64,000 nucleotides of DNA. It comes from Gloeomargarita sp. SRBZ-1_bins_9. GTDB taxonomy: Bacteria; Cyanobacteriota; Cyanobacteriia; Gloeomargaritales; Gloeomargaritaceae. Under the pieces are notes generated by a model. The model was given only the letters and a program-made list of their open reading frames with translations. It did no database searches and was not told the origin of the DNA. Within the stretch, counting starts at the first letter, position 1. The number at the start of each line of letters is the position of its first letter. This document shows positions 1-64,000 of the stretch, piece by piece. The translations under genes were made by a program, and so were the position numbers. The DNA lies in the NCBI GenBank assembly GCA_039794565.1, contig JAUQVX010000012.1, positions 807 to 64,806 on the forward strand, written 5' to 3'.

Positions 1-1131
1 TTGGCGGTGTCGCCCAACTTTTTCGCCGAGGCCATTCGTCAGTTGGGGGCCGCCGGATTACTCTGCAACCCGCGCCAGCATCGCCTGGTGATCGAAAAAC
101 CCTTCGGTCGGGATTTGGCCACGGCCCAGGCCCTCAACCGGGTGGTGCAACAGGTGTGCCACGAGGAGCAGGTGTACCGGATTGACCATTACCTGGGGAA
201 AGAAACCGTCCAGAATTTGTTGGTGTTTCGCTTTGCCAATGCCATTTTTGAACCCCTGTGGAATCGTCAGTTTGTGGACCATGTGCAGATTACGGTGGCG
301 GAAACGGTGGGCGTAGAAGACCGGGCCGGTTATTACGAATCGGCGGGGGCACTGCGGGATATGGTGCAAAATCACGTCATGCAATTGCTGTGCCTGACGA
401 CCATGGAACCACCCAGTTCCCTCAATGCCGATAGCATTCGCAACGAAAAGGTCAAGGTTCTCCAGGCCACCCGCCTGGCCCACCAGGGATTTCATTTGGC
501 CAAGGCGGCTGTACGGGCGCAGTACAGTGCCGGCTGGATACGGGGGAAACCGGTGGTGGGCTACCGGCAAGAACCCAAAGTCCATCCCCAGTCTGTCACC
601 CCCACCTACGTGGCCCTGCATTTGCAAATTGATAACTGGCGCTGGCAGGGGGTGCCCTTTTTCCTACGCACCGGTAAACGGATGGCCAAAAAAGTGACGG
701 AGATTGCCATCCAATTCCGGGAGCCGCCCCTGAGCCTTTTCCCGTCGGTGGCCCAGCAAGCCAATCCCAACCTGTTGGTGCTGCGCATTCAACCGGATGA
801 GGGCATTTCCCTGCGGTTTGAGGCCAAGATGCCGGGGCCGGAGTTGCGCGCCCGGTCGGTGAATATGGATTTCCAATACGGCAAGACCTTTGGCATGGCC
901 AGCTCCGAGGCCTACGAACGGTTATTGCTGGATTGCCTCCTGGGGGACCAAACCCTGTTTACCCGCGCCGATGAGGTGGAAGAAGCCTGGCGGGTGATTA
1001 CACCGGCGTTGAATGTCTGGGACAACACGCCCCTGGGTACACCCCTTCCCCAGTACGAAGCTGGCACCTGGGGACCCTTAGAGGCGGAACAAATGCTCAC
1101 CGAATTAGGACGCCACTGGCGCCGGCCGTGA
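1..1131 (+). CDS. zwf: Glucose-6-phosphate 1-dehydrogenase (5' truncated by window edge)
   Basis: Motifs [46 protein letters not shown]. Confidence 0.98.
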
Positions 1132-1995
1132 ATAGTTGCAAACCAGCAACTCGCTGACCTGGCCCCGGTCCTCGGCTTTGGAGTTGATCGCCCGGGCTGC
1201 TTTTAGCTCGATGCAGGGGAAATCCCCATAGAGCGCCAGGGTGAAGGCACACCAGGAATTGCTGAGCATGACATAGCAGCCCCGCCGGTGCAACTCCCGG
1301 AAAAGGGCAGCCAACTCCCGTTGTTCAGCCTCGCCAAAACCTGCCGCCGCATAGCTGGTGAAATTAGCCGTCGGGGACAGGGGGACATAGGGGGGGTCCA
1401 GGTAAATAAAATCTCCCGGTTGCGCCCAGTCTAAAACTGTGCGGAAGTCACGGCAGGTAATCGAAATGTTCCGTAGGGCATGACTATTTTGGCGCAATCG
1501 GTCGGCGTCAAAAATGCGAGGATTCCGGTAGCGACCCATCGGTACGTTGAACCGGCCCTGGCGATTGACTCGATACAACCCGTTGTAGCAGGTTTTATTC
1601 AGGTAAATCAAGCGCGCCGCCCGCTGGACAGGGGTGAGGGCCTCGGGGTCTAAACTGCGTACTCGGTAGTAGGTTTCGGCACAGTGGCTATCCCGCAGGC
1701 GCTGGAGTTCCGCCAGGAGTTCTTCCAGGTGATCGCGCACCTGGAGATAGCAGTTGATGAGTTCTGCGTTAATGTCAGACAGATAGCCATCTTGAAATGA
1801 TACTTTTCCCTGTTGCCGAAGATGAAACAAATGCCAAAACACGGCGCCTCCCCCTAAAAACGGTTCATGGTAAGCGCGAAAGCGTCGGGGGAGAAAGGGG
1901 GTCATTTGGGACAAAAGTTGGGATTTGCCCCCCGCCCACTTGAGAAACGGTGGCGGCCCCAGCGATACTGGCTGAAACGGTAATGTCAGTTGCAC
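1105..1995 (-). CDS. dam: Orphan Dam-family (D12 class) N6-adenine DNA methyltransferase, probably GATC-specific
   Basis: [15 protein letters not shown] (SAM binding), [19 protein letters not shown] and DPPY catalytic motif; GTG start; no adjacent endonuclease. Confidence 0.92.
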
Positions 1996-2092
1996 CGACT
2001 ACAATAAAAATCTGTAAGGGACCTTAAGTTTTGTCCGGTGGTTACCCGCCGATTTTTACTATAGAAGAGCGCCAGGGTGGGAGGCAATACCG

Positions 2093-3256
2093 ATGGTGAC
2101 CACGGAAGCAGTTGTGGCCCTGCAGGACCCTAAGGAGGTACCCATTCACCAAATCGAATTGGAGTTAAGCCAAATTTGGTCCGGCGTCCACGGAAATGGG
2201 GAGACGGGGCCACCGGCGGTGCGGGCCGCTACGTTCACTCTGGTGGTCTATGAATCACCGGATTTGGCTGCCCCGATTGCTCCGTCCGTTGAGCGATTGG
2301 TCATCCAAAACCCCTGTCGGGTCATTCATCTGCGCCCCCAAAACGACCAGGCAGAGGTTCCCCTGTCGGCCCAGGTGGCGGCCTACTGTCCCCTGCAAAA
2401 GCGGCACCAGAGCAATTTGATCTGCTGTGAGTACATCACCCTGACGGGGGGGCGGACGGCCCTGGAACGGTCCTTGGGGTTGATCAATGCCTTGTTGATC
2501 GGCGATTTGCCAACGTATTTGTGGTGGCAGGCCCAACCCGACCCGGAGGATGTGCTGTTGCAGGGGTTGATCCACCTGCGGGAGCGGGGGGGAATGCGGC
2601 TGCTGGTGGACTCGGCGACATTCCCAGACCCGGTGTCGGGTTTGTTGGCCATCGAACGGCTGGTGCGGATGAACGTGCCCATCGCTGACTTGAACTGGGG
2701 CCGCCTCAGTACATGGCAGGAACTCACGGCGGAAGCCTTTGACCCCCCCGACCGGCGTGCCGATTTGCCCAAGATTGACCAGGTGGTGATTGACTACGAA
2801 AAGGGCAATCCGGCCCAGGCACTGTTATTTTTTGGCTGGTTGGCCAGTCGCCTGCAGTGGGTGCCCCAGTCCTACATCGTCGAGCGGAATGACTACGAAA
2901 TTCACCGGATCCTGTGCCACTCCCCCCAAGGGCAGGAAATTAAGGTGGAGTTGGTGGGTGTGCCCGTGGCCGATACCGGTTTGGTGCCGGGGGATTTGCT
3001 AGGCTTGCGCCTGGATTCGACCCAACCGGAGGCCAACTGCTGCACGGTGCTGTGTTCGGAGACCACGGGCTGTATGCGCCTAGAGGGGGGTGGCCGGGCG
3101 GCCTTTTGCCGGGTGGAACAGGTAACCACGCTACGGGATATCCCGACAGAAACTATCCTGGGACAGCAGATTCAACGCTGGGGCCAGCAAAGCGTCCTCT
3201 TCCAAGAAAGTCTGGTGGTCACGGCGGCCATTTTGCAGGCGGCCCAGACCGACTGA
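2093..3256 (+). CDS. opcA: Glucose-6-phosphate dehydrogenase assembly protein OpcA
   Basis: AATFTLVVYE, NPCRVI, YCPLQK..LICCEYITL, DLNWGRL..WQELTAEAFDPP; next to zwf. Confidence 0.95.
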   Translation: MVTTEAVVALQDPKEVPIHQIELELSQIWSGVHGNGETGPPAVRAATFTLVVYESPDLAAPIAPSVERLVIQNPCRVIHLRPQNDQAEVPLSAQVAAYCPLQKRHQSNLICCEYITLTGGRTALERSLGLINALLIGDLPTYLWWQAQPDPEDVLLQGLIHLRERGGMRLLVDSATFPDPVSGLLAIERLVRMNVPIADLNWGRLSTWQELTAEAFDPPDRRADLPKIDQVVIDYEKGNPAQALLFFGWLASRLQWVPQSYIVERNDYEIHRILCHSPQGQEIKVELVGVPVADTGLVPGDLLGLRLDSTQPEANCCTVLCSETTGCMRLEGGGRAAFCRVEQVTTLRDIPTETILGQQIQRWGQQSVLFQESLVVTAAILQAAQTD

Positions 3257-3342
3257 TGTAACGGTTTTGTCATCGAGGCGCTAGGGCAACCCGGCCTCTG
3301 GCATCATACGGTCAAGCCCTTCTCTCTGGATACCCTGGAGCG

Positions 3343-4431
3343 ATGACTGGGCGCCGGCGGTTTCTGATGATAAGTGGGCTGACAGCCCTGGTGGTGGGGG
3401 GCCGGATACCGCGGGGGTGGGCCTATGTCGAGCGGGTGCGTCCCCGATTTGCCCTGCATTTTGATGGGGCACAGCGCTTTGTCAGTGGCCGGGCACTCGT
3501 CAGGCAGGGCAATTGGCATGGTTACATTGACCACTCCGGCCATCTGGTCATCCCCTTGCGCTACACCGATGCCCGTTCCTTTAGCGAGGGGTTGGCGGCG
3601 GTCGAGGAGCAGGACAAATGGGGCTATATCAATAAAAAGGGGGATGTGGTCATTCCCTTGGTTTTCGACCGGGCGCTGGATTTTAGCGAGGGGTTGGCCG
3701 CCGTCAGTAATGACCAGCAAAAATGGGGATTTATCAATAAATCGGGTCAGCTCATAGTGCCCTACCAGTACGACCGGGTGTTGAATTTCAAAGAGGGATT
3801 GGCGGCGGTCAAACGGGGTAACAAATGGGGTTACCTCAACCGCTCCGGGCGCTTGGTGATCCCCCTGCGCTATGACAATGTGTTTAGCTTCTCCGAAGGA
3901 CTGGCCCGGGTCAAGCAGGGCAATAGCTGGAGTTTTATTGATGACAGGGGGCGGGTGGTCATCGGTGAGTACTTCCTATGGGCGCAACCGTTTCATGAGG
4001 GTTTGGCAGCCGCTAACCAGGACGGTTTGTGGGGGTTTATTAATACCCGGGGTCATTGGGAAATCGGGGCGCAGTTTCACCAGGTTCTCCGGTTCAGTGA
4101 GGGTTTGGCCGCTGTGCAATGGCAGTCCCGCTGGGGCTATATCAATCGCCAGGGCCAATTGGTGATTCCTTACCAATTTGAAGAGGCCTGGCATTTCAGC
4201 GAGGGCTTGGCCCTGGTGAAACAAAACGGCCGCTGGGGCTATGTGGACATTACCGGTGCGTTGGTGGTGCCCTGTCAATTTGACAATGCCGAATCCTTTG
4301 CCGAGGGGATGGCGCCGGTGAAATTCCAAAACGAGTGGGGCTACCTCAACCGCACCGGCCAGCCGGTGTTTCCCCCTGCCCTGCGGCTCGCCATGGAGCA
4401 ATCCCTCAGCGATATACCAGGGGATAAATAG
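3343..4431 (+). CDS. WG-repeat (KWG) protein with twin-arginine-like signal peptide
   Basis: About 9 repeats of about 35 aa (F-S-E-G-L-A-A-V...K-W-G-Y-I-N/D-x-x-G-x-x-V-I-P); N-terminus MTGRRRFL plus hydrophobic stretch. Confidence 0.9.
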   Translation: MTGRRRFLMISGLTALVVGGRIPRGWAYVERVRPRFALHFDGAQRFVSGRALVRQGNWHGYIDHSGHLVIPLRYTDARSFSEGLAAVEEQDKWGYINKKGDVVIPLVFDRALDFSEGLAAVSNDQQKWGFINKSGQLIVPYQYDRVLNFKEGLAAVKRGNKWGYLNRSGRLVIPLRYDNVFSFSEGLARVKQGNSWSFIDDRGRVVIGEYFLWAQPFHEGLAAANQDGLWGFINTRGHWEIGAQFHQVLRFSEGLAAVQWQSRWGYINRQGQLVIPYQFEEAWHFSEGLALVKQNGRWGYVDITGALVVPCQFDNAESFAEGMAPVKFQNEWGYLNRTGQPVFPPALRLAMEQSLSDIPGDK

Positions 4432-5200
4432 CCCGCCAGGCCCACACCCCCAGCAAGACCACCCACAGCACCAACCAGGCCACCAACAGGGGGGCCGCCG
4501 GGGGCCAGGCCAGGGGCCAACGCAACAGGTCCACCAGGGCCGACAGGGGCAGCAACTGGGCTAGGAAACCTAAAAGGGGGGGTAGGTTGTCCCGGGGAAA
4601 ATAGGTGCCACACAGGGTAAACATGGGTACGATCACCAGAAACGTGGGGACATTCACCTGGTCAACGGTCCGCACCAAGCCGGCGGTGACCAACCCAATG
4701 CCGCCAAACAACAGCGCTCCCAACACCAGCCACGGCAGTGACAACAGCAACCCGACCGCGGGATACAACCCCAGCAGAACGATGACCAAGCCGGTTGTCA
4801 ATCCCGCCAGCAGTCCCCGGGTGGCCGCCCACAGCCAATCCCCCAAAAATACCTCGCTAAAGGTCAAGGGGGCTGTAATCAGGGCATGCCAGGTTTTTTG
4901 CATCTGCAACCGGATAAAACTGCCATAGGCCCCTTCAAAAAAACTCTGAAACAGTACCCCTACGGCCATCATCCCCGGCCCGATAAATTGGAGATAGGTC
5001 ACCTCCTGGCCGTGGTAGTTCAAGGTGGGGATCAGGGGCGTCAGGCCAAAACCAAAGGCAATCAAGTATAAAATGGGCTCTGAGAGGGGGGGCAAACTGT
5101 TGACCAGCCAAGTGTTTTGATAGACCTTGAGGTGCCGCCGCCAAACGGAATACACCCCCCACCAACTGACATCAACGGTGAACCTTTTGTGCCAACCCAT
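4406..5200 (-). CDS. ABC-2 type transporter permease (NodJ-like)
   Basis: About six hydrophobic helices, PGMMAVGVLF, EGAYGSFIR, FTLCGTYFP; ATG at 5200 chosen over the 5281 start that overlaps gshA. Confidence 0.88.
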   Translation of the reverse strand: MGWHKRFTVDVSWWGVYSVWRRHLKVYQNTWLVNSLPPLSEPILYLIAFGFGLTPLIPTLNYHGQEVTYLQFIGPGMMAVGVLFQSFFEGAYGSFIRLQMQKTWHALITAPLTFSEVFLGDWLWAATRGLLAGLTTGLVIVLLGLYPAVGLLLSLPWLVLGALLFGGIGLVTAGLVRTVDQVNVPTFLVIVPMFTLCGTYFPRDNLPPLLGFLAQLLPLSALVDLLRWPLAWPPAAPLLVAWLVLWVVLLGVWAWRAIYPLVYR

Positions 5201-5270
5201 CCGCCGTTTACTCCTATAATGTGGCAGTGACCTGTTTCCCTGGCTTCCTAGTGTAGAGGGTGGGCTGTTG

Positions 5271-6416
5271 ATGCTGTGCAAGGGCTTTGAGGTGGAACTC
5301 TACACAGGTACGCCCCAGGGAAAGGTAGTGGGTCTGGCGGACCGGATCGTGCGGGCTTTGCCGGGGTTTGTCTGGGAACCGGACCGCCGGAATGTGGAAT
5401 ACACCACTCCCCCGCGCCAGCGCTACGAACAACTCCTGTGCGACCTGCTGCAACCCCGCCAACGGCTCCGGCAATTCCTGCGCACCTTAGGGGACTACAC
5501 CCTGATTCCTGGCAGCACCTTAGCCCTGGGGGATAGTCACGTGTTTGAGCGCTCCGACCCCCATAACCCCTACCACACCTTCATCGAACAGACCTACGGT
5601 GCGCGGGTGGTGACCGCCAGTGTGCATATCAATATCGGCATTGACGACCCGGAAACTTTATTGCGGGCCTGCCGGCTGGTACGGGTGGAAGCGCCCTTGT
5701 TTTTGGCCCTGAGTGCTTCGTCTCCTTGGCTGGATGGGCAGGTGACCGGCTGGCACAGCACCCGCTGGCAGCAATTTCCCCACACGCCACCCCATGTTCC
5801 CCTGTTTTTGGACCACCGCCATTTCATCCGCTGGACGGAGACCCAATTGCAGGCGGGCACCATGCAGAATGTACGGCATCTATGGTGCAGTGTGCGGCCC
5901 AACGGCAATCGCCGCCCCTACGACCTCAATCGCCTGGAGCTGCGTATTTGTGACCTGATCAGCGACCCGGTGCATTTACTGGCGGTGACCGCCCTACTGG
6001 AAGCCCGCTTGCTGCAGGTGCTTCAGGACTCCCGGCTCGACCCCCTACACGGCTATCCCTGGCCCCGGGTGCGTGCCGAAGAACTGCGGGTGCAAGCGGA
6101 CGCCAACGCCCGGCAGGCTGCCCGTTTGAGCTTAGATAGCATGCTGACCCACTGGCAGGATGGCCGTTCCTTACGGGCGCGGGACTGGATTGCCGATTTG
6201 TTGGACCAGGTGACCCCCATGGCCAAGGCCCAGGGATTTGCCTGTTTTTTGTCCCCCCTGCGCACCATCCTGGCCGAGGGCAACGAAGCCCAACGGTGGT
6301 TAGCGGCTATGGCCCAGGGGCAAACCCTAGCTGCAGTCTTGCAACAGGCCATCCAAACTATGCACCGGCGGGAGGTGGAACTGGCCAGCGTCCTCTGTTC
6401 TCCCCAGGCGGCTTAA
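5271..6416 (+). CDS. gshA: Glutamate--cysteine ligase (GCS2 family, cyanobacterial type)
   Basis: [46 protein letters not shown]. Confidence 0.9.
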
Positions 6417-6447
6417 AATAGAACCACACCCTAGCGATGGCAGACCT

Positions 6448-7530
6448 ATGGCGACCGTTGCCCCCGAACCCCCTATCCATCCCGACAAGCAAAAGGCCCT
6501 CAACCTGGCCATGCAGCAGATCGAAAAATCCTTTGGCAAGGGGGCGATTATGCGTCTGGGGGATGCCACCCGGATTCGCGTCGAAACGGTGCCCAGCGGC
6601 GCCCTGACCTTGGATTTGGCCCTGGGGGGTGGACTGCCTAAGGGACGCATCATCGAAATCTATGGCCCGGAAAGTTCCGGGAAGACGACGGTGGCCCTCC
6701 ATGCGGTGGCGGAGGTGCAAAAGCGGGGGGGCATCGCGGCCTTTGTGGATGCGGAGCACGCCCTGGACCCGGCCTATGCGGCGGCCTTGGGGGTAGATGT
6801 GGAGAACCTGCTGGTGTCCCAGCCGGACCACGGGGAAGCGGCCTTGGAAATCGTGGACTCTCTGGTGCGCTCGGCGGCGGTGGATATTGTGGTGGTGGAC
6901 TCGGTGGCAGCCCTGGTGCCCAAGGCGGAAATCGAGGGGGAAATGGGGGAGGCCTATGTGGGGTTGCAGGCCCGCCTGATGAGCCAAGCCCTGCGCAAAA
7001 TTACCGGCAACATCAGCAAGACTGGCTGCATTTTGATCTTTTTGAACCAACTGCGGCAGAAAATCGGCGTCACCTACGGCAACCCAGAAGTCACCACCGG
7101 CGGTAACGCCCTCAAGTTCTATGCGTCGGTGCGGTTGGATGTGCGCCGGTTGCAGACCCTCAAGCGTGGTACGGAGGAATACGGGGTTCGGGTCAAGGCG
7201 AAAGTGGCCAAGAACAAGGTGGCGCCTCCGTTCCGGCTGGCGGAATTTGACATTATTTTTGGCAAGGGGATTTCCCAGGCGGGCTGCGTGCTGGACATTG
7301 CCGAGCAGGTGGGGATTGTCAAGCGTAAGGGGGCTTGGTATAGCTATCAGGGGGAAAATCTGGCCCAGGGGCGGGAAAATGTCCTGCAACTGTTGGAGGA
7401 AAAGCCGGCTCTCCGGGAGGCGATTGAGCAGCAGGTGCGCCAGCAATTGGAGATGGGGACGGTGACCATTCCCACGGCGCCTCCCACCCCGGAAGACCTG
7501 GAACCGGAGGTGGAACCGGTTGATGCCTGA
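6448..7530 (+). CDS. recA: Recombinase A
   Basis: [12 protein letters not shown] Walker [34 protein letters not shown]. Confidence 0.99.
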
Positions 7531-8539
7531 CCCCCAGCACCAGGCCTGGTTGCAACAACTGCGTCGCCGGGAGGGGTCGTGGGTGACGTGGGGGCAGCTT
7601 TGCCAGCAGTTACACAAAGCCGGGTGGAGCGCCGAAGCCATTTTTGAGGAGACGGGCTTGGAACCGAGTACCCAAAACCAATTGATGGTGGCTAGTCAGG
7701 TGTTTGCTTCCCTACAGGCCCAACCCGATTTGCAGGCCTATTTTCAGGAACAGGGCAGCGACCTGCTGTACGAACTGCGGCTGTTGTCCCAGTCCCAGCG
7801 TTTGGCCTGCGCTGCCTATGTCCGGGATAAGGGGCTGGATGCGGCCACGACTCGGGAGGTGGTCAAGGCCATGAAGGAGTTGGGGCAGTATCGGGCGCCG
7901 CCGGAATTTAGCGACCATCCGGGGGATGCGGTGGCCTTTCAGTGCTGGCGGCTGTTGCGCCAAAAACCCACTAGCAGCGACCGGGGTCGATTACTGGCGC
8001 GGGGGTTGCGCTTTGCCCACAGCGAAGGCGCCCGGGCGGCCTTGGAAAAACTCCTGGATGTCACCCCCGGCGAGCCGTTGCCGACGCCCCCCCGTTTGCC
8101 CTGGTATCGGTGGGAATCCGCCCTGGAACAACCGGTAATACTGACGCTGGCGGGCCAGTTGCCCTTGGGTGAAACGGCTTGGCGGGAGACACCGGTGGCC
8201 CAGCCTCAGCCGCCGTTTGGGGTGGTAACGGGGGTCAGCGCGGTGGTGGCGCTACCGGGATGGCCGGTGCTGCGGACGGCCCAGGCCCCTTTGGCCCTGC
8301 TGGCAACGGGGTTGGCGGAGTTGGGGGTGGAGGAACCGGTGTTGTTGGTGGTGGACCGGCAGGCCACGGACTGGCAGGCGGAGGCCTATTTCCTGGTGGC
8401 GGAGGTGGGGCAGGTGGTGTTGCGTTGGTTTGCGGAAGCGCCGCCGGTGCCGCTGTTGGGCCGGTTGCTCCTGGCACTGCGCCCGCCGCAAGTCCTAGAC
8501 CCAACCTACCTAACGGAACCCTGGCAGTTCGAGGAGTAG
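7523..8539 (+). CDS. raf1: Rubisco accumulation factor 1
   Basis: [45 protein letters not shown]; C-terminal WQFEE acidic tail. Confidence 0.9.
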
Positions 8540-8552
8540 AAAGCGGGGGGCC

Positions 8553-9485
8553 ATGTTCCTGAGTGTGGTCATTCCCACCTACAATCGGCGGCCCATTTTG
8601 GCTAAAGCGTTGCTGGCCCTGGAGCAGCAGGACTGGCCGGGTCCCTATGAGGTGATCGTGGTGGATGACGGGTCCACGGACGATACGCTGGCCTGGTTGG
8701 CGGCCCATCAGCCGGACTTGCCCCATGTGCGCTGGTGTAGCCAAACCCACCAGGGACCGGCGGTAGCCCGCAATCTGGGGGTAGCCCAGGCGCAAGGGGA
8801 CACGATTGTCTTCATCGACAGCGACCTGGTGGTCACGCCGGTGTTTCTGCGCGCCCATGCCGAGGGCCTCCAGACGGCCTACCACAAACTAGGACACGAT
8901 AAATGTTTCACCTACGGGCGGGTGGTAAACACCTCCAACTTCGACAACCCCACCCAGGAGCGGTTTAAGTTGACGGATGTGTCGCGGGCCTTTTTCGCCA
9001 CCGGTAATGTGGCGATTGCCAAGCGTTGGCTGGAGTTGGCCGGGGGGTTTGATGCGGATTTTCAGGGCTACGGCTGGGAGGATTTGGAGCTGGGGGTGCG
9101 GTTAAAAAAGCTGGGGTTGGTGCTGATTCCCTGTCCCCAGGCGGTGGGTTATCACTGGCATCCCCCCTTTACGCTGGACCAGATTCCCCGCCTGATCGAG
9201 AAGGAGCGGCAGCGGGCGCGGATGGGGCTATTGTTTTATCAGAAACACCCCACCTGGGATGTGCGGTTGATGATTCAAATGACGTGGCTGCATTGGTGGC
9301 TGTGGGAGGTGCTGTCGTTGGGGGGCTGGCTCAACGAACGGACCCTGGCGCCGCTGATGCAGTGGCTGATCGACCGAGGGCGGCATGATTGGGCGGGGGA
9401 ACTGGCCCGGATTTTTCTCAACCGCTACCAGGTGCAGGCGGTGTACGCCGCTTACCGGGAATGGCGGCAGAACCAACGGCCATGA
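8553..9485 (+). CDS. Glycosyltransferase family 2
   Basis: SVVIPTYNR, VVDDGSTD, FIDSD (DxD), YGWEDLELG. Confidence 0.92.
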   Translation: MFLSVVIPTYNRRPILAKALLALEQQDWPGPYEVIVVDDGSTDDTLAWLAAHQPDLPHVRWCSQTHQGPAVARNLGVAQAQGDTIVFIDSDLVVTPVFLRAHAEGLQTAYHKLGHDKCFTYGRVVNTSNFDNPTQERFKLTDVSRAFFATGNVAIAKRWLELAGGFDADFQGYGWEDLELGVRLKKLGLVLIPCPQAVGYHWHPPFTLDQIPRLIEKERQRARMGLLFYQKHPTWDVRLMIQMTWLHWWLWEVLSLGGWLNERTLAPLMQWLIDRGRHDWAGELARIFLNRYQVQAVYAAYREWRQNQRP

Positions 9486-9928
9486 AGAAAATCTATTTCT
9501 ATCGCGTGGAGGAACCCTACGGCTTTTTGTCCAATTTTTCGCCCCATCCCATCGTCCTGGACGGGCAGCTGTGGCCGACGGTGGAGCATTACTACCAGGC
9601 CCAAAAGTTTGTGGGAACGCCCCATGGGGACCTGGTGGACTACATTCGGCAATTGCCCACTCCCGAGCAGGCGGCGCAAACGGGTAGAAATCCTCGCTAT
9701 CAACGGCGACCGGATTGGGACCAGGTCAAACGGGAGGTGATGCTCAAAGCGGTGCGGTGTAAGTTCCACAGCCATCCCGACTTGGCCCGGCAATTACTGG
9801 CCACCGGCGATGCGGAGCTGATCGAAAACTCGCCCACGGATTGGTACTGGGGCTGCGGCGCCGACGGACGAGGTTGCAACCACCTGGGCCGGATTCTTAT
9901 GCAGGTGCGCCAGGAGCTGCGGCGTTAG
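9482..9928 (+). CDS. NADAR (YbiA-like) N-glycosidase family protein
   Basis: FLSNF, WPTVEHYYQAQKF, W..VK..VM, KF..HP.L...LLATG, E.SP.D.YWG, N.LG.ILM.VR; ATG overlaps GT2 stop. Confidence 0.9.
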   Translation: MKKIYFYRVEEPYGFLSNFSPHPIVLDGQLWPTVEHYYQAQKFVGTPHGDLVDYIRQLPTPEQAAQTGRNPRYQRRPDWDQVKREVMLKAVRCKFHSHPDLARQLLATGDAELIENSPTDWYWGCGADGRGCNHLGRILMQVRQELRR

Positions 9929-10833
9929 CCGAGGGTGTCCCCTATCCCGTCGGCGTTGATGTAGGCCGCCAGCAGGACATCGGTGGTTTTGCCCCAGGCG
10001 ATATTGCCCTGCCGGTCCAGGCCGATGGCCCCTAAATCGCGGTCCCGTTCGGCTGCCTCCCGGAACGACCGCTCAAACGCCTCCGCCAGGGTCAGTCCAT
10101 CCGTTACCCGAATGACGATCCGTGCCGCCAGGCATTCATCAATGATGTCTTCGCCGATGCCCGTGCAACTGACGGCGGCGTCCTCATTGGCGTAGGTGCC
10201 TGCCGGCATGGCGGAATCGCTCACCCGCCCGATGCGCTCACCCCCTTTGCCGCCGGTGGAGGTGCCCGCTGACAGATGCCCCTGCCGGTCCCGGGCCACC
10301 ACACCAATGGTCCCCATCTCCGCCACCAGGTTCATCACGGCGCCGTCTTGGGTTTGCTGGACCCACTCCTGCAACCGCTGGGGGGTCACGGGGTTATAGG
10401 GGGGCATGTGCAACTCCCGGGCCAATTCCAAGGCACCCCCATCGGCAATCACCCGGTCCCGTTGGCTTTGCAGAAACTGGGCCAGTTGGATGGGGTAGCG
10501 CACCCGCTGGACATTGATGACGCCGCTAAAGGTCTGGCTATGGCCGTTCATTAAAGCGGCGCTAAGACGCGCTTGCCCGTCGGATTGCAACACCGCACCC
10601 GTACCGGCGTTAAACAGGGGGTCGTCCTCCAGCATCTGACACCCCTGCACAACAGCTGTGACCGCATCCACCCCCTCCAGGAGCTGTTCATAAACCGTGC
10701 GGGCAACCCGGTGCAGGGAGGCGCGGATAGGGGCTACCGATTGGGGGGACTTTAAGGTGGCACCGGCACCGCCGTGGATGATCACCTGGGGGCCATTTGT
10801 AGCGTCAATCCTTGCCACCTGATACGTCGCCAT
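9925..10833 (-). CDS. iaaA: Isoaspartyl peptidase / plant-type L-asparaginase
   Basis: IIHGGAG, LEDDPLFNAG.G, GTIGVVA (nucleophile Thr), GTSTGG, GRVSDS, SCTGIGE. Confidence 0.9.
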   Translation of the reverse strand: MATYQVARIDATNGPQVIIHGGAGATLKSPQSVAPIRASLHRVARTVYEQLLEGVDAVTAVVQGCQMLEDDPLFNAGTGAVLQSDGQARLSAALMNGHSQTFSGVINVQRVRYPIQLAQFLQSQRDRVIADGGALELARELHMPPYNPVTPQRLQEWVQQTQDGAVMNLVAEMGTIGVVARDRQGHLSAGTSTGGKGGERIGRVSDSAMPAGTYANEDAAVSCTGIGEDIIDECLAARIVIRVTDGLTLAEAFERSFREAAERDRDLGAIGLDRQGNIAWGKTTDVLLAAYINADGIGDTLG

Positions 10834-10909
10834 GCTCCCACCAACGCCCCTTATCGGCTACACTGACTGGTATTGATGATATGAAAAATTAGCGTTATCT
10901 AACTGGGCT

Positions 10910-12103
10910 ATGGAACGTTTTGTCGCCGCTGAGAGGCCACCGTCGCCGGTGTGGCTAAATGCCCTTTCGACGCAGGTATCCCTGGAGCGGGCTATTCAAG
11001 AGGTGACGGCGCAGGTGCAGGCCCTGGGTACGGTAGATTTGGCCCTGGTATTTATCAGCAATAGTTTCGCCAGCGAATACGTGCGGTTGCTGCCCCTGTT
11101 GCACGAGGCGTTACCCATCCGCTGTCTGGTGGGGTGCGGGGCCAATGGGGTGGTGGGTTCTCTCCCCAGCGGTGTCGCCCAGGAAATCGAAGGGAAACCG
11201 GCTCTGGCTCTGAGCGTGGCTCGCTTGCCGGGGGTGGAGGTGCATCCCTTGGTGATCCAGCCCCAGGATGTGCCCGATTTGGACAGCCCGCCCCAGGCCT
11301 GGGTGGAGGTGGTAGGCGTGGACCCGGCGCGCAACCCCCACTTTATCTTGCTGGCGGATCCCGCTACGAGCCGGATTGTGGATGTGCTCCAGGGACTGGA
11401 TTACGCCTATCCCCATAGCGTCAAGGTGGGGGGTCTGGTGGGGGATGGCCTGTTTTGCCAACGGGAATTGGTAACCCAGGGGGTGGTCGGTGTGGCCCTG
11501 GCGGGGTTGCGGGCAGAAGCCATTGTCGCCCAAGGGTGTCGGCCTATCGGCCAGCCCTACCGCGTGACCAAGGGCGAGCGCAATATCATCCTGGGCCTGG
11601 AGGACCGGACGCCCCTGCAGGTGTTGCAAAACTTGATCCAAAACCTGGACGAGGCCGACCGAGAATTGGCCCAATCGGGGTTGCACATTGGTGTGGTGGG
11701 GGATGAATTCAAGCAGGAACTAGGGCCGACGGATTTTCTCATTCGCAATCTGCTGGGGATTGACCCGCGCTATGGGGCCATTGCTATCGGCGACCGGGTG
11801 CGGCCTGGCCAACGGGTGCAATTTCACCTGCGGGATGCCCAAACCTCCATCACCGATTTGCAACAACTGCTGGCGTCCCACGTGCGCCATCATCCTGAAC
11901 CACCGGTGGGGGCGCTGATGTTTGCCTGTTTGGGTCGGGGGCAGCACCTGTACGGACGACCGAACGTGGATTCCCACCTGTTCCAGCAGTATTTACCGGG
12001 CGTGACCCTGGCGGGGTGCTTTTGCAACGGGGAAATCGGGCCGGTGGGGAACACCACCTACCTGCACGGCTACACCGCCGTTTTTGTCCTGTGGTATGCT
12101 TAA
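10910..12103 (+). CDS. FIST-domain (NosP-like) signal transduction protein
   Basis: VAQGCRPIG, RNLLGIDP..GAIAIG, QFHLRD, FACLGRG, FCNGEIGP, C-terminal LHGYT. Confidence 0.92.
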   Translation: MERFVAAERPPSPVWLNALSTQVSLERAIQEVTAQVQALGTVDLALVFISNSFASEYVRLLPLLHEALPIRCLVGCGANGVVGSLPSGVAQEIEGKPALALSVARLPGVEVHPLVIQPQDVPDLDSPPQAWVEVVGVDPARNPHFILLADPATSRIVDVLQGLDYAYPHSVKVGGLVGDGLFCQRELVTQGVVGVALAGLRAEAIVAQGCRPIGQPYRVTKGERNIILGLEDRTPLQVLQNLIQNLDEADRELAQSGLHIGVVGDEFKQELGPTDFLIRNLLGIDPRYGAIAIGDRVRPGQRVQFHLRDAQTSITDLQQLLASHVRHHPEPPVGALMFACLGRGQHLYGRPNVDSHLFQQYLPGVTLAGCFCNGEIGPVGNTTYLHGYTAVFVLWYA

Positions 12104-13460
12104 CCAGCTGTTAGACGGTCGTTATCGCATCATTGCTACCCTGGCGGCGGGGGGGTTTGGCAAAACTTTTTTGGCCCAGGACACCAAGCGACCGGGGCAA
12201 CCCCAGTGTGTGGTGAAGATGCTCCACGGCAGCCACGACCCCAAAACCATGGAGGTGGCGCGACGGTTGTTTTACAAAGAAGCCGAAACCCTGGAGCGGT
12301 TGCGCCATCCCCAGATTCCCCAACTGCTGGCGTTTTTTGAGCAAAACCAAGAGTTTTACCTGGTGGAGGAGTTCATTCTGGGGCACACCCTGGCGCAGGA
12401 GCTGGTACCGGGCCGGGTGTTTGATGAGAGGTGGGTACTGACGTTTCTCACGGATGTGCTGCAAATTTTGCAGTTTATCCACAGCCGGGGGGTGATCCAC
12501 CGGGACCTGAAGCCTAGTAACCTCATCCGCCGGCAGGGGGACGGCAATTTGGTGTTGATCGACTTTGGGGCGGTCAAGCACTTGCCGTTGGGGGGACCCA
12601 CGCCGCCGGAGGCCAGCCAAACCGTGGGCATCGGCACCCAGGGCTACATGCCTACCGAACAATCCAGCGGCAAACCCCGCTTCAGCAGCGACCTCTATGC
12701 CCTGGGCATGATGGCCATCCAGGCCCTGACGGGGGTGCATCCCCGGGATTTACCAGAAGACCCAGACACCGGCGAAATCCTCTGGCAAGACCGTGCCCAG
12801 GTGAGTCCTGCCCTAGCCCACATTTTGACCAAGATGGTGCGCTATCACTTCAGCCAGCGTTACCAACGCGCCGAAGAGGTGCTGCAGGATTTACAGCCCC
12901 TGTTGGCCCAATTGCCCCAGCTGGCCCCGCCCTTGCCCCCGGACAATCTGGCCCTGCGCATGGCCGAACCCACCTATCGGGAAGGGGCGTCTTCCCTCTC
13001 TACCCAACCGGTGGAGATTGAATCTACCGTCGTTGCGACCCAAGCGGTGGAGGAACCCCCTACAGCAACCCCTGTTGCTCCCCAGCCCGCCCCTGGCCCA
13101 ACCCACACCAATCGTTTGCCCTGGCGGTGGGGAGTCGGGGCAGCCCTAGTGTTGGTGGTTGGGGGAGGATGGGTCGGTTGGCAACGGTGGCAATCCCCTT
13201 CTGTCTCGGGGGTCTTGCGGGAAGCCCAAGCCTTGATTGCCCAGGCGAGCCAACAAACCACCCGGGCCAAGACATTGGAACAACTGCAAACCGCCAAAGC
13301 CCAATGGCAAAAAGCTCTGGTGACCTTAAAACAGATCGATCAGCCCGCCGCAGCGGCTCCAGAAATCCAACAGTTGCAACAACAGTGTGAGCAGGAAATT
13401 CGTCAACTTGAGGCCCGCATTCTAGCCTGTCAAGACGTGCTATGGGGGGACTGTCCCTAA
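12096..13460 (+). CDS. Hanks-type Ser/Thr protein kinase with TM helix and short C-terminal helical domain
   Basis: GGFG glycine loop, VVK, IHRDLKPSN, DFG, GTQGY; TM WRWGVGAALVLVVGGGWVGW; ATG overlaps FIST stop. Confidence 0.95.
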   Translation: MLNQLLDGRYRIIATLAAGGFGKTFLAQDTKRPGQPQCVVKMLHGSHDPKTMEVARRLFYKEAETLERLRHPQIPQLLAFFEQNQEFYLVEEFILGHTLAQELVPGRVFDERWVLTFLTDVLQILQFIHSRGVIHRDLKPSNLIRRQGDGNLVLIDFGAVKHLPLGGPTPPEASQTVGIGTQGYMPTEQSSGKPRFSSDLYALGMMAIQALTGVHPRDLPEDPDTGEILWQDRAQVSPALAHILTKMVRYHFSQRYQRAEEVLQDLQPLLAQLPQLAPPLPPDNLALRMAEPTYREGASSLSTQPVEIESTVVATQAVEEPPTATPVAPQPAPGPTHTNRLPWRWGVGAALVLVVGGGWVGWQRWQSPSVSGVLREAQALIAQASQQTTRAKTLEQLQTAKAQWQKALVTLKQIDQPAAAAPEIQQLQQQCEQEIRQLEARILACQDVLWGDCP

Positions 13461-13491
13461 AGAAAGAGCCGGCTTTTATCCCCAACCGGCT
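13459..13491 (-). terminator. Rho-independent terminator
   Basis: Minus strand AGCCGGTT-loop-AGCCGGCT (8-bp stem with one G.U) then CTTTCTTT; on + the stem has a C.A mismatch and no U tract. Confidence 0.7.
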
Positions 13492-13605
13492 GACCCTATC
13501 ACCAAGATTTCTCAGGCACGGATAATCCCAGTCCAGCCTCAGCGTGATTCTGCGACTCGACTGAAATCCTCCTTATTTCCATCTTAGGTAACAATTGTTA
13601 CTGGC
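13461..13605 (-). ncRNA. Candidate sRNA or microprotein transcript (PsrR1-like architecture), containing 27-codon ORF 13499..13582
   Basis: AT-rich promoter-like stretch with HLR1 repeat upstream and own terminator downstream; ORF MEIRRISVESQNHAEAGLGLSVPEKSW; 5' end estimated from a TATAAA -10-like box. Confidence 0.45.
13588..13601. promoter_or_regulatory. Perfect 14-bp palindrome matching the NtcA consensus GTA-N8-TAC
   Basis: GTAACAATTGTTAC. Confidence 0.55.
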
Positions 13606-13611
13606 GCTTCA

Positions 13612-13629
13612 TTTATAAAAGTTTACATT
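13612..13629. promoter_or_regulatory. HLR1-like direct repeat (RpaB site)
   Basis: TTTATAAA-AG-TTTACATT versus KTTACAWW-NN-KTTACAWW, one mismatch. Confidence 0.6.
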
Positions 13630-13676
13630 TGCTCTACTGGGGAGTTATAAGCAGAACTTTTATGGCCGAGTCGGTG

Positions 13677-14333
13677 TCAGGACATCAGGTAGGCGGGGGC
13701 CAGCGCAGTCAGGTAGGCCACGATGTCAGCGATGGGGGGGGTCACCGGGGGTGGCGGCGGTGTAGTGCCGAACAGGTGTTGCCACAGGTGCGGGTCGGGG
13801 TGCAGGGCCATCGAACCGTGTTGCAACAGACTCTGGCCCCGGCGTAATTGAGCGCTGCCAATGAATTTGTGACCGGTGGCTATGACCAGGTCGGTGCGGG
13901 TGGCCTGGGCAAAGCAGGAACCAACGCCGGGTTGGGGCGGGTCCTGGCCCGGGTGCAGGGAAAGGCCCAACCCTTGCCAGCCTTGGATCAGCCAGTTTTG
14001 GATGCGTTCCACTTGCTGGCGATAGGTCCCCGGTGACACCCCCAGTACCACCGCATAGCACAGGTCCCCTTGGTGTAATACCGCACTGCCCCCCGAGGGT
14101 CGGCGAATCAGGGGTAACTGTTCCCAGTGAGCGGGCCATTGACGCTGGTGATACCCTAGGGAAATGGCTACCGGTTGCCACTGGTAGAATCGCACAGCCC
14201 CGGCGATGTCCCCCCGTTGGTGGGCAGCCAGCAGGTCCAGGTCCGTTTGCATGTGGGTGGCGCCGTCGGCTACCTGCAACGGCCAGACCAGCCAGGGGGC
14301 AGATGGTGCTAAGCTAGTAACCATGCCAGCCAT
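13677..14333 (-). CDS. Lipoate-protein ligase A family protein
   Basis: HMQTDLDLL, RFYQWQP.AISLGYHQ, RRPSGG.AVLH, CFA, KFIGSAQ, LQHGS; start at 14333 or 14324 because the upstream ORF extension runs antisense through the tRNA. Confidence 0.88.
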   Translation of the reverse strand: MAGMVTSLAPSAPWLVWPLQVADGATHMQTDLDLLAAHQRGDIAGAVRFYQWQPVAISLGYHQRQWPAHWEQLPLIRRPSGGSAVLHQGDLCYAVVLGVSPGTYRQQVERIQNWLIQGWQGLGLSLHPGQDPPQPGVGSCFAQATRTDLVIATGHKFIGSAQLRRGQSLLQHGSMALHPDPHLWQHLFGTTPPPPPVTPPIADIVAYLTALAPAYLMS

Positions 14334-14335
14334 GA

Positions 14336-14409
<74 letters not shown>

Positions 14410-14473
14410 TAGATGACGCCCCTGACCCACAATTGGTAATGTAACAGAGTTGTTACTGCCGGGAAGGGGGCTT

Positions 14474-15361
14474 ATGGACTGGCGGTGGGACGGGCGGATG
14501 CGGGAGCTGCTGCGGGAATGTGGGGCGCAGGCCCGACGCATGGGCGCGACCGGCTTCACGGTGATGGAAAAAGGCCCGGCGGATTACGTCACCACCGTGG
14601 ACCAGGCCCTGGACGCCCAACTGACACAGCGCCTGCACCAGTGGTTCCCCACCGACGGGATCATTAGCGAAGAAAACCCGGCCTCCCGCCAGGCCTATAC
14701 CACCGGTTGTCCCCGCCTGTGGTGCATTGACCCCATTGACGGCACCGATGATTTTGTGCATCAGCGGCCCTATTACTCCTTGATGGTGGGTCTGCTGGAG
14801 GGCTATCAACCGGCAGCGGGATGGATTTATGCCCCGGCGTTGGAGCGCATGTACTGGGGCGGCCCCGGTTACGGAGTGTATCAGCAATTGCCGGACTGGC
14901 GGGTGACCCCTCTGCCCCAAAAGCGCCCCGAACCCCCCTCGGTGTGGTACTGCCCCCTGATGATTGGCGACAAGGACCGGCAGCGCTACGGCCCAGCTTT
15001 AACCCAGCTGATTCCCGGCGCCGATTTGCAGACCATGGGCAGCTTTGGACTGAAGGTGGTGGAGGTGATCCGGGGCCGGGCGCTGGCCTATCTCTACCTC
15101 AACCGGCGGGTGAAACTCTGGGATACGGTTGGCCCCATGGCCCTGGCCCAGGCGGCGGGGTTGACCTGCTGTGACCTCAACGGGCAAGGGTTGCGCTTTG
15201 ACCCCCCGGCGGTGGATACCGAGACCCTGTGCCATCGCCAGCGCATTGTCGTCGGGTGGCCGGAATTTCTCCCTAAACTCTTGCCCCTGATGCAGGAAGC
15301 GGTTTATCTCACCGAGGCTCAGGCCAGATCCGACGGCGGTCCTGACAATTGCAATAGATAG
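14474..15361 (+). CDS. Inositol monophosphatase / CysQ-family phosphatase
   Basis: DYVT.VD, IISEE, WCIDPIDGT..F, KLWD..GP.A; start uncertain (14450-14498). Confidence 0.88.
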   Translation: MDWRWDGRMRELLRECGAQARRMGATGFTVMEKGPADYVTTVDQALDAQLTQRLHQWFPTDGIISEENPASRQAYTTGCPRLWCIDPIDGTDDFVHQRPYYSLMVGLLEGYQPAAGWIYAPALERMYWGGPGYGVYQQLPDWRVTPLPQKRPEPPSVWYCPLMIGDKDRQRYGPALTQLIPGADLQTMGSFGLKVVEVIRGRALAYLYLNRRVKLWDTVGPMALAQAAGLTCCDLNGQGLRFDPPAVDTETLCHRQRIVVGWPEFLPKLLPLMQEAVYLTEAQARSDGGPDNCNR

Positions 15362-15780
15362 TTTTGGACGTAGGCCTGTAAATCGCTGCGCCTGAGGGCG
15401 GCTCCCAAGCGTGGCCCCGGTTCTTCCCAAAAAACCACGCTTTCCACCGGTTCCAGGGCCAGCAGTTGAAAGATGATATGCACCACCGGCACAGGCAGGG
15501 CCAGCAACCAGGGGTCCTTGGGCAAAGGAATACTGTTGGTGGCGTCCTCCAACGTGCAGTAGGCGTATAGCAACGTCTGCTCCGGTCCCCCTTGCCCTAG
15601 GGGCGCATAGGTGCTCGTCTGCCAACGCCTATCTAATGTTTGTACGATGTAGTACTGCTTATGGCGAAAGTTGCGGGCGATCTCCAAAAGCAGGGGGCCG
15701 ATGAGCTGCACCAGTTGTGCCGTGTTGTCCTGCTTAGGGGCCTCGTCAATGAGTTGCTGCAATTGTTGTTCCAGTTCCAT
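15319..15780 (-). CDS. Conserved cyanobacterial hypothetical protein
   Basis: MELEQQLQQLIDEAP..., protein-like composition, C-terminal PPSDLA; resembles an uncharacterised family I recall from cyanobacteria. Confidence 0.7.
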   Translation of the reverse strand: MELEQQLQQLIDEAPKQDNTAQLVQLIGPLLLEIARNFRHKQYYIVQTLDRRWQTSTYAPLGQGGPEQTLLYAYCTLEDATNSIPLPKDPWLLALPVPVVHIIFQLLALEPVESVVFWEEPGPRLGAALRRSDLQAYVQNYLLQLSGPPSDLA

Positions 15781-17401
15781 CTGGCTTTCCCCCCCCCTCC
15801 CCTTCATCATAGCGCCCCAGGGACCGCTGCCGGTGTTGGTGGAGCATCGCCAGAGACACCGTACCGGTCAGGTGTTGCCAGGGCAGGACCAGATCGGGCG
15901 GCCAATCCTGATGGACGTAAAAGTCGGGGGGCGGCAGTTGGTCCTGCAATTCCTTAAAGGCCCGCCGAATACCCCCCCAGGACACCCCATAGTCCCGCGT
16001 CAGCAGCAGCACCGGACCCAACCGCCGGTCGCCCCGGGAGAGCAGCGCCTGCACCAGGGAGTCCCTGTAGCTTTCCGGGCGAAACTCCACCCCCATCCGG
16101 CCCAGATGCTTGGCCAGAAATTGCAACCGTTTTTCCGCCTGGGGGTTGACGCCCAGCCATTGCCAGGGGGTTTGGGCCTTGGGAACAAACGTGCTGCACC
16201 CAAAGCTCAAGCGCAGGCGGGGAGCCATTTGGCGCAGGTCCCGGCCCAGTTGCACCGTCGCCGCCACATCCGCTTCCGTTTCCGTGGGCACCCCCACCAT
16301 CGTATAGAGTTTCAGCCCCCGCAGCCCCCCCTGTTGCGTCACCTGGGCCGCCCGGTAAATGTCCTCCTGGTCCAGTTTTTTGTTCATCACCTGCCGCAGA
16401 CGCTCCGACCCGCTCTCCACGGCGATGGTTAAAGACTGACTGTGGTGGCGCGCCAGGGTTTCCACCAGCAGGGCATCCACCGTTGCCGCCCGGACCGAAG
16501 CGATACTCAGGCGCAGGTGGTCAAAGGCCGGTTGGTTCAACGCTGTCAACAGGGCCGGAAAGTCGGGATGTTGAGTCACCGAGGGTCCCAGCAGCCCAAT
16601 CCAGTCCGTGACCGTCAACCCCCGTTCGATGGCCGGCAGCAACCCCTGGCCCACATCGGCTTTACGAAAGGGCAACGTCAGGTAGCTGGCCAAACAAAAC
16701 CGGCACATTTCCGGGCAACTGCGCACCACCTCCACCAGGTAGATGTTTGCCCAGCTGGTCCGGGGGGTCACCACCGTGGAAACCGCCAGCCGGTCGCCCT
16801 GATACACCTGGCGCTGCACTTGGGGAGGCACTTCCGGGTGGGGACAAATCGCCACCAACGGTCCGGTGGGGGAGGCGTAAACGGGCTGGTAAAACTGGGG
16901 GACGTACACGCCGGGAACCTGGGCCAAATGCAGCAATTGCGTCCGCCGGTCCTGGTGACGCACCGCCCCATAGGCTTCGATAAACCGGGGAATCAACTCC
17001 TCCGCATCCCCCAAAAGAATCACATCGAAGAAGTCGGCAAAGGGTTCAGGATTGGCGCTGAGCACCGGCCCGCCCCCAAACACCAACGGATGGGTGTCGT
17101 CCCGCTCCCGGCTCCCCAGGGGCGTCTGCAATCGCTCCAGCAGGTCCAAGATATGGGGATAGTCCAGCTCCCAGGCAAAAGAAAAACCCACCAGCTCCGG
17201 CGCGGTCGCCAAGGGCTCCTGCTCGTCCGTAAACCAGCGGCTGACCCGCACCTGGGGATGTTGGGCCAGTAGGCTCCAGATCAGTTGGTAGCCTAGGCTG
17301 GTCATCCCCACGCTATAGGTATTGGGGTAGGCCCAGACGAGGGGAATCGCCGTCGCTTCCGGCACCACCGGCGTAAATAACAGGCGCTCTTCCGGCCACA
17401 T
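15746..17401 (-). CDS. Radical SAM protein with N-terminal B12-binding-like domain
   Basis: YPNTYSVGMTSLG, GGPVLSANPEP, CPEMCRFC (CxxxCxxC), TIAVESGS.RLR. Confidence 0.9.
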   Translation of the reverse strand: MWPEERLLFTPVVPEATAIPLVWAYPNTYSVGMTSLGYQLIWSLLAQHPQVRVSRWFTDEQEPLATAPELVGFSFAWELDYPHILDLLERLQTPLGSRERDDTHPLVFGGGPVLSANPEPFADFFDVILLGDAEELIPRFIEAYGAVRHQDRRTQLLHLAQVPGVYVPQFYQPVYASPTGPLVAICPHPEVPPQVQRQVYQGDRLAVSTVVTPRTSWANIYLVEVVRSCPEMCRFCLASYLTLPFRKADVGQGLLPAIERGLTVTDWIGLLGPSVTQHPDFPALLTALNQPAFDHLRLSIASVRAATVDALLVETLARHHSQSLTIAVESGSERLRQVMNKKLDQEDIYRAAQVTQQGGLRGLKLYTMVGVPTETEADVAATVQLGRDLRQMAPRLRLSFGCSTFVPKAQTPWQWLGVNPQAEKRLQFLAKHLGRMGVEFRPESYRDSLVQALLSRGDRRLGPVLLLTRDYGVSWGGIRRAFKELQDQLPPPDFYVHQDWPPDLVLPWQHLTGTVSLAMLHQHRQRSLGRYDEGEGGGKPDGTGTTIAATH

Positions 17402-17586
17402 GCGCTACCCCGCCCCTGATAGATAAGACAAATGTTAAGCAGTATTACAGATTGGCTGGGGATGGGGGAGGTCTCCTTAGTAAAATGTAACTCAAGTTTC
17501 GTGTCCGTCTGGGGGTGGGAAACCTCGCCCTTGCCATCGAAGCTGTAGGTACAAAAGCGGTTTAAGACGAAGGAGGCGTGTAGTCA

Positions 17587-19122
17587 ATGGGACTACCCTG
17601 GTACCGAGTGCACACAGTCGTCATTAACGACCCAGGGCGGCTGATTTCTGTTCACTTGATGCACACATCGCTGGTGGCCGGTTGGGCCGGTTCCATGGCG
17701 CTGTACGAACTGGCGGTGTTTGACCATACGGACCCCGTGTTGAACCCCATGTGGCGGCAGGGGATGTTCGTATTGCCCTTTATGGTGCGCCTGGGGGTGA
17801 CCAACTCCTGGGGCGGTTGGAATATCTACGGCGAGGCGGTCACCGACCCCGGGCTGTGGTCCTTTGAAGGGGTGGCGGCGGCGCACATCATCCTGTCGGG
17901 GTTACTGTTTTTGGCGGCCATTTGGCACTGGGTCTATTGGGATTTGGAATTGTTCCGCGACCCCCGCACTGGCGAACCGGCCCTGGACCTGCCCAAGATG
18001 TTTGGCATCCACCTGTTCTTGGCGGGGCTGCTGTGTTTTGGGTTCGGGGCGTTTCACCTGACGGGGCTATTTGGACCGGGGATGTGGGTGTCCGACCCCT
18101 ACGGTTTAACCGGCCATGTGCAACCGGTGGCACCCGCTTGGGGACCAGAGGGCTTCAATCCCTTTAATCCTGGGGGTGTGGTGGCCCACCATATCGCTGC
18201 GGGAATTGTGGGGATCATTGCCGGGTTGTTCCATTTGACGGTACGCCCGCCCCAGCGTCTCTACCGTGCCCTGCGCATGGGGAACATCGAGGGGGTCCTA
18301 TCGAGCAGCATTGCCGCAGTGTTCTTTGCCGCGTTTGTGGTAGCGGGGACGATGTGGTATGGTTCGGCCACGACGCCGGTGGAGTTATTTGGCCCGACCC
18401 GCTACCAGTGGGATAAGGGTTATTTCCAGAAGGAAATTCAGCGGCGGGTGCAGGCGGGCCTAGAAGCCGGTTTGAGCAAACAGGAGGCCTGGGCGCAGAT
18501 TCCCGAAAAACTGGCCTTTTATGACTATGTGGGCAACAGTCCGGCCAAGGGGGGGCTGTTCCGGGCCGGTCCCATGAACAAGGGGGATGGTCTGGCGGTG
18601 GCTTGGTTGGGTCACCCGGAATTCAAGGATGCCGAGGGCCGGATTCTCACCGTGCGTCGCCTGCCGAACTTCTTTGAAAACTTCCCGGTGATCCTGGTGG
18701 ACGAGGACGGTATTGTGCGGGCGGATATTCCCTTCCGGCGGGCCGACTCCAAGTTGAGTATTGAGCAGACGGGGGTAACGGTCACCTTCTACGGCGGCAA
18801 GCTCAACGGCCAGACCTTCACCGACCCTGCCCAGGTCAAGTTCTACGCTCGCAAGGCCCAGCTCGGGGAACCCTTTGAGTTTGACCGGGAGCGGTACAAC
18901 TCCGATGGATTCTTCCGCACCAGCCCGCGCGGGTGGTTTACCTTTGCCCACGCTTCCTTTGCCCTGTTGTTCTTCTTCGGGCATATTTGGCACGGGGCGC
19001 GCACCCTGTTCCGGGATGTGTTTGCCGGGATTGACGAAAACATCGGCGAGCAAGTGGAATTCGGCGTGTTCCTGAAGGTGGGGGACAAGACTACCCGACG
19101 CACGGAGGAAACCGCCGTCTGA
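17587..19122 (+). CDS. psbB: Photosystem II CP47 core antenna protein
   Basis: [38 protein letters not shown]; RBS AAGGAGG at 17570-17576. Confidence 0.99.
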
Positions 19123-19157
19123 GGCATACGCCGCACCGGGTCGCAGGGGGTCAGGTG

Positions 19158-19445
19158 TTAGGGGCCTGGCTCCTTTTTTTGCGGCCACAAACTGCGCAGG
19201 CCCAGGAGCAGGAAACCACCGGCGGCCACGATTTGCAAGTCATCCAGGGGAACCAGCCGGCAGAGCCATTCCCCCCCAAACACGCCCAGGAAGCTGGAGG
19301 TAAGCAGGGCCATCGCCGTCCCCAAAAATACCCAGCGCGGGGCACCCGAGCCACTGCTGAGGGCAATCGTCGCCAACTGGCTCTTGTCCCCCACCTCCGC
19401 TAGAAAAACCGTCATAAAGGTCACCGCCAGCAGTTGCCAGTTCAT
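19158..19445 (-). CDS. Half-size TMEM165/GDT1 (UPF0016) family transporter, second half
   Basis: FLAEVGDKSQLAT motif, three TM helices; ATG overlaps partner stop. Confidence 0.88.
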   Translation of the reverse strand: MNWQLLAVTFMTVFLAEVGDKSQLATIALSSGSGAPRWVFLGTAMALLTSSFLGVFGGEWLCRLVPLDDLQIVAAGGFLLLGLRSLWPQKKEPGP

Positions 19446-19750
19446 AGCCGGCTTGTGCGCCACCAATCCCAGGCCAGCCAGAGGCCCACCAGCACAAAGA
19501 ACACCCCCGAGACCAGTTCCACCCGGCGCGGCGGCAACCATTGACTCAGCCAGTGACCCACCAAAACCCCCAAGCAACTGGTGGTGAGCAACGCCAGCGC
19601 CGCCCCGGCGAACACCACCCCCGGTTGATGGGAGGACCCGGTCATCAACAGGGTGGTCACTTGCGTCTTATCCCCCAGCTCCGCCAGCAGGACCGTCACA
19701 AAACTGCCCAGGGCAATTTTGAACCGGGGGGTATCAGGGGTCATGACCAC
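19442..19750 (-). CDS. Half-size TMEM165/GDT1 (UPF0016) family transporter, first half
   Basis: LLAELGDKTQVTT motif, three TM helices. Confidence 0.88.
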   Translation of the reverse strand: MVMTPDTPRFKIALGSFVTVLLAELGDKTQVTTLLMTGSSHQPGVVFAGAALALLTTSCLGVLVGHWLSQWLPPRRVELVSGVFFVLVGLWLAWDWWRTSRL

Positions 19751-19776
19751 CAGTGCCCATCGCCATTACTCATTAA

Positions 19777-21210
19777 TTATGGCCCGAAATAGACCGGCGT
19801 GAAGGACCCGTGCAGCCCATAGGGTACGTGATGGCGCAGGTGCAACGTTGCCACCGGTCCCGCCGCCACGTTAGCCGCCTCCAGAATCACCACATCCGTG
19901 CATTGCCGTGCGGCGTTATAGACAAAGGAAATCAACCAGCCCGCCGTTTCCTCCTCCCCCCACGGCACAAAGACCGGCTCCCCCACAAACCCCCGCGGTC
20001 CTGCCAGCCAGAGCTGTTGCCGTCCCGTATCCACCTCCAGCGCCAGGATACCCTGCAACGGAGCATTGGCCACCGGGTCCGCCGCCACCCCCAGATAAAC
20101 CCACCGGTAGGGCCGTCCCACCCGCTGGGGATGCACCTGGGGAAATTCGCAACACCGCGACAGCAGCGTTTCCACCTGGACCCGCTGGGTGGTCAAATTC
20201 ACCCGAAAGCGTTTGAGTTGACCCGCCGGTAGGGTGGCAAAATCCACAAACCGGTAATCCGTCTGCTGGTCAATCGTGGGGAAATGGCTATAGCAGATAG
20301 AATCCAGAACCAGCTCATCCCCCTGTTCGTAGCCGTTGGCATGGTGAAACACAAAGCAGGGTTCAGTTAGAAACACCCGCACCGGACCGCCAGATCGGGG
20401 AATGACCAAAATGCGGGTGGGCTGTTGCCGGTCAAAATGGAGGCACTGGGCCGCTCCCGTCCACCCCAGCACGTAGGGCAGTGGGAAAAAATGCACCGGA
20501 TTTTGGAAAAACACGTAGTAATTTTCCGTGAGGATGAAATCGTGCAGGAAGGCAAATCCGTTAATGAGGTGTTGCTGCTGCCGCACTAGGCCCCACTGGT
20601 CATCGAACTCATAGAGCCGGATTTCGCTGTTGATGCCCGCCTTGACGCCGAAATTCACCAACACACCCTGGGGGTCAATCCGGGGGTGAGCGGCAAACCC
20701 ATGGCCCTCGGGAATCAGCCCCCCCAAGTTATCCAATCCCAGGGTTTCTAGGGTGTAGGGGTCCAGGCGATAGGGATGGGCCGCCTCCCACAGGGCCAAC
20801 AACCGGTCTCCCCAGTACACCACGTTGGTATTGGCAATGTTTTTCAAGCGCAGGTCCAGCAGATTGGACCACCAGCCCCCCGGTTTTTGGGTGCCGAAAA
20901 CCCCCCGGTACAGGATTTGATTGGCCCGTTCCTCCGCCAAAAATTCCGGCGTTCGCACGTAGCAATTGCGGTAAAACGCCCGCCCATCCCGAAAACATAC
21001 CTGGTTGACCATGCCATCCCCGTCAAAGGGGTGATGGTACCGCTGTCCCCCCCGGTCCAAGCGCCCCGGCCCATTGCGAAACAACGTCCCTGTTAACGCC
21101 GGCGGCATCGTTCCCGATACTTCCTCCACCCAGTAGGCCAACTCCTGCGGCTGCGTGCGATGCCCCCCCTGCCAGTCCTCCAGCCGATAGGTCACCCTCG
21201 CTGTTGTCAT
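19777..21210 (-). CDS. Carotenoid oxygenase family (apocarotenoid 15,15'-oxygenase-like)
   Basis: LFRNGPG, HPFDGDGM, ANTNVV, AAHP, FLHDF, FHHANGYE, EFP, GEPVFVP, PYGLHG (four Fe-ligand His). Confidence 0.93.
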   Translation of the reverse strand: MTTARVTYRLEDWQGGHRTQPQELAYWVEEVSGTMPPALTGTLFRNGPGRLDRGGQRYHHPFDGDGMVNQVCFRDGRAFYRNCYVRTPEFLAEERANQILYRGVFGTQKPGGWWSNLLDLRLKNIANTNVVYWGDRLLALWEAAHPYRLDPYTLETLGLDNLGGLIPEGHGFAAHPRIDPQGVLVNFGVKAGINSEIRLYEFDDQWGLVRQQQHLINGFAFLHDFILTENYYVFFQNPVHFFPLPYVLGWTGAAQCLHFDRQQPTRILVIPRSGGPVRVFLTEPCFVFHHANGYEQGDELVLDSICYSHFPTIDQQTDYRFVDFATLPAGQLKRFRVNLTTQRVQVETLLSRCCEFPQVHPQRVGRPYRWVYLGVAADPVANAPLQGILALEVDTGRQQLWLAGPRGFVGEPVFVPWGEEETAGWLISFVYNAARQCTDVVILEAANVAAGPVATLHLRHHVPYGLHGSFTPVYFGP

Positions 21211-21310
21211 GGCCGGTCACAAATCTTAAAGAAATTTAATACCCTGATTGTAGCGCAGGGGGAGGGGCGGTGGGTGGCAGAATAAAAGAGGCGAAGCAAG
21301 TGGGCTAGCG

Positions 21311-21850
21311 ATGCGTTGGGTCTGGTTAGGGTTAGTGTGGCTGGTGGTCGGGTTAACGGGTTGCAGCTTGGGGGCAGCTGGTCTCAATCCCTACCTTGAC
21401 CCGGCGGGGGGGTATCAATTCCTTTATCCCAACGGGTGGGTGCAGGTGGAGGTGCCCCAGTCCAAGTACGCCGTGCTTTTCCATGACTTGATCAACCCCA
21501 GCGAGACCTTGAGTTTGGTGATCAGCCCGGTGAAATCGGGGAAAACCTTAGCTGAACTAGGGTCGCCGGCGGAGCTAGGGGAACGGCTGATGGAAACTGC
21601 TCTGGCCCAGGCGGCGGTGGACCGCAAACCCCAGCTCCTCAGCGCCGACAGTCACCAAACCCCGGATCAGCAACTCTACTACACCCTGGAGTACGTGGTG
21701 AACACCGCCAACGGCACCCGTCACAACATCGCCGCCATCACCACCCGCCACGGCAAGCTCTACACCCTAAATGCCTCCGTCCCGGAAAGCCGTTGGCCCA
21801 AAGTGGGTGAGCTTTTGCGAAAAGCGGTCAATTCATTTCAGGTGAACTAA
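21311..21850 (+). CDS. psbP: CyanoP (PsbP-like) lipoprotein
   Basis: Lipobox LTGC, YQFLYPNGW, FHDLI..SETLS.VIS, LG.P.E.G, KLYTLN.S.PE.RW. Confidence 0.88.
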   Translation: MRWVWLGLVWLVVGLTGCSLGAAGLNPYLDPAGGYQFLYPNGWVQVEVPQSKYAVLFHDLINPSETLSLVISPVKSGKTLAELGSPAELGERLMETALAQAAVDRKPQLLSADSHQTPDQQLYYTLEYVVNTANGTRHNIAAITTRHGKLYTLNASVPESRWPKVGELLRKAVNSFQVN

Positions 21851-21897
21851 GAGTCAGCCCCATCCTGCCACCGCCGCCAGTAACCCATCAGTCCGGT

Positions 21898-23268
21898 TCA
21901 GGGGCAAGACTCAACCCGGCGCAACTTGGCGATGAAAAATCCATCCATCTGGTGGCGATGGGGCCAGAAGGTGACGGTGTGGGTTTGGGGGTCAAGGGCA
22001 TCGGATAAAGCCGCCGGTAATATCGGTGGTATTACCTGCCAAGCGGGGTGCCGGGCGAGAAATTGTTGAATTTGTTGGACATTCTCGGCGGGGTTGAGGG
22101 TGCAGGTGGCATAAACCAAAACGCCCTCCGGTTTGACCCAGGCGGCCGCTGCTGTTAACAGCTCCTGCTGCAACCGAACCAGGCGCGCCAATTCCTGTTC
22201 CTGATAGCGCCAGCGGGCTTCGGGATGCCGGTGCAAAGTCCCCCAACCGCTACAGGGCACATCCAACAGCACCCGGTCGGCCACGCCCTGCCAGTCGGTA
22301 AAGGTGCGGGCATCCCCCACCCGGTAACGAACACAGGTCAATCCCAGGCGCTGGACGTTCTCTTGCAGGGGGACTAGCCGTTCCGGGCGCACCTCACAGG
22401 CCCAGACCACCCCCCGGTCCTGCATCAACTCGGCGATGTGGGTGGTTTTGCCCCCCGGTGCCGCGCAGGCGTCGATCACCGTTTCCCCCGGCTGCGGATC
22501 GAGAATGAGGGATACCCACTGGGCCGCCAGGTCCTGCACCGTCCACCACCCCTCGGCAAATCCCGGCCAGGAGGTGACCGGACCACCCCCCGTGACCTGC
22601 ACGGCTTGGGGCAGCTCCGGGGCAGCCGTGGCGGCAATACCGGCCTGGTCGAACTGCGCCAACACCCTGGCCCGGTCCACCCGCAGGGAATTAACCCGCA
22701 GGTAAATGGCCGGGGGCTGGTTCAACCACTGGCACAGTTGCGCCGTTTCCGCCGGTCCTAATTGGGCCAACCACCGTTCCACCAGGGCCAGCGGATAACT
22801 GTACTGCATCGCCAACGCCGCTGCCGGTTCGGAGGGCAAACGCAACGGGAACTGCCGGGGCCGCTCCCCAGCGATCCGCAAGTAATTGCGCAGTACGGCA
22901 TTCACCAACCCACGCCAGCGTCCGCACCCTACTCGTTCCGCCAGGGCCACTGTCGTATCCACCGCCGCAAAGTCAGGAATTTGCTGACAAAAGTGCAATT
23001 GATACAGTCCCAGACGCAGCAACTGACGCACAGCCATAGGGGGTGAGCGGGGCACCAATTGGTCGATCACCGCATCGAGAAACCCCCGCTGGCGCGTCAC
23101 TCCGCACACCAACTCCATCAACAATCGCCGGTCTGGTGCTGTTAAGGTTTCCTGCCCGTAGGGAGCCAGAGCCGTTTCCGTCCATGCGCCCGCTTGAATG
23201 GCCTGCAACGCCTGCCACGCCAAGTAACGGGGGTCAGCGGGAGCAGACCGGGTTAACCACCTCCCCAT
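21898..23268 (-). CDS. rsmB: 16S rRNA m5C967 methyltransferase RsmB (Sun)
   Basis: NusB-like N-terminus, VQDLAAQ, DACAAPGGKT, LLDVPCSG.G, YATCTL. Confidence 0.95.
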   Translation of the reverse strand: MGRWLTRSAPADPRYLAWQALQAIQAGAWTETALAPYGQETLTAPDRRLLMELVCGVTRQRGFLDAVIDQLVPRSPPMAVRQLLRLGLYQLHFCQQIPDFAAVDTTVALAERVGCGRWRGLVNAVLRNYLRIAGERPRQFPLRLPSEPAAALAMQYSYPLALVERWLAQLGPAETAQLCQWLNQPPAIYLRVNSLRVDRARVLAQFDQAGIAATAAPELPQAVQVTGGGPVTSWPGFAEGWWTVQDLAAQWVSLILDPQPGETVIDACAAPGGKTTHIAELMQDRGVVWACEVRPERLVPLQENVQRLGLTCVRYRVGDARTFTDWQGVADRVLLDVPCSGWGTLHRHPEARWRYQEQELARLVRLQQELLTAAAAWVKPEGVLVYATCTLNPAENVQQIQQFLARHPAWQVIPPILPAALSDALDPQTHTVTFWPHRHQMDGFFIAKLRRVESCP

Positions 23269-24355
23269 AGAGGGCTTCCAGCAAATCCAGATTGCGGCTT
23301 AGGGTATAGCGCTCGAGCACCCGCTGGCGGGCCTTGACCCCCAAAATCCGGCGAAATTCCGGTTGGTGCACCAGCATCGGCAGCAACGTGCGCAATTGGG
23401 TCACTACCCCCTGGGTCGAGAGCACAATACCGGCTCCCCTCTCCAACACCTCCCCATCGGCGCCCGCATCCGTGGCCACACAGGCCAACCCACAGGCCAT
23501 CGCCTCCAACAGGGACAGGGACAAGCCCTCCACTAGCGACGGCAACACAAACACATCCGCCCCCTGCAACAGCCGAATGCGCTCTTGCTCTTGGGCCACA
23601 AACCCCAACCACAGCACCCCCTGCGCCGGGCCGTAGTGGGTCATCAAGCTCGGGGCCAGCGGTCCATTCCCCACCATGAGCAACTTCACCCGTGGTCCCA
23701 AATCCGCCTGTTTCCAGGCCTGCAACAGGGCCTCCACATTCTTTTCCAGAGCCATGCGGCCTTGATAGATAAACAGGCAATCGGCATTCAACTCCTGCTT
23801 GAGATTGCTCCAGCCGGGGGCATAGCGTTCCGGGTCCACGCCGTTGGGAATAATGCACAGTCGTTGCTCCGGCACCCCCAGACGCACCAGCAAATCCTTC
23901 TGGAGCTGGGAAAACACGATCACCCGGTCGTAGTTGCTCAGACAGGGGGCATAAAGCTGGTAGGTCAAAAACTGGGTGCTGGCGGCCAAATTCAACCGAC
24001 GGCTGGCAAAAGGCGGATGGAACGTCGCCACTAAAGGAATCCCCAGTTCCCCACAAATCTCCGGCAGGCTGAAATCCAAGGGCGACAGGGTCAACGACGC
24101 ATGGAGTATATCCGGGCGCAATTTTTTCAGGGTGCGCAGCAGAGTTTGGCTAGCGCCGGGGCTAGGCAGGGTGTAAATCTGGGATTTGTACAGGCAGGGC
24201 AGGGAAAATTCCTGGTCCGACTCACACTCATGGGGAGGGGCAAAGTGCAAAAAACTCACCTGATACCCCCGGTCCCGCAGGGCATTGGTCACCTCCCGGC
24301 TATAGGTCACATTCCCACAAAAGGGCGATTTTTTCCCTAACCAGGCAATATGCAT
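23234..24355 (-). CDS. dgdA: Glycosyltransferase family 4, probably digalactosyldiacylglycerol synthase
   Basis: MHIAWLGKKSPFCGNVTY N-terminus (recalled as cyanobacterial DgdA/Ycf82 signature), GRMALEKN, EGLSLSLLEAMA. Confidence 0.65.
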   Translation of the reverse strand: MHIAWLGKKSPFCGNVTYSREVTNALRDRGYQVSFLHFAPPHECESDQEFSLPCLYKSQIYTLPSPGASQTLLRTLKKLRPDILHASLTLSPLDFSLPEICGELGIPLVATFHPPFASRRLNLAASTQFLTYQLYAPCLSNYDRVIVFSQLQKDLLVRLGVPEQRLCIIPNGVDPERYAPGWSNLKQELNADCLFIYQGRMALEKNVEALLQAWKQADLGPRVKLLMVGNGPLAPSLMTHYGPAQGVLWLGFVAQEQERIRLLQGADVFVLPSLVEGLSLSLLEAMACGLACVATDAGADGEVLERGAGIVLSTQGVVTQLRTLLPMLVHQPEFRRILGVKARQRVLERYTLSRNLDLLEALYGEVVNPVCSR

Positions 24356-24382
24356 CCCCACACCCCCAGGCATATCGCTATT

Positions 24383-25168
24383 TTAGAATTCCAGTTGCAG
24401 GTCGGCCAGGTATAGTGGCCATCGTTGCCGGTTGACCGTGTTGTGGTAGCCGCCCCCAGCGTCGCCAGCCGTGGCCACACCTGGGGGTTCAATTCCCCCT
24501 CCTCCCCCTAACCCACCGAGACAAAGGCGATGCGCCGGTCCGTCGCCAAATTGTTGACGAAGGCCCAGGTGAGGGTTGGCATCTTCCCCGTCCGTCGGCA
24601 CCACCACCGCCTTGCTCGCCTCGGGGTGGAGGTTTTGCCGCCGCCACCAAAACGCCTCCCACACCGCAGCATACAAAGCCGTTGAACCCTCAAGTGCGGA
24701 GGCGGTTCACAAAAGCCAACCCCTGCCGTTTACCCGCCGCATCAGGGACGGGTCACCGCAAGCATCCACCACCGTCGGCGCTGGGGGACCTAGGGCGTCA
24801 AACCTGGGCTGGGGCTGCACTCCGTTGGCCGGCGTGAACCGATTACCCAAGGGCAACCCCGGTCGCACACCCCAACGGGCCACCAGTTCCTGGATGGGTA
24901 GAAAACGCAGGGAATCGCTCACCTACTGCGCTAGCGTTACCACGTCCCCCGACCCCAAGGTAGGGCAACGGCTGGGCAAGGGTGTGCCATCAGCGAGCTG
25001 GGGGTTGCGGTCGGTGAACCAAGGCATCCCCTAGTTGCAGAATTCCTCGAGAGCGCTCCCCAAGAGCAGTGTAATTTCCAGGGCCGCTTGGGTAGTCGGT
25101 TGACCACCTGCACCCGTGACGAGTACTGCCAGTCCCATACCCCAAACCCATCCCCGCCGCTGTTGCAT
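24383..25168 (-). pseudogene. Decayed, internally deleted solute-binding + VWA domain lipoprotein gene
   Basis: Signal-like MQQRRGWVWGMGLAVLVTG, ITLLLGSALEEFC, TAG at 25031-25033, GSGDVV..LAQ, TAG at 24923-24925, RPG.PLG.RFTP..GVQPQP, then frameshifted VWA pieces AVVVPTDGED, RRIAFVSVG and terminal LADLQLEF-stop. Confidence 0.7.
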
Positions 25169-25228
25169 GGTAAACGATCCTGCGGCAATCCCCCCCTGCA
25201 TACTCTAGCAAAAGGCCCTAGTCTGGTC

Positions 25229-26116
25229 ATGCGCTATCACATCCGTCACCGTTTGCACTACCGCTATCCCCAGCCGGTGCGGCTATCGCCCCAGGTGGTG
25301 CGCCTGCATCCCCGCAGCGACTGCACCCAAACCGTCGAGCACTACAACTTACAAACCGACCCCCCGCCCCAGCACAGTTACGTTAACATTGCCCTGGACG
25401 GCAGCACGGAACAGGTGTTTATCCCCCCAGCTGGGGTCACTGATTGGCACATCACCATGGAAACGGTGGTGCGCACCCATCGGCAAAATCCCTTTGATTT
25501 CCTGCTGGAACCCTGGGCCGTGACCCTGCCCCTGGACTATCCCGCCCGGTTACGCCAGGAGCTACAACCCTACCTGGTCCAGGACCCCGACCCCGCCGCC
25601 ACCGCCCTGGCCCAGGAACTCTGGCTGGCCAGCGACGCCCAAGTGGTCCCCTTTCTCTGGCAGTTAAACCAGACCATCTACAGCAAATGCACCCACATCA
25701 TTCGGCCTACAGGGGCGGCCTGGCCGGCCGGTTTGACCTGGCAACGGCGCGAAGGAGCCTGTCGCGATTTGACCGTCCTATTTATAGCCGTGTGTCGAGC
25801 CATGGGGTTAGCCGCCCGTTTTGTCAGCGGTTACCACGAAGGGGACCCCGATTGGCCCCACCGCCATTTACACGCCTGGGCAGAAGTCTATCTCCCCGGT
25901 GCCGGCTGGCGTGGCTACGACCCCACCCACGGTTTGGCCGTCAACGACCGCTACGTGGCCCTAACCGCCCGGCCCCATCCCCAGGACACCCTACCCGTGA
26001 CCGGCCAAGTACTGACCCCCGGTGTGACAGGGACCTTGACCTATGAGATCGCCATTACTCCTGGGCCGGCGACGACTCAGCCCGCTCCTGCTTCAGGCGA
26101 TTCAACAGGGCAATGA
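25229..26116 (+). CDS. Transglutaminase-like family protein
   Basis: N-terminal MRYHIRH...Y domain; catalytic triad GACRD / [13 protein letters not shown] / YDPT. Confidence 0.93.
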
Positions 26117-26435
26117 CGCGGCTCCCCCGCTCTAGGGAGGTATCTTCCCGGAAAACCACCTCAGGGGTACGGCGCAGGCGAATCCGTTGCCCCAGCACCG
26201 ACCGTACGTAACCCGTTGCCGAATGCAACCCTGCCATGGTTTGCGCCCGCACCTCCGGCGGCCCGTAAATACTCACATAAATCTGGGCATGCTGCAAATC
26301 CCCCGACACCTCCACATCCGTTACGCTCACCAGTCCTTGCCCCACCCGGTCGTCCTTGATGCCCTTGAGCAGCAACTGGCTCACCTCCCGCTTGATCAGT
26401 TCTGCAACCCGCTCCACCCGGCGACTGGTAGCCAT
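26055..26435 (-). CDS. rbfA: Ribosome-binding factor A
   Basis: [39 protein letters not shown]. Confidence 0.96.
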
Positions 26436-26467
26436 AGGTTCTCCTCCTTGTGTGGCACTGCCAAGCC

Positions 26468-27136
26468 CTAGGATGCCGCCACCGGAGCCGACGGTGTGAG
26501 ATCGCCGCCCTTGCGCATATCCGCCAACACCGCCCGCGCCTGGTTCAACCGGTCCAGCGTACTGCGATACAGTTCCAGGTCCCGCTGCACCTTTTCTGGA
26601 TTCCACTGTATCCCCTGGGCTAAGGTTTGGACCGCCTGGGGCCACTGCTCCGGCGTCTCCGGCAGCACCGTCTGCACCAACGTCCACAGCCCCACCGCCG
26701 CCAGGCGACTGTACTTGGGAATCGGGGGCGTTACCCAGGCCTGCAACTCCCGCTGCAACGGGTCATGGTCGGAAAACCCCGTTTCCGGTTGAGCCAACCA
26801 CGCCCGCAAGCGCGCCCCACTTTCCCCTTGCGCCAACGCCAGCAACTGTTGCGCATCCTGCCGGTACTGCTGGGGGTCCTGGTGGAGGGAGCAACACAAC
26901 GCCCGAAAAATTGACTCCCGGTGCGCCGCCGGTGTGTAATGCTGCATCAAGGTATCAAAGGCCGTCACCACCCCCAGGGCATACAAGGGCCGGTAACGAA
27001 AGGCCACATTGACGTGCAGCAGGTGCATCTCCACCAACAACTCCTCCACCACCCGTTGATAGACCGAATGAATCGGGCGGGGATGGTACTGGTAAAAAGC
27101 CCGCTTGGTATCGGCAACCGTCGGTACAGCAGACAC
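26468..27136 (-). CDS. psb29: Photosystem II biogenesis protein Psb29/Thf1
   Basis: TVADTKRAF...[39 protein letters not shown]. Confidence 0.92.
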
Positions 27137-27186
27137 AGGCGCAAACCCCGGCAAGCGACTGTTATTTATCTTACCCTGTTCCCGGC

Positions 27187-28209
27187 CTAGCGCCCCAACC
27201 CCAACACACTCGCCAGGGACCGGGCAGCATTCGACGGTTCCATGGCATCCAGGGCAGCCGTCGGTTCATAGCCACAATGCACCATGCAGTCCCGGCATTT
27301 GGGGTTGCCGCTGGCGTGACCGTACTTTTCCCACGCCGTCGTTTCCAGCAATTCCTGATAGCTTTGGCAGTGACCTTCGTTGAGCAAATAACAGGGCCTT
27401 TGCCAACCTAGGACACTGTAACTTGGCATCCCCCAGGGCGTGCATTCGTAGTCCTTTTCACCAATGAGAAAGTCCAAAAACAGGGGGTTGTGGTTGAAAT
27501 TCCATTTTTTGAGACCTCGGCGGTAGGGGGCCAGGATTTGCCGAAACAGCGCCCGTGTCTGCTCCCGCTGGAGAAAGTGTTCCTGGTCCGGCGCCCATTC
27601 ATAGCTGTAGCCTGGGGAAACCATCATCCCATCCACCCCCAATTCCGTCAGGAAATCAAACAACTCCTGGATTTCCTCCGGTTGGGTACCGGCAAAAACG
27701 GTAGTATTGGTCGTCACCCGAAAGCCCGCCTTTTTGGCCGCCTTAATGGCCCTAATGGCAATATCGAACACCCCCTGCCGGTTCACCGATTGATCATGGC
27801 GCTCCCGCATCCCGTCAATATGCACGCTGAAGGCAAAGTAAGGGGACGGCTTAAATTTGTGTAAACTCTTCTCCAGCAGCAGACCGTTGGTACACAGATA
27901 GACAAACTTGCGGCGTGCCACCAGCCCGGCCACGATTTCATCAATCTGGGGATGCAACAGGGGTTCCCCACCAGGAATGGCCACGATAGGCGCGCCGCAC
28001 TCCTCAACGGCCCGGAAACATTCCTCTGGGGTGAGATGCCGTTTCAGTACCTCCGGTGGATGTTGAATCTTACCACAGCCGGCGCAGGCCAAATTACAGC
28101 GAAACAGGGGTTCTAGCATCAAAGTCAGGGCAAACTTCTTACGCCCCAGCATCCGTTGGGTTACTAAATACTTCCCGACTTCCAGCGCCTGCAACCAGTG
28201 AATGGCCAT
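27187..28209 (-). CDS. hpnH: Adenosyl-hopene synthase HpnH (radical SAM)
   Basis: [35 protein letters not shown]...[18 protein letters not shown]. Confidence 0.93.
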
Positions 28210-28407
28210 GCTGCAACTCCTCACCACAGGGGTTTCCCATCTGCCACTGTAAAGGATTTCCCCCCGCCTGGCAAGTCAGAGGTGTCCGGTATCGTCCCTT
28301 GACACGGTTGCTTAAGGGACAGAGGCTATTTGATTTGCACTGACGTTGTATAGAAGCTACTGCCCGACGATTTATAATGCTAGGGGTAGAACTGTTGCCG
28401 ATAGCCC

Positions 28408-28992
28408 ATGACTGCCGGTTTACCGTTGCGCCTTCCCCCCACCTTACGCTGGACAGAAACCGAGTTTCGGGAATGGGTAAAAGCCAATCCCGACCTGCGC
28501 TGGGAACTCACTGCCGATGGGGAACCGCTAGCTATGCCGCCAACGGGAGGGGAAACCGGATTTTACAACGCTAATTTGAACGCTAACTTCATCCTGTGGA
28601 ACCGGCAAACGGCTTTGGGTTATGTATTTGATTCCTCCACGGGTTTTCGGTTACCTAATGGGGCGATTCGTTCGCCGGCTGTGGCCTGGATTGCCAAGGA
28701 AAAGTGGGATTGTTTATCGCTGGAGGAATGTCGAGGTTTGGTCCCCTTGTGCCCTGATTTTGTAGTGGAGATCCTCTCGCCTGCGGACGACCCTAACCTG
28801 GTGCGGGCTAAGATGGCGGAATACTTGGCTAACGGGGCGCGCTTGGGTTGGTTGATGGACCCGCAACAACAAACAGTGACCATTTATCGCCCTGGTGTGG
28901 CCCCCCGCACCCAAGATTTCGCCGTGCCGTTGACGGGGGAAGAGGTGCTGCCGGGACTGGTGGTGAATTTAACATCTCTCCTAGGTTCCTAA
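28408..28992 (+). CDS. Uma2-family (DUF820) restriction endonuclease-fold protein, catalytic PD changed to PA
   Basis: DSSTGFRLPNGAIRSPAVAW, CPDFVVE.LSP.D, KMAEYL.NGARLGWL.DP. Confidence 0.9.
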   Translation: MTAGLPLRLPPTLRWTETEFREWVKANPDLRWELTADGEPLAMPPTGGETGFYNANLNANFILWNRQTALGYVFDSSTGFRLPNGAIRSPAVAWIAKEKWDCLSLEECRGLVPLCPDFVVEILSPADDPNLVRAKMAEYLANGARLGWLMDPQQQTVTIYRPGVAPRTQDFAVPLTGEEVLPGLVVNLTSLLGS

Positions 28993-28997
28993 GGGCG

Positions 28998-30173
28998 ATG
29001 GAGTACCGCCGTTTTGGTCGCACGGAGTTGGCCATGCCGGTGTTTTCCTGCGGCGGGATGCGCTACCAGTACAAGTGGCAAGACCAGGACCCGGCGGCTA
29101 TCCCCAAGGACAACCAGGAAAACCTGCGGGCAACGATTCACCGGGCTTGGGAACTGGGGATTACCCACATCGAAACGGCAAGGGGTTACGGCACTTCTGA
29201 GATGCAGTTGGGTTGGGTTTTGGGGGAATTTCCCCGCGACAAATTAATTGTGCAAACCAAGATTGCTCCGACGCCCGATGCCCAGGAATTTGCCCATAAA
29301 TTCGCCACCTCCCTGCGCTATTTACAACTGGAGTATGTGGATTTGTTGGCGATTCACGGGATCAATTTGCCTGAGCATTTGCAGTGGAGCTTGCAGGTGT
29401 GCTTACCCCTGGTGCGGCAATGGCAACGGGAAGGCCGGGTGCACTTTGTGGGGTTTTCCACCCATGGACATGTGAGCTTGATTACCCAGGCCATCAATAC
29501 GGGGGAATTTGATTACGTCAACCTGCACTGGTATTACATTTTTCAGGAGAATTGGCCAGCTATTTTGGCGGCGGAGAAACAGGACATGGGGGTGTTCATT
29601 ATTAGCCCGAGTGACAAGGGCGGGCATCTGTACAACCCCCCGGACAAGCTGGTGCGTTTGTGCCACCCCCTGCATCCCATGGTGTTTAATGATTTGTTTT
29701 GTTTAAGTCATCCCCAGGTGCATACCTTGAGTGTGGGGGCGTCCTGCCCTGGAGACTTTGACACCCATTTGCAAACGCTGCCCCTGTTACCCCAGGCCCA
29801 GCGGGTGCTACCCCCCATTCTCCAGCGGTTGGAGCAAGCAGCCATCGAAGCCCTCGGGCGCGAGTGGTATGAGCAATGGGCGGTGAATTTGCCCCCCTGG
29901 TTCGAGACGCCGGGTCAGATCAATATGCCCCTGATTTTACGGTTGCTCAACCTGGCGGAGGCCTTTGACCTGTGGGAGTACAGCCGGGCGCGCTATGGCA
30001 TGTTAGGGCCGGGGGGCCATTGGGTGCCGGGGCGCAATGCCGCCGATTTGCCCCTAGGGGAACTCAGGGCCTGTTTGGCTCGGCATCCCCAGCCGGAGGA
30101 GGTGTTGCGGCGATTGCAGCGGGCCCATCGGTTGTTGGGGGGAGCAACCGGCCAGCGCTTATCAGGGGCTTGA
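28998..30173 (+). CDS. Aldo/keto reductase family protein
   Basis: MEYRRFGRTEL.MP.FSCGGMR, HIETARGYG.SE, QTKI, DL...HG.N, GFSTHG. Confidence 0.9.
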   Translation: MEYRRFGRTELAMPVFSCGGMRYQYKWQDQDPAAIPKDNQENLRATIHRAWELGITHIETARGYGTSEMQLGWVLGEFPRDKLIVQTKIAPTPDAQEFAHKFATSLRYLQLEYVDLLAIHGINLPEHLQWSLQVCLPLVRQWQREGRVHFVGFSTHGHVSLITQAINTGEFDYVNLHWYYIFQENWPAILAAEKQDMGVFIISPSDKGGHLYNPPDKLVRLCHPLHPMVFNDLFCLSHPQVHTLSVGASCPGDFDTHLQTLPLLPQAQRVLPPILQRLEQAAIEALGREWYEQWAVNLPPWFETPGQINMPLILRLLNLAEAFDLWEYSRARYGMLGPGGHWVPGRNAADLPLGELRACLARHPQPEEVLRRLQRAHRLLGGATGQRLSGA

Positions 30174-32649
30174 GCCAGGGTTCTGTGGAACAACTGGGGG
30201 GTGCCACTTTGATCAGGGGAGCCAACTCCAGGAGGTCGGGCGCCAATTTCCCCTGCACCGCCCAGGCAAAATAACGCTCCTGAATCCGGTCCAGTTGCAG
30301 GTGCAGATTGAGTTGCTGGGCCCATTGGAAAAGGTGTCGCCAGCGCTGAATCCCCAACCGTAGTAACGCCGCCGGCCCATGGCTGAGTAATCCTTCTAAC
30401 CAGGTGAGCAGCAAGCGTTCGATGATTTGCCGCCCTTCGGGGATCTCCAGCCGCACCCCCACTTGGTCCACCTCCTGGGCCAGGCTATGCAGCTCCTGTA
30501 AATAGGCCAGACCGTTGGGGGGGCTATCCTGCAGGGGATTGCTCGTTTCCAGCTCCAACTGCCGCAGGAGCATCATGGCCCGCTGGCTCAAGCTGATGGC
30601 CGCCGCCACCTGCAACTCCTGGGGCACAGGCAGATGGTCCCGCCGGAAGGCCATCACCACGCCGTAGTTTTCCCGATAGACCTGGCTGTAGAGCTGGTCG
30701 AGGTGCGTCAGGGTGGTCTGGGCTAGGAAGGTGATGATGCGCTGGCGCTCTTCGCTGAACACATCCCGCAGACCGTAGCAGGCGCCACCGTTGAACAGAC
30801 GGGCCATGGCCAGCACCGTTTGCGCTCCGCTGCCCTGGTGAAACACCTGTACCAGCTGATCCCGCAACTGCTGATAGGCTTTGCGTCCCTTGTAGAGCTG
30901 GAGGCAACAGTGAAAATCCCAACCGCCCAAGTGCAGAACCGCCAGGACCAAGTGTTGCCTCTCCCAGGTGATCACCGACGTGATCGTGACCTCCCCCACC
31001 GCCAACGTCAAAGTGCCCAGCCGGTAAATTTGATAGTCCTTTTGGTCAATGCGGTAGCAGTAGAGTTGTTCCTGGCGGGGATAGGTGGTGTACAGGGAAC
31101 TAATGCCGTAGTGGGCGGCCACCTGGGCCATGGTCACCCGGGCCGTTTCCACCCGTTGTTGGTACACCACCTCGCCGTTAACGTACTGGGGTAAGTTGCT
31201 AGGGGCTAAAGCCAGCCGCTTGCGAAACTCCGGTTCCAAATCTTGACCGGTGACCTCCCGCGCCCAAGTGATCGCCCGGTCGGCATAGCGCAGGATTTGT
31301 ACCCCTTCGGGCCGGGACAGTTCGTCGAAGAACCACCCGCAACTGGTGAACATCAACAACCGGTAGCGCTGCATTTCCAACAAGCGCAACACATCCACCT
31401 GTTCTTCCGGCGTCAGGGGATAGCGCTGGTGCCGGGCCAAAAAAGCTTGGGTCTGCTCCCGGGTCCGTTCCCGAATGACCTGGATGTATTCGTCCCGCGC
31501 CTGCCAGGGGTTGACCAGCCAGTCCCCCGCCCATTCCTCATACAGGGCGTCCAGTTGCTGGGCCAGCCAGTCCAGACTTTGGCGCAGGGGCAACCGCCAC
31601 TTTTGGTGCCAGCCTCCCCCCCCGCCACAGCCGCAATCCGATCGCCAGCGTTCCACCCCATGGGCGCAACTCCAGGCTGTGCGGGGCTTGATGACGATCT
31701 CCCACTCGGGCGGGTGCAAGCTCAGGTAATGGGCAAAATTGGTCACCTTCCAGCCACGCCGGGGAATTTCCCGCGTCAAGGCATAGGCGATGGTCTTTTC
31801 CGCCCCCTTTTTGTGGTGCCCAAAGGTCTCCCCGTCCGTGGCGACGGCAATCAATTGGGTGCGTCCCGGTTGCACCGCCATCCCCAAGCGCCCCACCAGG
31901 GTTTGACTGCTGCAGAGGACATCCCCAAAGCCCATATCCCCAGAAATCGGCCCGTCATAAACAAAAATGGCGATGCTGCGCTGGCGACCGTATTCCGGCA
32001 GGACCTCGTCGGGAATCCGGCATAGGTAAGGACGGGTAGGGTCAATCTGGCCGCCCCCCACCTCCAACCATTCCCCCCCCGCCAACGGCCGACAACGCTG
32101 CGCCTGGGACGGGGCAATGATGGTGAACTTAAACCCCTCCGCCACCAACACCGCCAAGGTTTCGTAGTCAATGGCGGTTTCTGCCAGCCACATCCCCTCC
32201 GGCCAGCGCCCAAACCGGGCAAAAAAGTCTGCCTTGGCCCAGCGCACTTGGGTGAATTTGTCCCGGGTCGAGGCCAGGGGCATGATGATATGGTTGTAAA
32301 CCTGGGCAATGGCGTTGCCGTGGCCGTTGAGCCGCTCGCAACTGCGCCGGTCCGCCTCAAGGATGCGCTGGTAAGTCTCCAGGTCGTAGCGCTCCAGCCA
32401 ACTGAAGAGGGTCGGGCCGATGTTAAAACTCAAGTATTCAAAGTTGTTGACGATATCGATCACGTCGCCGTCGTCACTTAAGACCCGAGCGAAGGCGTTG
32501 GGACGATAGCACTCATGGAAGATGCGCTCGTTCCAGTCGTGAAAGGGGGCTGCCCCCTCCTGCCGCTCAATCGCCTCCAGGTAGGGGTTCTCCCGGGGGG
32601 GCTGGTAAAAATGCCCATGAATGGTCACGTATACCTCCGTTGGCCCCAT
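30064..32649 (-). CDS. Glycoside hydrolase family 57 protein with DUF3536 domain
   Basis: HGHFYQPPRENP, GMWLAE.A, ATDGETFGHH, WSC.HGV.RW, MFTSCGWFFD. Confidence 0.92.
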   Translation of the reverse strand: MGPTEVYVTIHGHFYQPPRENPYLEAIERQEGAAPFHDWNERIFHECYRPNAFARVLSDDGDVIDIVNNFEYLSFNIGPTLFSWLERYDLETYQRILEADRRSCERLNGHGNAIAQVYNHIIMPLASTRDKFTQVRWAKADFFARFGRWPEGMWLAETAIDYETLAVLVAEGFKFTIIAPSQAQRCRPLAGGEWLEVGGGQIDPTRPYLCRIPDEVLPEYGRQRSIAIFVYDGPISGDMGFGDVLCSSQTLVGRLGMAVQPGRTQLIAVATDGETFGHHKKGAEKTIAYALTREIPRRGWKVTNFAHYLSLHPPEWEIVIKPRTAWSCAHGVERWRSDCGCGGGGGWHQKWRLPLRQSLDWLAQQLDALYEEWAGDWLVNPWQARDEYIQVIRERTREQTQAFLARHQRYPLTPEEQVDVLRLLEMQRYRLLMFTSCGWFFDELSRPEGVQILRYADRAITWAREVTGQDLEPEFRKRLALAPSNLPQYVNGEVVYQQRVETARVTMAQVAAHYGISSLYTTYPRQEQLYCYRIDQKDYQIYRLGTLTLAVGEVTITSVITWERQHLVLAVLHLGGWDFHCCLQLYKGRKAYQQLRDQLVQVFHQGSGAQTVLAMARLFNGGACYGLRDVFSEERQRIITFLAQTTLTHLDQLYSQVYRENYGVVMAFRRDHLPVPQELQVAAAISLSQRAMMLLRQLELETSNPLQDSPPNGLAYLQELHSLAQEVDQVGVRLEIPEGRQIIERLLLTWLEGLLSHGPAALLRLGIQRWRHLFQWAQQLNLHLQLDRIQERYFAWAVQGKLAPDLLELAPLIKVAPPSCSTEPWLKPLISAGRLLPPTTDGPAAIAATPPPAGDAEPNRP

Positions 32650-32899
32650 ACTCCCTCCCGGTTGCTGTCGGGTTAATTTTACGTTAACTTTGTGGCCAAG
32701 CCCAACGGCCCGTTCTCCCCAAAATCTTTAGCTTTGGACGCTCCTTTGGTTTTTGCAAAACTTTACAGGCCGCCACCAACGGTAAACACCTACTGTGACG
32801 ATACTTGCCCAATTTTTACAGAATTTTTGGTTTCTGCAACTTGTAGTCCCTTGGCTTGGTGCATTAGGCTAAAAATAGCGGGAGCAAGTGGATGCCACT

Positions 32900-33505
32900 A
32901 TGAGCGAGACCAATCCCTACGCGCAGTTAGGGGTCAGTGAAGATGCCTCCTTTGAAGAAGTGCAGGCCGCGCGGGCGCAACTGCTACGGGAGTGCCAGGG
33001 GGATGAAAAACGGGCCCAGGTGGTGGAAATGGCCTATGATGCCATCCTGATGGACCGGCTGCGCCAACGGCAGGAAGGGCGTATTAAGGTGCCGGAGCGG
33101 ATTCGCTATGCGGAGCGGCACATGGTGGCGACGGCGGAAAAAAGCGATGTGCGCACGGCCACCCTACCGGCCTGGGCTGAACAATTGCGTAACTGGATTG
33201 ACACACCCACCACGACCGATGTGGTCTGGACCAGTTTGGTGTATGCCGGGTTAGGGTTTTGGGCCTGGTCAGCACCGGTGAATGCGGCCTTGTCCGTGGC
33301 CCTGGGGATAGGGGCGAGTCTCTATTTCCTGAATCGCAAGGAGCATCGCTTTGGTCGGGCGCTGCTGTTGACTCTGGTGGGATTGGTGCTCGGCGCTCTG
33401 GTGGGGAATGTGTTGGTCAGCCTGGGTCTGGGATTGCCAGCCAATACGGCCATCAGCTGGGGCATTTTCGCCATGCTCTGGTTGGTCAGTAGTTTCTTGC
33501 GCTGA
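32900..33505 (+). CDS. CPP1-like (chaperone-like protein of POR1) family membrane protein
   Basis: NPY..LGVSEDASFEEVQ.AR, AYDAILMDRLR.RQEG.IKVP..IRYAE, C-terminal TMs. Confidence 0.88.
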   Translation: MSETNPYAQLGVSEDASFEEVQAARAQLLRECQGDEKRAQVVEMAYDAILMDRLRQRQEGRIKVPERIRYAERHMVATAEKSDVRTATLPAWAEQLRNWIDTPTTTDVVWTSLVYAGLGFWAWSAPVNAALSVALGIGASLYFLNRKEHRFGRALLLTLVGLVLGALVGNVLVSLGLGLPANTAISWGIFAMLWLVSSFLR

Positions 33506-33519
33506 CGATTGCTCCGGTT

Positions 33520-34158
33520 ATGTCCGCCGCGACTGATCCCCAGTCGGTGAAAAGTGACCTGTGGCTGCGGGGGTTGTTGACGGTCGCCTGGGCGGATGGG
33601 CATTACACGGACGAGGAGAAAACTTTGGTGGCTGATTTGCTAGGGGCCAGCGAGGTTGGTGATTTTCGACCGGTAACCCCGCAGGAGTTGGCCCAGGCGT
33701 TGCCGCCCTACGACCCGAGAACGGGGGATTTCCTGCGCACAGCGGTGATGGTGGCCCTGGCTGATGGCTTGTACTCGGACGCTGAAGACCGGCTGCTGCG
33801 TCAGTTTTGCCAAGCCCTCGGCCAACCGCTGGATGTACTGGAGAACTTACGGGCAACCCTGGTGAAACGGGAGGGGAACCAGTATCTGCCCCAGCAGGCC
33901 TCCGAGCGTCAGGACTTACTCGACCCGGTGCGGCGCTGGCTGGACCAGTTGGAAATCCATGACCCCCGAGTAGCCCGTTTCCTGTGCCGCCTGATTCCGG
34001 CCCAATGCCCCTTTGAACGGGATGTGGTGTTGTTTGGGCGCAAGGTTGTGCATATCCCTCCTTTGTGCCAGCTCAACCCCCTGTATGAGCAGTTGGTGGG
34101 GTTGCGGCTGCGGGCGCTGGCCTTTTTGGCGCAACGGGGGGAAGATGTCCCGGCCTAG
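33520..34158 (+). CDS. TerB-like + 'Mo-dependent nitrogenase C-terminal' domain protein
   Basis: LLTVAWADG, FLRTAVMVALADG, IPAQCPFERD, PPLC.LNPLYEQL..LR. Confidence 0.88.
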   Translation: MSAATDPQSVKSDLWLRGLLTVAWADGHYTDEEKTLVADLLGASEVGDFRPVTPQELAQALPPYDPRTGDFLRTAVMVALADGLYSDAEDRLLRQFCQALGQPLDVLENLRATLVKREGNQYLPQQASERQDLLDPVRRWLDQLEIHDPRVARFLCRLIPAQCPFERDVVLFGRKVVHIPPLCQLNPLYEQLVGLRLRALAFLAQRGEDVPA

Positions 34159-34160
34159 AT

Positions 34161-34649
34161 ATGCACATCCGGGAGGCGCAACCCCAGGATTGGCTGCAGA
34201 TGTGGCCCCTGATTCAGGAGGTGGCTCAAGCCGGGGAGACCTACGGCTATGACCCGGACCTGTCACCAACCCAGGCCTATCACCTGTGGATGGAAGTCCC
34301 CCACAAGACTTACGTGGCGGAGTGGGATGGGCAGATTGTGGGTATCTACTACCTGAAGCCGAATCAGGGGGGACCGGGGCGGCATGTGAGTAATTGCGGC
34401 TACATCGTGGCCCAGGGGTGGCGGGGGCGGGGCATCGGGCGGCAGATGGGGGAACATTCGTTGCAGATGGCCCGGGTGTTGGGGTACAAGGCGATGCAGT
34501 TTAACTTTGTCGCCGCCAGCAATAGGGTGGCCATTCACCTGTGGCAAAAACTGGGGTTTAGGGTTGTGGGGCGCTTGCCTAAGGCCTTTTGCCACCCGCG
34601 GCTGGGGTATATTGATGCCCTGGTGATGTATCAATGGTTGGCGGATTAG
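34161..34649 (+). CDS. GNAT family N-acetyltransferase
   Basis: RGRGIGR, MQFNFV...N..AI.LW.KLGF..VG.LP. Confidence 0.92.
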   Translation: MHIREAQPQDWLQMWPLIQEVAQAGETYGYDPDLSPTQAYHLWMEVPHKTYVAEWDGQIVGIYYLKPNQGGPGRHVSNCGYIVAQGWRGRGIGRQMGEHSLQMARVLGYKAMQFNFVAASNRVAIHLWQKLGFRVVGRLPKAFCHPRLGYIDALVMYQWLAD

Positions 34650-35900
34650 ATGGCCATTTCCCTGACGGATCATCCTTTGCTCCAGGCGGTGCTGGCGGAA
34701 TTGCAGCCCCGGTTCCAGGCGATTGATGCCCTGGTGAAAACCAACTTGGCGCGGGTGCTGCAGGCCATGGCCGACCAGCGGGTGGGGGTGCACCACTTTC
34801 ACGAAACGACTGGCTATGGGCACGGGGACCAGGGGCGGGAAACCCTGGAGCGGGTGTTTGCCCAGGTGATGGGGGCGGAGGCGGCGCTGGTGCGTCCCCA
34901 GTTTTTCTCCGGCACCCATGCCATTGCCTGTGCCCTGTATGGGGTGTTGCGTCCGGGGGATGAACTGCTGGTGGCAACAGGAGCGCCCTATGACACGTTG
35001 GAACCGGTGTTGGGGCTGCGGGACTCAGGGCAGGGGTCGCTCCAGGATTTCGGCGTCCTTTACCGGCAGGTGGATTTGACGCCTACAGGGGAGGTGGATT
35101 GGCAGGCCCTGCCCCAGGCAGTAGGTCCCCGCACCCGGGTGGTGTTGATTCAGCGCTCCTGCGGCTATAGTTGGCGGCGCAGTCTGACGGTGGCGGAGGT
35201 CGGCTACATTGTTGAGCGGGTTAAGCAGGTCAATCCCCGGGTCATTTGCGTGGTGGACAACTGCTACGGCGAATTTGCTGAGACCCAGGAGCCGCCGATG
35301 GTGGGGGCTGACCTGATCGCCGGGTCGTTGATCAAAAATCCGGGGGGAACCATTGCCCCTTGCGGCGGATACGTGGCCGGCAAACGGGCCTATGTGCAAC
35401 TGGCGGCGAATCGTTTAAGCGCGCCGGGGATCGGCATGGAAGCCGGAGCGTCCCTGGGGTTCAATCGCCTGTTGTTCCAGGGGTTGTTTCTGGCGCCGCA
35501 GATGGTGGGAGAGGCCCTCAAGGGGGGATTGCTGCTGGCGGCCACCTGCCAACGCCTGGGCTATCCGGTGCAGCCGACGCCAGAACAACCCCGGCCCGAC
35601 ACCATCCAGGCCATCCAGTTGGGGGACCCGGACAAGTTGGTGCGCTTTTGTCGGCTCCTGCAGCGCCTCAGTCCGGTGGGGAGCTATGTGGACCCTGTGC
35701 CAGCCGTCACGCCGGGATACGAGAGCCAATTAGTGATGGCCGGCGGCACGTTTATTGACGGCAGCACGAGCGAGCTGTCCGCCGATGGTCCCCTGCGACC
35801 GCCTTATGTGGTGTTTTGTCAAGGGGGCACCACCTGGTTGCACTGGCTCTGGGCGCTGGAACACCTCCTGCCGGAGCTGGCCCCTAATTCACGTACATGA
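34650..35900 (+). CDS. Methionine gamma-lyase / YnbB (aluminium resistance) family PLP enzyme
   Basis: TGYGHGDQGRE, SGTHAI, IQRS.GY, VDNCYGEF, GSLIKNPGG, MAGGTF..GST.ELSADGP. Confidence 0.92.
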   Translation: MAISLTDHPLLQAVLAELQPRFQAIDALVKTNLARVLQAMADQRVGVHHFHETTGYGHGDQGRETLERVFAQVMGAEAALVRPQFFSGTHAIACALYGVLRPGDELLVATGAPYDTLEPVLGLRDSGQGSLQDFGVLYRQVDLTPTGEVDWQALPQAVGPRTRVVLIQRSCGYSWRRSLTVAEVGYIVERVKQVNPRVICVVDNCYGEFAETQEPPMVGADLIAGSLIKNPGGTIAPCGGYVAGKRAYVQLAANRLSAPGIGMEAGASLGFNRLLFQGLFLAPQMVGEALKGGLLLAATCQRLGYPVQPTPEQPRPDTIQAIQLGDPDKLVRFCRLLQRLSPVGSYVDPVPAVTPGYESQLVMAGGTFIDGSTSELSADGPLRPPYVVFCQGGTTWLHWLWALEHLLPELAPNSRT

Positions 35901-36540
35901 ATACCTCGCTTTTTTCATAGCGCACCTTGGGGCGTTGAGCCTGGGGGTCGTCGGCGGCGCGGTAACCCAATGGACACACCACCACTGAGCGATAGGGGGT
36001 TTCCTTCAGCCCCAGGATTTCGTCGTATTTATCAGGGATGAATCCCTCCATCGGGCAGGTGTCAATCCCCAAAAACGCCGCCACCGTCATCAGTTGCCCC
36101 AGTGCAATATACACCTGACGGGCGGCCCATTCTTCCAAATTCAGGGGATAGGGGGGATGGGTCAAAAAGTTTTTGATAAGCTGGCCCAGTCCCTGCAATT
36201 TCTCTAGGGGCACCCCCTGCACCTGGGCTATGCGCGCCAAATACCGATCCACATCCGCCGGACCCAGGTTTTTTTGCAGCGCCAGGACCACCAGATGGGA
36301 GGCCTCAACCACCTGCTTTTGCCCCCAGGAGTACTCCACCAACTGCGCCCGGATGTCCGGGTTGTGCACCACCACAAATCGCCAAGGCTGCAGGCCAAAG
36401 GAAGAAGGGGCCAGGCGTAAACTTTCCTCCAAAACCGCCCAAATCTCCGGCGGAATTTTCCGGGTGGGGTCAAACTTTTTGGTGGCGTACCGCCAGGACA
36501 ACCGCTGCTGTACGAACTCCGGTGAAACCCCCGCCAACAT
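35884..36540 (-). CDS. NAD(P)H-dependent nitroreductase family protein
   Basis: WRYATKKFDP, LAPSSFGLQPW.F, GIDTCPMEGF, LGYR. Confidence 0.93.
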   Translation of the reverse strand: MLAGVSPEFVQQRLSWRYATKKFDPTRKIPPEIWAVLEESLRLAPSSFGLQPWRFVVVHNPDIRAQLVEYSWGQKQVVEASHLVVLALQKNLGPADVDRYLARIAQVQGVPLEKLQGLGQLIKNFLTHPPYPLNLEEWAARQVYIALGQLMTVAAFLGIDTCPMEGFIPDKYDEILGLKETPYRSVVVCPLGYRAADDPQAQRPKVRYEKSEVFMYVN

Positions 36541-36687
36541 GCCCTAGCCCCCTTTACAAAAGTTAACCTTTGTTTTGCATTATAGGGCCACCCTATCCGT
36601 TGGGGGGACTGGCCACTCGGAGAAATTACCGTTGAGCCAGGGGAAGGGACCAATTAGAATTCGGAATACCCCAGCATCGTCGGAACC

Positions 36688-37020
36688 ATGCTTCGGCAAA
36701 TGAATGCCCATGACTTTGCGGCCCGCCGCCGGCAGAATCCCTACCTACAGGTTTTGGATGTGCGGGAGTGGTGGGAGGTGGAACGGGCTTGCTTGCCGGG
36801 CTGTCTCCATCTGCCCCTGAGTGAATTTGCCCTGTGGTCCCCCCAAATCAAGGAGCTACTCGACCCGGCGCAGGAAGTTGTGGTTGTGTGCCATCACGGG
36901 GTGCGGTCGGCCCAGGTGGGCGCTTGGTTGCTGGACCAGGGCTACACCCAGGTGGCCAATCTGGCCGGTGGATTAGACGCCTATGCCCTACTGGTGGACC
37001 CGACCCTGCCCCGTTACTAA
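36688..37020 (+). CDS. Single-domain rhodanese
   Basis: LDVRE.WE, VCHHGVRS, NL.GG.DA. Confidence 0.9.
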   Translation: MLRQMNAHDFAARRRQNPYLQVLDVREWWEVERACLPGCLHLPLSEFALWSPQIKELLDPAQEVVVVCHHGVRSAQVGAWLLDQGYTQVANLAGGLDAYALLVDPTLPRY

Positions 37021-37103
37021 AAGTGCCGGGCCGCCATTGCTTGGTGTCACACCCAACTGGTAAGTTGAGGGCAGACGTGCCCTAGGTCCTCAACGTTTGA
37101 GCC

Positions 37104-38678
37104 ATGACCAGCAAGCGTAGGCACTTCTACCGGCGCGTGGGACGGACAACTCTATTTCACTGCCTACAACGCTGGCTCCACGCAGCTACCTTGCCGCCGG
37201 AGCAGTACGAACGCCTGGTTGAACGGCGCTCCCGACGCAAATTGCTGCAAACGGCCGGGGCCTTAGCTACAGGTGCGCTAACTGCCCATCTGGGGCATCG
37301 GTGGAGCCAAGCCGCTTCCTCGCCCCGCATTGTCATCGTCGGCGCCGGGATGGGGGGACTGAACACGGCTTATCACCTGCGGCGGTGGGGGTGGCGTGCT
37401 TTGGTGTATGAGGGCAGTAACCGCGTCGGGGGGCGCATTTTTTCTACACCAGGTCAGTTCGCGCCAGGTCTGGTGACGGAGTTAGGGGGTGAATTTATTG
37501 ACAGTTCCCATGACGACATGCTCTTTTTTGCCCGCCAGTTTGGGCTTGACCTGATTGACCTGGCCTCGCCTTCAGAAAAATCTTTGCAAACCCGTTATGT
37601 CTTCGATGGTCGAAGCTACACGGAGGCCCAAATCATCGAAGCCCTGCGCCCTTTTGCCCGTCGCATTGCCCAGGATGCCCAAAAAGTGGGAGATACGGTG
37701 ACCTACCGCCAGCACACGCCCCACGCCCGTACCCTGGACTGGCTCTCCCTGGCGGATTACCTGCGGCAGTTGGGAATCAGCGGCTGGCTGTACGACCTGT
37801 TGACGGTGGCCTATGTAACGGAGTACGGCCTGGATGCGGACGCCCAGTCCAGTCTGAACCTGGTCTTGATGCTCGATACGGACCTCCGGGATGGCTTTGA
37901 CCTCTACGGCGAGAGCGATGAACGCTACAAGATTCGAGGGGGCAACCAGCAAATTCCCGACCGTCTGGCCCGCTTGCTGGCCTCCCAACTGCATCTGGAG
38001 CATCGTCTGGTGGCCCTGCGGGAGACGGGTTCGGGTTATCGCCTGACCTTTGCCCGCCCCGGGGACCGCTATGTAGATGTGACGGCAGATGTGGTGGTTT
38101 TGACCCTGCCGTTTACCCTGCTGCGGGAGGTGGACCTGCAAGTTGCCCTGCCCCAGGCCAAACAGCGGGCCATTCGGGAGCTGGGCTACGGCACCAACGC
38201 CAAAGTGATCCTGGGGTTTCAGAGGCCCTTCTGGCGCACCGCTGGGTTCAGTGGTGACTTTTTCACCAGCGCCCCCTGCCAGAGCGGTTGGGACAGCAGC
38301 CGACTCCAGCGCCAATCCGTCGGGAGTTTGACCCTATTTCTGGGGGGAACGCCAGGGGTGCAGGTGGGACAGGGGACCCCCCAAGCACAGGCCAGGGCTT
38401 TTCTGCCGGAAGTGGAGCGGCTGTTTCCCGGTGCCACCCAACAATACACGGGCAAGGCTACCCGCTTTTATTGGCCTGGCCATGCCTGGGCGCGGGGCAG
38501 CTACGCCTGCTGGAAAGTGGGACAGTACACCACGCTTGCCGGATCGGAATTTGCGCCGGTAGGACGATTGTTCTTTGCCGGGGAGCACACCAGCTTGGAC
38601 TACCAGGGCTACATGAATGGGGCGGCCGAAACGGGACGACGGGTGGCCCAACTGCTGCACCGCCAACTGCGGTCCTAG
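37104..38678 (+). CDS. Flavin monoamine oxidase family FAD-dependent oxidoreductase
   Basis: IVGAGMGGL, E...R.GGR, ELGGEFID, FAGEHT, GYMNGA..TG; internal twin-arginine-like SRRKLL. Confidence 0.92.
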   Translation: MTSKRRHFYRRVGRTTLFHCLQRWLHAATLPPEQYERLVERRSRRKLLQTAGALATGALTAHLGHRWSQAASSPRIVIVGAGMGGLNTAYHLRRWGWRALVYEGSNRVGGRIFSTPGQFAPGLVTELGGEFIDSSHDDMLFFARQFGLDLIDLASPSEKSLQTRYVFDGRSYTEAQIIEALRPFARRIAQDAQKVGDTVTYRQHTPHARTLDWLSLADYLRQLGISGWLYDLLTVAYVTEYGLDADAQSSLNLVLMLDTDLRDGFDLYGESDERYKIRGGNQQIPDRLARLLASQLHLEHRLVALRETGSGYRLTFARPGDRYVDVTADVVVLTLPFTLLREVDLQVALPQAKQRAIRELGYGTNAKVILGFQRPFWRTAGFSGDFFTSAPCQSGWDSSRLQRQSVGSLTLFLGGTPGVQVGQGTPQAQARAFLPEVERLFPGATQQYTGKATRFYWPGHAWARGSYACWKVGQYTTLAGSEFAPVGRLFFAGEHTSLDYQGYMNGAAETGRRVAQLLHRQLRS

Positions 38679-38832
38679 GGGAGGTCCCCAGGCATGTCCA
38701 ATACCAGGTGTTCTGTTGCCATGGACGACGTCGGGCCCCTATGGCGGGCAGAAAGGGGTGATAGGATGGGAGGTGTGGCTGACCCTGAACAGTCAACTCT
38801 CCCCCGCCGGCCTGCCCACCCCGACAGCTCCA

Positions 38833-39060
38833 GAATTGAGCCCGGCCCAACAAAGGCGCGTCCAGCGGATATTGGCCCATGTAATCCGTGCCGGTCAGCC
38901 CCAGGCCCTGGATCAGTGGTCCGCTTGGGGTTATCCGAGGCCACGATGGGGGGAGCAGTTCTGCCCTGAAAGTGCCCGGCCACCTCCAGGACTTGACCGA
39001 CCATCTGGAACCGGAACTGAGCGCCTTTGTTCTTTCCCAAGCCCGGCGATCACCCGCGAT
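38833..39060 (+). pseudogene. Possible decayed M48-family Zn-peptidase fragment
   Basis: Consecutive motif-like pieces in three frames: LSPAQQ..RVQRIL, EATMGG (cf. NAFATMGG), DHLEPELSAFVL (cf. DNEAELASVL); HExxH absent. Confidence 0.3.
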
Positions 39061-39061
39061 G

Positions 39062-39088
39062 AAAAAAAAAAGGGCCTGACAAGCCCCC
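39062..39088 (-). terminator. Rho-independent terminator of petCA
   Basis: Minus strand GGGCTT-GTC-AGGCCC then T10, about 25 nt after the petA stop. Confidence 0.85.
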
Positions 39089-39110
39089 TGCCTCTCGCGT
39101 TAGGTCACCT

Positions 39111-40052
39111 TCAGAACTCCATCTGAGCCTGCACCTTCTCCCACTGGCGTTTTTTGAGCACCAGTAGCACCTGCGCCAGGGCCACCGTAGCTAAAAACGC
39201 CATCAACCACTTCAGGCGGGTGGGGCTTTGCAGGACGATTTCCCGCTGCGCTTGACCAAACCCACCCACATTGGGGTTGTCCGTCAAGGGGGCATCCGCG
39301 GCAACCGTATCCCCTACCGCCACGATCAGCTGCGGTCCCGGCGGGATGGTTTCTACTACGGGGTCACCCTCTTCCGGCTGGATCGTCACCTGGTAACCGC
39401 CCTCCGCTTGGGGGGTAATCGCTGTGATCCGCCCGGATACCGAGGCCGTAAACACCGTATTGTTGCTCTTTTCACCCGTGGGATACACCTGACCGCGCCC
39501 GCGGTTGCCCCCCAAATACACTGGATACTTCAGAAAATGCACGTTTTTATTGGTGGCCGGGTCCGGGGCCAGGATAGGAAAGACAATCTCCTGGTACTGG
39601 TCCCCGGGTAAAGGACCCACCAGTAAGATATTGGGTTTGTCCTCGCTATAGGTCTGGTAGTAGATGCCCTCGGTTTTTTCCTTCAGCTCCGGCGGGATAC
39701 GGTCCTCCGGCGCCAGGGTAAAGCCCTCCGGCAGAATCACCACCGCCCCCACGTTCAACGGCCCGCGACTGCCGTCGGCATAGACCTGTTGCAGACTGGT
39801 GTCGTAGGGAATCTTCACCTTGGCCTCAAAAACCTGGTTGGGCAGTACCGCCTGGGGTAGCTCCAGTTGCACGGGTTTTTGGGCCAGATGGCAGTTGGCG
39901 CACACAATCCGGCCGGTGGGTTCTCGGGGGTTGTCGTAGGCCTGCTGCGCCCAGAAGGGATAGGCATAGGCTGGCGCCGGCAGCCACCCCAACCACAGCA
40001 GCATCCCCAGGCCCACCAGTGCCAGTTGTTGGAACAATCCTCGCATCTTCAT
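39111..40052 (-). CDS. petA: Apocytochrome f
   Basis: Signal peptide, YPFWAQQ, CANCH heme site, [11 protein letters not shown]-terminal TM and LKKRQ. Confidence 0.99.
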
Positions 40053-40071
40053 GGTTTGGTCACTCCAGGGT

Positions 40072-40617
40072 TTAAGTCCACCAGGGGTCTTGACCGGTAC
40101 GGAAATCCTGGTCTGTCCAGGGGGTAAATAGGATTTTGTTATCCTCGGTCACCTGCACCTTCACCAGGGCCAACGACAAGGGTGCCGGACCGCGAATGAC
40201 CTTGCCGGTTTTATCGTACTGGGAACCGTGACACGGACAAATGAATTTATTCTCGCTGGCGTTCCAGGGCACCACACAGCCCAGGTGCGTACAAACGGCG
40301 TTTAACCCATAGTCGGCAATCTGCCCGTCGTCAGTGACGATGATGTAGGTGGGGTCACCCTTGGGGCCTTGGGCCAAGGAGCGGTCGCCGGGGGGATGGG
40401 TTTTCAAGTATTCATCCACCTTAATATCGTTCCCCAGGGCATCCTTGGCAATAACCCCGCTGCCTGCTCCCCCACCAGAACCGGCCGGGACAAAAAAGCT
40501 CACAAACGGATACAGGGCGGCCAGCGCCACCGTGGTCAATCCCCCGGTCATCAGGAGGTTCATAAACTGGCGGCGCCCCATATCGGGCACATCGGCGCTC
40601 GGAGAGACGGAAGCCAT
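40072..40617 (-). CDS. petC: Cytochrome b6f Rieske iron-sulfur subunit
   Basis: RRQFMN Tat motif, CTHLGC, CPCHGS. Confidence 0.99.
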
Positions 40618-40665
40618 GACGTTTAATCCCGTTTCGTTACGTTTGGATACACCTTTTCCAGTGTA

Positions 40666-40875
40666 TCACCGGCGGGAAAGCCGTTGTCCCCCCTGTACCA
40701 GGGCGCCGCTGACCAGGCCCAGGGCAAACCCCAGCGTCAGGACCAGCCCCAGGGGCAAGGGCACCGACTGCCACACCAGCCAGCGCAGGGATACCAAGGC
40801 CACATTTTGGACGGAGAACAAAGCCGTCACCAGCAGCAGCAGGGCCATCAAGATAGCCAGCAATAAGGGTGTCAC
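40666..40875 (-). CDS. LapA / DUF1049 family small membrane protein
   Basis: Two TMs flanking FSVQN...VSL.W..W.S..LPLG. Confidence 0.75.
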   Translation of the reverse strand: MTPLLLAILMALLLLVTALFSVQNVALVSLRWLVWQSVPLPLGLVLTLGFALGLVSGALVQGGQRLSRR

Positions 40876-40972
40876 CGTCGCTGCAACCGCCAGTAGCCCG
40901 GAACGACGCCGGGACGATGGCCCTATTATAGCCTTTAGGTTATGCGCTCCCCGCCTGTCGTGGTGTCGTTAT

Positions 40973-42556
40973 ATGTGGATACTTCCTTTGCTTGCCCAGG
41001 TGACGACCCCCGTTCCCCCAGCGGTGGTGCGACGGATAGTTTTTAGCCCCCAGCCAGTGCGACCCTTGCCGGGCCAGTTGGACGATGTCCTCATGTTTAA
41101 CAGCAACAGCCCGGAAGTCGTGCAGCAGGAGGGCATTTTGCTCTCGACCTTTCCCCCCGAAGGAAAACGGGTACCCCAGGCCCATCTGAACCTACCGTTG
41201 CAGGGGGAATTCACCCTGTTTGCCCACCACATCTTTCGCACCAACAACCCGGAGACCACCCCGACGCTTTTTCTCGGGCTACTGCTGCACAACCCCAGCA
41301 AACAGTATGTGCAGGTGGAGATCAGCCAGGCGGCCAGTTTTCTGAGCACGCCGGAGGCGCCCTTTGTGGATTTACCGTCCTATGTGGACAATGGGCGGGG
41401 CTATATCTACTCCGGGCCGGGGAGCCGCACGATGAATGTGGTGTTACGGGGGATGCGGCAACGGAATTGGCCGGCCAGGGTGGTGCTAGGACCGGGGGAA
41501 TACCGACTGCTAGCCAATTTGCCTATTCCAGCGCCCCGTTTGCCCCGGGCCATTGTGTCCCGTATGACCGTTCCGGCGGAATTGACCTTGACCCAGGGGA
41601 TGGTCGCGGCCTTGCAAAATCCCCCCCTGGTCCAGCCGGATGGCGAACCCCTGCCGGAACCCCCCAGTTACCCCTCCTCCAATGGCCGCTCCACCTTTGC
41701 CCGTTTGCAGAGCGATGGGCCGGTGTATGTGGCTAGTCTGGCCATGTTTGCCCGGCGCACCTGGGATGGGCGGGAACAGGCGCCAACCACCGCCGATTGG
41801 GTACAGTTACTGACTCATGGGGGTCTGGCCGGGCCGCGGGATATTCCCCCCACCCCGTTGCATCTCACCAACGCCCCCCGGTTTTTCTACGGACGGGTGG
41901 CCGGGGTGGCCAAGGGGTCCCGCTGGTCAGGCCGGTTGACGGATGCGGCTGCTGGCCTTAGCTCCCCCCAACCCGATGCTTTAACTATTCCGCCGCCAGG
42001 GCAGGCCTTTTCCTACGGGTTAAGCACCCTCCACCGGGGCACCTTCGGCACGGGTCAAATCCAAAGCGCCCCCTTGTTAGTCCGTTATCCTGATACGGCC
42101 TACCTGGCCCACGGCAATTACGGGGTGCATTACGAGTTGCAACTGCCCCTGTACAACCCCAGTAACTTCCCCCAAACGGTGACCATTTCCCTGCAAAACC
42201 CCCTCAAGGACGACCTACCCCGGGGAGGGTTACAGTTTTTGGACCCGCCGGAACCCCGCATTTTTTTCCGGGGAACGATTCGTTTGCGGTTTCCCGCGGA
42301 TGACGGCACGCCCCAGGTGCGCTATGTCCATGTGGTGAAACAGCGGGGCCAACAGGGGGAACCCCTGGTGACGCTCAACCTGGCGCCCAAGGAACAACGA
42401 CTGGTGGAGGTGGATTACCTGTATCCGCCGGATGCCACGCCGCCCCAGGTGCTGACGGTGCAAACCCTGGCCCCACCGGTGACAGAAACCCCCGTTGCGC
42501 CCACCACCCAACGCCGTCAGGACAAAGCCGGGACGACCGCAGCCCAGGCGCAGTAG
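40973..42556 (+). CDS. DUF3370 family protein
   Basis: PLPGQLD.V.MFNSNSPE, GILLSTFP, FAHH, AHGNYGV.Y, FFRGT, PPDATPPQVLTV; upstream ORF extension is antisense to petC. Confidence 0.88.
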   Translation: MWILPLLAQVTTPVPPAVVRRIVFSPQPVRPLPGQLDDVLMFNSNSPEVVQQEGILLSTFPPEGKRVPQAHLNLPLQGEFTLFAHHIFRTNNPETTPTLFLGLLLHNPSKQYVQVEISQAASFLSTPEAPFVDLPSYVDNGRGYIYSGPGSRTMNVVLRGMRQRNWPARVVLGPGEYRLLANLPIPAPRLPRAIVSRMTVPAELTLTQGMVAALQNPPLVQPDGEPLPEPPSYPSSNGRSTFARLQSDGPVYVASLAMFARRTWDGREQAPTTADWVQLLTHGGLAGPRDIPPTPLHLTNAPRFFYGRVAGVAKGSRWSGRLTDAAAGLSSPQPDALTIPPPGQAFSYGLSTLHRGTFGTGQIQSAPLLVRYPDTAYLAHGNYGVHYELQLPLYNPSNFPQTVTISLQNPLKDDLPRGGLQFLDPPEPRIFFRGTIRLRFPADDGTPQVRYVHVVKQRGQQGEPLVTLNLAPKEQRLVEVDYLYPPDATPPQVLTVQTLAPPVTETPVAPTTQRRQDKAGTTAAQAQ

Positions 42557-43431
42557 TGACTGCTCATTCCCCAGTCCACGCCGGGGTGGAGGATTTCCGC
42601 CAGGATGGCCAGGGACTCCACCAGCCGAGGGCCGGGACGGTTGAAAAAAGCGTTGCCATCGACAGCGTACACCCGACCCCTCTGCACGGTTCGTAGGGTT
42701 CCCCAGGGATAGGGGGAGGTGGCCCATTCCTGGAGGGTGCGCGCCAGGTCAAACCCACAGGGCATCAACACCACCACATCTGGGTCAGCCGCCACCACTT
42801 GTTCCCAGGTCAGCCAGGGGGAATGGGCACCCGCCGTCGCCAGTAGGGGTTCTCCGCCCGCCAGTTCCACCAGTTCTGGCACCCAGTTCCCGGCGCTCAT
42901 CAACGGCTGGAGCCATTCCACACACAGCACTCGGGGGCGCGGTAAACCCGCTACGGACTTGCCAATGGCCGTCATCCTGTGCAGCAGCTTTTGTACCACC
43001 GGCTGGGCGTCCACCCCTAGGCATTCCCCTACTTTGAGCATATCCCGCCAAACCTGGGCGAGGGTGCGAGGTTCCAGAGAGATCACCTGGGGGACTGGTT
43101 GTAACTGGGTTGCTATTGCAGCGACCACCTCGTTTAAACTGACGGCGCACACCTCACACTGGGCTTGGGTGAGCAGGTGAGTAGGCCGCAGGGAACGCAG
43201 GACCTCCCAGCGTACGTCGTACACGCTCACCGCCGTTTGCAACAGGGCCGTCACCTGGTCGTGGATGGCCTGGCTGTCCCCCTGGGGGTTGAATTTGGGG
43301 GCAGTGCAGATGGGCAAGGAGACCACTTCAGGCGGATAGTCACACCCGTGGGAACGCCCCACCAAGTCCGGCAGCAACCCCAAGGCGTGGACGATTTCCG
43401 TGGCGCTGGGCAAGAGGGAAACCAATCGCAT
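42517..43431 (-). CDS. Cobalamin/Fe-siderophore-type ABC substrate-binding protein (BtuF-like)
   Basis: RLVSLLPSATEI, VGRSH.CDYP, TQAQCEVCAV, GNWVPEL, NRPGPRL. Confidence 0.85.
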   Translation of the reverse strand: MRLVSLLPSATEIVHALGLLPDLVGRSHGCDYPPEVVSLPICTAPKFNPQGDSQAIHDQVTALLQTAVSVYDVRWEVLRSLRPTHLLTQAQCEVCAVSLNEVVAAIATQLQPVPQVISLEPRTLAQVWRDMLKVGECLGVDAQPVVQKLLHRMTAIGKSVAGLPRPRVLCVEWLQPLMSAGNWVPELVELAGGEPLLATAGAHSPWLTWEQVVAADPDVVVLMPCGFDLARTLQEWATSPYPWGTLRTVQRGRVYAVDGNAFFNRPGPRLVESLAILAEILHPGVDWGMSSHYCAWAAVVPALS

Positions 43432-43466
43432 GGGCGCACCCGGCTATGCTAAAACTAGGCTAAGCA

Positions 43467-43841
43467 ATGGCGCGGGAAACGGCTATGGCGATCAACGTGG
43501 TTTCCTTGGTGGGACGGGTGGGGCGCGATCCCGACATCAAATACTTTGAATCCGGCAGCGTCAAGTGCAACTTCAGCCTGGCGGTCAACCGGCGGTCCAA
43601 GCGCAATGACGAGCCGGATTGGTTTGAGCTGGAAGTCTGGGGCAAAACGGCGGAAATTGCCGGCAATTACGTGCGCAAGGGGAGTCTCATCGGCGTCAAG
43701 GGGTCCATCAAATGTGAGCGCTGGACGGACCGCAACACCGGGGAAGAGCGGCAACGGTTTTTGATCCGGGTAGACCAATTGGATTTGTTGGGAAGTCGCC
43801 GTGACGAAACCCCTAATGACCTGGAGGAGGACCTGGGGTGA
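43467..43841 (+). CDS. ssb: Single-stranded DNA-binding protein
   Basis: NVVSLVGRVGRDP, DWFELEVWGK.AE, YVRKGSLIGV.G; acidic tail; ATG at 43467 or 43485. Confidence 0.95.
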   Translation: MARETAMAINVVSLVGRVGRDPDIKYFESGSVKCNFSLAVNRRSKRNDEPDWFELEVWGKTAEIAGNYVRKGSLIGVKGSIKCERWTDRNTGEERQRFLIRVDQLDLLGSRRDETPNDLEEDLG

Positions 43842-44614
43842 ACCTGGCCCTAGGGCTATGGGTGATCCTACTGGGGGCTTGCGTTGGCAGTTTTTTGAAT
43901 GTGGTGGTGTACCGGGTACCCCGGGGCTTGTCTCTTTGGCAGCCGCCGTCCCACTGTCCCCATTGTCAAACCCCCCTGCGTCCCTGGGAAAACGTGCCAG
44001 TGCTGGGATGGCTGGGGCTGCGGGGACGGTGTAGTCACTGTGGGGTGCCCATCTCTCCCCGTTATCCCCTGGTGGAATTGACAACGGCCCTGTGGTTTGC
44101 CCTAGTCTGGTGGCGCTTCGGGGTGAGTGATGACACGGTGGCGGCGGCCCTGTTGGGGAGCTGGCTGCTGGCTCTGGCGCTGATTGACCTGGACACCTTG
44201 ACCCTGCCGGACAGCCTGTTGAAATCGGGTTTGGTGATCGGACTGGTGTGGCAGGGGCTACGGGGCTGGCCGGATTTCTACGCCGGGGTGTTGGGGATGG
44301 TTGTTGGCCTGTGGTTGTTAGACAGCCTGGGCTGGGTGGCCTCTGTGGTCATGGGACAACCGGCGCTGGGGGGTGGCGACCCAAAACTGGCGGCCATGTT
44401 GGGGGCTTGGCTCCAGGGACCGGCGCTGGCGGTGGCCTTGTTTCTGGCGGTGCTGACCGGAGCAGTGGTGGGGGTCGCCGGCCGTTGCACCGGACGATTG
44501 CAGCCGGGTCAACCCATGCCCTTCGGTCCCTTTTTGGCGCTGGGGGGCGCGGTGGCGGTGCTCTGGGGGGAAACCCTGTGGCGCGGCTATTGGCAATGGC
44601 TACAGATGGCTTGA
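43838..44614 (+). CDS. pilD: Prepilin peptidase / N-methyltransferase
   Basis: GSFLNVV.YR, S.CP.C, GRC..C...IS..YP, IDLD, GGGD.KL.A, PFGPFL. Confidence 0.95.
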   Translation: MNLALGLWVILLGACVGSFLNVVVYRVPRGLSLWQPPSHCPHCQTPLRPWENVPVLGWLGLRGRCSHCGVPISPRYPLVELTTALWFALVWWRFGVSDDTVAAALLGSWLLALALIDLDTLTLPDSLLKSGLVIGLVWQGLRGWPDFYAGVLGMVVGLWLLDSLGWVASVVMGQPALGGGDPKLAAMLGAWLQGPALAVALFLAVLTGAVVGVAGRCTGRLQPGQPMPFGPFLALGGAVAVLWGETLWRGYWQWLQMA

Positions 44615-44745
44615 GGAGGCAAACGTGCTAAGATGAAGGCCAAGGCAGGGAATGCTTAGCCGAGCCCCCACGGACGTTCGCTCTTTCGGGTTTGCCTAAA
44701 TTTACCGATTGACCTGTGGTCTAATCTGGCGGGAGTGATGGTGGC

Positions 44746-46866
44746 GTGATTCGGCATCGCTGGCGATGGCTGGTGGGTGTGGCGGTCCTGGTGGTGCTGG
44801 GCGGCTGGGTCTGGCGGCCAGGTCGTCCTAGGGTGGCATCCCCACCGACAACTGAATCGGCGGATTTGGGTGCCCTCAAGCCCCTAGTGCCCAAGCCCCC
44901 CCCAGCCCGGCGTCAGACACTCACCCAGTTAAGTAGTCAAGGGAAAGGCGTTGACCGTCAGCGAGCTAAGTATTTACTGGCGGTGGATTCTCTAGAGGCG
45001 GGGGACCCGCAGCAGGCATTGCAGTTGTTGCAGGGGCTAGAGAAGGACTATCCGGTGCTGTCGGCCCAGGTGCTCTGGCAGCAGGCGCGGGCGTACCAGA
45101 AAAAGGGGAACTTACCGGCGGCCCAACGGCGGTGGCAGCAGATTGTGGAGCAACACCCGGACCAAGCCCTGGCGGCAGAGGCCTTGTTGGCCCTGGGACG
45201 CCCCGAGGAAGCGAAACAACGCTATCCGGCCCATCCCCAGGTGGTGGCGTGGGTGCAAAAGGCCCTGGAAAAACAACCCCATGACCGGGAGTCGCTCTTG
45301 CATCTGGCACGGCACGGCCTGCATTTGCCTAATCTCACGGCCTATTTGGACCGTTTGGTACATGTGCATCGGGCAGGCCTGACCCCGGAGGAATGGCAGG
45401 ACATTGCCTTTGCCTATTGGGAAAAGCAGCAGTACTTGAAGGCGGGCCGGGCCTATTTGCTGGCGCCCCTGACGGTGGAGAATCTCTACCGGGCGGCCCG
45501 GGGGCACCAACTGGGAGGCCAGGTCACCGAGGCGGTGGGCTATTACCAGGATTTGGTGCGGCAGTTCGGGGAGAGTGACCAGGCGATCTTGGCTCTGTAC
45601 CACCTATCCCATTTGGCGCCGGCCCCCCAGCGGGATTTATATTTCCAGCAGTTACAACAGCGGGATAACGAACGGGCGGCGCGGGTGCTGTGGGAGCGGT
45701 TGCCCCTTTGGGAACGGGCAGGCCAAGCCCAGCGGGTGAGTCAAGTGCGTACGGAATTGCTGGCCCGCTACGCCCAGACGGATGCAGCGAGTCGCCTGCG
45801 GTGGGAGTTGGCCTGGGCGGAACAGCAACGGGGTCGCTTGCGGCAGGCAATGCATTTTGCTGAGGGGATTTGGCAGCACACGCCCCAAAGTGATCTGGCG
45901 CCGCGGGCCGGATTTTGGTTAGCGGAATGGGCTAGGGAACTGGGGGAAACGGCTCAAGCCAAAACCCTCTACCGGCAAGTCATCGAACGCTACCCCGAGT
46001 CCTACTACGCCTGGCGGGCGGCGCTACGCCTGGGCTGGCCGGTGGGGGATTTCTCCGGGATTGTGCAGGCGCAACCCCCGGTGCAATTCCAACGCATGAC
46101 CTTGGCCCTGTTGAAGGGGTCGCCGGCGCTACAGGAGCTCTATCGCCTGGGGGAGTACGAGGACGCCTGGGACCAGTGGCAGGTGGAATTCACCGCCCGG
46201 CAGCACCCCACCCTGGCGGACCAACTCACGGACGGGGTGTTGCGGGTGGGCATTGGCGACCGGCTGGAGGGGCTATTTATGCTCTCAACCTTGGAGCGAC
46301 GGGTGCAAACCCCCGAAGACCGACAGCAGTACGAACAGGTGCGGCGGCAACCGGCCTACTGGCAAGCTTTGTATCCTTTGGCCTATTGGTCGGAGGTGCA
46401 GCAGGCGGCCAAGCAGCATGGGTTAAATCCCCTGCTGGTGACGGCTGTGATCCGCCAGGAGTCCCGCTTTGAGCCGGAGATTGTCTCCAGTGCGGGGGCG
46501 GTGGGCCTGATGCAGGTGCTGCCGGAAACGGGGAATTGGATTGCGGAAAAACTCCAGCGCTCCCCCTTTGACCTCACCCAGCCCTGGGAGAATTTGCTGG
46601 CGGGGACCTGGTTTTTGCACTACACTAATGGTCTATATCACCACAACGGGCTGCTGGCGGTGGCCAGTTATAACGCCGGGCCGGGGAATGTGGACGCCTG
46701 GGTGCAGCGTTTTGGCCAGGGGGATTGGGACGCGTTTGTGGAAAATATCCCGTTTCCCGAGACCCAGGACTACGTGCGTCAAGTGTTCGGCAATTACTGG
46801 AATTACCTGCGCCTGTACAACCCGGAGGTGTGTCAGCGGATAAACCCCCATCTGTGTGGGTCGTGA
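44746..46866 (+). CDS. Soluble lytic transglycosylase with TPR-like superhelix
   Basis: N-terminal TM, TPR-like repeats, IRQESRF, GAVGLMQ, SYNAGPG, IPFPET..YV. Confidence 0.93.
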   Translation: MIRHRWRWLVGVAVLVVLGGWVWRPGRPRVASPPTTESADLGALKPLVPKPPPARRQTLTQLSSQGKGVDRQRAKYLLAVDSLEAGDPQQALQLLQGLEKDYPVLSAQVLWQQARAYQKKGNLPAAQRRWQQIVEQHPDQALAAEALLALGRPEEAKQRYPAHPQVVAWVQKALEKQPHDRESLLHLARHGLHLPNLTAYLDRLVHVHRAGLTPEEWQDIAFAYWEKQQYLKAGRAYLLAPLTVENLYRAARGHQLGGQVTEAVGYYQDLVRQFGESDQAILALYHLSHLAPAPQRDLYFQQLQQRDNERAARVLWERLPLWERAGQAQRVSQVRTELLARYAQTDAASRLRWELAWAEQQRGRLRQAMHFAEGIWQHTPQSDLAPRAGFWLAEWARELGETAQAKTLYRQVIERYPESYYAWRAALRLGWPVGDFSGIVQAQPPVQFQRMTLALLKGSPALQELYRLGEYEDAWDQWQVEFTARQHPTLADQLTDGVLRVGIGDRLEGLFMLSTLERRVQTPEDRQQYEQVRRQPAYWQALYPLAYWSEVQQAAKQHGLNPLLVTAVIRQESRFEPEIVSSAGAVGLMQVLPETGNWIAEKLQRSPFDLTQPWENLLAGTWFLHYTNGLYHHNGLLAVASYNAGPGNVDAWVQRFGQGDWDAFVENIPFPETQDYVRQVFGNYWNYLRLYNPEVCQRINPHLCGS

Positions 46867-47708
46867 AACGGCAGCGGTACTGGTTCTGGCGCGGCTATCG
46901 GGTGCGCTACACCTACCACAACAGTCGGGGGGAGGGGTTGCCCTTGCTGCTGGTGCATGGGTTTGGGGCGGCCCTGGAGCATTGGCGGTACAACTTGCCG
47001 GTGCTGGGGGAACACTACCCGGTCTATGCTCTGGATTTGTTGGGGTTTGGTCAGGCGGAAAAGGCGGCGGCAGCCTACGGCGTGCGGTTGTGGGTGGCCC
47101 AGTTGTACGAGTTCTGGCGGGCGTTTATCGGGGAGCCGGTGGGCCTGGTGGGCCATTCCCTAGGGGCGTTGGTGGCCTTGACGGCGGCGGTGGCCCATCC
47201 CGAGATGGTGCGACGGTTGGCCCTGTTGAGTTTGCCGGAGGGACGGCCTGCCCTGCCGGTGGCGGTGCAGTGGCTGGGGAGTCTGGAGCGTCTGCTGATA
47301 CCGGTGGTGACCTGGCCCCTGTTTTATCTGCTGCGGCAACCGGTGGTCATCCGGTGGGTCTGTCGCACCCAGGTCTATCACCACCCAGGGGCGGTCAACG
47401 ACGAACTGGTGCGGATGTTTGCCCAGCCGGCCTACGACCGGGATGCGGGGTGGACCCTATGCCGTTTGGCCCAAGCCAGTACCCGTCCGGGCTATGCACC
47501 ACGGGTGGCGCCCTTACTGGCAGGCTTGTCAGTCCCCACGTTGCTGATTTGGGGGACCTATGACCGGCTGGTGCCCGTTCGTCGGGGGCGGCACTGGGTG
47601 CAGCAATTTCCCCACCTGCGCTGGGTGGAACTGCCGGCAGGCCATTGCCCCCAAGATGAGGCGCCGGTAGCGGTCAACGAGTTGTTGGATGAATGGTTCC
47701 GTGGGTGA
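46863..47708 (+). CDS. Alpha/beta hydrolase
   Basis: LLVHGFG, DLLGFG, GHSLG nucleophile elbow, GHCPQDE; GTG overlaps upstream stop. Confidence 0.9.
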   Translation: MKRQRYWFWRGYRVRYTYHNSRGEGLPLLLVHGFGAALEHWRYNLPVLGEHYPVYALDLLGFGQAEKAAAAYGVRLWVAQLYEFWRAFIGEPVGLVGHSLGALVALTAAVAHPEMVRRLALLSLPEGRPALPVAVQWLGSLERLLIPVVTWPLFYLLRQPVVIRWVCRTQVYHHPGAVNDELVRMFAQPAYDRDAGWTLCRLAQASTRPGYAPRVAPLLAGLSVPTLLIWGTYDRLVPVRRGRHWVQQFPHLRWVELPAGHCPQDEAPVAVNELLDEWFRG

Positions 47709-47766
47709 CCGGCCTATGGCACAATGGGACTGACTGCGCCGACTGTAATCCGAAGAGGTAAAAACG

Positions 47767-49767
47767 ATGACGGTTGCTGCCCCCCCTTCGATCGAACAAT
47801 TGGCCATTAACACCATTCGCTTCCTGGCGGTGGATGCCGTCCAAAAGGCCAAGTCGGGTCACCCGGGCCTGCCGATGGGGGCGGCACCCATGGCCTATGT
47901 GCTCTGGCAAGAATTTCTTAAATTTAATCCCCGTAACCCCAAGTGGCCGGACCGGGACCGCTTTGTCCTGTCGGCGGGGCACGGCTGCATGCTGCAATAC
48001 GCCCTGTTGCACTTGACAGGCTACGACGTGACTTTAGAGGACATTAAGCAGTTTCGGCAGTGGGGGTCGAAAACACCGGGGCACCCGGAAAACTTTGAGA
48101 CGCCGGGGGTGGAGGTGACCACTGGACCTTTGGGGCAAGGGGTTGGCAATGCCGTGGGGTTGGCGATTGCGGAGGCGCATTTGGCGGCCCGGTTCAATAA
48201 GCCTGGCCACACCATCGTGGACCACTACACCTATGTAATCCTTGGCGACGGCTGTCAGATGGAGGGGGTAGCGGCGGAGGCGGCCTCCTTGGCGGGCCAC
48301 CTGAAGCTGGGTAAGCTGATTATGCTCTATGACAGCAACCACATCTCTATTGATGGGAATACGGCGATCGCCTTTACGGAGGATGTGGCCAAGCGCTACG
48401 AAGCCTATGGGTGGCACGTGCAAAAGGTGGAGGACGGCAACCATGACCTGCCGGCGATTCGGGCGGCTATTGCCCAAGCCAAGGCGGTCACGGATAAACC
48501 GTCGCTGATCATTGTGGAGACGACGATTGGCTATGGGTCGCCCAACAAGGCGGGGACGGAGGCGGTGCATGGGGCGCCCCTGGGGCCGGAGGAGGTGAAA
48601 TTGACCAAACAGAATTTGGGCTGGCCCCTGGAGCCGGAGTTTTATATTCCCGATGAGGTGCTCCGGCATTTCCGGCAGGCGATTGACAAGGGGGCGAAGG
48701 CGGAGGCGGAGTGGCAGGCCCGGTTTGCGGCTTATAAGCAGGCCTATCCCGAGGAGGCGGCGGAATTTGAGCGGATCATGCGGGGGGACCTGCCGGCGGG
48801 TTGGCAAGAGGCCTTGGCCCCCATTGCCGAAACGGGAAAAGAATCCACCCGTAACATCTCCAAGCTGTGTTTGAATGCGTTGGCCCAGGCGATTCCGGAA
48901 TTCCTGGGGGGGTCGGCGGATTTGGCCCATTCCAACATGACCTACCTCAAGGGGCTGCCGGAATTCCAGGCGGGGTCCTACCACGGGCGGAATTTCCGTT
49001 TCGGGGTGCGGGAGCATGCCATGGGAGCCATTGCCAACGGGATGGCCCTGCACGGAGGTTTAATTCCCTACGACGCCACGTTTTTGGTCTTCAGCGATTA
49101 CATGCGTCCGGCGATTCGTCTGTCGGCCCTGTCGCGGGCGCGGGTTTTGCACATCATGACCCACGATTCGGTGGCCCTAGGGGAGGATGGCCCCACCCAC
49201 CAGCCGATAGAAACCCTGTCGTCGTTGCGGTTGATTCCGAACCTGTATGTGATTCGGCCGGCGGATGCCCGGGAGACGGTGGGGGCGTATCAGGTGGCGT
49301 TGCAGGCGCGGGAGACGCCGTCGGTGTTGGTGTTTACCCGGCAGGCGGTCAATCCGGTGCCCGGTACGTCTCCGGAGGGGGTGGCCAAGGGGGCCTACAT
49401 TGTGGTGGATTGTGGCTGTGACCATCCCGACCTCATCCTCATCGCGACGGGGTCAGAGTTGGAGTTGGCGGTGCAGGCAGCGGCCCGCTTGTCAGGGTAC
49501 AAGGTGCGGGTGGTGTCTATGCCCTGCACGCGCTTGTTTGATGCCCAGCCCCAGGATTACCGGGACCGTATCCTGCCGCCGATGGTGCGCAAGCGGATCG
49601 CCATCGAAGCGGGGGTGACGGATTTCTGGTATAAGTACGTGGGTCTGGACGGCAAGGTGCTGGGGATTGACCGGTTTGGGGCGTCGGCGCCGGGTTCGGT
49701 GTGCATGGAGAAATTCGGCATGACGGTGGACCATCTGGTGCAGGCGGCGCAGGCGCTGTTGGGGTGA
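47767..49767 (+). CDS. tkt: Transketolase
   Basis: [46 protein letters not shown]. Confidence 0.99.
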
Positions 49768-49820
49768 TGGCGACCGCCGGAACTTTGGCATAAACTAGGT
49801 TCTATTTCCGGCGCGCAGGC

Positions 49821-51245
49821 ATGACCGAAAAAACCCTGGCCGGTCGCTACCACATTCTCAAACCCCTGGGGAGTGGGGGATTTGGTCAGACCTTTTTGGC
49901 GGAGGACTGGTTTTTGCCGGGTCGGCCCTGGTGTGTGGTCAAGCAATTGCAGCCCCAGTCTACTAATCCCCAGGTGCTGGAGGTGGCCCGGCGGCTGTTC
50001 AACCGGGAGGCGGAGGTGCTCTACCAACTGGGTTCGACGGTGAGTCGCATCCCCCGGCTGTTGGCCCACTTCGAGCAGGACAATGAGTTTTACCTGGTGC
50101 AGGAGTTCATCGAGGGACACGACCTGAGCCAGGAACTCACCCCCGGCAAAAAATACCCGGAGACCTGGGTGAAGCAGTTTTTGTTAGACGTGCTGGAGGT
50201 GCTTAGTCAAGTGCACCAGCGCAACATCATTCACCGGGACCTCAAACCGGCGAATCTGATGCGGCGGCGCTCGGACGGGCGGATTGTGCTCATTGACTTT
50301 GGGGCGGTCAAGGAGGTGGGCACCCTGATGGCTGACAACCGGGGGGAAACGGCCATCGGCACTCAGATCGGCACCCGGGGCTACATGCCCATCGAACAGT
50401 TCCGGGGCCAGCCGCGCTTAAGCAGCGATGTGTATGCCCTGGGGGTGGTGGCGATTCAAGCCCTGACGGGGCTGCCCCCGAGTCAGATGGAGGACTACGA
50501 TACGGGTGAATTGCACTGGCAACAGCATGCCCAGGTGAGTCCTGCTTTGCGCACGGTGCTGGAAAAGATGGTGCATCCCGACTGGCGGCAGCGCTATCCC
50601 AGTGCGGTGGAGGCCCTGCAGGCGGTGCAGGAACTGACGACGGTCACGCCGGAGGGAGAACCCACTGCGCCCTTGCCGACCCCCATTCCCCCTACGGTTC
50701 CCTTGGCTACAGCTCAGCCCATTGCTGCAACAGTAGAGGCCCCCCGCCAGCCGTCCCGGGGATTGCCCTGTATCGCCTGGGTGTTTATCGGGTTGGGGTT
50801 GCTAGGGGCGGCCTTCGTAGGGTTGATGGTCCTGGTGGCCCTGTTTTACGAGGAATCCCCTTCATCCCCTACAGAGAAACCGACGCCGGTGGTGCGGGAA
50901 TCGCCGGAACCGATGCCTAGCCCGCCGGCCATGGCCCTGTTTGGGGCTATTGCCTACAACAACTTAGATGGGGTGTACGGCTACGGCTATAACTTTCCCG
51001 ACCGGGCCAGTGCGGAAAAGCGGGCCATCCAGGAGTGCGAGCAGGTCTCGGGCGGCAAGCCCTGTGAAATCCTGGTGTGGTTTCAGAACGCCTGTGGGGC
51101 TTTGGCGCGGGACAGTCGCAACTACGCTGGCGGTGGCTGGGGGGTAACCCCGGAAGTTGCCCAGCAAGAGGCCCTGGCGTCCTGCCAAAGCGTAGGTGGC
51201 GCCGACTGCGTGGTGGTGGAGACCATTTGCACTAAAAAGCCTTAA
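49821..51245 (+). CDS. Ser/Thr protein kinase with TM helix and C-terminal DUF4189-like domain
   Basis: GSGGFG, IHRDLKPAN, DFG; TM; FGAIAY...GYG, A.K.AI..C...C......NACGALA, A...AL..C...C (six Cys). Confidence 0.92.
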   Translation: MTEKTLAGRYHILKPLGSGGFGQTFLAEDWFLPGRPWCVVKQLQPQSTNPQVLEVARRLFNREAEVLYQLGSTVSRIPRLLAHFEQDNEFYLVQEFIEGHDLSQELTPGKKYPETWVKQFLLDVLEVLSQVHQRNIIHRDLKPANLMRRRSDGRIVLIDFGAVKEVGTLMADNRGETAIGTQIGTRGYMPIEQFRGQPRLSSDVYALGVVAIQALTGLPPSQMEDYDTGELHWQQHAQVSPALRTVLEKMVHPDWRQRYPSAVEALQAVQELTTVTPEGEPTAPLPTPIPPTVPLATAQPIAATVEAPRQPSRGLPCIAWVFIGLGLLGAAFVGLMVLVALFYEESPSSPTEKPTPVVRESPEPMPSPPAMALFGAIAYNNLDGVYGYGYNFPDRASAEKRAIQECEQVSGGKPCEILVWFQNACGALARDSRNYAGGGWGVTPEVAQQEALASCQSVGGADCVVVETICTKKP

Positions 51246-51324
51246 AACGTCCCCATCCGGCTGACGGGTAACGTAGTATTAATAGAGTGAATACCGTTCA
51301 GGGCAAAGGGTAAGGAATAGAAAA

Positions 51325-52833
51325 ATGCGTATTTTGTTTGTGGCTGCCGAGGCCCATCCCATTGCCAAGGTGGGCGGCATGGCCGATGTGGTGGGGGTGT
51401 TGCCGAAAGTGCTGCGGCGCATGGGGCACGATGTGCGGGTGTTCCTGCCCTACTACGGCTTTTTGCCGGAAAAGCTGGACATCCCCAAGACCCCCATCTG
51501 GGAAGGCTATGCCATGTTTCAGTATTTTCATGTATATGAAACCCGCTTACCCAACAGCGACGTTCCCCTGTACCTGTTCGGCCATCCGGCGTTCATGCCC
51601 CGGCGCATTTACTATGGGGAGGACGAGGACTGGCGGTTTACCTTGTTTGCCAACGGGGCGGCGGAATTTGCCTGGAACTACTGGAAACCCAATATTATCC
51701 ACTGCCACGACTGGCACACGGGGATGATTCCGGTGTGGATGCACCAGTCCCCGGACATCACCACGGTGTTCACCATCCACAACCTGGCGTATCAAGGGCC
51801 CTGGCGCTGGAAGCTGGAGCGCATGACCTGGTGTCCCTGGTACATGCAGGGGCATAACGTGATGGCCGCCGCCTTGCAGTACGCCGACCGGGTGAATACC
51901 GTATCGCCCAACTACGCCCAGCAGATTCGCTCACCGGAGTACGGGGAAAAGCTGGATGGGCTGCTGCGCTACTTGGGGGATAAGGTAACGGGGATTCTCA
52001 ATGGTATTGACCCGGAGGTGTTCAACCCGGAAACCGACCCCCACATCGTCCAGAACTACAACGCCGATACCCTGGACAAGCGGGTAGCCAACAAGGTGGC
52101 CCTACAGGAAGAGGTGGGGCTGGAGGTGGACCGGGATAAATTCCTTATCGGCATGGTCTCCCGGCTGGTGGAGCAAAAGGGGATTGATTTGTTGCTGCAA
52201 ATCATGGACCGTTTTCTGGCCTACACCGACGCCCAGTTTGTGATTATGGGGACGGGGGACCGCTACTACGAAACTCAACTGTGGCAAATTGCTTCCCGCT
52301 ATCCAGGGCGGGTCTCGGTGCAGATCCTGTTCAACGACCCCCTGGCACGGCGGTTGTATGCCGGAACGGACGCCTTCATCATGCCCTCGCGGTTTGAACC
52401 CTGCGGCATCAGCCAGATGATTGCCCTGCGCTATGGTTCGGTGCCGGTGGTGCGGCGGACGGGGGGATTGGTGGACACGGTCTTTCACCACGACCCAGTG
52501 GCGGGGACAGGCAACGGTTACTGCTTCGACCGCTACGAACCCCTGGACTTTTACACCTGCCTGGTGCGGGCTTGGGAGGCCTACCGGCACCGTAAGGAAT
52601 GGCGGGAGCTGCAAAAGCGGGGGATGGCGGCCCGCTACACTTGGGAGGAATCGGCCCGGCAATACCACGCCCTGTACAACTCCATCTATGGGCTACCCCC
52701 CACCCACGGCTTGCCGCCGGAGTTCTTGAAGCCGGAGGAACGGGAACAACTGGAGGCGGACCAAAAAGCCAAGGCAGATACGCCCGCCTGTAGTGCTCAA
52801 GCCTGTGAAGGCCCTGTGCCGCTGGCCGTTTGA
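51325..52833 (+). CDS. glgA: Glycogen synthase
   Basis: [44 protein letters not shown]. Confidence 0.98.
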
Positions 52834-53510
52834 GGGTCCGCCGGTGGGAGCAAATCGGGACGGCGCTGCTGGGTGCGCAGGCGTTGTTGTTCGGCTCGCC
52901 ACTGGGCAATGGCCTGGTGGTTGCCGGAAAGGAGGACCTCGGGGACGCGCCACCCCCGGAACTCCGGCGGGCGGGTGTACTGGGGATATTCCAGCAGGCC
53001 GTCGCTGAAGCTCTCTGAGGTCAGGGAGGCGGGTTTGCCCACAGTACCGGGCAGCAGGCGTGTCACCCCGTTGATGATGGCTAGGGCGGGAATTTCTCCA
53101 CTGGTGAGCACGAAATCCCCTAGGGAGATTTCCCGGTCGGCCAGGTAGCGGATGCGCTCGTCAAATCCCTCGTAGGCCCCGCAGATGAGTACCAGTTGGG
53201 CATAGTGGCACCATTCCCGGAAATGGGCCTGGGTCAGACGTTCCCCCTGGGGGGTCAACAAAATCACCTGACGCGGTTGGAGCTGGGGCAGAGACTCCAC
53301 AGCCGCAAAGATGGGTTCCGGTTTGAGCACCATGCCCACCCCACCCCCGTAGGGTTCATCGTCCACCCGGTGATGCTTGTCGGTGGTGAAATCCCGGGGG
53401 TTGGTGAACACCACCATGGCCACCCCCTTGGCCAAGGCTTTGCCGATCAATCCCGTCGCCAGGGGACTGGTAAAGAATTCGGGAAACAGGGTCACCACAT
53501 CAAAGCGCAT
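52797..53510 (-). CDS. trmD: tRNA (guanine-N1)-methyltransferase
   Basis: [40 protein letters not shown]. Confidence 0.98.
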
Positions 53511-53952
53511 CGCCGGGATAGACGTACTGGACAGCCAGTTTCCAATAGCGGGAAAAGCGTTTCAGGTCCGCCTGGGGTAAGGGGGGCACCAGCGCTGGGA
53601 CGGGCAACACCTCTAGGTCAAATTCCTGGGTCAAGGCCTGGCAGAACTGCTTAAAGCGGGGGCTGGGACTTGCTGTCGTGACCACCTTCGCGGCCCCCTT
53701 TTCGTAAGCAGCAGCCCGGATTTCTGCCACCACCTCCCCCCGGCGGATCTCCACCGGCAACTCTAGTAGGCACTCGTAGAGAAACACCAGACGCTTACGG
53801 CTCAGGCGCCATTCCCGCAGCAGTTGTTCATCCCAAACCCAGACGGCAGGCGCCCCCGGATAGGCCAGCAACGCCGGGTTGGTGGGACTCAAACTATCCC
53901 CGTGGACCCAAATCAGGGGCTTGGGGGAAGAGGCGGCGGGCCAACTGCTCAT
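53500..53952 (-). CDS. Stand-alone photolyase alpha/beta (antenna-binding-like) domain protein
   Basis: LIWVHGDSLSP.NPAL, VWVWDE, KRLVFLYECL, KRFSRYW; only in-frame ATG close to the domain is at 53952. Confidence 0.75.
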   Translation of the reverse strand: MSSWPAASSPKPLIWVHGDSLSPTNPALLAYPGAPAVWVWDEQLLREWRLSRKRLVFLYECLLELPVEIRRGEVVAEIRAAAYEKGAAKVVTTASPSPRFKQFCQALTQEFDLEVLPVPALVPPLPQADLKRFSRYWKLAVQYVYPGDAL

Positions 53953-54706
53953 AACTGCCTCGAAACGGACAACTGGGTCGGCCATCGTGGGGACAAACGG
54001 CACACCAGCGCCGGCGGCTGTAACGCGCCAAGTTCTCCTGATTGAAATAGTAGGGCTTGTGGCTGAAGGTGCTAGCTACCCACTGCCAGGACAAGTTATT
54101 GCTGGCCGGGTCCCCGTCGAGTAGGTGCTCTAGAAACCAACGCGCCCCCGCCTGCCATTTTACCCGCCGCCAGTGGACGACATAGGCTGCCAGCCATAGC
54201 CGCCCGTGATTGTGCAGATAGCCCGTCTCCTGGAGTTCCCGGCTTAGGCTGTCCATGCACAGGAGTCCCGTACCTGCAGCAGGAATATCCTCCGGTAGTG
54301 TATCGGCGTAGTCCTGGGGCTGCCATCCCGTTTTGTAGGGTTCCCGGTCCTCCCAAATGCCGTCTCCCCATTGGTCGTAGAGCACCTGCCAGTAGGTCCG
54401 CCAGGTCAACTGCCGCACCAAAGGCTCAACCGTCCGCCAGGAGTAACCCCGCGCCCGCAGCCAGTCCCGCACCTCCACCAGCGTCAACACCCCATGCCGA
54501 ATATAGGGCGACAGATGGCTCACCGTCCCGTTTAGGTGATTGCGCGTGGCCCCATAGGTCTCCGGTTGCAGCCGCTCCAGTTGGGCCAAGGCCGCCTGCC
54601 GCCCGCCCCGGATGGGACTCACCGGCCCTGTTGCCTCGGGAAACACCTGCGTCACGTAGGCCACCAGCTCCTCCCGGCTGGCAAAGTCCCGGCGCAAGGA
54701 CGTCAT
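53894..54706 (-). CDS. Stand-alone photolyase FAD-binding/catalytic domain with four candidate Fe-S cysteines
   Basis: GGRQAAL, Y..TRN, SHLSPYIRHG, W..Y, GYLHNH.RLW, DGD.ASN.LSWQW; Cys at 54257, 54002, 53993, 53969. Confidence 0.85.
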   Translation of the reverse strand: MTSLRRDFASREELVAYVTQVFPEATGPVSPIRGGRQAALAQLERLQPETYGATRNHLNGTVSHLSPYIRHGVLTLVEVRDWLRARGYSWRTVEPLVRQLTWRTYWQVLYDQWGDGIWEDREPYKTGWQPQDYADTLPEDIPAAGTGLLCMDSLSRELQETGYLHNHGRLWLAAYVVHWRRVKWQAGARWFLEHLLDGDPASNNLSWQWVASTFSHKPYYFNQENLARYSRRRWCAVCPHDGRPSCPFRGSYEQLARRLFPQAPDLGPRG

Positions 54707-56466
54707 ACGGTGGCCACTTCACTGCGGCGCTTGCGACTACGGCGCTGGGCCTCCTGGGGTTCTTCCCGGGTGGGCGTTTGCAGCAGAAAAATGAGCAAGG
54801 GTTGACTCTTAAATTCCCGCCGGATCAGGCGTTCCAGGGCCGACTCCAGGGCATCCCGCAACCCTGCCCAGTCGATTTCTGCCCCATTGACGGCAAATTC
54901 CGACCAGCGCTCCTGCACCGTCTGGGTAAGCGTCTCCTGGACCAATTGCCGTAGGGCGTTGCTGCTTAGGGAGGTCACCACCCCCCGGATATGCACCTCC
55001 GGCGTCGCCCAGAATTGCCCTTGCCCATCAATGGCCGCGGCTACGGTCACCACCCCCTCACCAGCCAGTTGTTGCCGGTCCTGGAGCACCTGCCCGCTAA
55101 CGATGCCATCGCCCGAGGCATCCACCAGCTCAATCCCCGCCTTGACCTTGCCCACCACCTGTATCCGGTCCGGCGTCAGCTCAATCACATCCCCATTGTC
55201 CACAATCACGATGTTTTCCTTGGGGATGCCCATGGCCTGGGCCGTCTCGCTGTGTTTGACCAACATGCGGTGCTCCCCGTGAATGGGGATAAAAAACTTG
55301 GGCTTCGTCAGGGCCAACATCAGTTTTTGGTCCTCCTGGCAGCCGTGCCCCGACACATGAATCCCCCGTTCTTTACCATAGATCACCCGCGCCCCCTGGG
55401 CCATGAGCTTGTCAATTGTATTCACCACCGCGATGGTATTACCCGGGATAGGATTGGCCGAAAACACCACCGTATCCGTCGGCCGGATCTGGATGTCCTT
55501 GTGCTCCCGGTTGGCAATCCGCGTCAAGGCCGACAGTGGCTCGCCCTGGGAACCCGTGGTCAAAATCACTACCTGCTCATCCGGCAAATGGCGGATCACA
55601 TGCAAAGGTTGCAGCACATCGTCCGAGCAACGGATGTATCCCAGCGTGCGGGCGTGGGCAATTACATTCAGCATCGAGCGCCCCAGCACCGTCACCTTGC
55701 GTTTGTACTTCTCCGCCAGTTGCAGGATGATGTTCAGGCGATGCACCGACGAGGCAAAGGTCGTGATCAACAACCGCCCCGGCGCTTCCGCAAACACCCG
55801 GTCCAACGCCGGAATCACCGCCCGCTCCGACGGCGTAAACCCCGGCACCTCCGCATTGGTGGAATCGCTCATCAGGCAGAGTACCCCCCGCTCCCCGTGT
55901 TCCGCCAGGCGATGCAGGTCAAAGCGTTCCCCATCAATGGGCGTGTGGTCAACCTTAAAATCCCCCGTGTGGATGATCACCCCCACCGGCGTGTGGATAG
56001 CCACTGAAAAACTATCGGCAATCGAGTGGGTGTTGCGGATAAATTCCACTAAGAACGACTGGCCGATGCGCACGAACTCCCGGGGCTGCACCGGATGCAA
56101 TTGGGTGCGGTTGGCGACCCCCGCCTCCTCTAGCTTGGCCTGCAACAGGGCAATGGCCAGCCGGGGGCCGTACATGATGGGAATATCAATCTGTTGGAGG
56201 TGAAAGGGAATCCCACCGATGTGGTCCTCGTGGCCATGGGTAATAATCATCCCCTTAATTTTGTGGCGGTTTTCCCGTAAATAGGACAAATCCGGCAGCA
56301 CCACCTGCACCCCGTGCATGGCATCGGTGGGAAAAGCCAGCCCGGCATCCAACAGCAAGATTTCGTCGTTGATTTCAAACACACAGGTGTTTTTGCCGAT
56401 TTCGTGCAGCCCCCCCAAAGGAATAATTTTGAGGACGGGCGTGGTTTGGGAACGTAGTTTCGTCAT
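54703..56466 (-). CDS. rnj: Ribonuclease J
   Basis: LGGLHEIGKN, THGHEDHIGG, HTGDFK, GSQGEP, HVSGH, PIHGE. Confidence 0.98.
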   Translation of the reverse strand: MTKLRSQTTPVLKIIPLGGLHEIGKNTCVFEINDEILLLDAGLAFPTDAMHGVQVVLPDLSYLRENRHKIKGMIITHGHEDHIGGIPFHLQQIDIPIMYGPRLAIALLQAKLEEAGVANRTQLHPVQPREFVRIGQSFLVEFIRNTHSIADSFSVAIHTPVGVIIHTGDFKVDHTPIDGERFDLHRLAEHGERGVLCLMSDSTNAEVPGFTPSERAVIPALDRVFAEAPGRLLITTFASSVHRLNIILQLAEKYKRKVTVLGRSMLNVIAHARTLGYIRCSDDVLQPLHVIRHLPDEQVVILTTGSQGEPLSALTRIANREHKDIQIRPTDTVVFSANPIPGNTIAVVNTIDKLMAQGARVIYGKERGIHVSGHGCQEDQKLMLALTKPKFFIPIHGEHRMLVKHSETAQAMGIPKENIVIVDNGDVIELTPDRIQVVGKVKAGIELVDASGDGIVSGQVLQDRQQLAGEGVVTVAAAIDGQGQFWATPEVHIRGVVTSLSSNALRQLVQETLTQTVQERWSEFAVNGAEIDWAGLRDALESALERLIRREFKSQPLLIFLLQTPTREEPQEAQRRSRKRRSEVATV

Positions 56467-56533
56467 AGGCTCCTTTACGACCGTTTACAGGATAATGAGC
56501 ACGGTTCACCCCCCGCTGCGGGAGCGAAACTTG

Positions 56534-57442
56534 TTAGGCCACCAAGCGCAGTTGTTGCATCACGGGGCGCAAAACCTGTTCCACCTCTGGCGGAGCCGGT
56601 ACCAAGGGCAAACGCGGTGATCCGACCGGCCAACCCATCCACTCCAAGGCCCGTTTCAGGGGGATGGGGTTTGTCGTCACAAACAGCGCCTTGCAGAGGG
56701 GATATATCTCATTGTACAGGGCCTGGGCTTTGTGGGGCTGCCCATTGACAAAGGCTTGGATCATCTGCTGGATGGTTTGGCCCACCAGGTGACTAGCCAC
56801 ACTGACGACCCCCACCGCCCCCACCGCCAGCAACGGCAACGTTAAACTATCGTCCCCAGAATAGATGTCCAACCGTTCTGGGGGTACCAGGCGGCGCAGG
56901 TGGGCCACTTGCTCCAGATGGCCACTGGCTTCCTTAATAGCCACAATGTTGGGTTCGCTTTCCACCAATTGGGCCACCGTTTCCGGCAGCAGGTTCACCC
57001 CCGTCCGCCCGGGAATGTTGTAGAGCATCAGGGGAAAATCCGGCACGGCCCGGGCAATGGTGCGAAAGTGGGCTATTAACCCCGCCTGGGGAGGCTTGTT
57101 GTAGTAGGGCACCACCTGCAAGCTGCCATCGAGTCCCATTTGCGCTGCCTTTTGGGTGGCCGTCACCGCCTCGTGGGTGCTGTTGGCCCCTGTTCCCGCC
57201 AGGATAGGCGCCCGGTTACCCACCGCCTGTTTCACCACGCGAAATAGCTCGTATTCCTCTTCCCAGGTGAGCGTCGGCGATTCTCCAGTTGTCCCCGCCA
57301 GTACCAGGGCATCACTCCCGTGGTCCAGCAAATGCAGCGCCAGGCGTTCCGCCAGTTCGTAGTTCACGCGCCCCTGGTCATCAAAGGGCGTCACCATCGC
57401 TGTAATGACCCGGCCAAAGCGGGGTGTATCGGCCTCCGCCAC
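56534..57442 (-). CDS. dapA: 4-hydroxy-tetrahydrodipicolinate synthase
   Basis: [41 protein letters not shown]. Confidence 0.98.
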
Positions 57443-57587
57443 CGACGCGTTGCCTCCTGCCTACCGATTTGCCCCCATTATAGCGACGGTGCTGGCCCGC
57501 CCTGGCGACCCGTTGGATATTGCTCCCCAGAAACTTCTCCCCTCTGGCGGCGGTCGTTGCCATTGTTGACCCCTTTGGCCCGTTCCC

Positions 57588-58070
57588 ATGCTGGATGCCC
57601 TTCGAAGCACGTTCCTGCTCCTGTCTTTGCCGGTCTTTTCCGGACAGACGGTGCTCTATATGGATACAGCCCAGGGCTACCGATTGCGGCTGCCGGTGGA
57701 GTTCCAGATGGTGGCGCCGGGGTCTTGGGTCGGCCCGCGTTTACCGACACCGACCGCCATCTACGTCCATGTAGAACCGATGCCGGCAGCAAGGGCCGCG
57801 TTTCCGGTCCATTTCAAAACCTATAAAGACGACCCCCTATTTACCCATGTCACCCCGGTCCCCCTGCGCCACGGTTTGGCCTTTCGGGCCGAGGAGGTCA
57901 TCCGCCCCGGGCAAGGACTGGAGGATATGCACCGCTGGTTTTTGTTTGTCTATCTCCAGGATCGGGTCTATACGGTGGGGCTGAGTGGGCCGTTAAAGGC
58001 ATTCCAGCAGGGTATCTTGCCCCCCATTTACACCGGCGTGATGCGGTCGTTTGAACCCTTACCCCGCTAG
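57588..58070 (+). CDS. Hypothetical exported protein, possibly PsbP/Mog1-like fold
   Basis: Signal-like N-terminus, GYRLRLP motif, C-terminal 'VYTVGLSG...MRSFEP'. Confidence 0.55.
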   Translation: MLDALRSTFLLLSLPVFSGQTVLYMDTAQGYRLRLPVEFQMVAPGSWVGPRLPTPTAIYVHVEPMPAARAAFPVHFKTYKDDPLFTHVTPVPLRHGLAFRAEEVIRPGQGLEDMHRWFLFVYLQDRVYTVGLSGPLKAFQQGILPPIYTGVMRSFEPLPR

Positions 58071-58336
58071 TCCAAAAAATCCATGAGCTGGTCGTTATCC
58101 AAGGGGGGATGGGGGGCCACCGGACGCCGGTGCATCTGGGCCAAGAAAACCCGCAGGGCCAGGGTGACGATTTCCGCTTCGCTCAGGGACCACTGCTGTT
58201 GCAGGGCCTGGAGTTGGGGGCGCAGGTCATCGGGAATGGCGCTATGGACCAGTTCGGTGGGTAGAACCGGTTCGCTGGCTGCTGGCCGCCGCTGCAGGGG
58301 GTTGTTGGCGGAGGTGAGACGGGGACGCTGTTTCAC
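58067..58336 (-). CDS. Small ribbon-helix-helix-like protein downstream of ParA
   Basis: GTGA overlap with parA stop; 'VHSAIPDDLRPQLQALQQQWSLSEAEIVTLALRVFL' strand-helix-helix pattern. Confidence 0.6.
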   Translation of the reverse strand: MKQRPRLTSANNPLQRRPAASEPVLPTELVHSAIPDDLRPQLQALQQQWSLSEAEIVTLALRVFLAQMHRRPVAPHPPLDNDQLMDFLD

Positions 58337-59085
58337 CGTTGCACCTGCTGGTGAATGTACTTGACCAGTTCCTGGAGGGGGGTTAACAGGCGGGGGTCGT
58401 TAGTGTAGCGGTGAATGGGCTGACCGGCCAGGTTGGATTCGGGAAATTTGACGGATTTGGGCAGGGGGGGAAACACATGGAAATCCGCTTGGTTGTGCAA
58501 AGCGCTGAGTACATCCTGGGTCATGATGGTGTGCAGTTCGGCCATGGTGGGTAACACCCCCAGGATTTTGAGTTGGGGATTCAGCCGGCGCTGTACCTGC
58601 TGGACGGTTGCCAACAGGGCCGTCAACCCCTTGAGGGCAAAAAATTGGCACTGCACCGGAATTAGCACGTAGTCAGCAGCGGCCAGGGCGTTCATGGTCA
58701 GCACTCCGCGGCTGGGGGGACAGTCCATCAACACGTAAAGAAATTGCCCCCGCAGCTCGGTCAAGCGGTCCCTTAGGGTGTAAAAGGCGCCACTTTTTTG
58801 CAGCAACTCCACTTCGGCCCGGCTGAGATGGGCATCAGCGGGTATCAGATAGGGGCCGCTGGCGGTTTTGTGCATCACCTGGGTGGCGGCTAACTGGCCG
58901 GTTAACCAGTGGTAAGCGCCAGGGGTTTGTTCGCTCAACTCCACGCCCAGGCCGGTGGTCAAGTTACCCTGGGGGTCCAGGTCAATGAGCAAACAGGGAG
59001 CGGATTCCGCCAATAGACCGCCGAGCGCTAAAGTAGAAGTAGTTTTACCAACGCCGCCTTTGTGGTTGGCAATGGCCAGGAACAT
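58333..59085 (-). CDS. ParA/Soj family ATPase
   Basis: NHKGGVGKTT deviant Walker A, IDLDPQGN.T, DCPP, AAD.VLIPV. Confidence 0.95.
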   Translation of the reverse strand: MFLAIANHKGGVGKTTSTLALGGLLAESAPCLLIDLDPQGNLTTGLGVELSEQTPGAYHWLTGQLAATQVMHKTASGPYLIPADAHLSRAEVELLQKSGAFYTLRDRLTELRGQFLYVLMDCPPSRGVLTMNALAAADYVLIPVQCQFFALKGLTALLATVQQVQRRLNPQLKILGVLPTMAELHTIMTQDVLSALHNQADFHVFPPLPKSVKFPESNLAGQPIHRYTNDPRLLTPLQELVKYIHQQVQR

Positions 59086-59117
59086 GAGCGTGTGCCAGCC
59101 GTCCTGATCCCAGTGTA

Positions 59118-59867
59118 GTGCGCCGATGGACCATGCGTTTACCCGTCAAAAGCGTTACGCAGGCAGGGATGTCCCAGCGGCCAGCCTCTACCACCGAACC
59201 TAGCCAGGCGCCCGTACTGCTTGTTAGTGGCGATGAGGGTTTGCGTCAGCGCCTGCGCAGTGAACTGGCGGAGGCCGGTTATCGCTGTTACCCCTTGGCT
59301 GACCCAACCGAAGCGATGGCCTATTTGGCGCACCAACCCGCCTGTTTACTCATCGTCGAGGCCAGCCCAGCGGGTTTGACCCTCTGCCAGCAAGTGAGCC
59401 AGCGTTACCCCGATTTGCCCATTCTGCTGCTTACGGCAGGAGACAGCCTGGAGGAGCGCATTACCTGCTTAGAATCGGGAGCCTGGGATTACTTGAGCGC
59501 CCCCTATCCCCGCAAAGATTTGCTGCGCTGGCTCCAGCTCTACGTCCAACCCCAGACCGGCCCAGCGGAATATCTCACCTTTGCCGACCTGACTTTGGAT
59601 TTGCAAAAGCGGGTGGCCCTGCGCCGAAAGCGGCAAATTCAACTGACTATGAAAGAATTTGAGCTGCTGAAATTCCTGATGCAGAATCCGGGGCGGGTGC
59701 TGACACGGGAAGAAATCATGGAGCAGGTGTGGGGGTATCAGTCGGTGCACGAGTCCAATGTGATTGAGGTGTATGTGCGTTACCTGCGCCTGAAACTGGA
59801 CCAACCAGGGGAAAAACACCTGATCCAAACGGTGCGGGGGGTGGGCTATGTTCTCCGGGAACCTTAG
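59118..59867 (+). CDS. nblR: OmpR-family response regulator NblR with degenerate receiver
   Basis: LTMKEFELL.FLM.NP..VLTRE.I...VWG, ESNVIEVYVRYLRLKL, IQTVRGVGYVL; upstream of DUF192; start may be 59133 or 59169. Confidence 0.8.
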   Translation: MRRWTMRLPVKSVTQAGMSQRPASTTEPSQAPVLLVSGDEGLRQRLRSELAEAGYRCYPLADPTEAMAYLAHQPACLLIVEASPAGLTLCQQVSQRYPDLPILLLTAGDSLEERITCLESGAWDYLSAPYPRKDLLRWLQLYVQPQTGPAEYLTFADLTLDLQKRVALRRKRQIQLTMKEFELLKFLMQNPGRVLTREEIMEQVWGYQSVHESNVIEVYVRYLRLKLDQPGEKHLIQTVRGVGYVLREP

Positions 59868-60339
59868 GGCCTACCTGAGCGGCGCAGTGCTGGCGGTGGT
59901 GCTGACGGGGGTAGCCGTATTGGCCCAAAAGCCCCAGCATTTACCCATCCGGGCGCAGTTGCAACACAACGGGCAACGGGTCTGGCTGGAGGTGGCTTGG
60001 ACGCCGGAGCAACAGGCCCTGGGGTTGATGTACCGGGAGCGCATAGAACCGGACCGGGGGATGCTGTTTCCCTTTTACCCACCCCGCCCAGTGCAATTTT
60101 GGATGAAAAACATGCGCACACCCATTGACATGGTGTTTTTGCACGAAAACCGGGTGGTGGCCATTTACGCCCAGGTGCCCCCTTGTCCCCGGGACCCCTG
60201 CCCCACCTATGGCCCCCCCGGTCCCGTGGATGGGGTGATCGAGCTGGCACCGGGACGGGCGCGGGAGTTGGGGCTGAAGGTGGGGGATACCCTTACTGTG
60301 CGACTGTTGCGGCCCACTGGCGCGCCCAAGCGAGAATAG
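59848..60339 (+). CDS. DUF192 family protein
   Basis: LEVA.TPEQQ..GLMYR, GMLF.F, FWMKN...P.DM.F, VIEL..G.A. Confidence 0.92.
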   Translation: MFSGNLRAYLSGAVLAVVLTGVAVLAQKPQHLPIRAQLQHNGQRVWLEVAWTPEQQALGLMYRERIEPDRGMLFPFYPPRPVQFWMKNMRTPIDMVFLHENRVVAIYAQVPPCPRDPCPTYGPPGPVDGVIELAPGRARELGLKVGDTLTVRLLRPTGAPKRE

Positions 60340-61693
60340 CTTGCACGCGTTCGGGGGTGGGAGCTTCGCAGTACAGGCGCAACAGGGGTTCGGTGCCGCT
60401 CAAGCGAATGAGTAACCAACTCTGGTCCGCCAGGTAAAACTTGTAGCCGTCGCCGCTCCAGGTGTTGACTACGTCCGTGTCGGCTATCACCGTCGGCGGA
60501 TGCGCAGCCAACTGCTGCTCCAGCCGGTCGCGGGATGCGGCATTCGTCAACGGCAGATCAATCCGGTCATAGACGCTGTAAAAGCCGGTTTTTTCCTGTA
60601 ATTCCCGATAGAGCACCTCCAGGGGTTTTTGGGTCAGGGCCACCGCCTCCAGCAGGTAGAGGGCCGACAGCAAGGCATCCCGTTCCGGCAGGTAGTGCCC
60701 GTAGCCAATGCCGCCTGATTCCTCACCCCCCAGCAACACATCCCCCTTGAGCATTTCCTGGGCAATGTACTTGAACCCGATGGGGGTTTCCACCACCGGC
60801 AGGTTGTAGTAGGCAGCGGTTTTGCGGATCAACTCCGACCCGCTAATGGTTTTCACCACCCTGCCGGTCAAGCCCCGACGCTGGGCCAGATGTTCGATCA
60901 ACAGGGGAATGAGCACCTGGGGGGAGAGAAATTGCCCCTGACCGTCCATGGCGGCAATCCGGTCCCCGTCCCCGTCAAACACTAGCCCCACCTGGTTACC
61001 GTGATGCCGCTGCAACGTGGTGCGCAACTCCTCCAGGTAAGGGGGCAGGGGTTCCGGCGGGTGCCCCCCGAACAGTACATCCCGTTGGGTGCGCAGTTCC
61101 TGTACGACATTGCCCACCAGACGCGTCAGACCCCCAGCGGCGGCTCCGTGCATGGGGTCGGCCCACACCTGCCAGTGCTGCAAACCGGCGCGGATGGCCG
61201 CCACATCCACCTGCTGCTGCAACGCCTGCACATAACCAGGCCAGGGGTCGAAGGGGGTCACGCAGCCGCCAGGACGCTGGGGTACCGGTTGGGACAACCG
61301 CGCTTCGATTTGCTGGGTCATCTCCGGGGGAATGGAGCCGCCAAAGGCCCCCTTGACCTTCAGGCCGTTGTAGATGGGGGGATTGTGACTGGCGGTGATC
61401 ACCAGCGCCCCGATAGCCCCCTGCTGCCGCACCCCATAACTCAAAGCCGGTGTGGGCGCCGCCTGATTGGCCAGCCAAACCCGAAATCCTGCCGCTGCCG
61501 CCGCCTGCGCCGCCGTTTGGGCAAACTCCTCCGACAAAAACCGCCGGTCGTAACCCACCAACAAGGGTCCATCTCCATAGACATCCGCCAGAACCGTTGC
61601 TGCTGCTGCTGCCACCTGGGCCACCCGCGCAAAGGTGAACTCCCGGGCAATCACACCCCGCCAGCCATCGGTGCCAAAGCGAATCTCTCCCAT
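60293..61693 (-). CDS. Phosphoglucomutase/phosphomannomutase family protein
   Basis: FGTDGWRG, ITASHNP, FDGDGDR, GEESGG, R.SGTEP. Confidence 0.96.
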   Translation of the reverse strand: MGEIRFGTDGWRGVIAREFTFARVAQVAAAAATVLADVYGDGPLLVGYDRRFLSEEFAQTAAQAAAAAGFRVWLANQAAPTPALSYGVRQQGAIGALVITASHNPPIYNGLKVKGAFGGSIPPEMTQQIEARLSQPVPQRPGGCVTPFDPWPGYVQALQQQVDVAAIRAGLQHWQVWADPMHGAAAGGLTRLVGNVVQELRTQRDVLFGGHPPEPLPPYLEELRTTLQRHHGNQVGLVFDGDGDRIAAMDGQGQFLSPQVLIPLLIEHLAQRRGLTGRVVKTISGSELIRKTAAYYNLPVVETPIGFKYIAQEMLKGDVLLGGEESGGIGYGHYLPERDALLSALYLLEAVALTQKPLEVLYRELQEKTGFYSVYDRIDLPLTNAASRDRLEQQLAAHPPTVIADTDVVNTWSGDGYKFYLADQSWLLIRLSGTEPLLRLYCEAPTPERVQAILAWARQWAATVAQ

Positions 61694-61718
61694 GTCCCCT
61701 GCTCCTGCGCCCGCGCCC

Positions 61719-62475
61719 CTATTGTAGCCGCTTGTTCTTGAGCAACACATCCCCCCTGAAGCGATAGACCAGTTGGAAATCCGGCAGCAGTCGCAGCAGT
61801 TGCGCCAGGTTGATTTGCCCCTCTTACAGTTCCGTATTGGCGTATTCGGTGTAGAAATAGCGGGTGTTGGCCAGTGCCTGGAGACCGCCTTGGATCAAAT
61901 CCACTTCCGCCCCCTGTACATCCGCCCAGATGAAGTCATATGGTCTCAATCCCGTTTTGCTGATACCAGGTATCCAGTCGGCAGGTCGGCACCCGAATCG
62001 TGCGGGGAAACGTAACCCACGGAAATACCTCCAGGTGCTTTTTCGGGCGGCGGATAGAACCCGAGTCATACCAACTACGGGGAATGCCCGCTTCCGGGTG
62101 GGTATCGCTCATGAAGAAATCCGCTTCCCCATCCTGCGCCGCAATGGCCACCTCGTAAAGACGCACCCGCGGGTCATGGCCTAGCCGTTTTTTGAAGTCG
62201 GCAGCTGCCCGGGGGTCCGGTTCAAAGCCGTAAATACGCGCCCGGGGAAATCGCTCCACAAACTGCACCGTATGGCTACCGTTGTTGCAGCCAATTTCTA
62301 CAATCACCGGGTCATCCTTGCCCAGAAGCAAAACCAATTCATCCAGGTCCAGGGTGCCCGGTGTCACCGGCGTCAGTTCCGGGCGAACCACACTGATCAG
62401 GCGCAAGGCCACCTGTTTGAGCGGTCGTCGCAGGGAAACTGGCAGCCATTGTTTGATTTTTCCAACCGGTCCCAC
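61719..62475 (-). pseudogene. FkbM-family methyltransferase pseudogene (one +1 frameshift, one nonsense codon)
   Basis: EIGCNNG, FEPDP, RLD; ACC ATA TGA C at about 61936-61944 breaks T-I-D-F-I-W-A-D-V-Q-G-A-E; TAA at 61824-61826 replaces Y in ELYEGQ; frame then runs to TAG at 61719; strong RBS GGGGAGG retained. Confidence 0.88.
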
Positions 62476-62476
62476 C

Positions 62477-63568
62477 TTAATCCTCCCCTAGATAGCCCTG
62501 AATTAACCAGTCCTCCCCCACCTGTTCCCAGCGACACCCCGTCAGCCTCAGTGCCTGCTGCATTTGGGTCAAACCCAGGTCCCCGACCGGCGTGGGCGCC
62601 CCTTCCCCCCCAATCACCTTCGGCGCAATAAAGGCCATGATTTTCTGCACCGCCCCCTGATGGATTGCCGGTGCCGCCAAGCGTCCCCCACACTCCCACA
62701 GCACCGTGTTACAGCCCCGGGCCGCCAGCGCTTGGCTTACTGTCAGGGGGTCACAGGGGTCCAGGGGCAACCACTCCACCCCCAACCCTTGCAATTGCTT
62801 GAGCACCGGTGGCAGGGGTTCTGGTTGGGGGGGCGTCACCAGCAGCGTGCGCAATGTCTCATCCACCCGCCAAACCTGGGCTTCCAGGGGCAAATCCAGA
62901 GAGCGGGACATCACCACCCGCAAGGGCGAATGGGGTGTTACCCCGTGGGTTGTCAGCGACGGATTATCCCGGCGGATGGTACAGCCCCCGGTGATTACCG
63001 CATCGCAGCGGGAGCGCAACCTATAGACCCACTGGCGCGCCTCGGGTCCGGTCACCCACAGGCTGTCCCCCGTCGCCGTGGCAATTTTGCCGTCTAAGGT
63101 CATGGCGTACTTCAAGATGCCGAAGGCCCGTCCCGTGCGCACCCGGTGGAAAAACCCCTCGTTGAGTTCCCGGCAAGCCTCCGCCAGAACTCCCACCGTT
63201 ACCGCGATCCCCGCCTGTTGCAACCGCGCCACACCCCTACCCGCCACCCGGGGGTCCGGGTCAATCATCCCCACCACCACCCGGCGAATCCCAGCCTGTA
63301 GGATGGCTTCGGTGCAAGGGGGAGTACGCCCGTAATGATTGCAGGGTTCCAAATTCACATACAGGGTGGCGCCTTGGGCCTGCTCCCCCGCCTGGCGTAG
63401 GGCAAATACCTCCGCATGGGGCTGTCCTGCCTGGGGATGAAACCCCTCCCCCACCACCTGCTCCTGCCGCACGATGACCGCCCCCACTAAAGGATTGGGA
63501 CTGGTACGCCCCCAGGCCTGGCGCGCCAACTCCAGACAACGGGCCATGTAGCGTTCATCATCCGTCAT
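62477..63568 (-). CDS. ribD: Riboflavin biosynthesis deaminase/reductase RibD
   Basis: NPLVGAVIV, HAE, LEPCNHYGRTPPC, KYAMTLDGKIA. Confidence 0.97.
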   Translation of the reverse strand: MTDDERYMARCLELARQAWGRTSPNPLVGAVIVRQEQVVGEGFHPQAGQPHAEVFALRQAGEQAQGATLYVNLEPCNHYGRTPPCTEAILQAGIRRVVVGMIDPDPRVAGRGVARLQQAGIAVTVGVLAEACRELNEGFFHRVRTGRAFGILKYAMTLDGKIATATGDSLWVTGPEARQWVYRLRSRCDAVITGGCTIRRDNPSLTTHGVTPHSPLRVVMSRSLDLPLEAQVWRVDETLRTLLVTPPQPEPLPPVLKQLQGLGVEWLPLDPCDPLTVSQALAARGCNTVLWECGGRLAAPAIHQGAVQKIMAFIAPKVIGGEGAPTPVGDLGLTQMQQALRLTGCRWEQVGEDWLIQGYLGED

Positions 63569-63915
63569 GCCGGGGTAGGCGCCGGTTCGTCGCTGGGCTT
63601 GAGACCGTAATCCAAAATCTCGGCAAAGCGAATGCGCAAGACCGTAGCCGGCTGCCCGTCCTTATCCGTGTAATGCTCCTCATCCAAGCGTCCGGTCACC
63701 GTCGGTCGCGCCCCCTTATCCAACAAATTCATGGCCGTTTCCGCCTGATTCCCCCACACATCCACCTGGAACCGCAAAGGGGGAACTTCCTCACCGTCTC
63801 CCTTACGCCGATTCACATACAGGGGAAAGCTACACAAAACCGTGCCCTTCTCAAAATGACGAATGGTTGGTTTGGCAGCCACGTAGCCACAGACCGTCAC
63901 CACTGCCCACGTCAT
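63565..63915 (-). CDS. Second, divergent SSB-family OB-fold protein
   Basis: VTVCGYV...P.IR.F..G, F.L.VNR, VDVWG.QAE...L.KG...V.GRL....Y.DKDG. Confidence 0.8.
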   Translation of the reverse strand: MTWAVVTVCGYVAAKPTIRHFEKGTVLCSFPLYVNRRKGDGEEVPPLRFQVDVWGNQAETAMNLLDKGARPTVTGRLDEEHYTDKDGQPATVLRIRFAEILDYGLKPSDEPAPTPA

Positions 63916-64000
63916 CGCCCGTCCTCCGCCTCTAGCCCTAGCATAGCACCTGCGCCCACACCTTCCACCTGGAGCCGCCAGTAGCGGGCGTAGTAACCCC
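63912..64000 (-). CDS. 3' end of a probable ABC transporter ATP-binding protein (partial)
   Basis: Reads GYYARYWRLQVE...-TGA, like the C-terminus of MsbA-type exporters; stop overlaps the next ATG. Confidence 0.5.
   Translation of the reverse strand, partial: GYYARYWRLQVEGVGAGAMLGLEAEDGR

What the first reader, a model, noticed from the sequence alone, without database searches (positions are those of the whole stretch)
13459..13629. Hidden minus-strand sRNA or microprotein unit with RpaB- and NtcA-type sites
Seen in a 216-bp gap that the ORF track leaves unexplained, reading the minus strand: an HLR1-like repeat (13612-13629) overlapping a TATAAA -10-like box, a perfect GTAACAATTGTTAC palindrome (13588-13601), a 27-codon ORF (13582-13499, MEIRRISVESQNHAEAGLGLSVPEKSW) with an internal AAGGAGG, and a strand-specific terminator (13491-13459). 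The unit is about 130-145 nt. Known: RpaB represses high-light genes through HLR1 sites overlapping the promoter, including the sRNA PsrR1 of about 130 nt; NtcA binds GTA-N8-TAC. Inference: a PsrR1-like or new dual-function RNA integrating light and nitrogen signals.
Basis: partly seen in the sequence, partly recalled or inferred. Interest (0 to 1): 0.7.

Follow-up and report, generated by a model that had tools for sequence, protein, structure and literature searches.

The report
Conserved small RNA gene beside kinase
The gap holds a roughly 150-base non-coding RNA gene, conserved in every Gloeomargarita cyanobacterium checked, always back-to-back with one protein-kinase gene and carrying a light-regulator (RpaB) type site on its promoter; it is not PsrR1 and it encodes no peptide.

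Summary
Comparison with eight other Gloeomargarita genomes separates the conserved features from the local ones.

**Conserved in all 9 distinct sequences**
- An AT-rich upstream block.
- The HLR1-like/-10 block, TGTAAA-S-TTTTATAAAT.
- A short 5' hairpin and a long G·U-rich hairpin.
- An invariant block, CUGAGAANNCUUGGU.
- A minus-strand terminator whose U-tract abuts the stop codon of a convergent Ser/Thr kinase gene.

**Not conserved**
- The 27-codon ORF is frameshifted or cut to 7-14 codons in the relatives.
- The AAGGAGG motif and the perfection of the palindrome are both lost.

**Other evidence**
- The element follows the kinase gene, not lipB. The gene on its other side differs between genomes and is divergently transcribed in two of them, so it cannot simply be a lipB 3' UTR.
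- Element identity is 71-76%, against 45-54% at the kinase's four-fold degenerate sites.
- Folding strongly favours the minus strand.
- No Rfam family matches, including PsrR1 (RF02701).
- GTA-N8-TAC is no commoner in the window than chance, and its position does not fit NtcA activation.

**Verdict:** a new, genus-restricted sRNA candidate, probably repressed by RpaB in low light. Its target is unknown; the kinase mRNA 3' end is possible. No transcript data could be obtained.

The parts
13641..13661 (-). Conserved AT-rich upstream block AAAAGTTCTGCTTATAACTCC (family consensus AAAAGATTTTTTTATCATTCC). It marks the 5' limit of conservation, lies about -28 to -56 from the predicted start, and could be UP-like, -35-like or an unknown factor site.
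   Evidence: Alignments A2 and A3: conservation begins exactly here in all nine sequences, while everything upstream is unrelated between genomes.
13612..13629 (+). HLR1-type (RpaB) direct repeat TTTATAAA-AG-TTTACATT, read on the + strand and overlapping both candidate -10 boxes of the minus-strand promoter.
   Evidence: 1 mismatch, the best hit in the window; the repeats are kept in 9 of 9 sequences while the N2 spacer varies (AG or AC). Consensus and the rule linking position to repression are from PMC6525291.
13612..13625 (-). Two candidate -10 elements. TAAACT (13625-13620; TAAAGT in relatives) fits TAnnnT and gives a start near 13614-13612. TATAAA (13617-13612) gives a start near 13605.
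   Evidence: Read from the sequence and invariant. The sigma-70 scanner calls no canonical promoter. The start site is predicted, not measured.
13588..13601 (-).
   Evidence: five pairs; A-U changes to G·U in six sequences; loop changes in two; one broken pair in L025; the motif frequency is at chance level.
13573..13587 (-). Conserved unpaired linker CCUAAGAUGGAAAUA (family consensus YUAAKAUGGARA).
   Evidence: unpaired in the consensus structure, with AUGGA invariant.
13520..13572 (-). Long hairpin H2, about 20 pairs and rich in G·U.
   Evidence: 92.8% of cells paired, 3 pairs with compensatory double changes, 7 with one-sided compatible changes. Loop and bulge positions vary.
13501..13515 (-). 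Invariant block CUGAGAANNCUUGGU, either a weak hairpin H3 or an exposed seed. Only the two N positions vary.
   Evidence: This is the candidate interaction site.
13459..13491 (-). Intrinsic terminator: stem AGCCGG/CCGGCU, a variable loop and U-tract CUCUUUCUUU. The U-tract abuts and overlaps the kinase stop codon (TAA, 13458-13460 on +).
   Evidence: The scanner calls the homologous terminator on this strand only in L025 and L027.
13499..13582 (-). 27-codon ORF (MEIRRISVES...). It is present in this genome but is not a conserved reading frame, so it is not considered a gene.
   Evidence: a 1-nt indel shifts the frame in L001 and most others. Stops fall after 7-14 codons in L019 and L025-L030.
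12096..13460 (+). Convergent Ser/Thr protein kinase gene, second gene of a FIST-kinase pair and the constant neighbour of the element.
   Evidence: Pfam Pkinase. P0121, 454 aa. The element lies directly after the kinase stop in all 8 orthologous loci fetched.
13677..14324 (-). Upstream co-oriented lipoate/octanoyl ligase-family gene (LplA-B_cat). It neighbours the element only in the thermophilic clade.
   Evidence: Relatives with 63% LipB identity or less have recG or other genes downstream and no element there.

Best explanation
The gap contains an independent gene for a non-coding small RNA of about 150 nt, transcribed on the minus strand from about 13614-13603 to about 13459.

Shown by comparison:
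- The whole unit is under purifying selection across the genus Gloeomargarita. The unit runs: upstream block, HLR1/-10 block, 5' hairpin, unpaired linker, long G·U-rich hairpin, invariant CUGAGAANNCUUGGU block, terminator.
- It has no conserved reading frame and folds well only as minus-strand RNA.
- It is always placed tail-to-tail with the same FIST-associated Ser/Thr kinase gene.

Inferred:
- An RpaB dimer binds the HLR1 repeat that overlaps the -10 and start site and blocks RNA polymerase in low light. When RpaB leaves DNA in high light, the sRNA is made.
- The sRNA then acts by base pairing through its conserved unpaired segments. It may act on unlinked mRNAs, or on kinase transcripts that read through into the sRNA gene, because the kinase gene has no terminator of its own strand.
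For: - Homologues: nhmmer E=1e-38 to 1e-82 and covariance model scores of 131-171 bits in every Gloeomargarita kinase locus fetched. These give 9 distinct sequences.
- Selection: the element is 71-76% identical to the window copy, while four-fold degenerate sites of the adjacent kinase gene are 45-54% identical.
- Own promoter: conservation starts at one sharp 5' boundary. Upstream neighbours differ (lipB, sbtB/P-II, atpG, aminotransferase) and in L027 and L029 are divergently transcribed, so read-through cannot be the common source.
- Non-coding: frames and stops differ between the sequences on both strands.
- Structure and strand: 95.7% of cells are paired, with 3 compensatory pairs and many G·U to A-U changes. 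Sense MFE is -43 to -54 kcal/mol against -25 to -33 for the antisense strand in all nine. The opposite strand scores 15 bits or less.
- Terminator: called only on this strand.
- HLR1: the best match in the window, invariant repeats with a variable spacer, in the position class that marks low-light-repressed, high-light-induced promoters (PMC6525291).
Against: - No transcript evidence of any kind. The one metatranscriptome of the same study does not contain this organism, and no RNA run was found for L001.
- Covariation is modest. Shuffles reach the observed values in 34-57 of 500 trials, and most helices are conserved by sequence identity.
- The promoter is not canonical. There is no sigma-70 scanner hit, TATAAA lacks the -7 T, and TAAAST has only a poor -35 at 19-nt spacing.
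- Invariance of the HLR1 block could reflect the core promoter itself and not RpaB. The first repeat carries a C-to-T mismatch.
- No target was found.
- All homologues were found through kinase- or lipB-anchored loci, so copies elsewhere and the distribution outside the genus are untested.
Confidence: 0.55

Rival explanations
1. A cis-acting 3'-end partner of the kinase gene, similar to GadY. The RNA's main job is to pair with kinase transcripts that run through the shared 3' region, or to interfere with them by convergent transcription. This would set kinase mRNA stability or 3'-end formation. It is a sub-case of the sRNA reading that differs in target.
For: - The element abuts the kinase stop codon in 10 of 10 loci from 8 species, while the other flank has at least six different neighbours.
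- No kinase-sense terminator is detected within 400-900 nt after the kinase stop, so read-through transcripts would be fully complementary to the sRNA.
Against: - There is no room between the sRNA terminator and the kinase stop for a rearrangement breakpoint, so the linkage could be passive.
- The strongly conserved unpaired blocks and hairpins are not needed for perfect antisense pairing.
- There are no data on the kinase mRNA 3' end.
Confidence: 0.25
2. A PsrR1 orthologue: the known high-light sRNA that represses photosystem I and phycobilisome mRNAs.
For: It has a similar size, an HLR1 site over the promoter, a Rho-independent terminator, and sits just 3' of an unrelated gene, as SyR1 does after fabF (PMC2662882; PMC6525291).
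Against: - Rfam RF02701 (identified as the PsrR1 model in PMC12873609) gives no hit at E<=10 in the window or E<=5 in seven homologues.
- Alignment to the two published SyR1 probe segments is no better than shuffled controls, and there is no conserved CUCC-type anti-SD.
Confidence: 0.04
3. A small-protein gene or dual-function RNA encoding the 27-aa peptide.
For: The window has an ATG-initiated 27-codon ORF. ATGGA is invariant, and seven sequences can be read as ME(I/R/V)G(R/G)FQ. A precedent exists: HliR1 turned out to encode SliP4 (PMC12850537, listed).
Against: - A 1-nt indel after codon 3-4 puts the window and L019 in a different frame from the other seven, while the downstream nucleotides stay conserved.
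- ORF lengths are 7, 9, 9, 9, 13, 13, 14, 27 and 43 codons.
- There is no SD upstream of the ATG, and the AAGGAGG lies downstream of it and is not conserved.
- Pfam gives no hit.
Confidence: 0.04
4. No RNA gene. The conserved sequence is either a lipB 3' UTR or terminator region, or a DNA-level regulatory or structural region for the kinase gene.
For: In the window the unit follows lipB in the same orientation with only a 15-nt unconserved spacer. No transcript data exist.
Against: - The element is present where lipB is absent and where the upstream gene is divergent.
- It is absent downstream of lipB in other Gloeomargaritales.
- A strand-specific fold with many G·U pairs, together with a strand-specific U-tract terminator, argues for a minus-strand RNA product.
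Confidence: 0.1

Closest known systems
PsrR1 / SyR1 (Rfam RF02701), high-light sRNA of Synechocystis and many other cyanobacteria
   Same: An intergenic sRNA of similar size (131 nt against about 150 nt). It has an HLR1-type site overlapping the core promoter or start, a Rho-independent terminator, and lies just downstream of an unrelated gene.
   Different: There is no covariance-model or sequence match and no conserved anti-SD seed. It is so far seen only in Gloeomargarita. It has a long G·U-rich hairpin and is fixed tail-to-tail with a kinase gene.
GadY-gadX type 3'-overlapping cis-encoded sRNAs (E. coli; from my own knowledge)
   Same: The sRNA gene is convergent with, and overlaps, the 3' end of a regulatory protein gene. 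The neighbour mRNA could pair with it.
   Different: The demonstrated overlap here is only the terminator and stop codon. Read-through of the kinase mRNA is inferred, not shown. The family is unrelated in sequence.
IsrR (antisense RNA of isiA), which has an HLR1 in the repressing position (PMC6525291)
   Same: A cyanobacterial regulatory RNA whose promoter carries an RpaB site in the repressing position.
   Different: IsrR is fully antisense inside a coding region. This RNA is intergenic and structured.
HliR1 / SliP4, a high-light 'sRNA' later shown to encode a 37-aa protein (PMC6596454; PMC12850537)
   Different: Here the ORF is not conserved in frame or length.

Membership tests
PsrR1 (RF02701) | Match to the Rfam covariance model | tested here: not met
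   No hit at E<=10 on window 13300-13800, none at gathering score, and none at E<=5 in seven homologous loci. RF02701 is identified as the PsrR1 model in PMC12873609.
PsrR1 (RF02701) | Conserved target-interaction sequence (pairs with ribosome-binding regions of psaL and others) | tested here: not met
   No conserved CUCC, CCUC or UCCU in 8 of 9 sequences, and no better-than-shuffled similarity to the two published SyR1 segments. The full PsrR1 sequence and the Gloeomargarita psaL region were not available.
PsrR1 (RF02701) | HLR1 site overlapping promoter or start; induction by high light | tested here: inconclusive
   The motif is present and conserved. RpaB binding and light response cannot be tested with these tools.
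RpaB (HLR1) regulon, repressed class | Two (G/T)TTACA(T/A)(T/A) repeats separated by 2 nt | tested here: met
   TTTATAAA-AG-TTTACATT has 1 mismatch and is the best hit in the window: 2 hits at 2 mismatches or fewer against 0.22 expected. The repeats are conserved in 9 of 9 and the spacer varies.
RpaB (HLR1) regulon, repressed class | Motif centred near the transcription start (about -5) | tested here: inconclusive
   The motif spans about -16 to +2 for the TAAAST -10, or about -24 to -7 for the TATAAA -10. The start is only predicted.
RpaB (HLR1) regulon, repressed class | RpaB binding lost on shift to high light | not testable with these tools
   Needs EMSA, ChIP or a reporter assay.
NtcA-regulated promoter | GTA-N8-TAC centred at about -41.5, with a TAN3T -10 about 22 nt downstream | tested here: not met
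   The motif is present in 8 of 9 sequences (GTC in L025) but lies downstream of both candidate -10 boxes. No TAN3T lies 22 nt after it. Its frequency in the window is at chance, 6 against 3.8. A repressor role cannot be excluded.
Independent bacterial sRNA gene | Conservation above the neutral rate without a conserved ORF | tested here: met
   71-76% identity against 45-54% at four-fold sites. No conserved frame on either strand.
Independent bacterial sRNA gene | Strand-specific conserved secondary structure and intrinsic terminator | tested here: met
   Covariation itself is modest.
Independent bacterial sRNA gene | Own promoter and a discrete transcript | not testable with these tools
   Indirect support comes from the sharp 5' conservation boundary and from variable or divergent upstream genes. 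No RNA data exist.
Small-protein gene / dual-function RNA | Reading frame conserved in length and frame | tested here: not met
3'-overlapping cis-antisense sRNA (GadY type) | Convergent with, and overlapping, the partner gene's 3' end, with constant linkage | tested here: met
   The U-tract overlaps the kinase stop codon. Linkage holds in 10 of 10 loci.
3'-overlapping cis-antisense sRNA (GadY type) | Partner mRNA extends into the sRNA gene and is affected by it | not testable with these tools
   The only evidence is the absence of a kinase-sense terminator.

The most novel reading that the evidence does not exclude
The RNA is a light-gated (RpaB-controlled) obligate partner of the FIST-Ser/Thr kinase operon in the cyanobacterial lineage closest to plastids. 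Made in high light, it pairs with read-through kinase transcripts, or collides with them, and so couples photosynthetic redox state to a phospho-signalling module. Its invariant unpaired blocks additionally act on unlinked mRNAs.
Probability: 0.15. Interest if true: 0.6.

Novelty: new member of a known kind. Interest (0 to 1): 0.4.

Why it matters
- Gloeomargarita is regarded as the closest living relative of the plastid ancestor (my own knowledge). The papers searched here describe no regulatory RNAs for it, and a 202-genome structure screen repeatedly found its order lacking widespread cyanobacterial RNA structures (PMC12873609).
- A conserved, probably RpaB-controlled sRNA that is not PsrR1 would show that high-light riboregulation exists in this lineage with a different RNA.
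- Its fixed pairing with a FIST-kinase operon gives a concrete, testable link between light sensing and Ser/Thr signalling.
- It is still one more candidate sRNA family of restricted range, without expression data.

Tried and rejected
1. Rfam at gathering and permissive thresholds, on the window and on seven homologous loci: only tRNA and two chance miRNA hits.
2. RNA evidence:
   - The only metatranscriptome offered (X14) has no contigs of this organism over 20 kb.
   - No RNA run was found for L001.
3. DNA runs X7-X9 held only identical, low-coverage copies and gave no variants.
4. The lipB-anchored scan of JGI metagenomes gave only relatives at 62% identity or less, without the element.
5. 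The full PsrR1 sequence could not be obtained. Georg 2014 is not held, no supplements are held, and a literature search for sequence fragments found only the primer list.
6. A long-range helix between AAGAU (linker) and AUCUU (invariant block), seen in the window MFE, was rejected. G-to-U in the lithophora group and U-to-G in L019 break it with no compensation.
7. Target search:
   - Whole-sRNA duplexfold gave meaningless long duplexes.
   - Segment-wise scans gave one outlier, which is the petA terminator U-tract pairing with the A-rich linker, an artefact.
   - Complement searches found nothing beyond chance.
8. P0147, a 45%-identical kinase, is not an orthologue (no FIST gene) and has no element.
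9. A canonical -35 was looked for. TTATCA lies 19 nt from TAAAGT and is not convincing.
Full report
**1. What is at the coordinates**

Read on the minus strand, the 216-bp gap 13461-13676 lies between two genes:
- the stop of a lipoate/octanoyl-ligase family gene (13677-14324, LplA-B_cat);
- the stop of a convergent Ser/Thr protein-kinase gene (12096-13460, Pkinase). This is the second gene of a FIST-kinase pair.

- the HLR1-like repeat TTTATAAA-AG-TTTACATT (13612-13629, read on the + strand);
- TATAAA (13617-13612);
- the perfect palindrome GTAACAATTGTTAC (13588-13601);
- the 27-codon ORF (13582-13499);
- AAGGAGG (13574-13568);
- a hairpin plus CUCUUUCUUU (13491-13459).

The HLR1 match is the best in the 64-kb window. 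At 2 mismatches or fewer there are 2 hits against 0.22 expected. GTA-N8-TAC is at chance level, 6 against 3.8. Rfam 15 gives no hit at gathering scores or at E<=10.

**2. Organism and homologues**

The window comes from a hot-spring Gloeomargarita-like cyanobacterium.

- A lipB-anchored genome scan found one syntenic homologue of the gap, in Gloeomargarita sp. SKYG116 (L001).
- A second came through LipB homologues, in SKYBB_i_bin120 (L019).
- LipB relatives at 63% identity or less have other downstream genes and no element.
- Searching through kinase orthologues changed the picture. All eight kinase loci fetched carry the element on the opposite strand directly after the kinase stop. They include one whose kinase is identical to that of G. 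lithophora Alchichica-D10. Scores are nhmmer E=1e-38 to 1e-82 and covariance-model 131-171 bits.
- The gene on the element's other side differs between genomes: lipB, a P-II-like sbtB with sbtA, atpG, an aminotransferase, a divergent Band_7 gene, or a divergent small ORF with rhodanese.

The element therefore belongs with the kinase 3' end, not with lipB. In at least two genomes no co-oriented upstream gene exists to supply read-through.

One caveat applies. All loci were reached through these two anchor genes, so other copies and the range outside the genus are untested.

**3. Selection and coding potential**

Against the window copy, the element (upstream block to terminator) is 71-76% identical. 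Four-fold degenerate sites of the adjacent kinase gene are 45-54% identical, and the kinase gene overall is 69-76% identical. The non-coding stretch is thus constrained about as much as the coding sequence.

Conservation begins at a sharp boundary, AAAAG at 13661, and runs to the U-tract.

The ORF is not conserved:
- A 1-nt indel (ATAAGG against ATAGG) puts the window and L019 in one frame and the other seven in another.
- ORF lengths are 7, 9, 9, 9, 13, 13, 14, 27 and 43 codons.
- AAGGAGG becomes AGGAAGA or AAGAAGA.
- No frame is conserved on the opposite strand either. The invariant block is read as TKISQ in some sequences and SPRFL in others.

The microprotein or dual-function idea is rejected.

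**4. RNA structure and strand**

RNAalifold on nine sequences gives four helices:
- H1, 13601-13588;
- H2, 13572-13520;
- H3, a weak helix inside the invariant block CUGAGAANNCUUGGU (13515-13501);
- the terminator, 13491-13467, followed by the U-tract.

Of all cells, 95.7% are paired. Three H2 pairs show compensatory double changes (for example C-G to U-A and G-C to A-U). Eight more pairs show one-sided changes between G·U and A-U. Loop, bulge and spacer positions take most of the remaining substitutions and all indels.

The shuffling control is only moderately exceeded (34-57 of 500 shuffles reach the observed values), so covariation is suggestive and not decisive.

Strand asymmetry is strong:
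- Sense MFE is -43 to -54 kcal/mol against -25 to -33 for the complement in all nine.
- The opposite strand scores 15 bits or less with the model.
- The scanner calls a terminator only on this strand in L025 and L027, and finds no kinase-sense terminator.

**5. Promoter and regulator sites**

The block TGTAAA-S-TTTTATAAAT is invariant except for one base in each of two sequences. It contains two candidate -10 boxes:
- TAAAST (13625-13620) fits TAnnnT and gives a start near 13614-13612.
- TATAAA (13617-13612) gives a start near 13605.

Neither has a good -35, and the sigma-70 scanner calls nothing.

The HLR1 repeats are conserved while their 2-nt spacer varies (AG or AC). The motif overlaps the -10 and start. 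This is the position class that Riediger et al. associate with RpaB repression in low light and induction in high light, on either strand (PMC6525291).

The NtcA idea is weak:
- GTA-N8-TAC is kept in 8 of 9 sequences (GTC in L025).
- It lies downstream of both -10 candidates, and no TAN3T follows it at the right distance.
- Its substitution pattern (A to G giving G·U, plus changes at loop positions) fits the 5' stem-loop H1 at least as well.
- Several 'N' positions are invariant, which a stem explains and NtcA does not.

**6. Comparison with known RNAs**

- PsrR1 is in Rfam as RF02701 (PMC12873609). It gave no hit in the window or in seven homologous loci.
- The two SyR1 segments published as probe primers (PMC2662882) align no better than shuffled controls, and there is no conserved anti-SD motif.
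- The resemblance to PsrR1 is therefore one of kind, not of family. The shared traits are size, an HLR1-type promoter, a terminator and a position just after an unrelated gene.
- The tail-to-tail arrangement with a regulatory gene resembles GadY-gadX (my own knowledge).

**7. Mechanism**

Best explanation: an independent sRNA gene, repressed by RpaB at the HLR1 over its promoter in low light and expressed in high light. It acts by base pairing through the conserved unpaired linker (YUAAKAUGGARA) and/or the invariant CUGAGAANNCUUGGU block.
- Shown: conservation, the non-coding nature, the strand-specific fold and terminator, and the linkage to the kinase.
- Inferred: transcription, RpaB control and the mode of action.

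The main sub-rival is a cis role on kinase transcripts. It is favoured by 10 of 10 linkage and by the lack of a kinase-sense terminator. That linkage may, however, be passive, because there is no space for a breakpoint between the two genes.

Target searches in the window gave nothing credible. The one outlier was the petA terminator U-tract.

**8. Verdict**

This is a new, apparently genus-restricted sRNA candidate of an ordinary architectural kind, with a plausible RpaB input and an unusual fixed partnership with a FIST-kinase operon. No expression data could be obtained, which limits confidence and interest.

Noticed in passing
window 36553-36570: This is the only other HLR1-like site in the window (TTTACAAAAGTTAACCTT, 2 mismatches). 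It lies in the gap between a nitroreductase-family gene (35884-36540, -) and a rhodanese gene (36688-37020, +), about 8 nt upstream of an ATTATA box. It may mark a second RpaB-type promoter.
   Followed up: partly
window 14336-14409: tRNA-Pro(CGG) lies on the + strand between the lipB-family gene and an inositol-monophosphatase gene. The mechanical ORF 13677-14432 runs over it. The real gene is 13677-14324 (215 aa, P0001).
   Followed up: yes
window 9925-13460 and L019, L024-L030: The arrangement of a divergent asparaginase gene, a FIST-domain gene and a Ser/Thr kinase gene is conserved in all Gloeomargarita loci fetched. FIST and kinase overlap by a few bases. The kinase ends in the conserved motif VLWG(D/E)CP.
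   Followed up: partly
L001, L019, L024-L030, upstream of the element: The DNA immediately upstream of the element's conserved AAAAG boundary is a recurrent rearrangement point. At least six different neighbouring genes are found there among nine genomes.
   Followed up: partly
L020 3375-4744: In a Logan contig the kinase gene is split into two ORFs (122 + 334 aa). The NCBI contig of the same species (L019) has it intact at 462 aa. This is an assembly error or a real frameshift.
   Followed up: no
window 39060-40052: petA (cytochrome f) lies on the minus strand, followed by a strong terminator with a 10-U tract. That tract produced a false 'target' hit for the A-rich linker of the sRNA.
   Followed up: yes
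L025 4288-5807; L026 4216-6430: In the G. lithophora-type genome the element's upstream neighbours are sbtB (P-II-like) and sbtA (bicarbonate transporter). In HHBFW_bins_162 they are atpG and atpA. Both gene sets are related to photosynthesis or carbon uptake and are co-oriented with the element.
   Followed up: no
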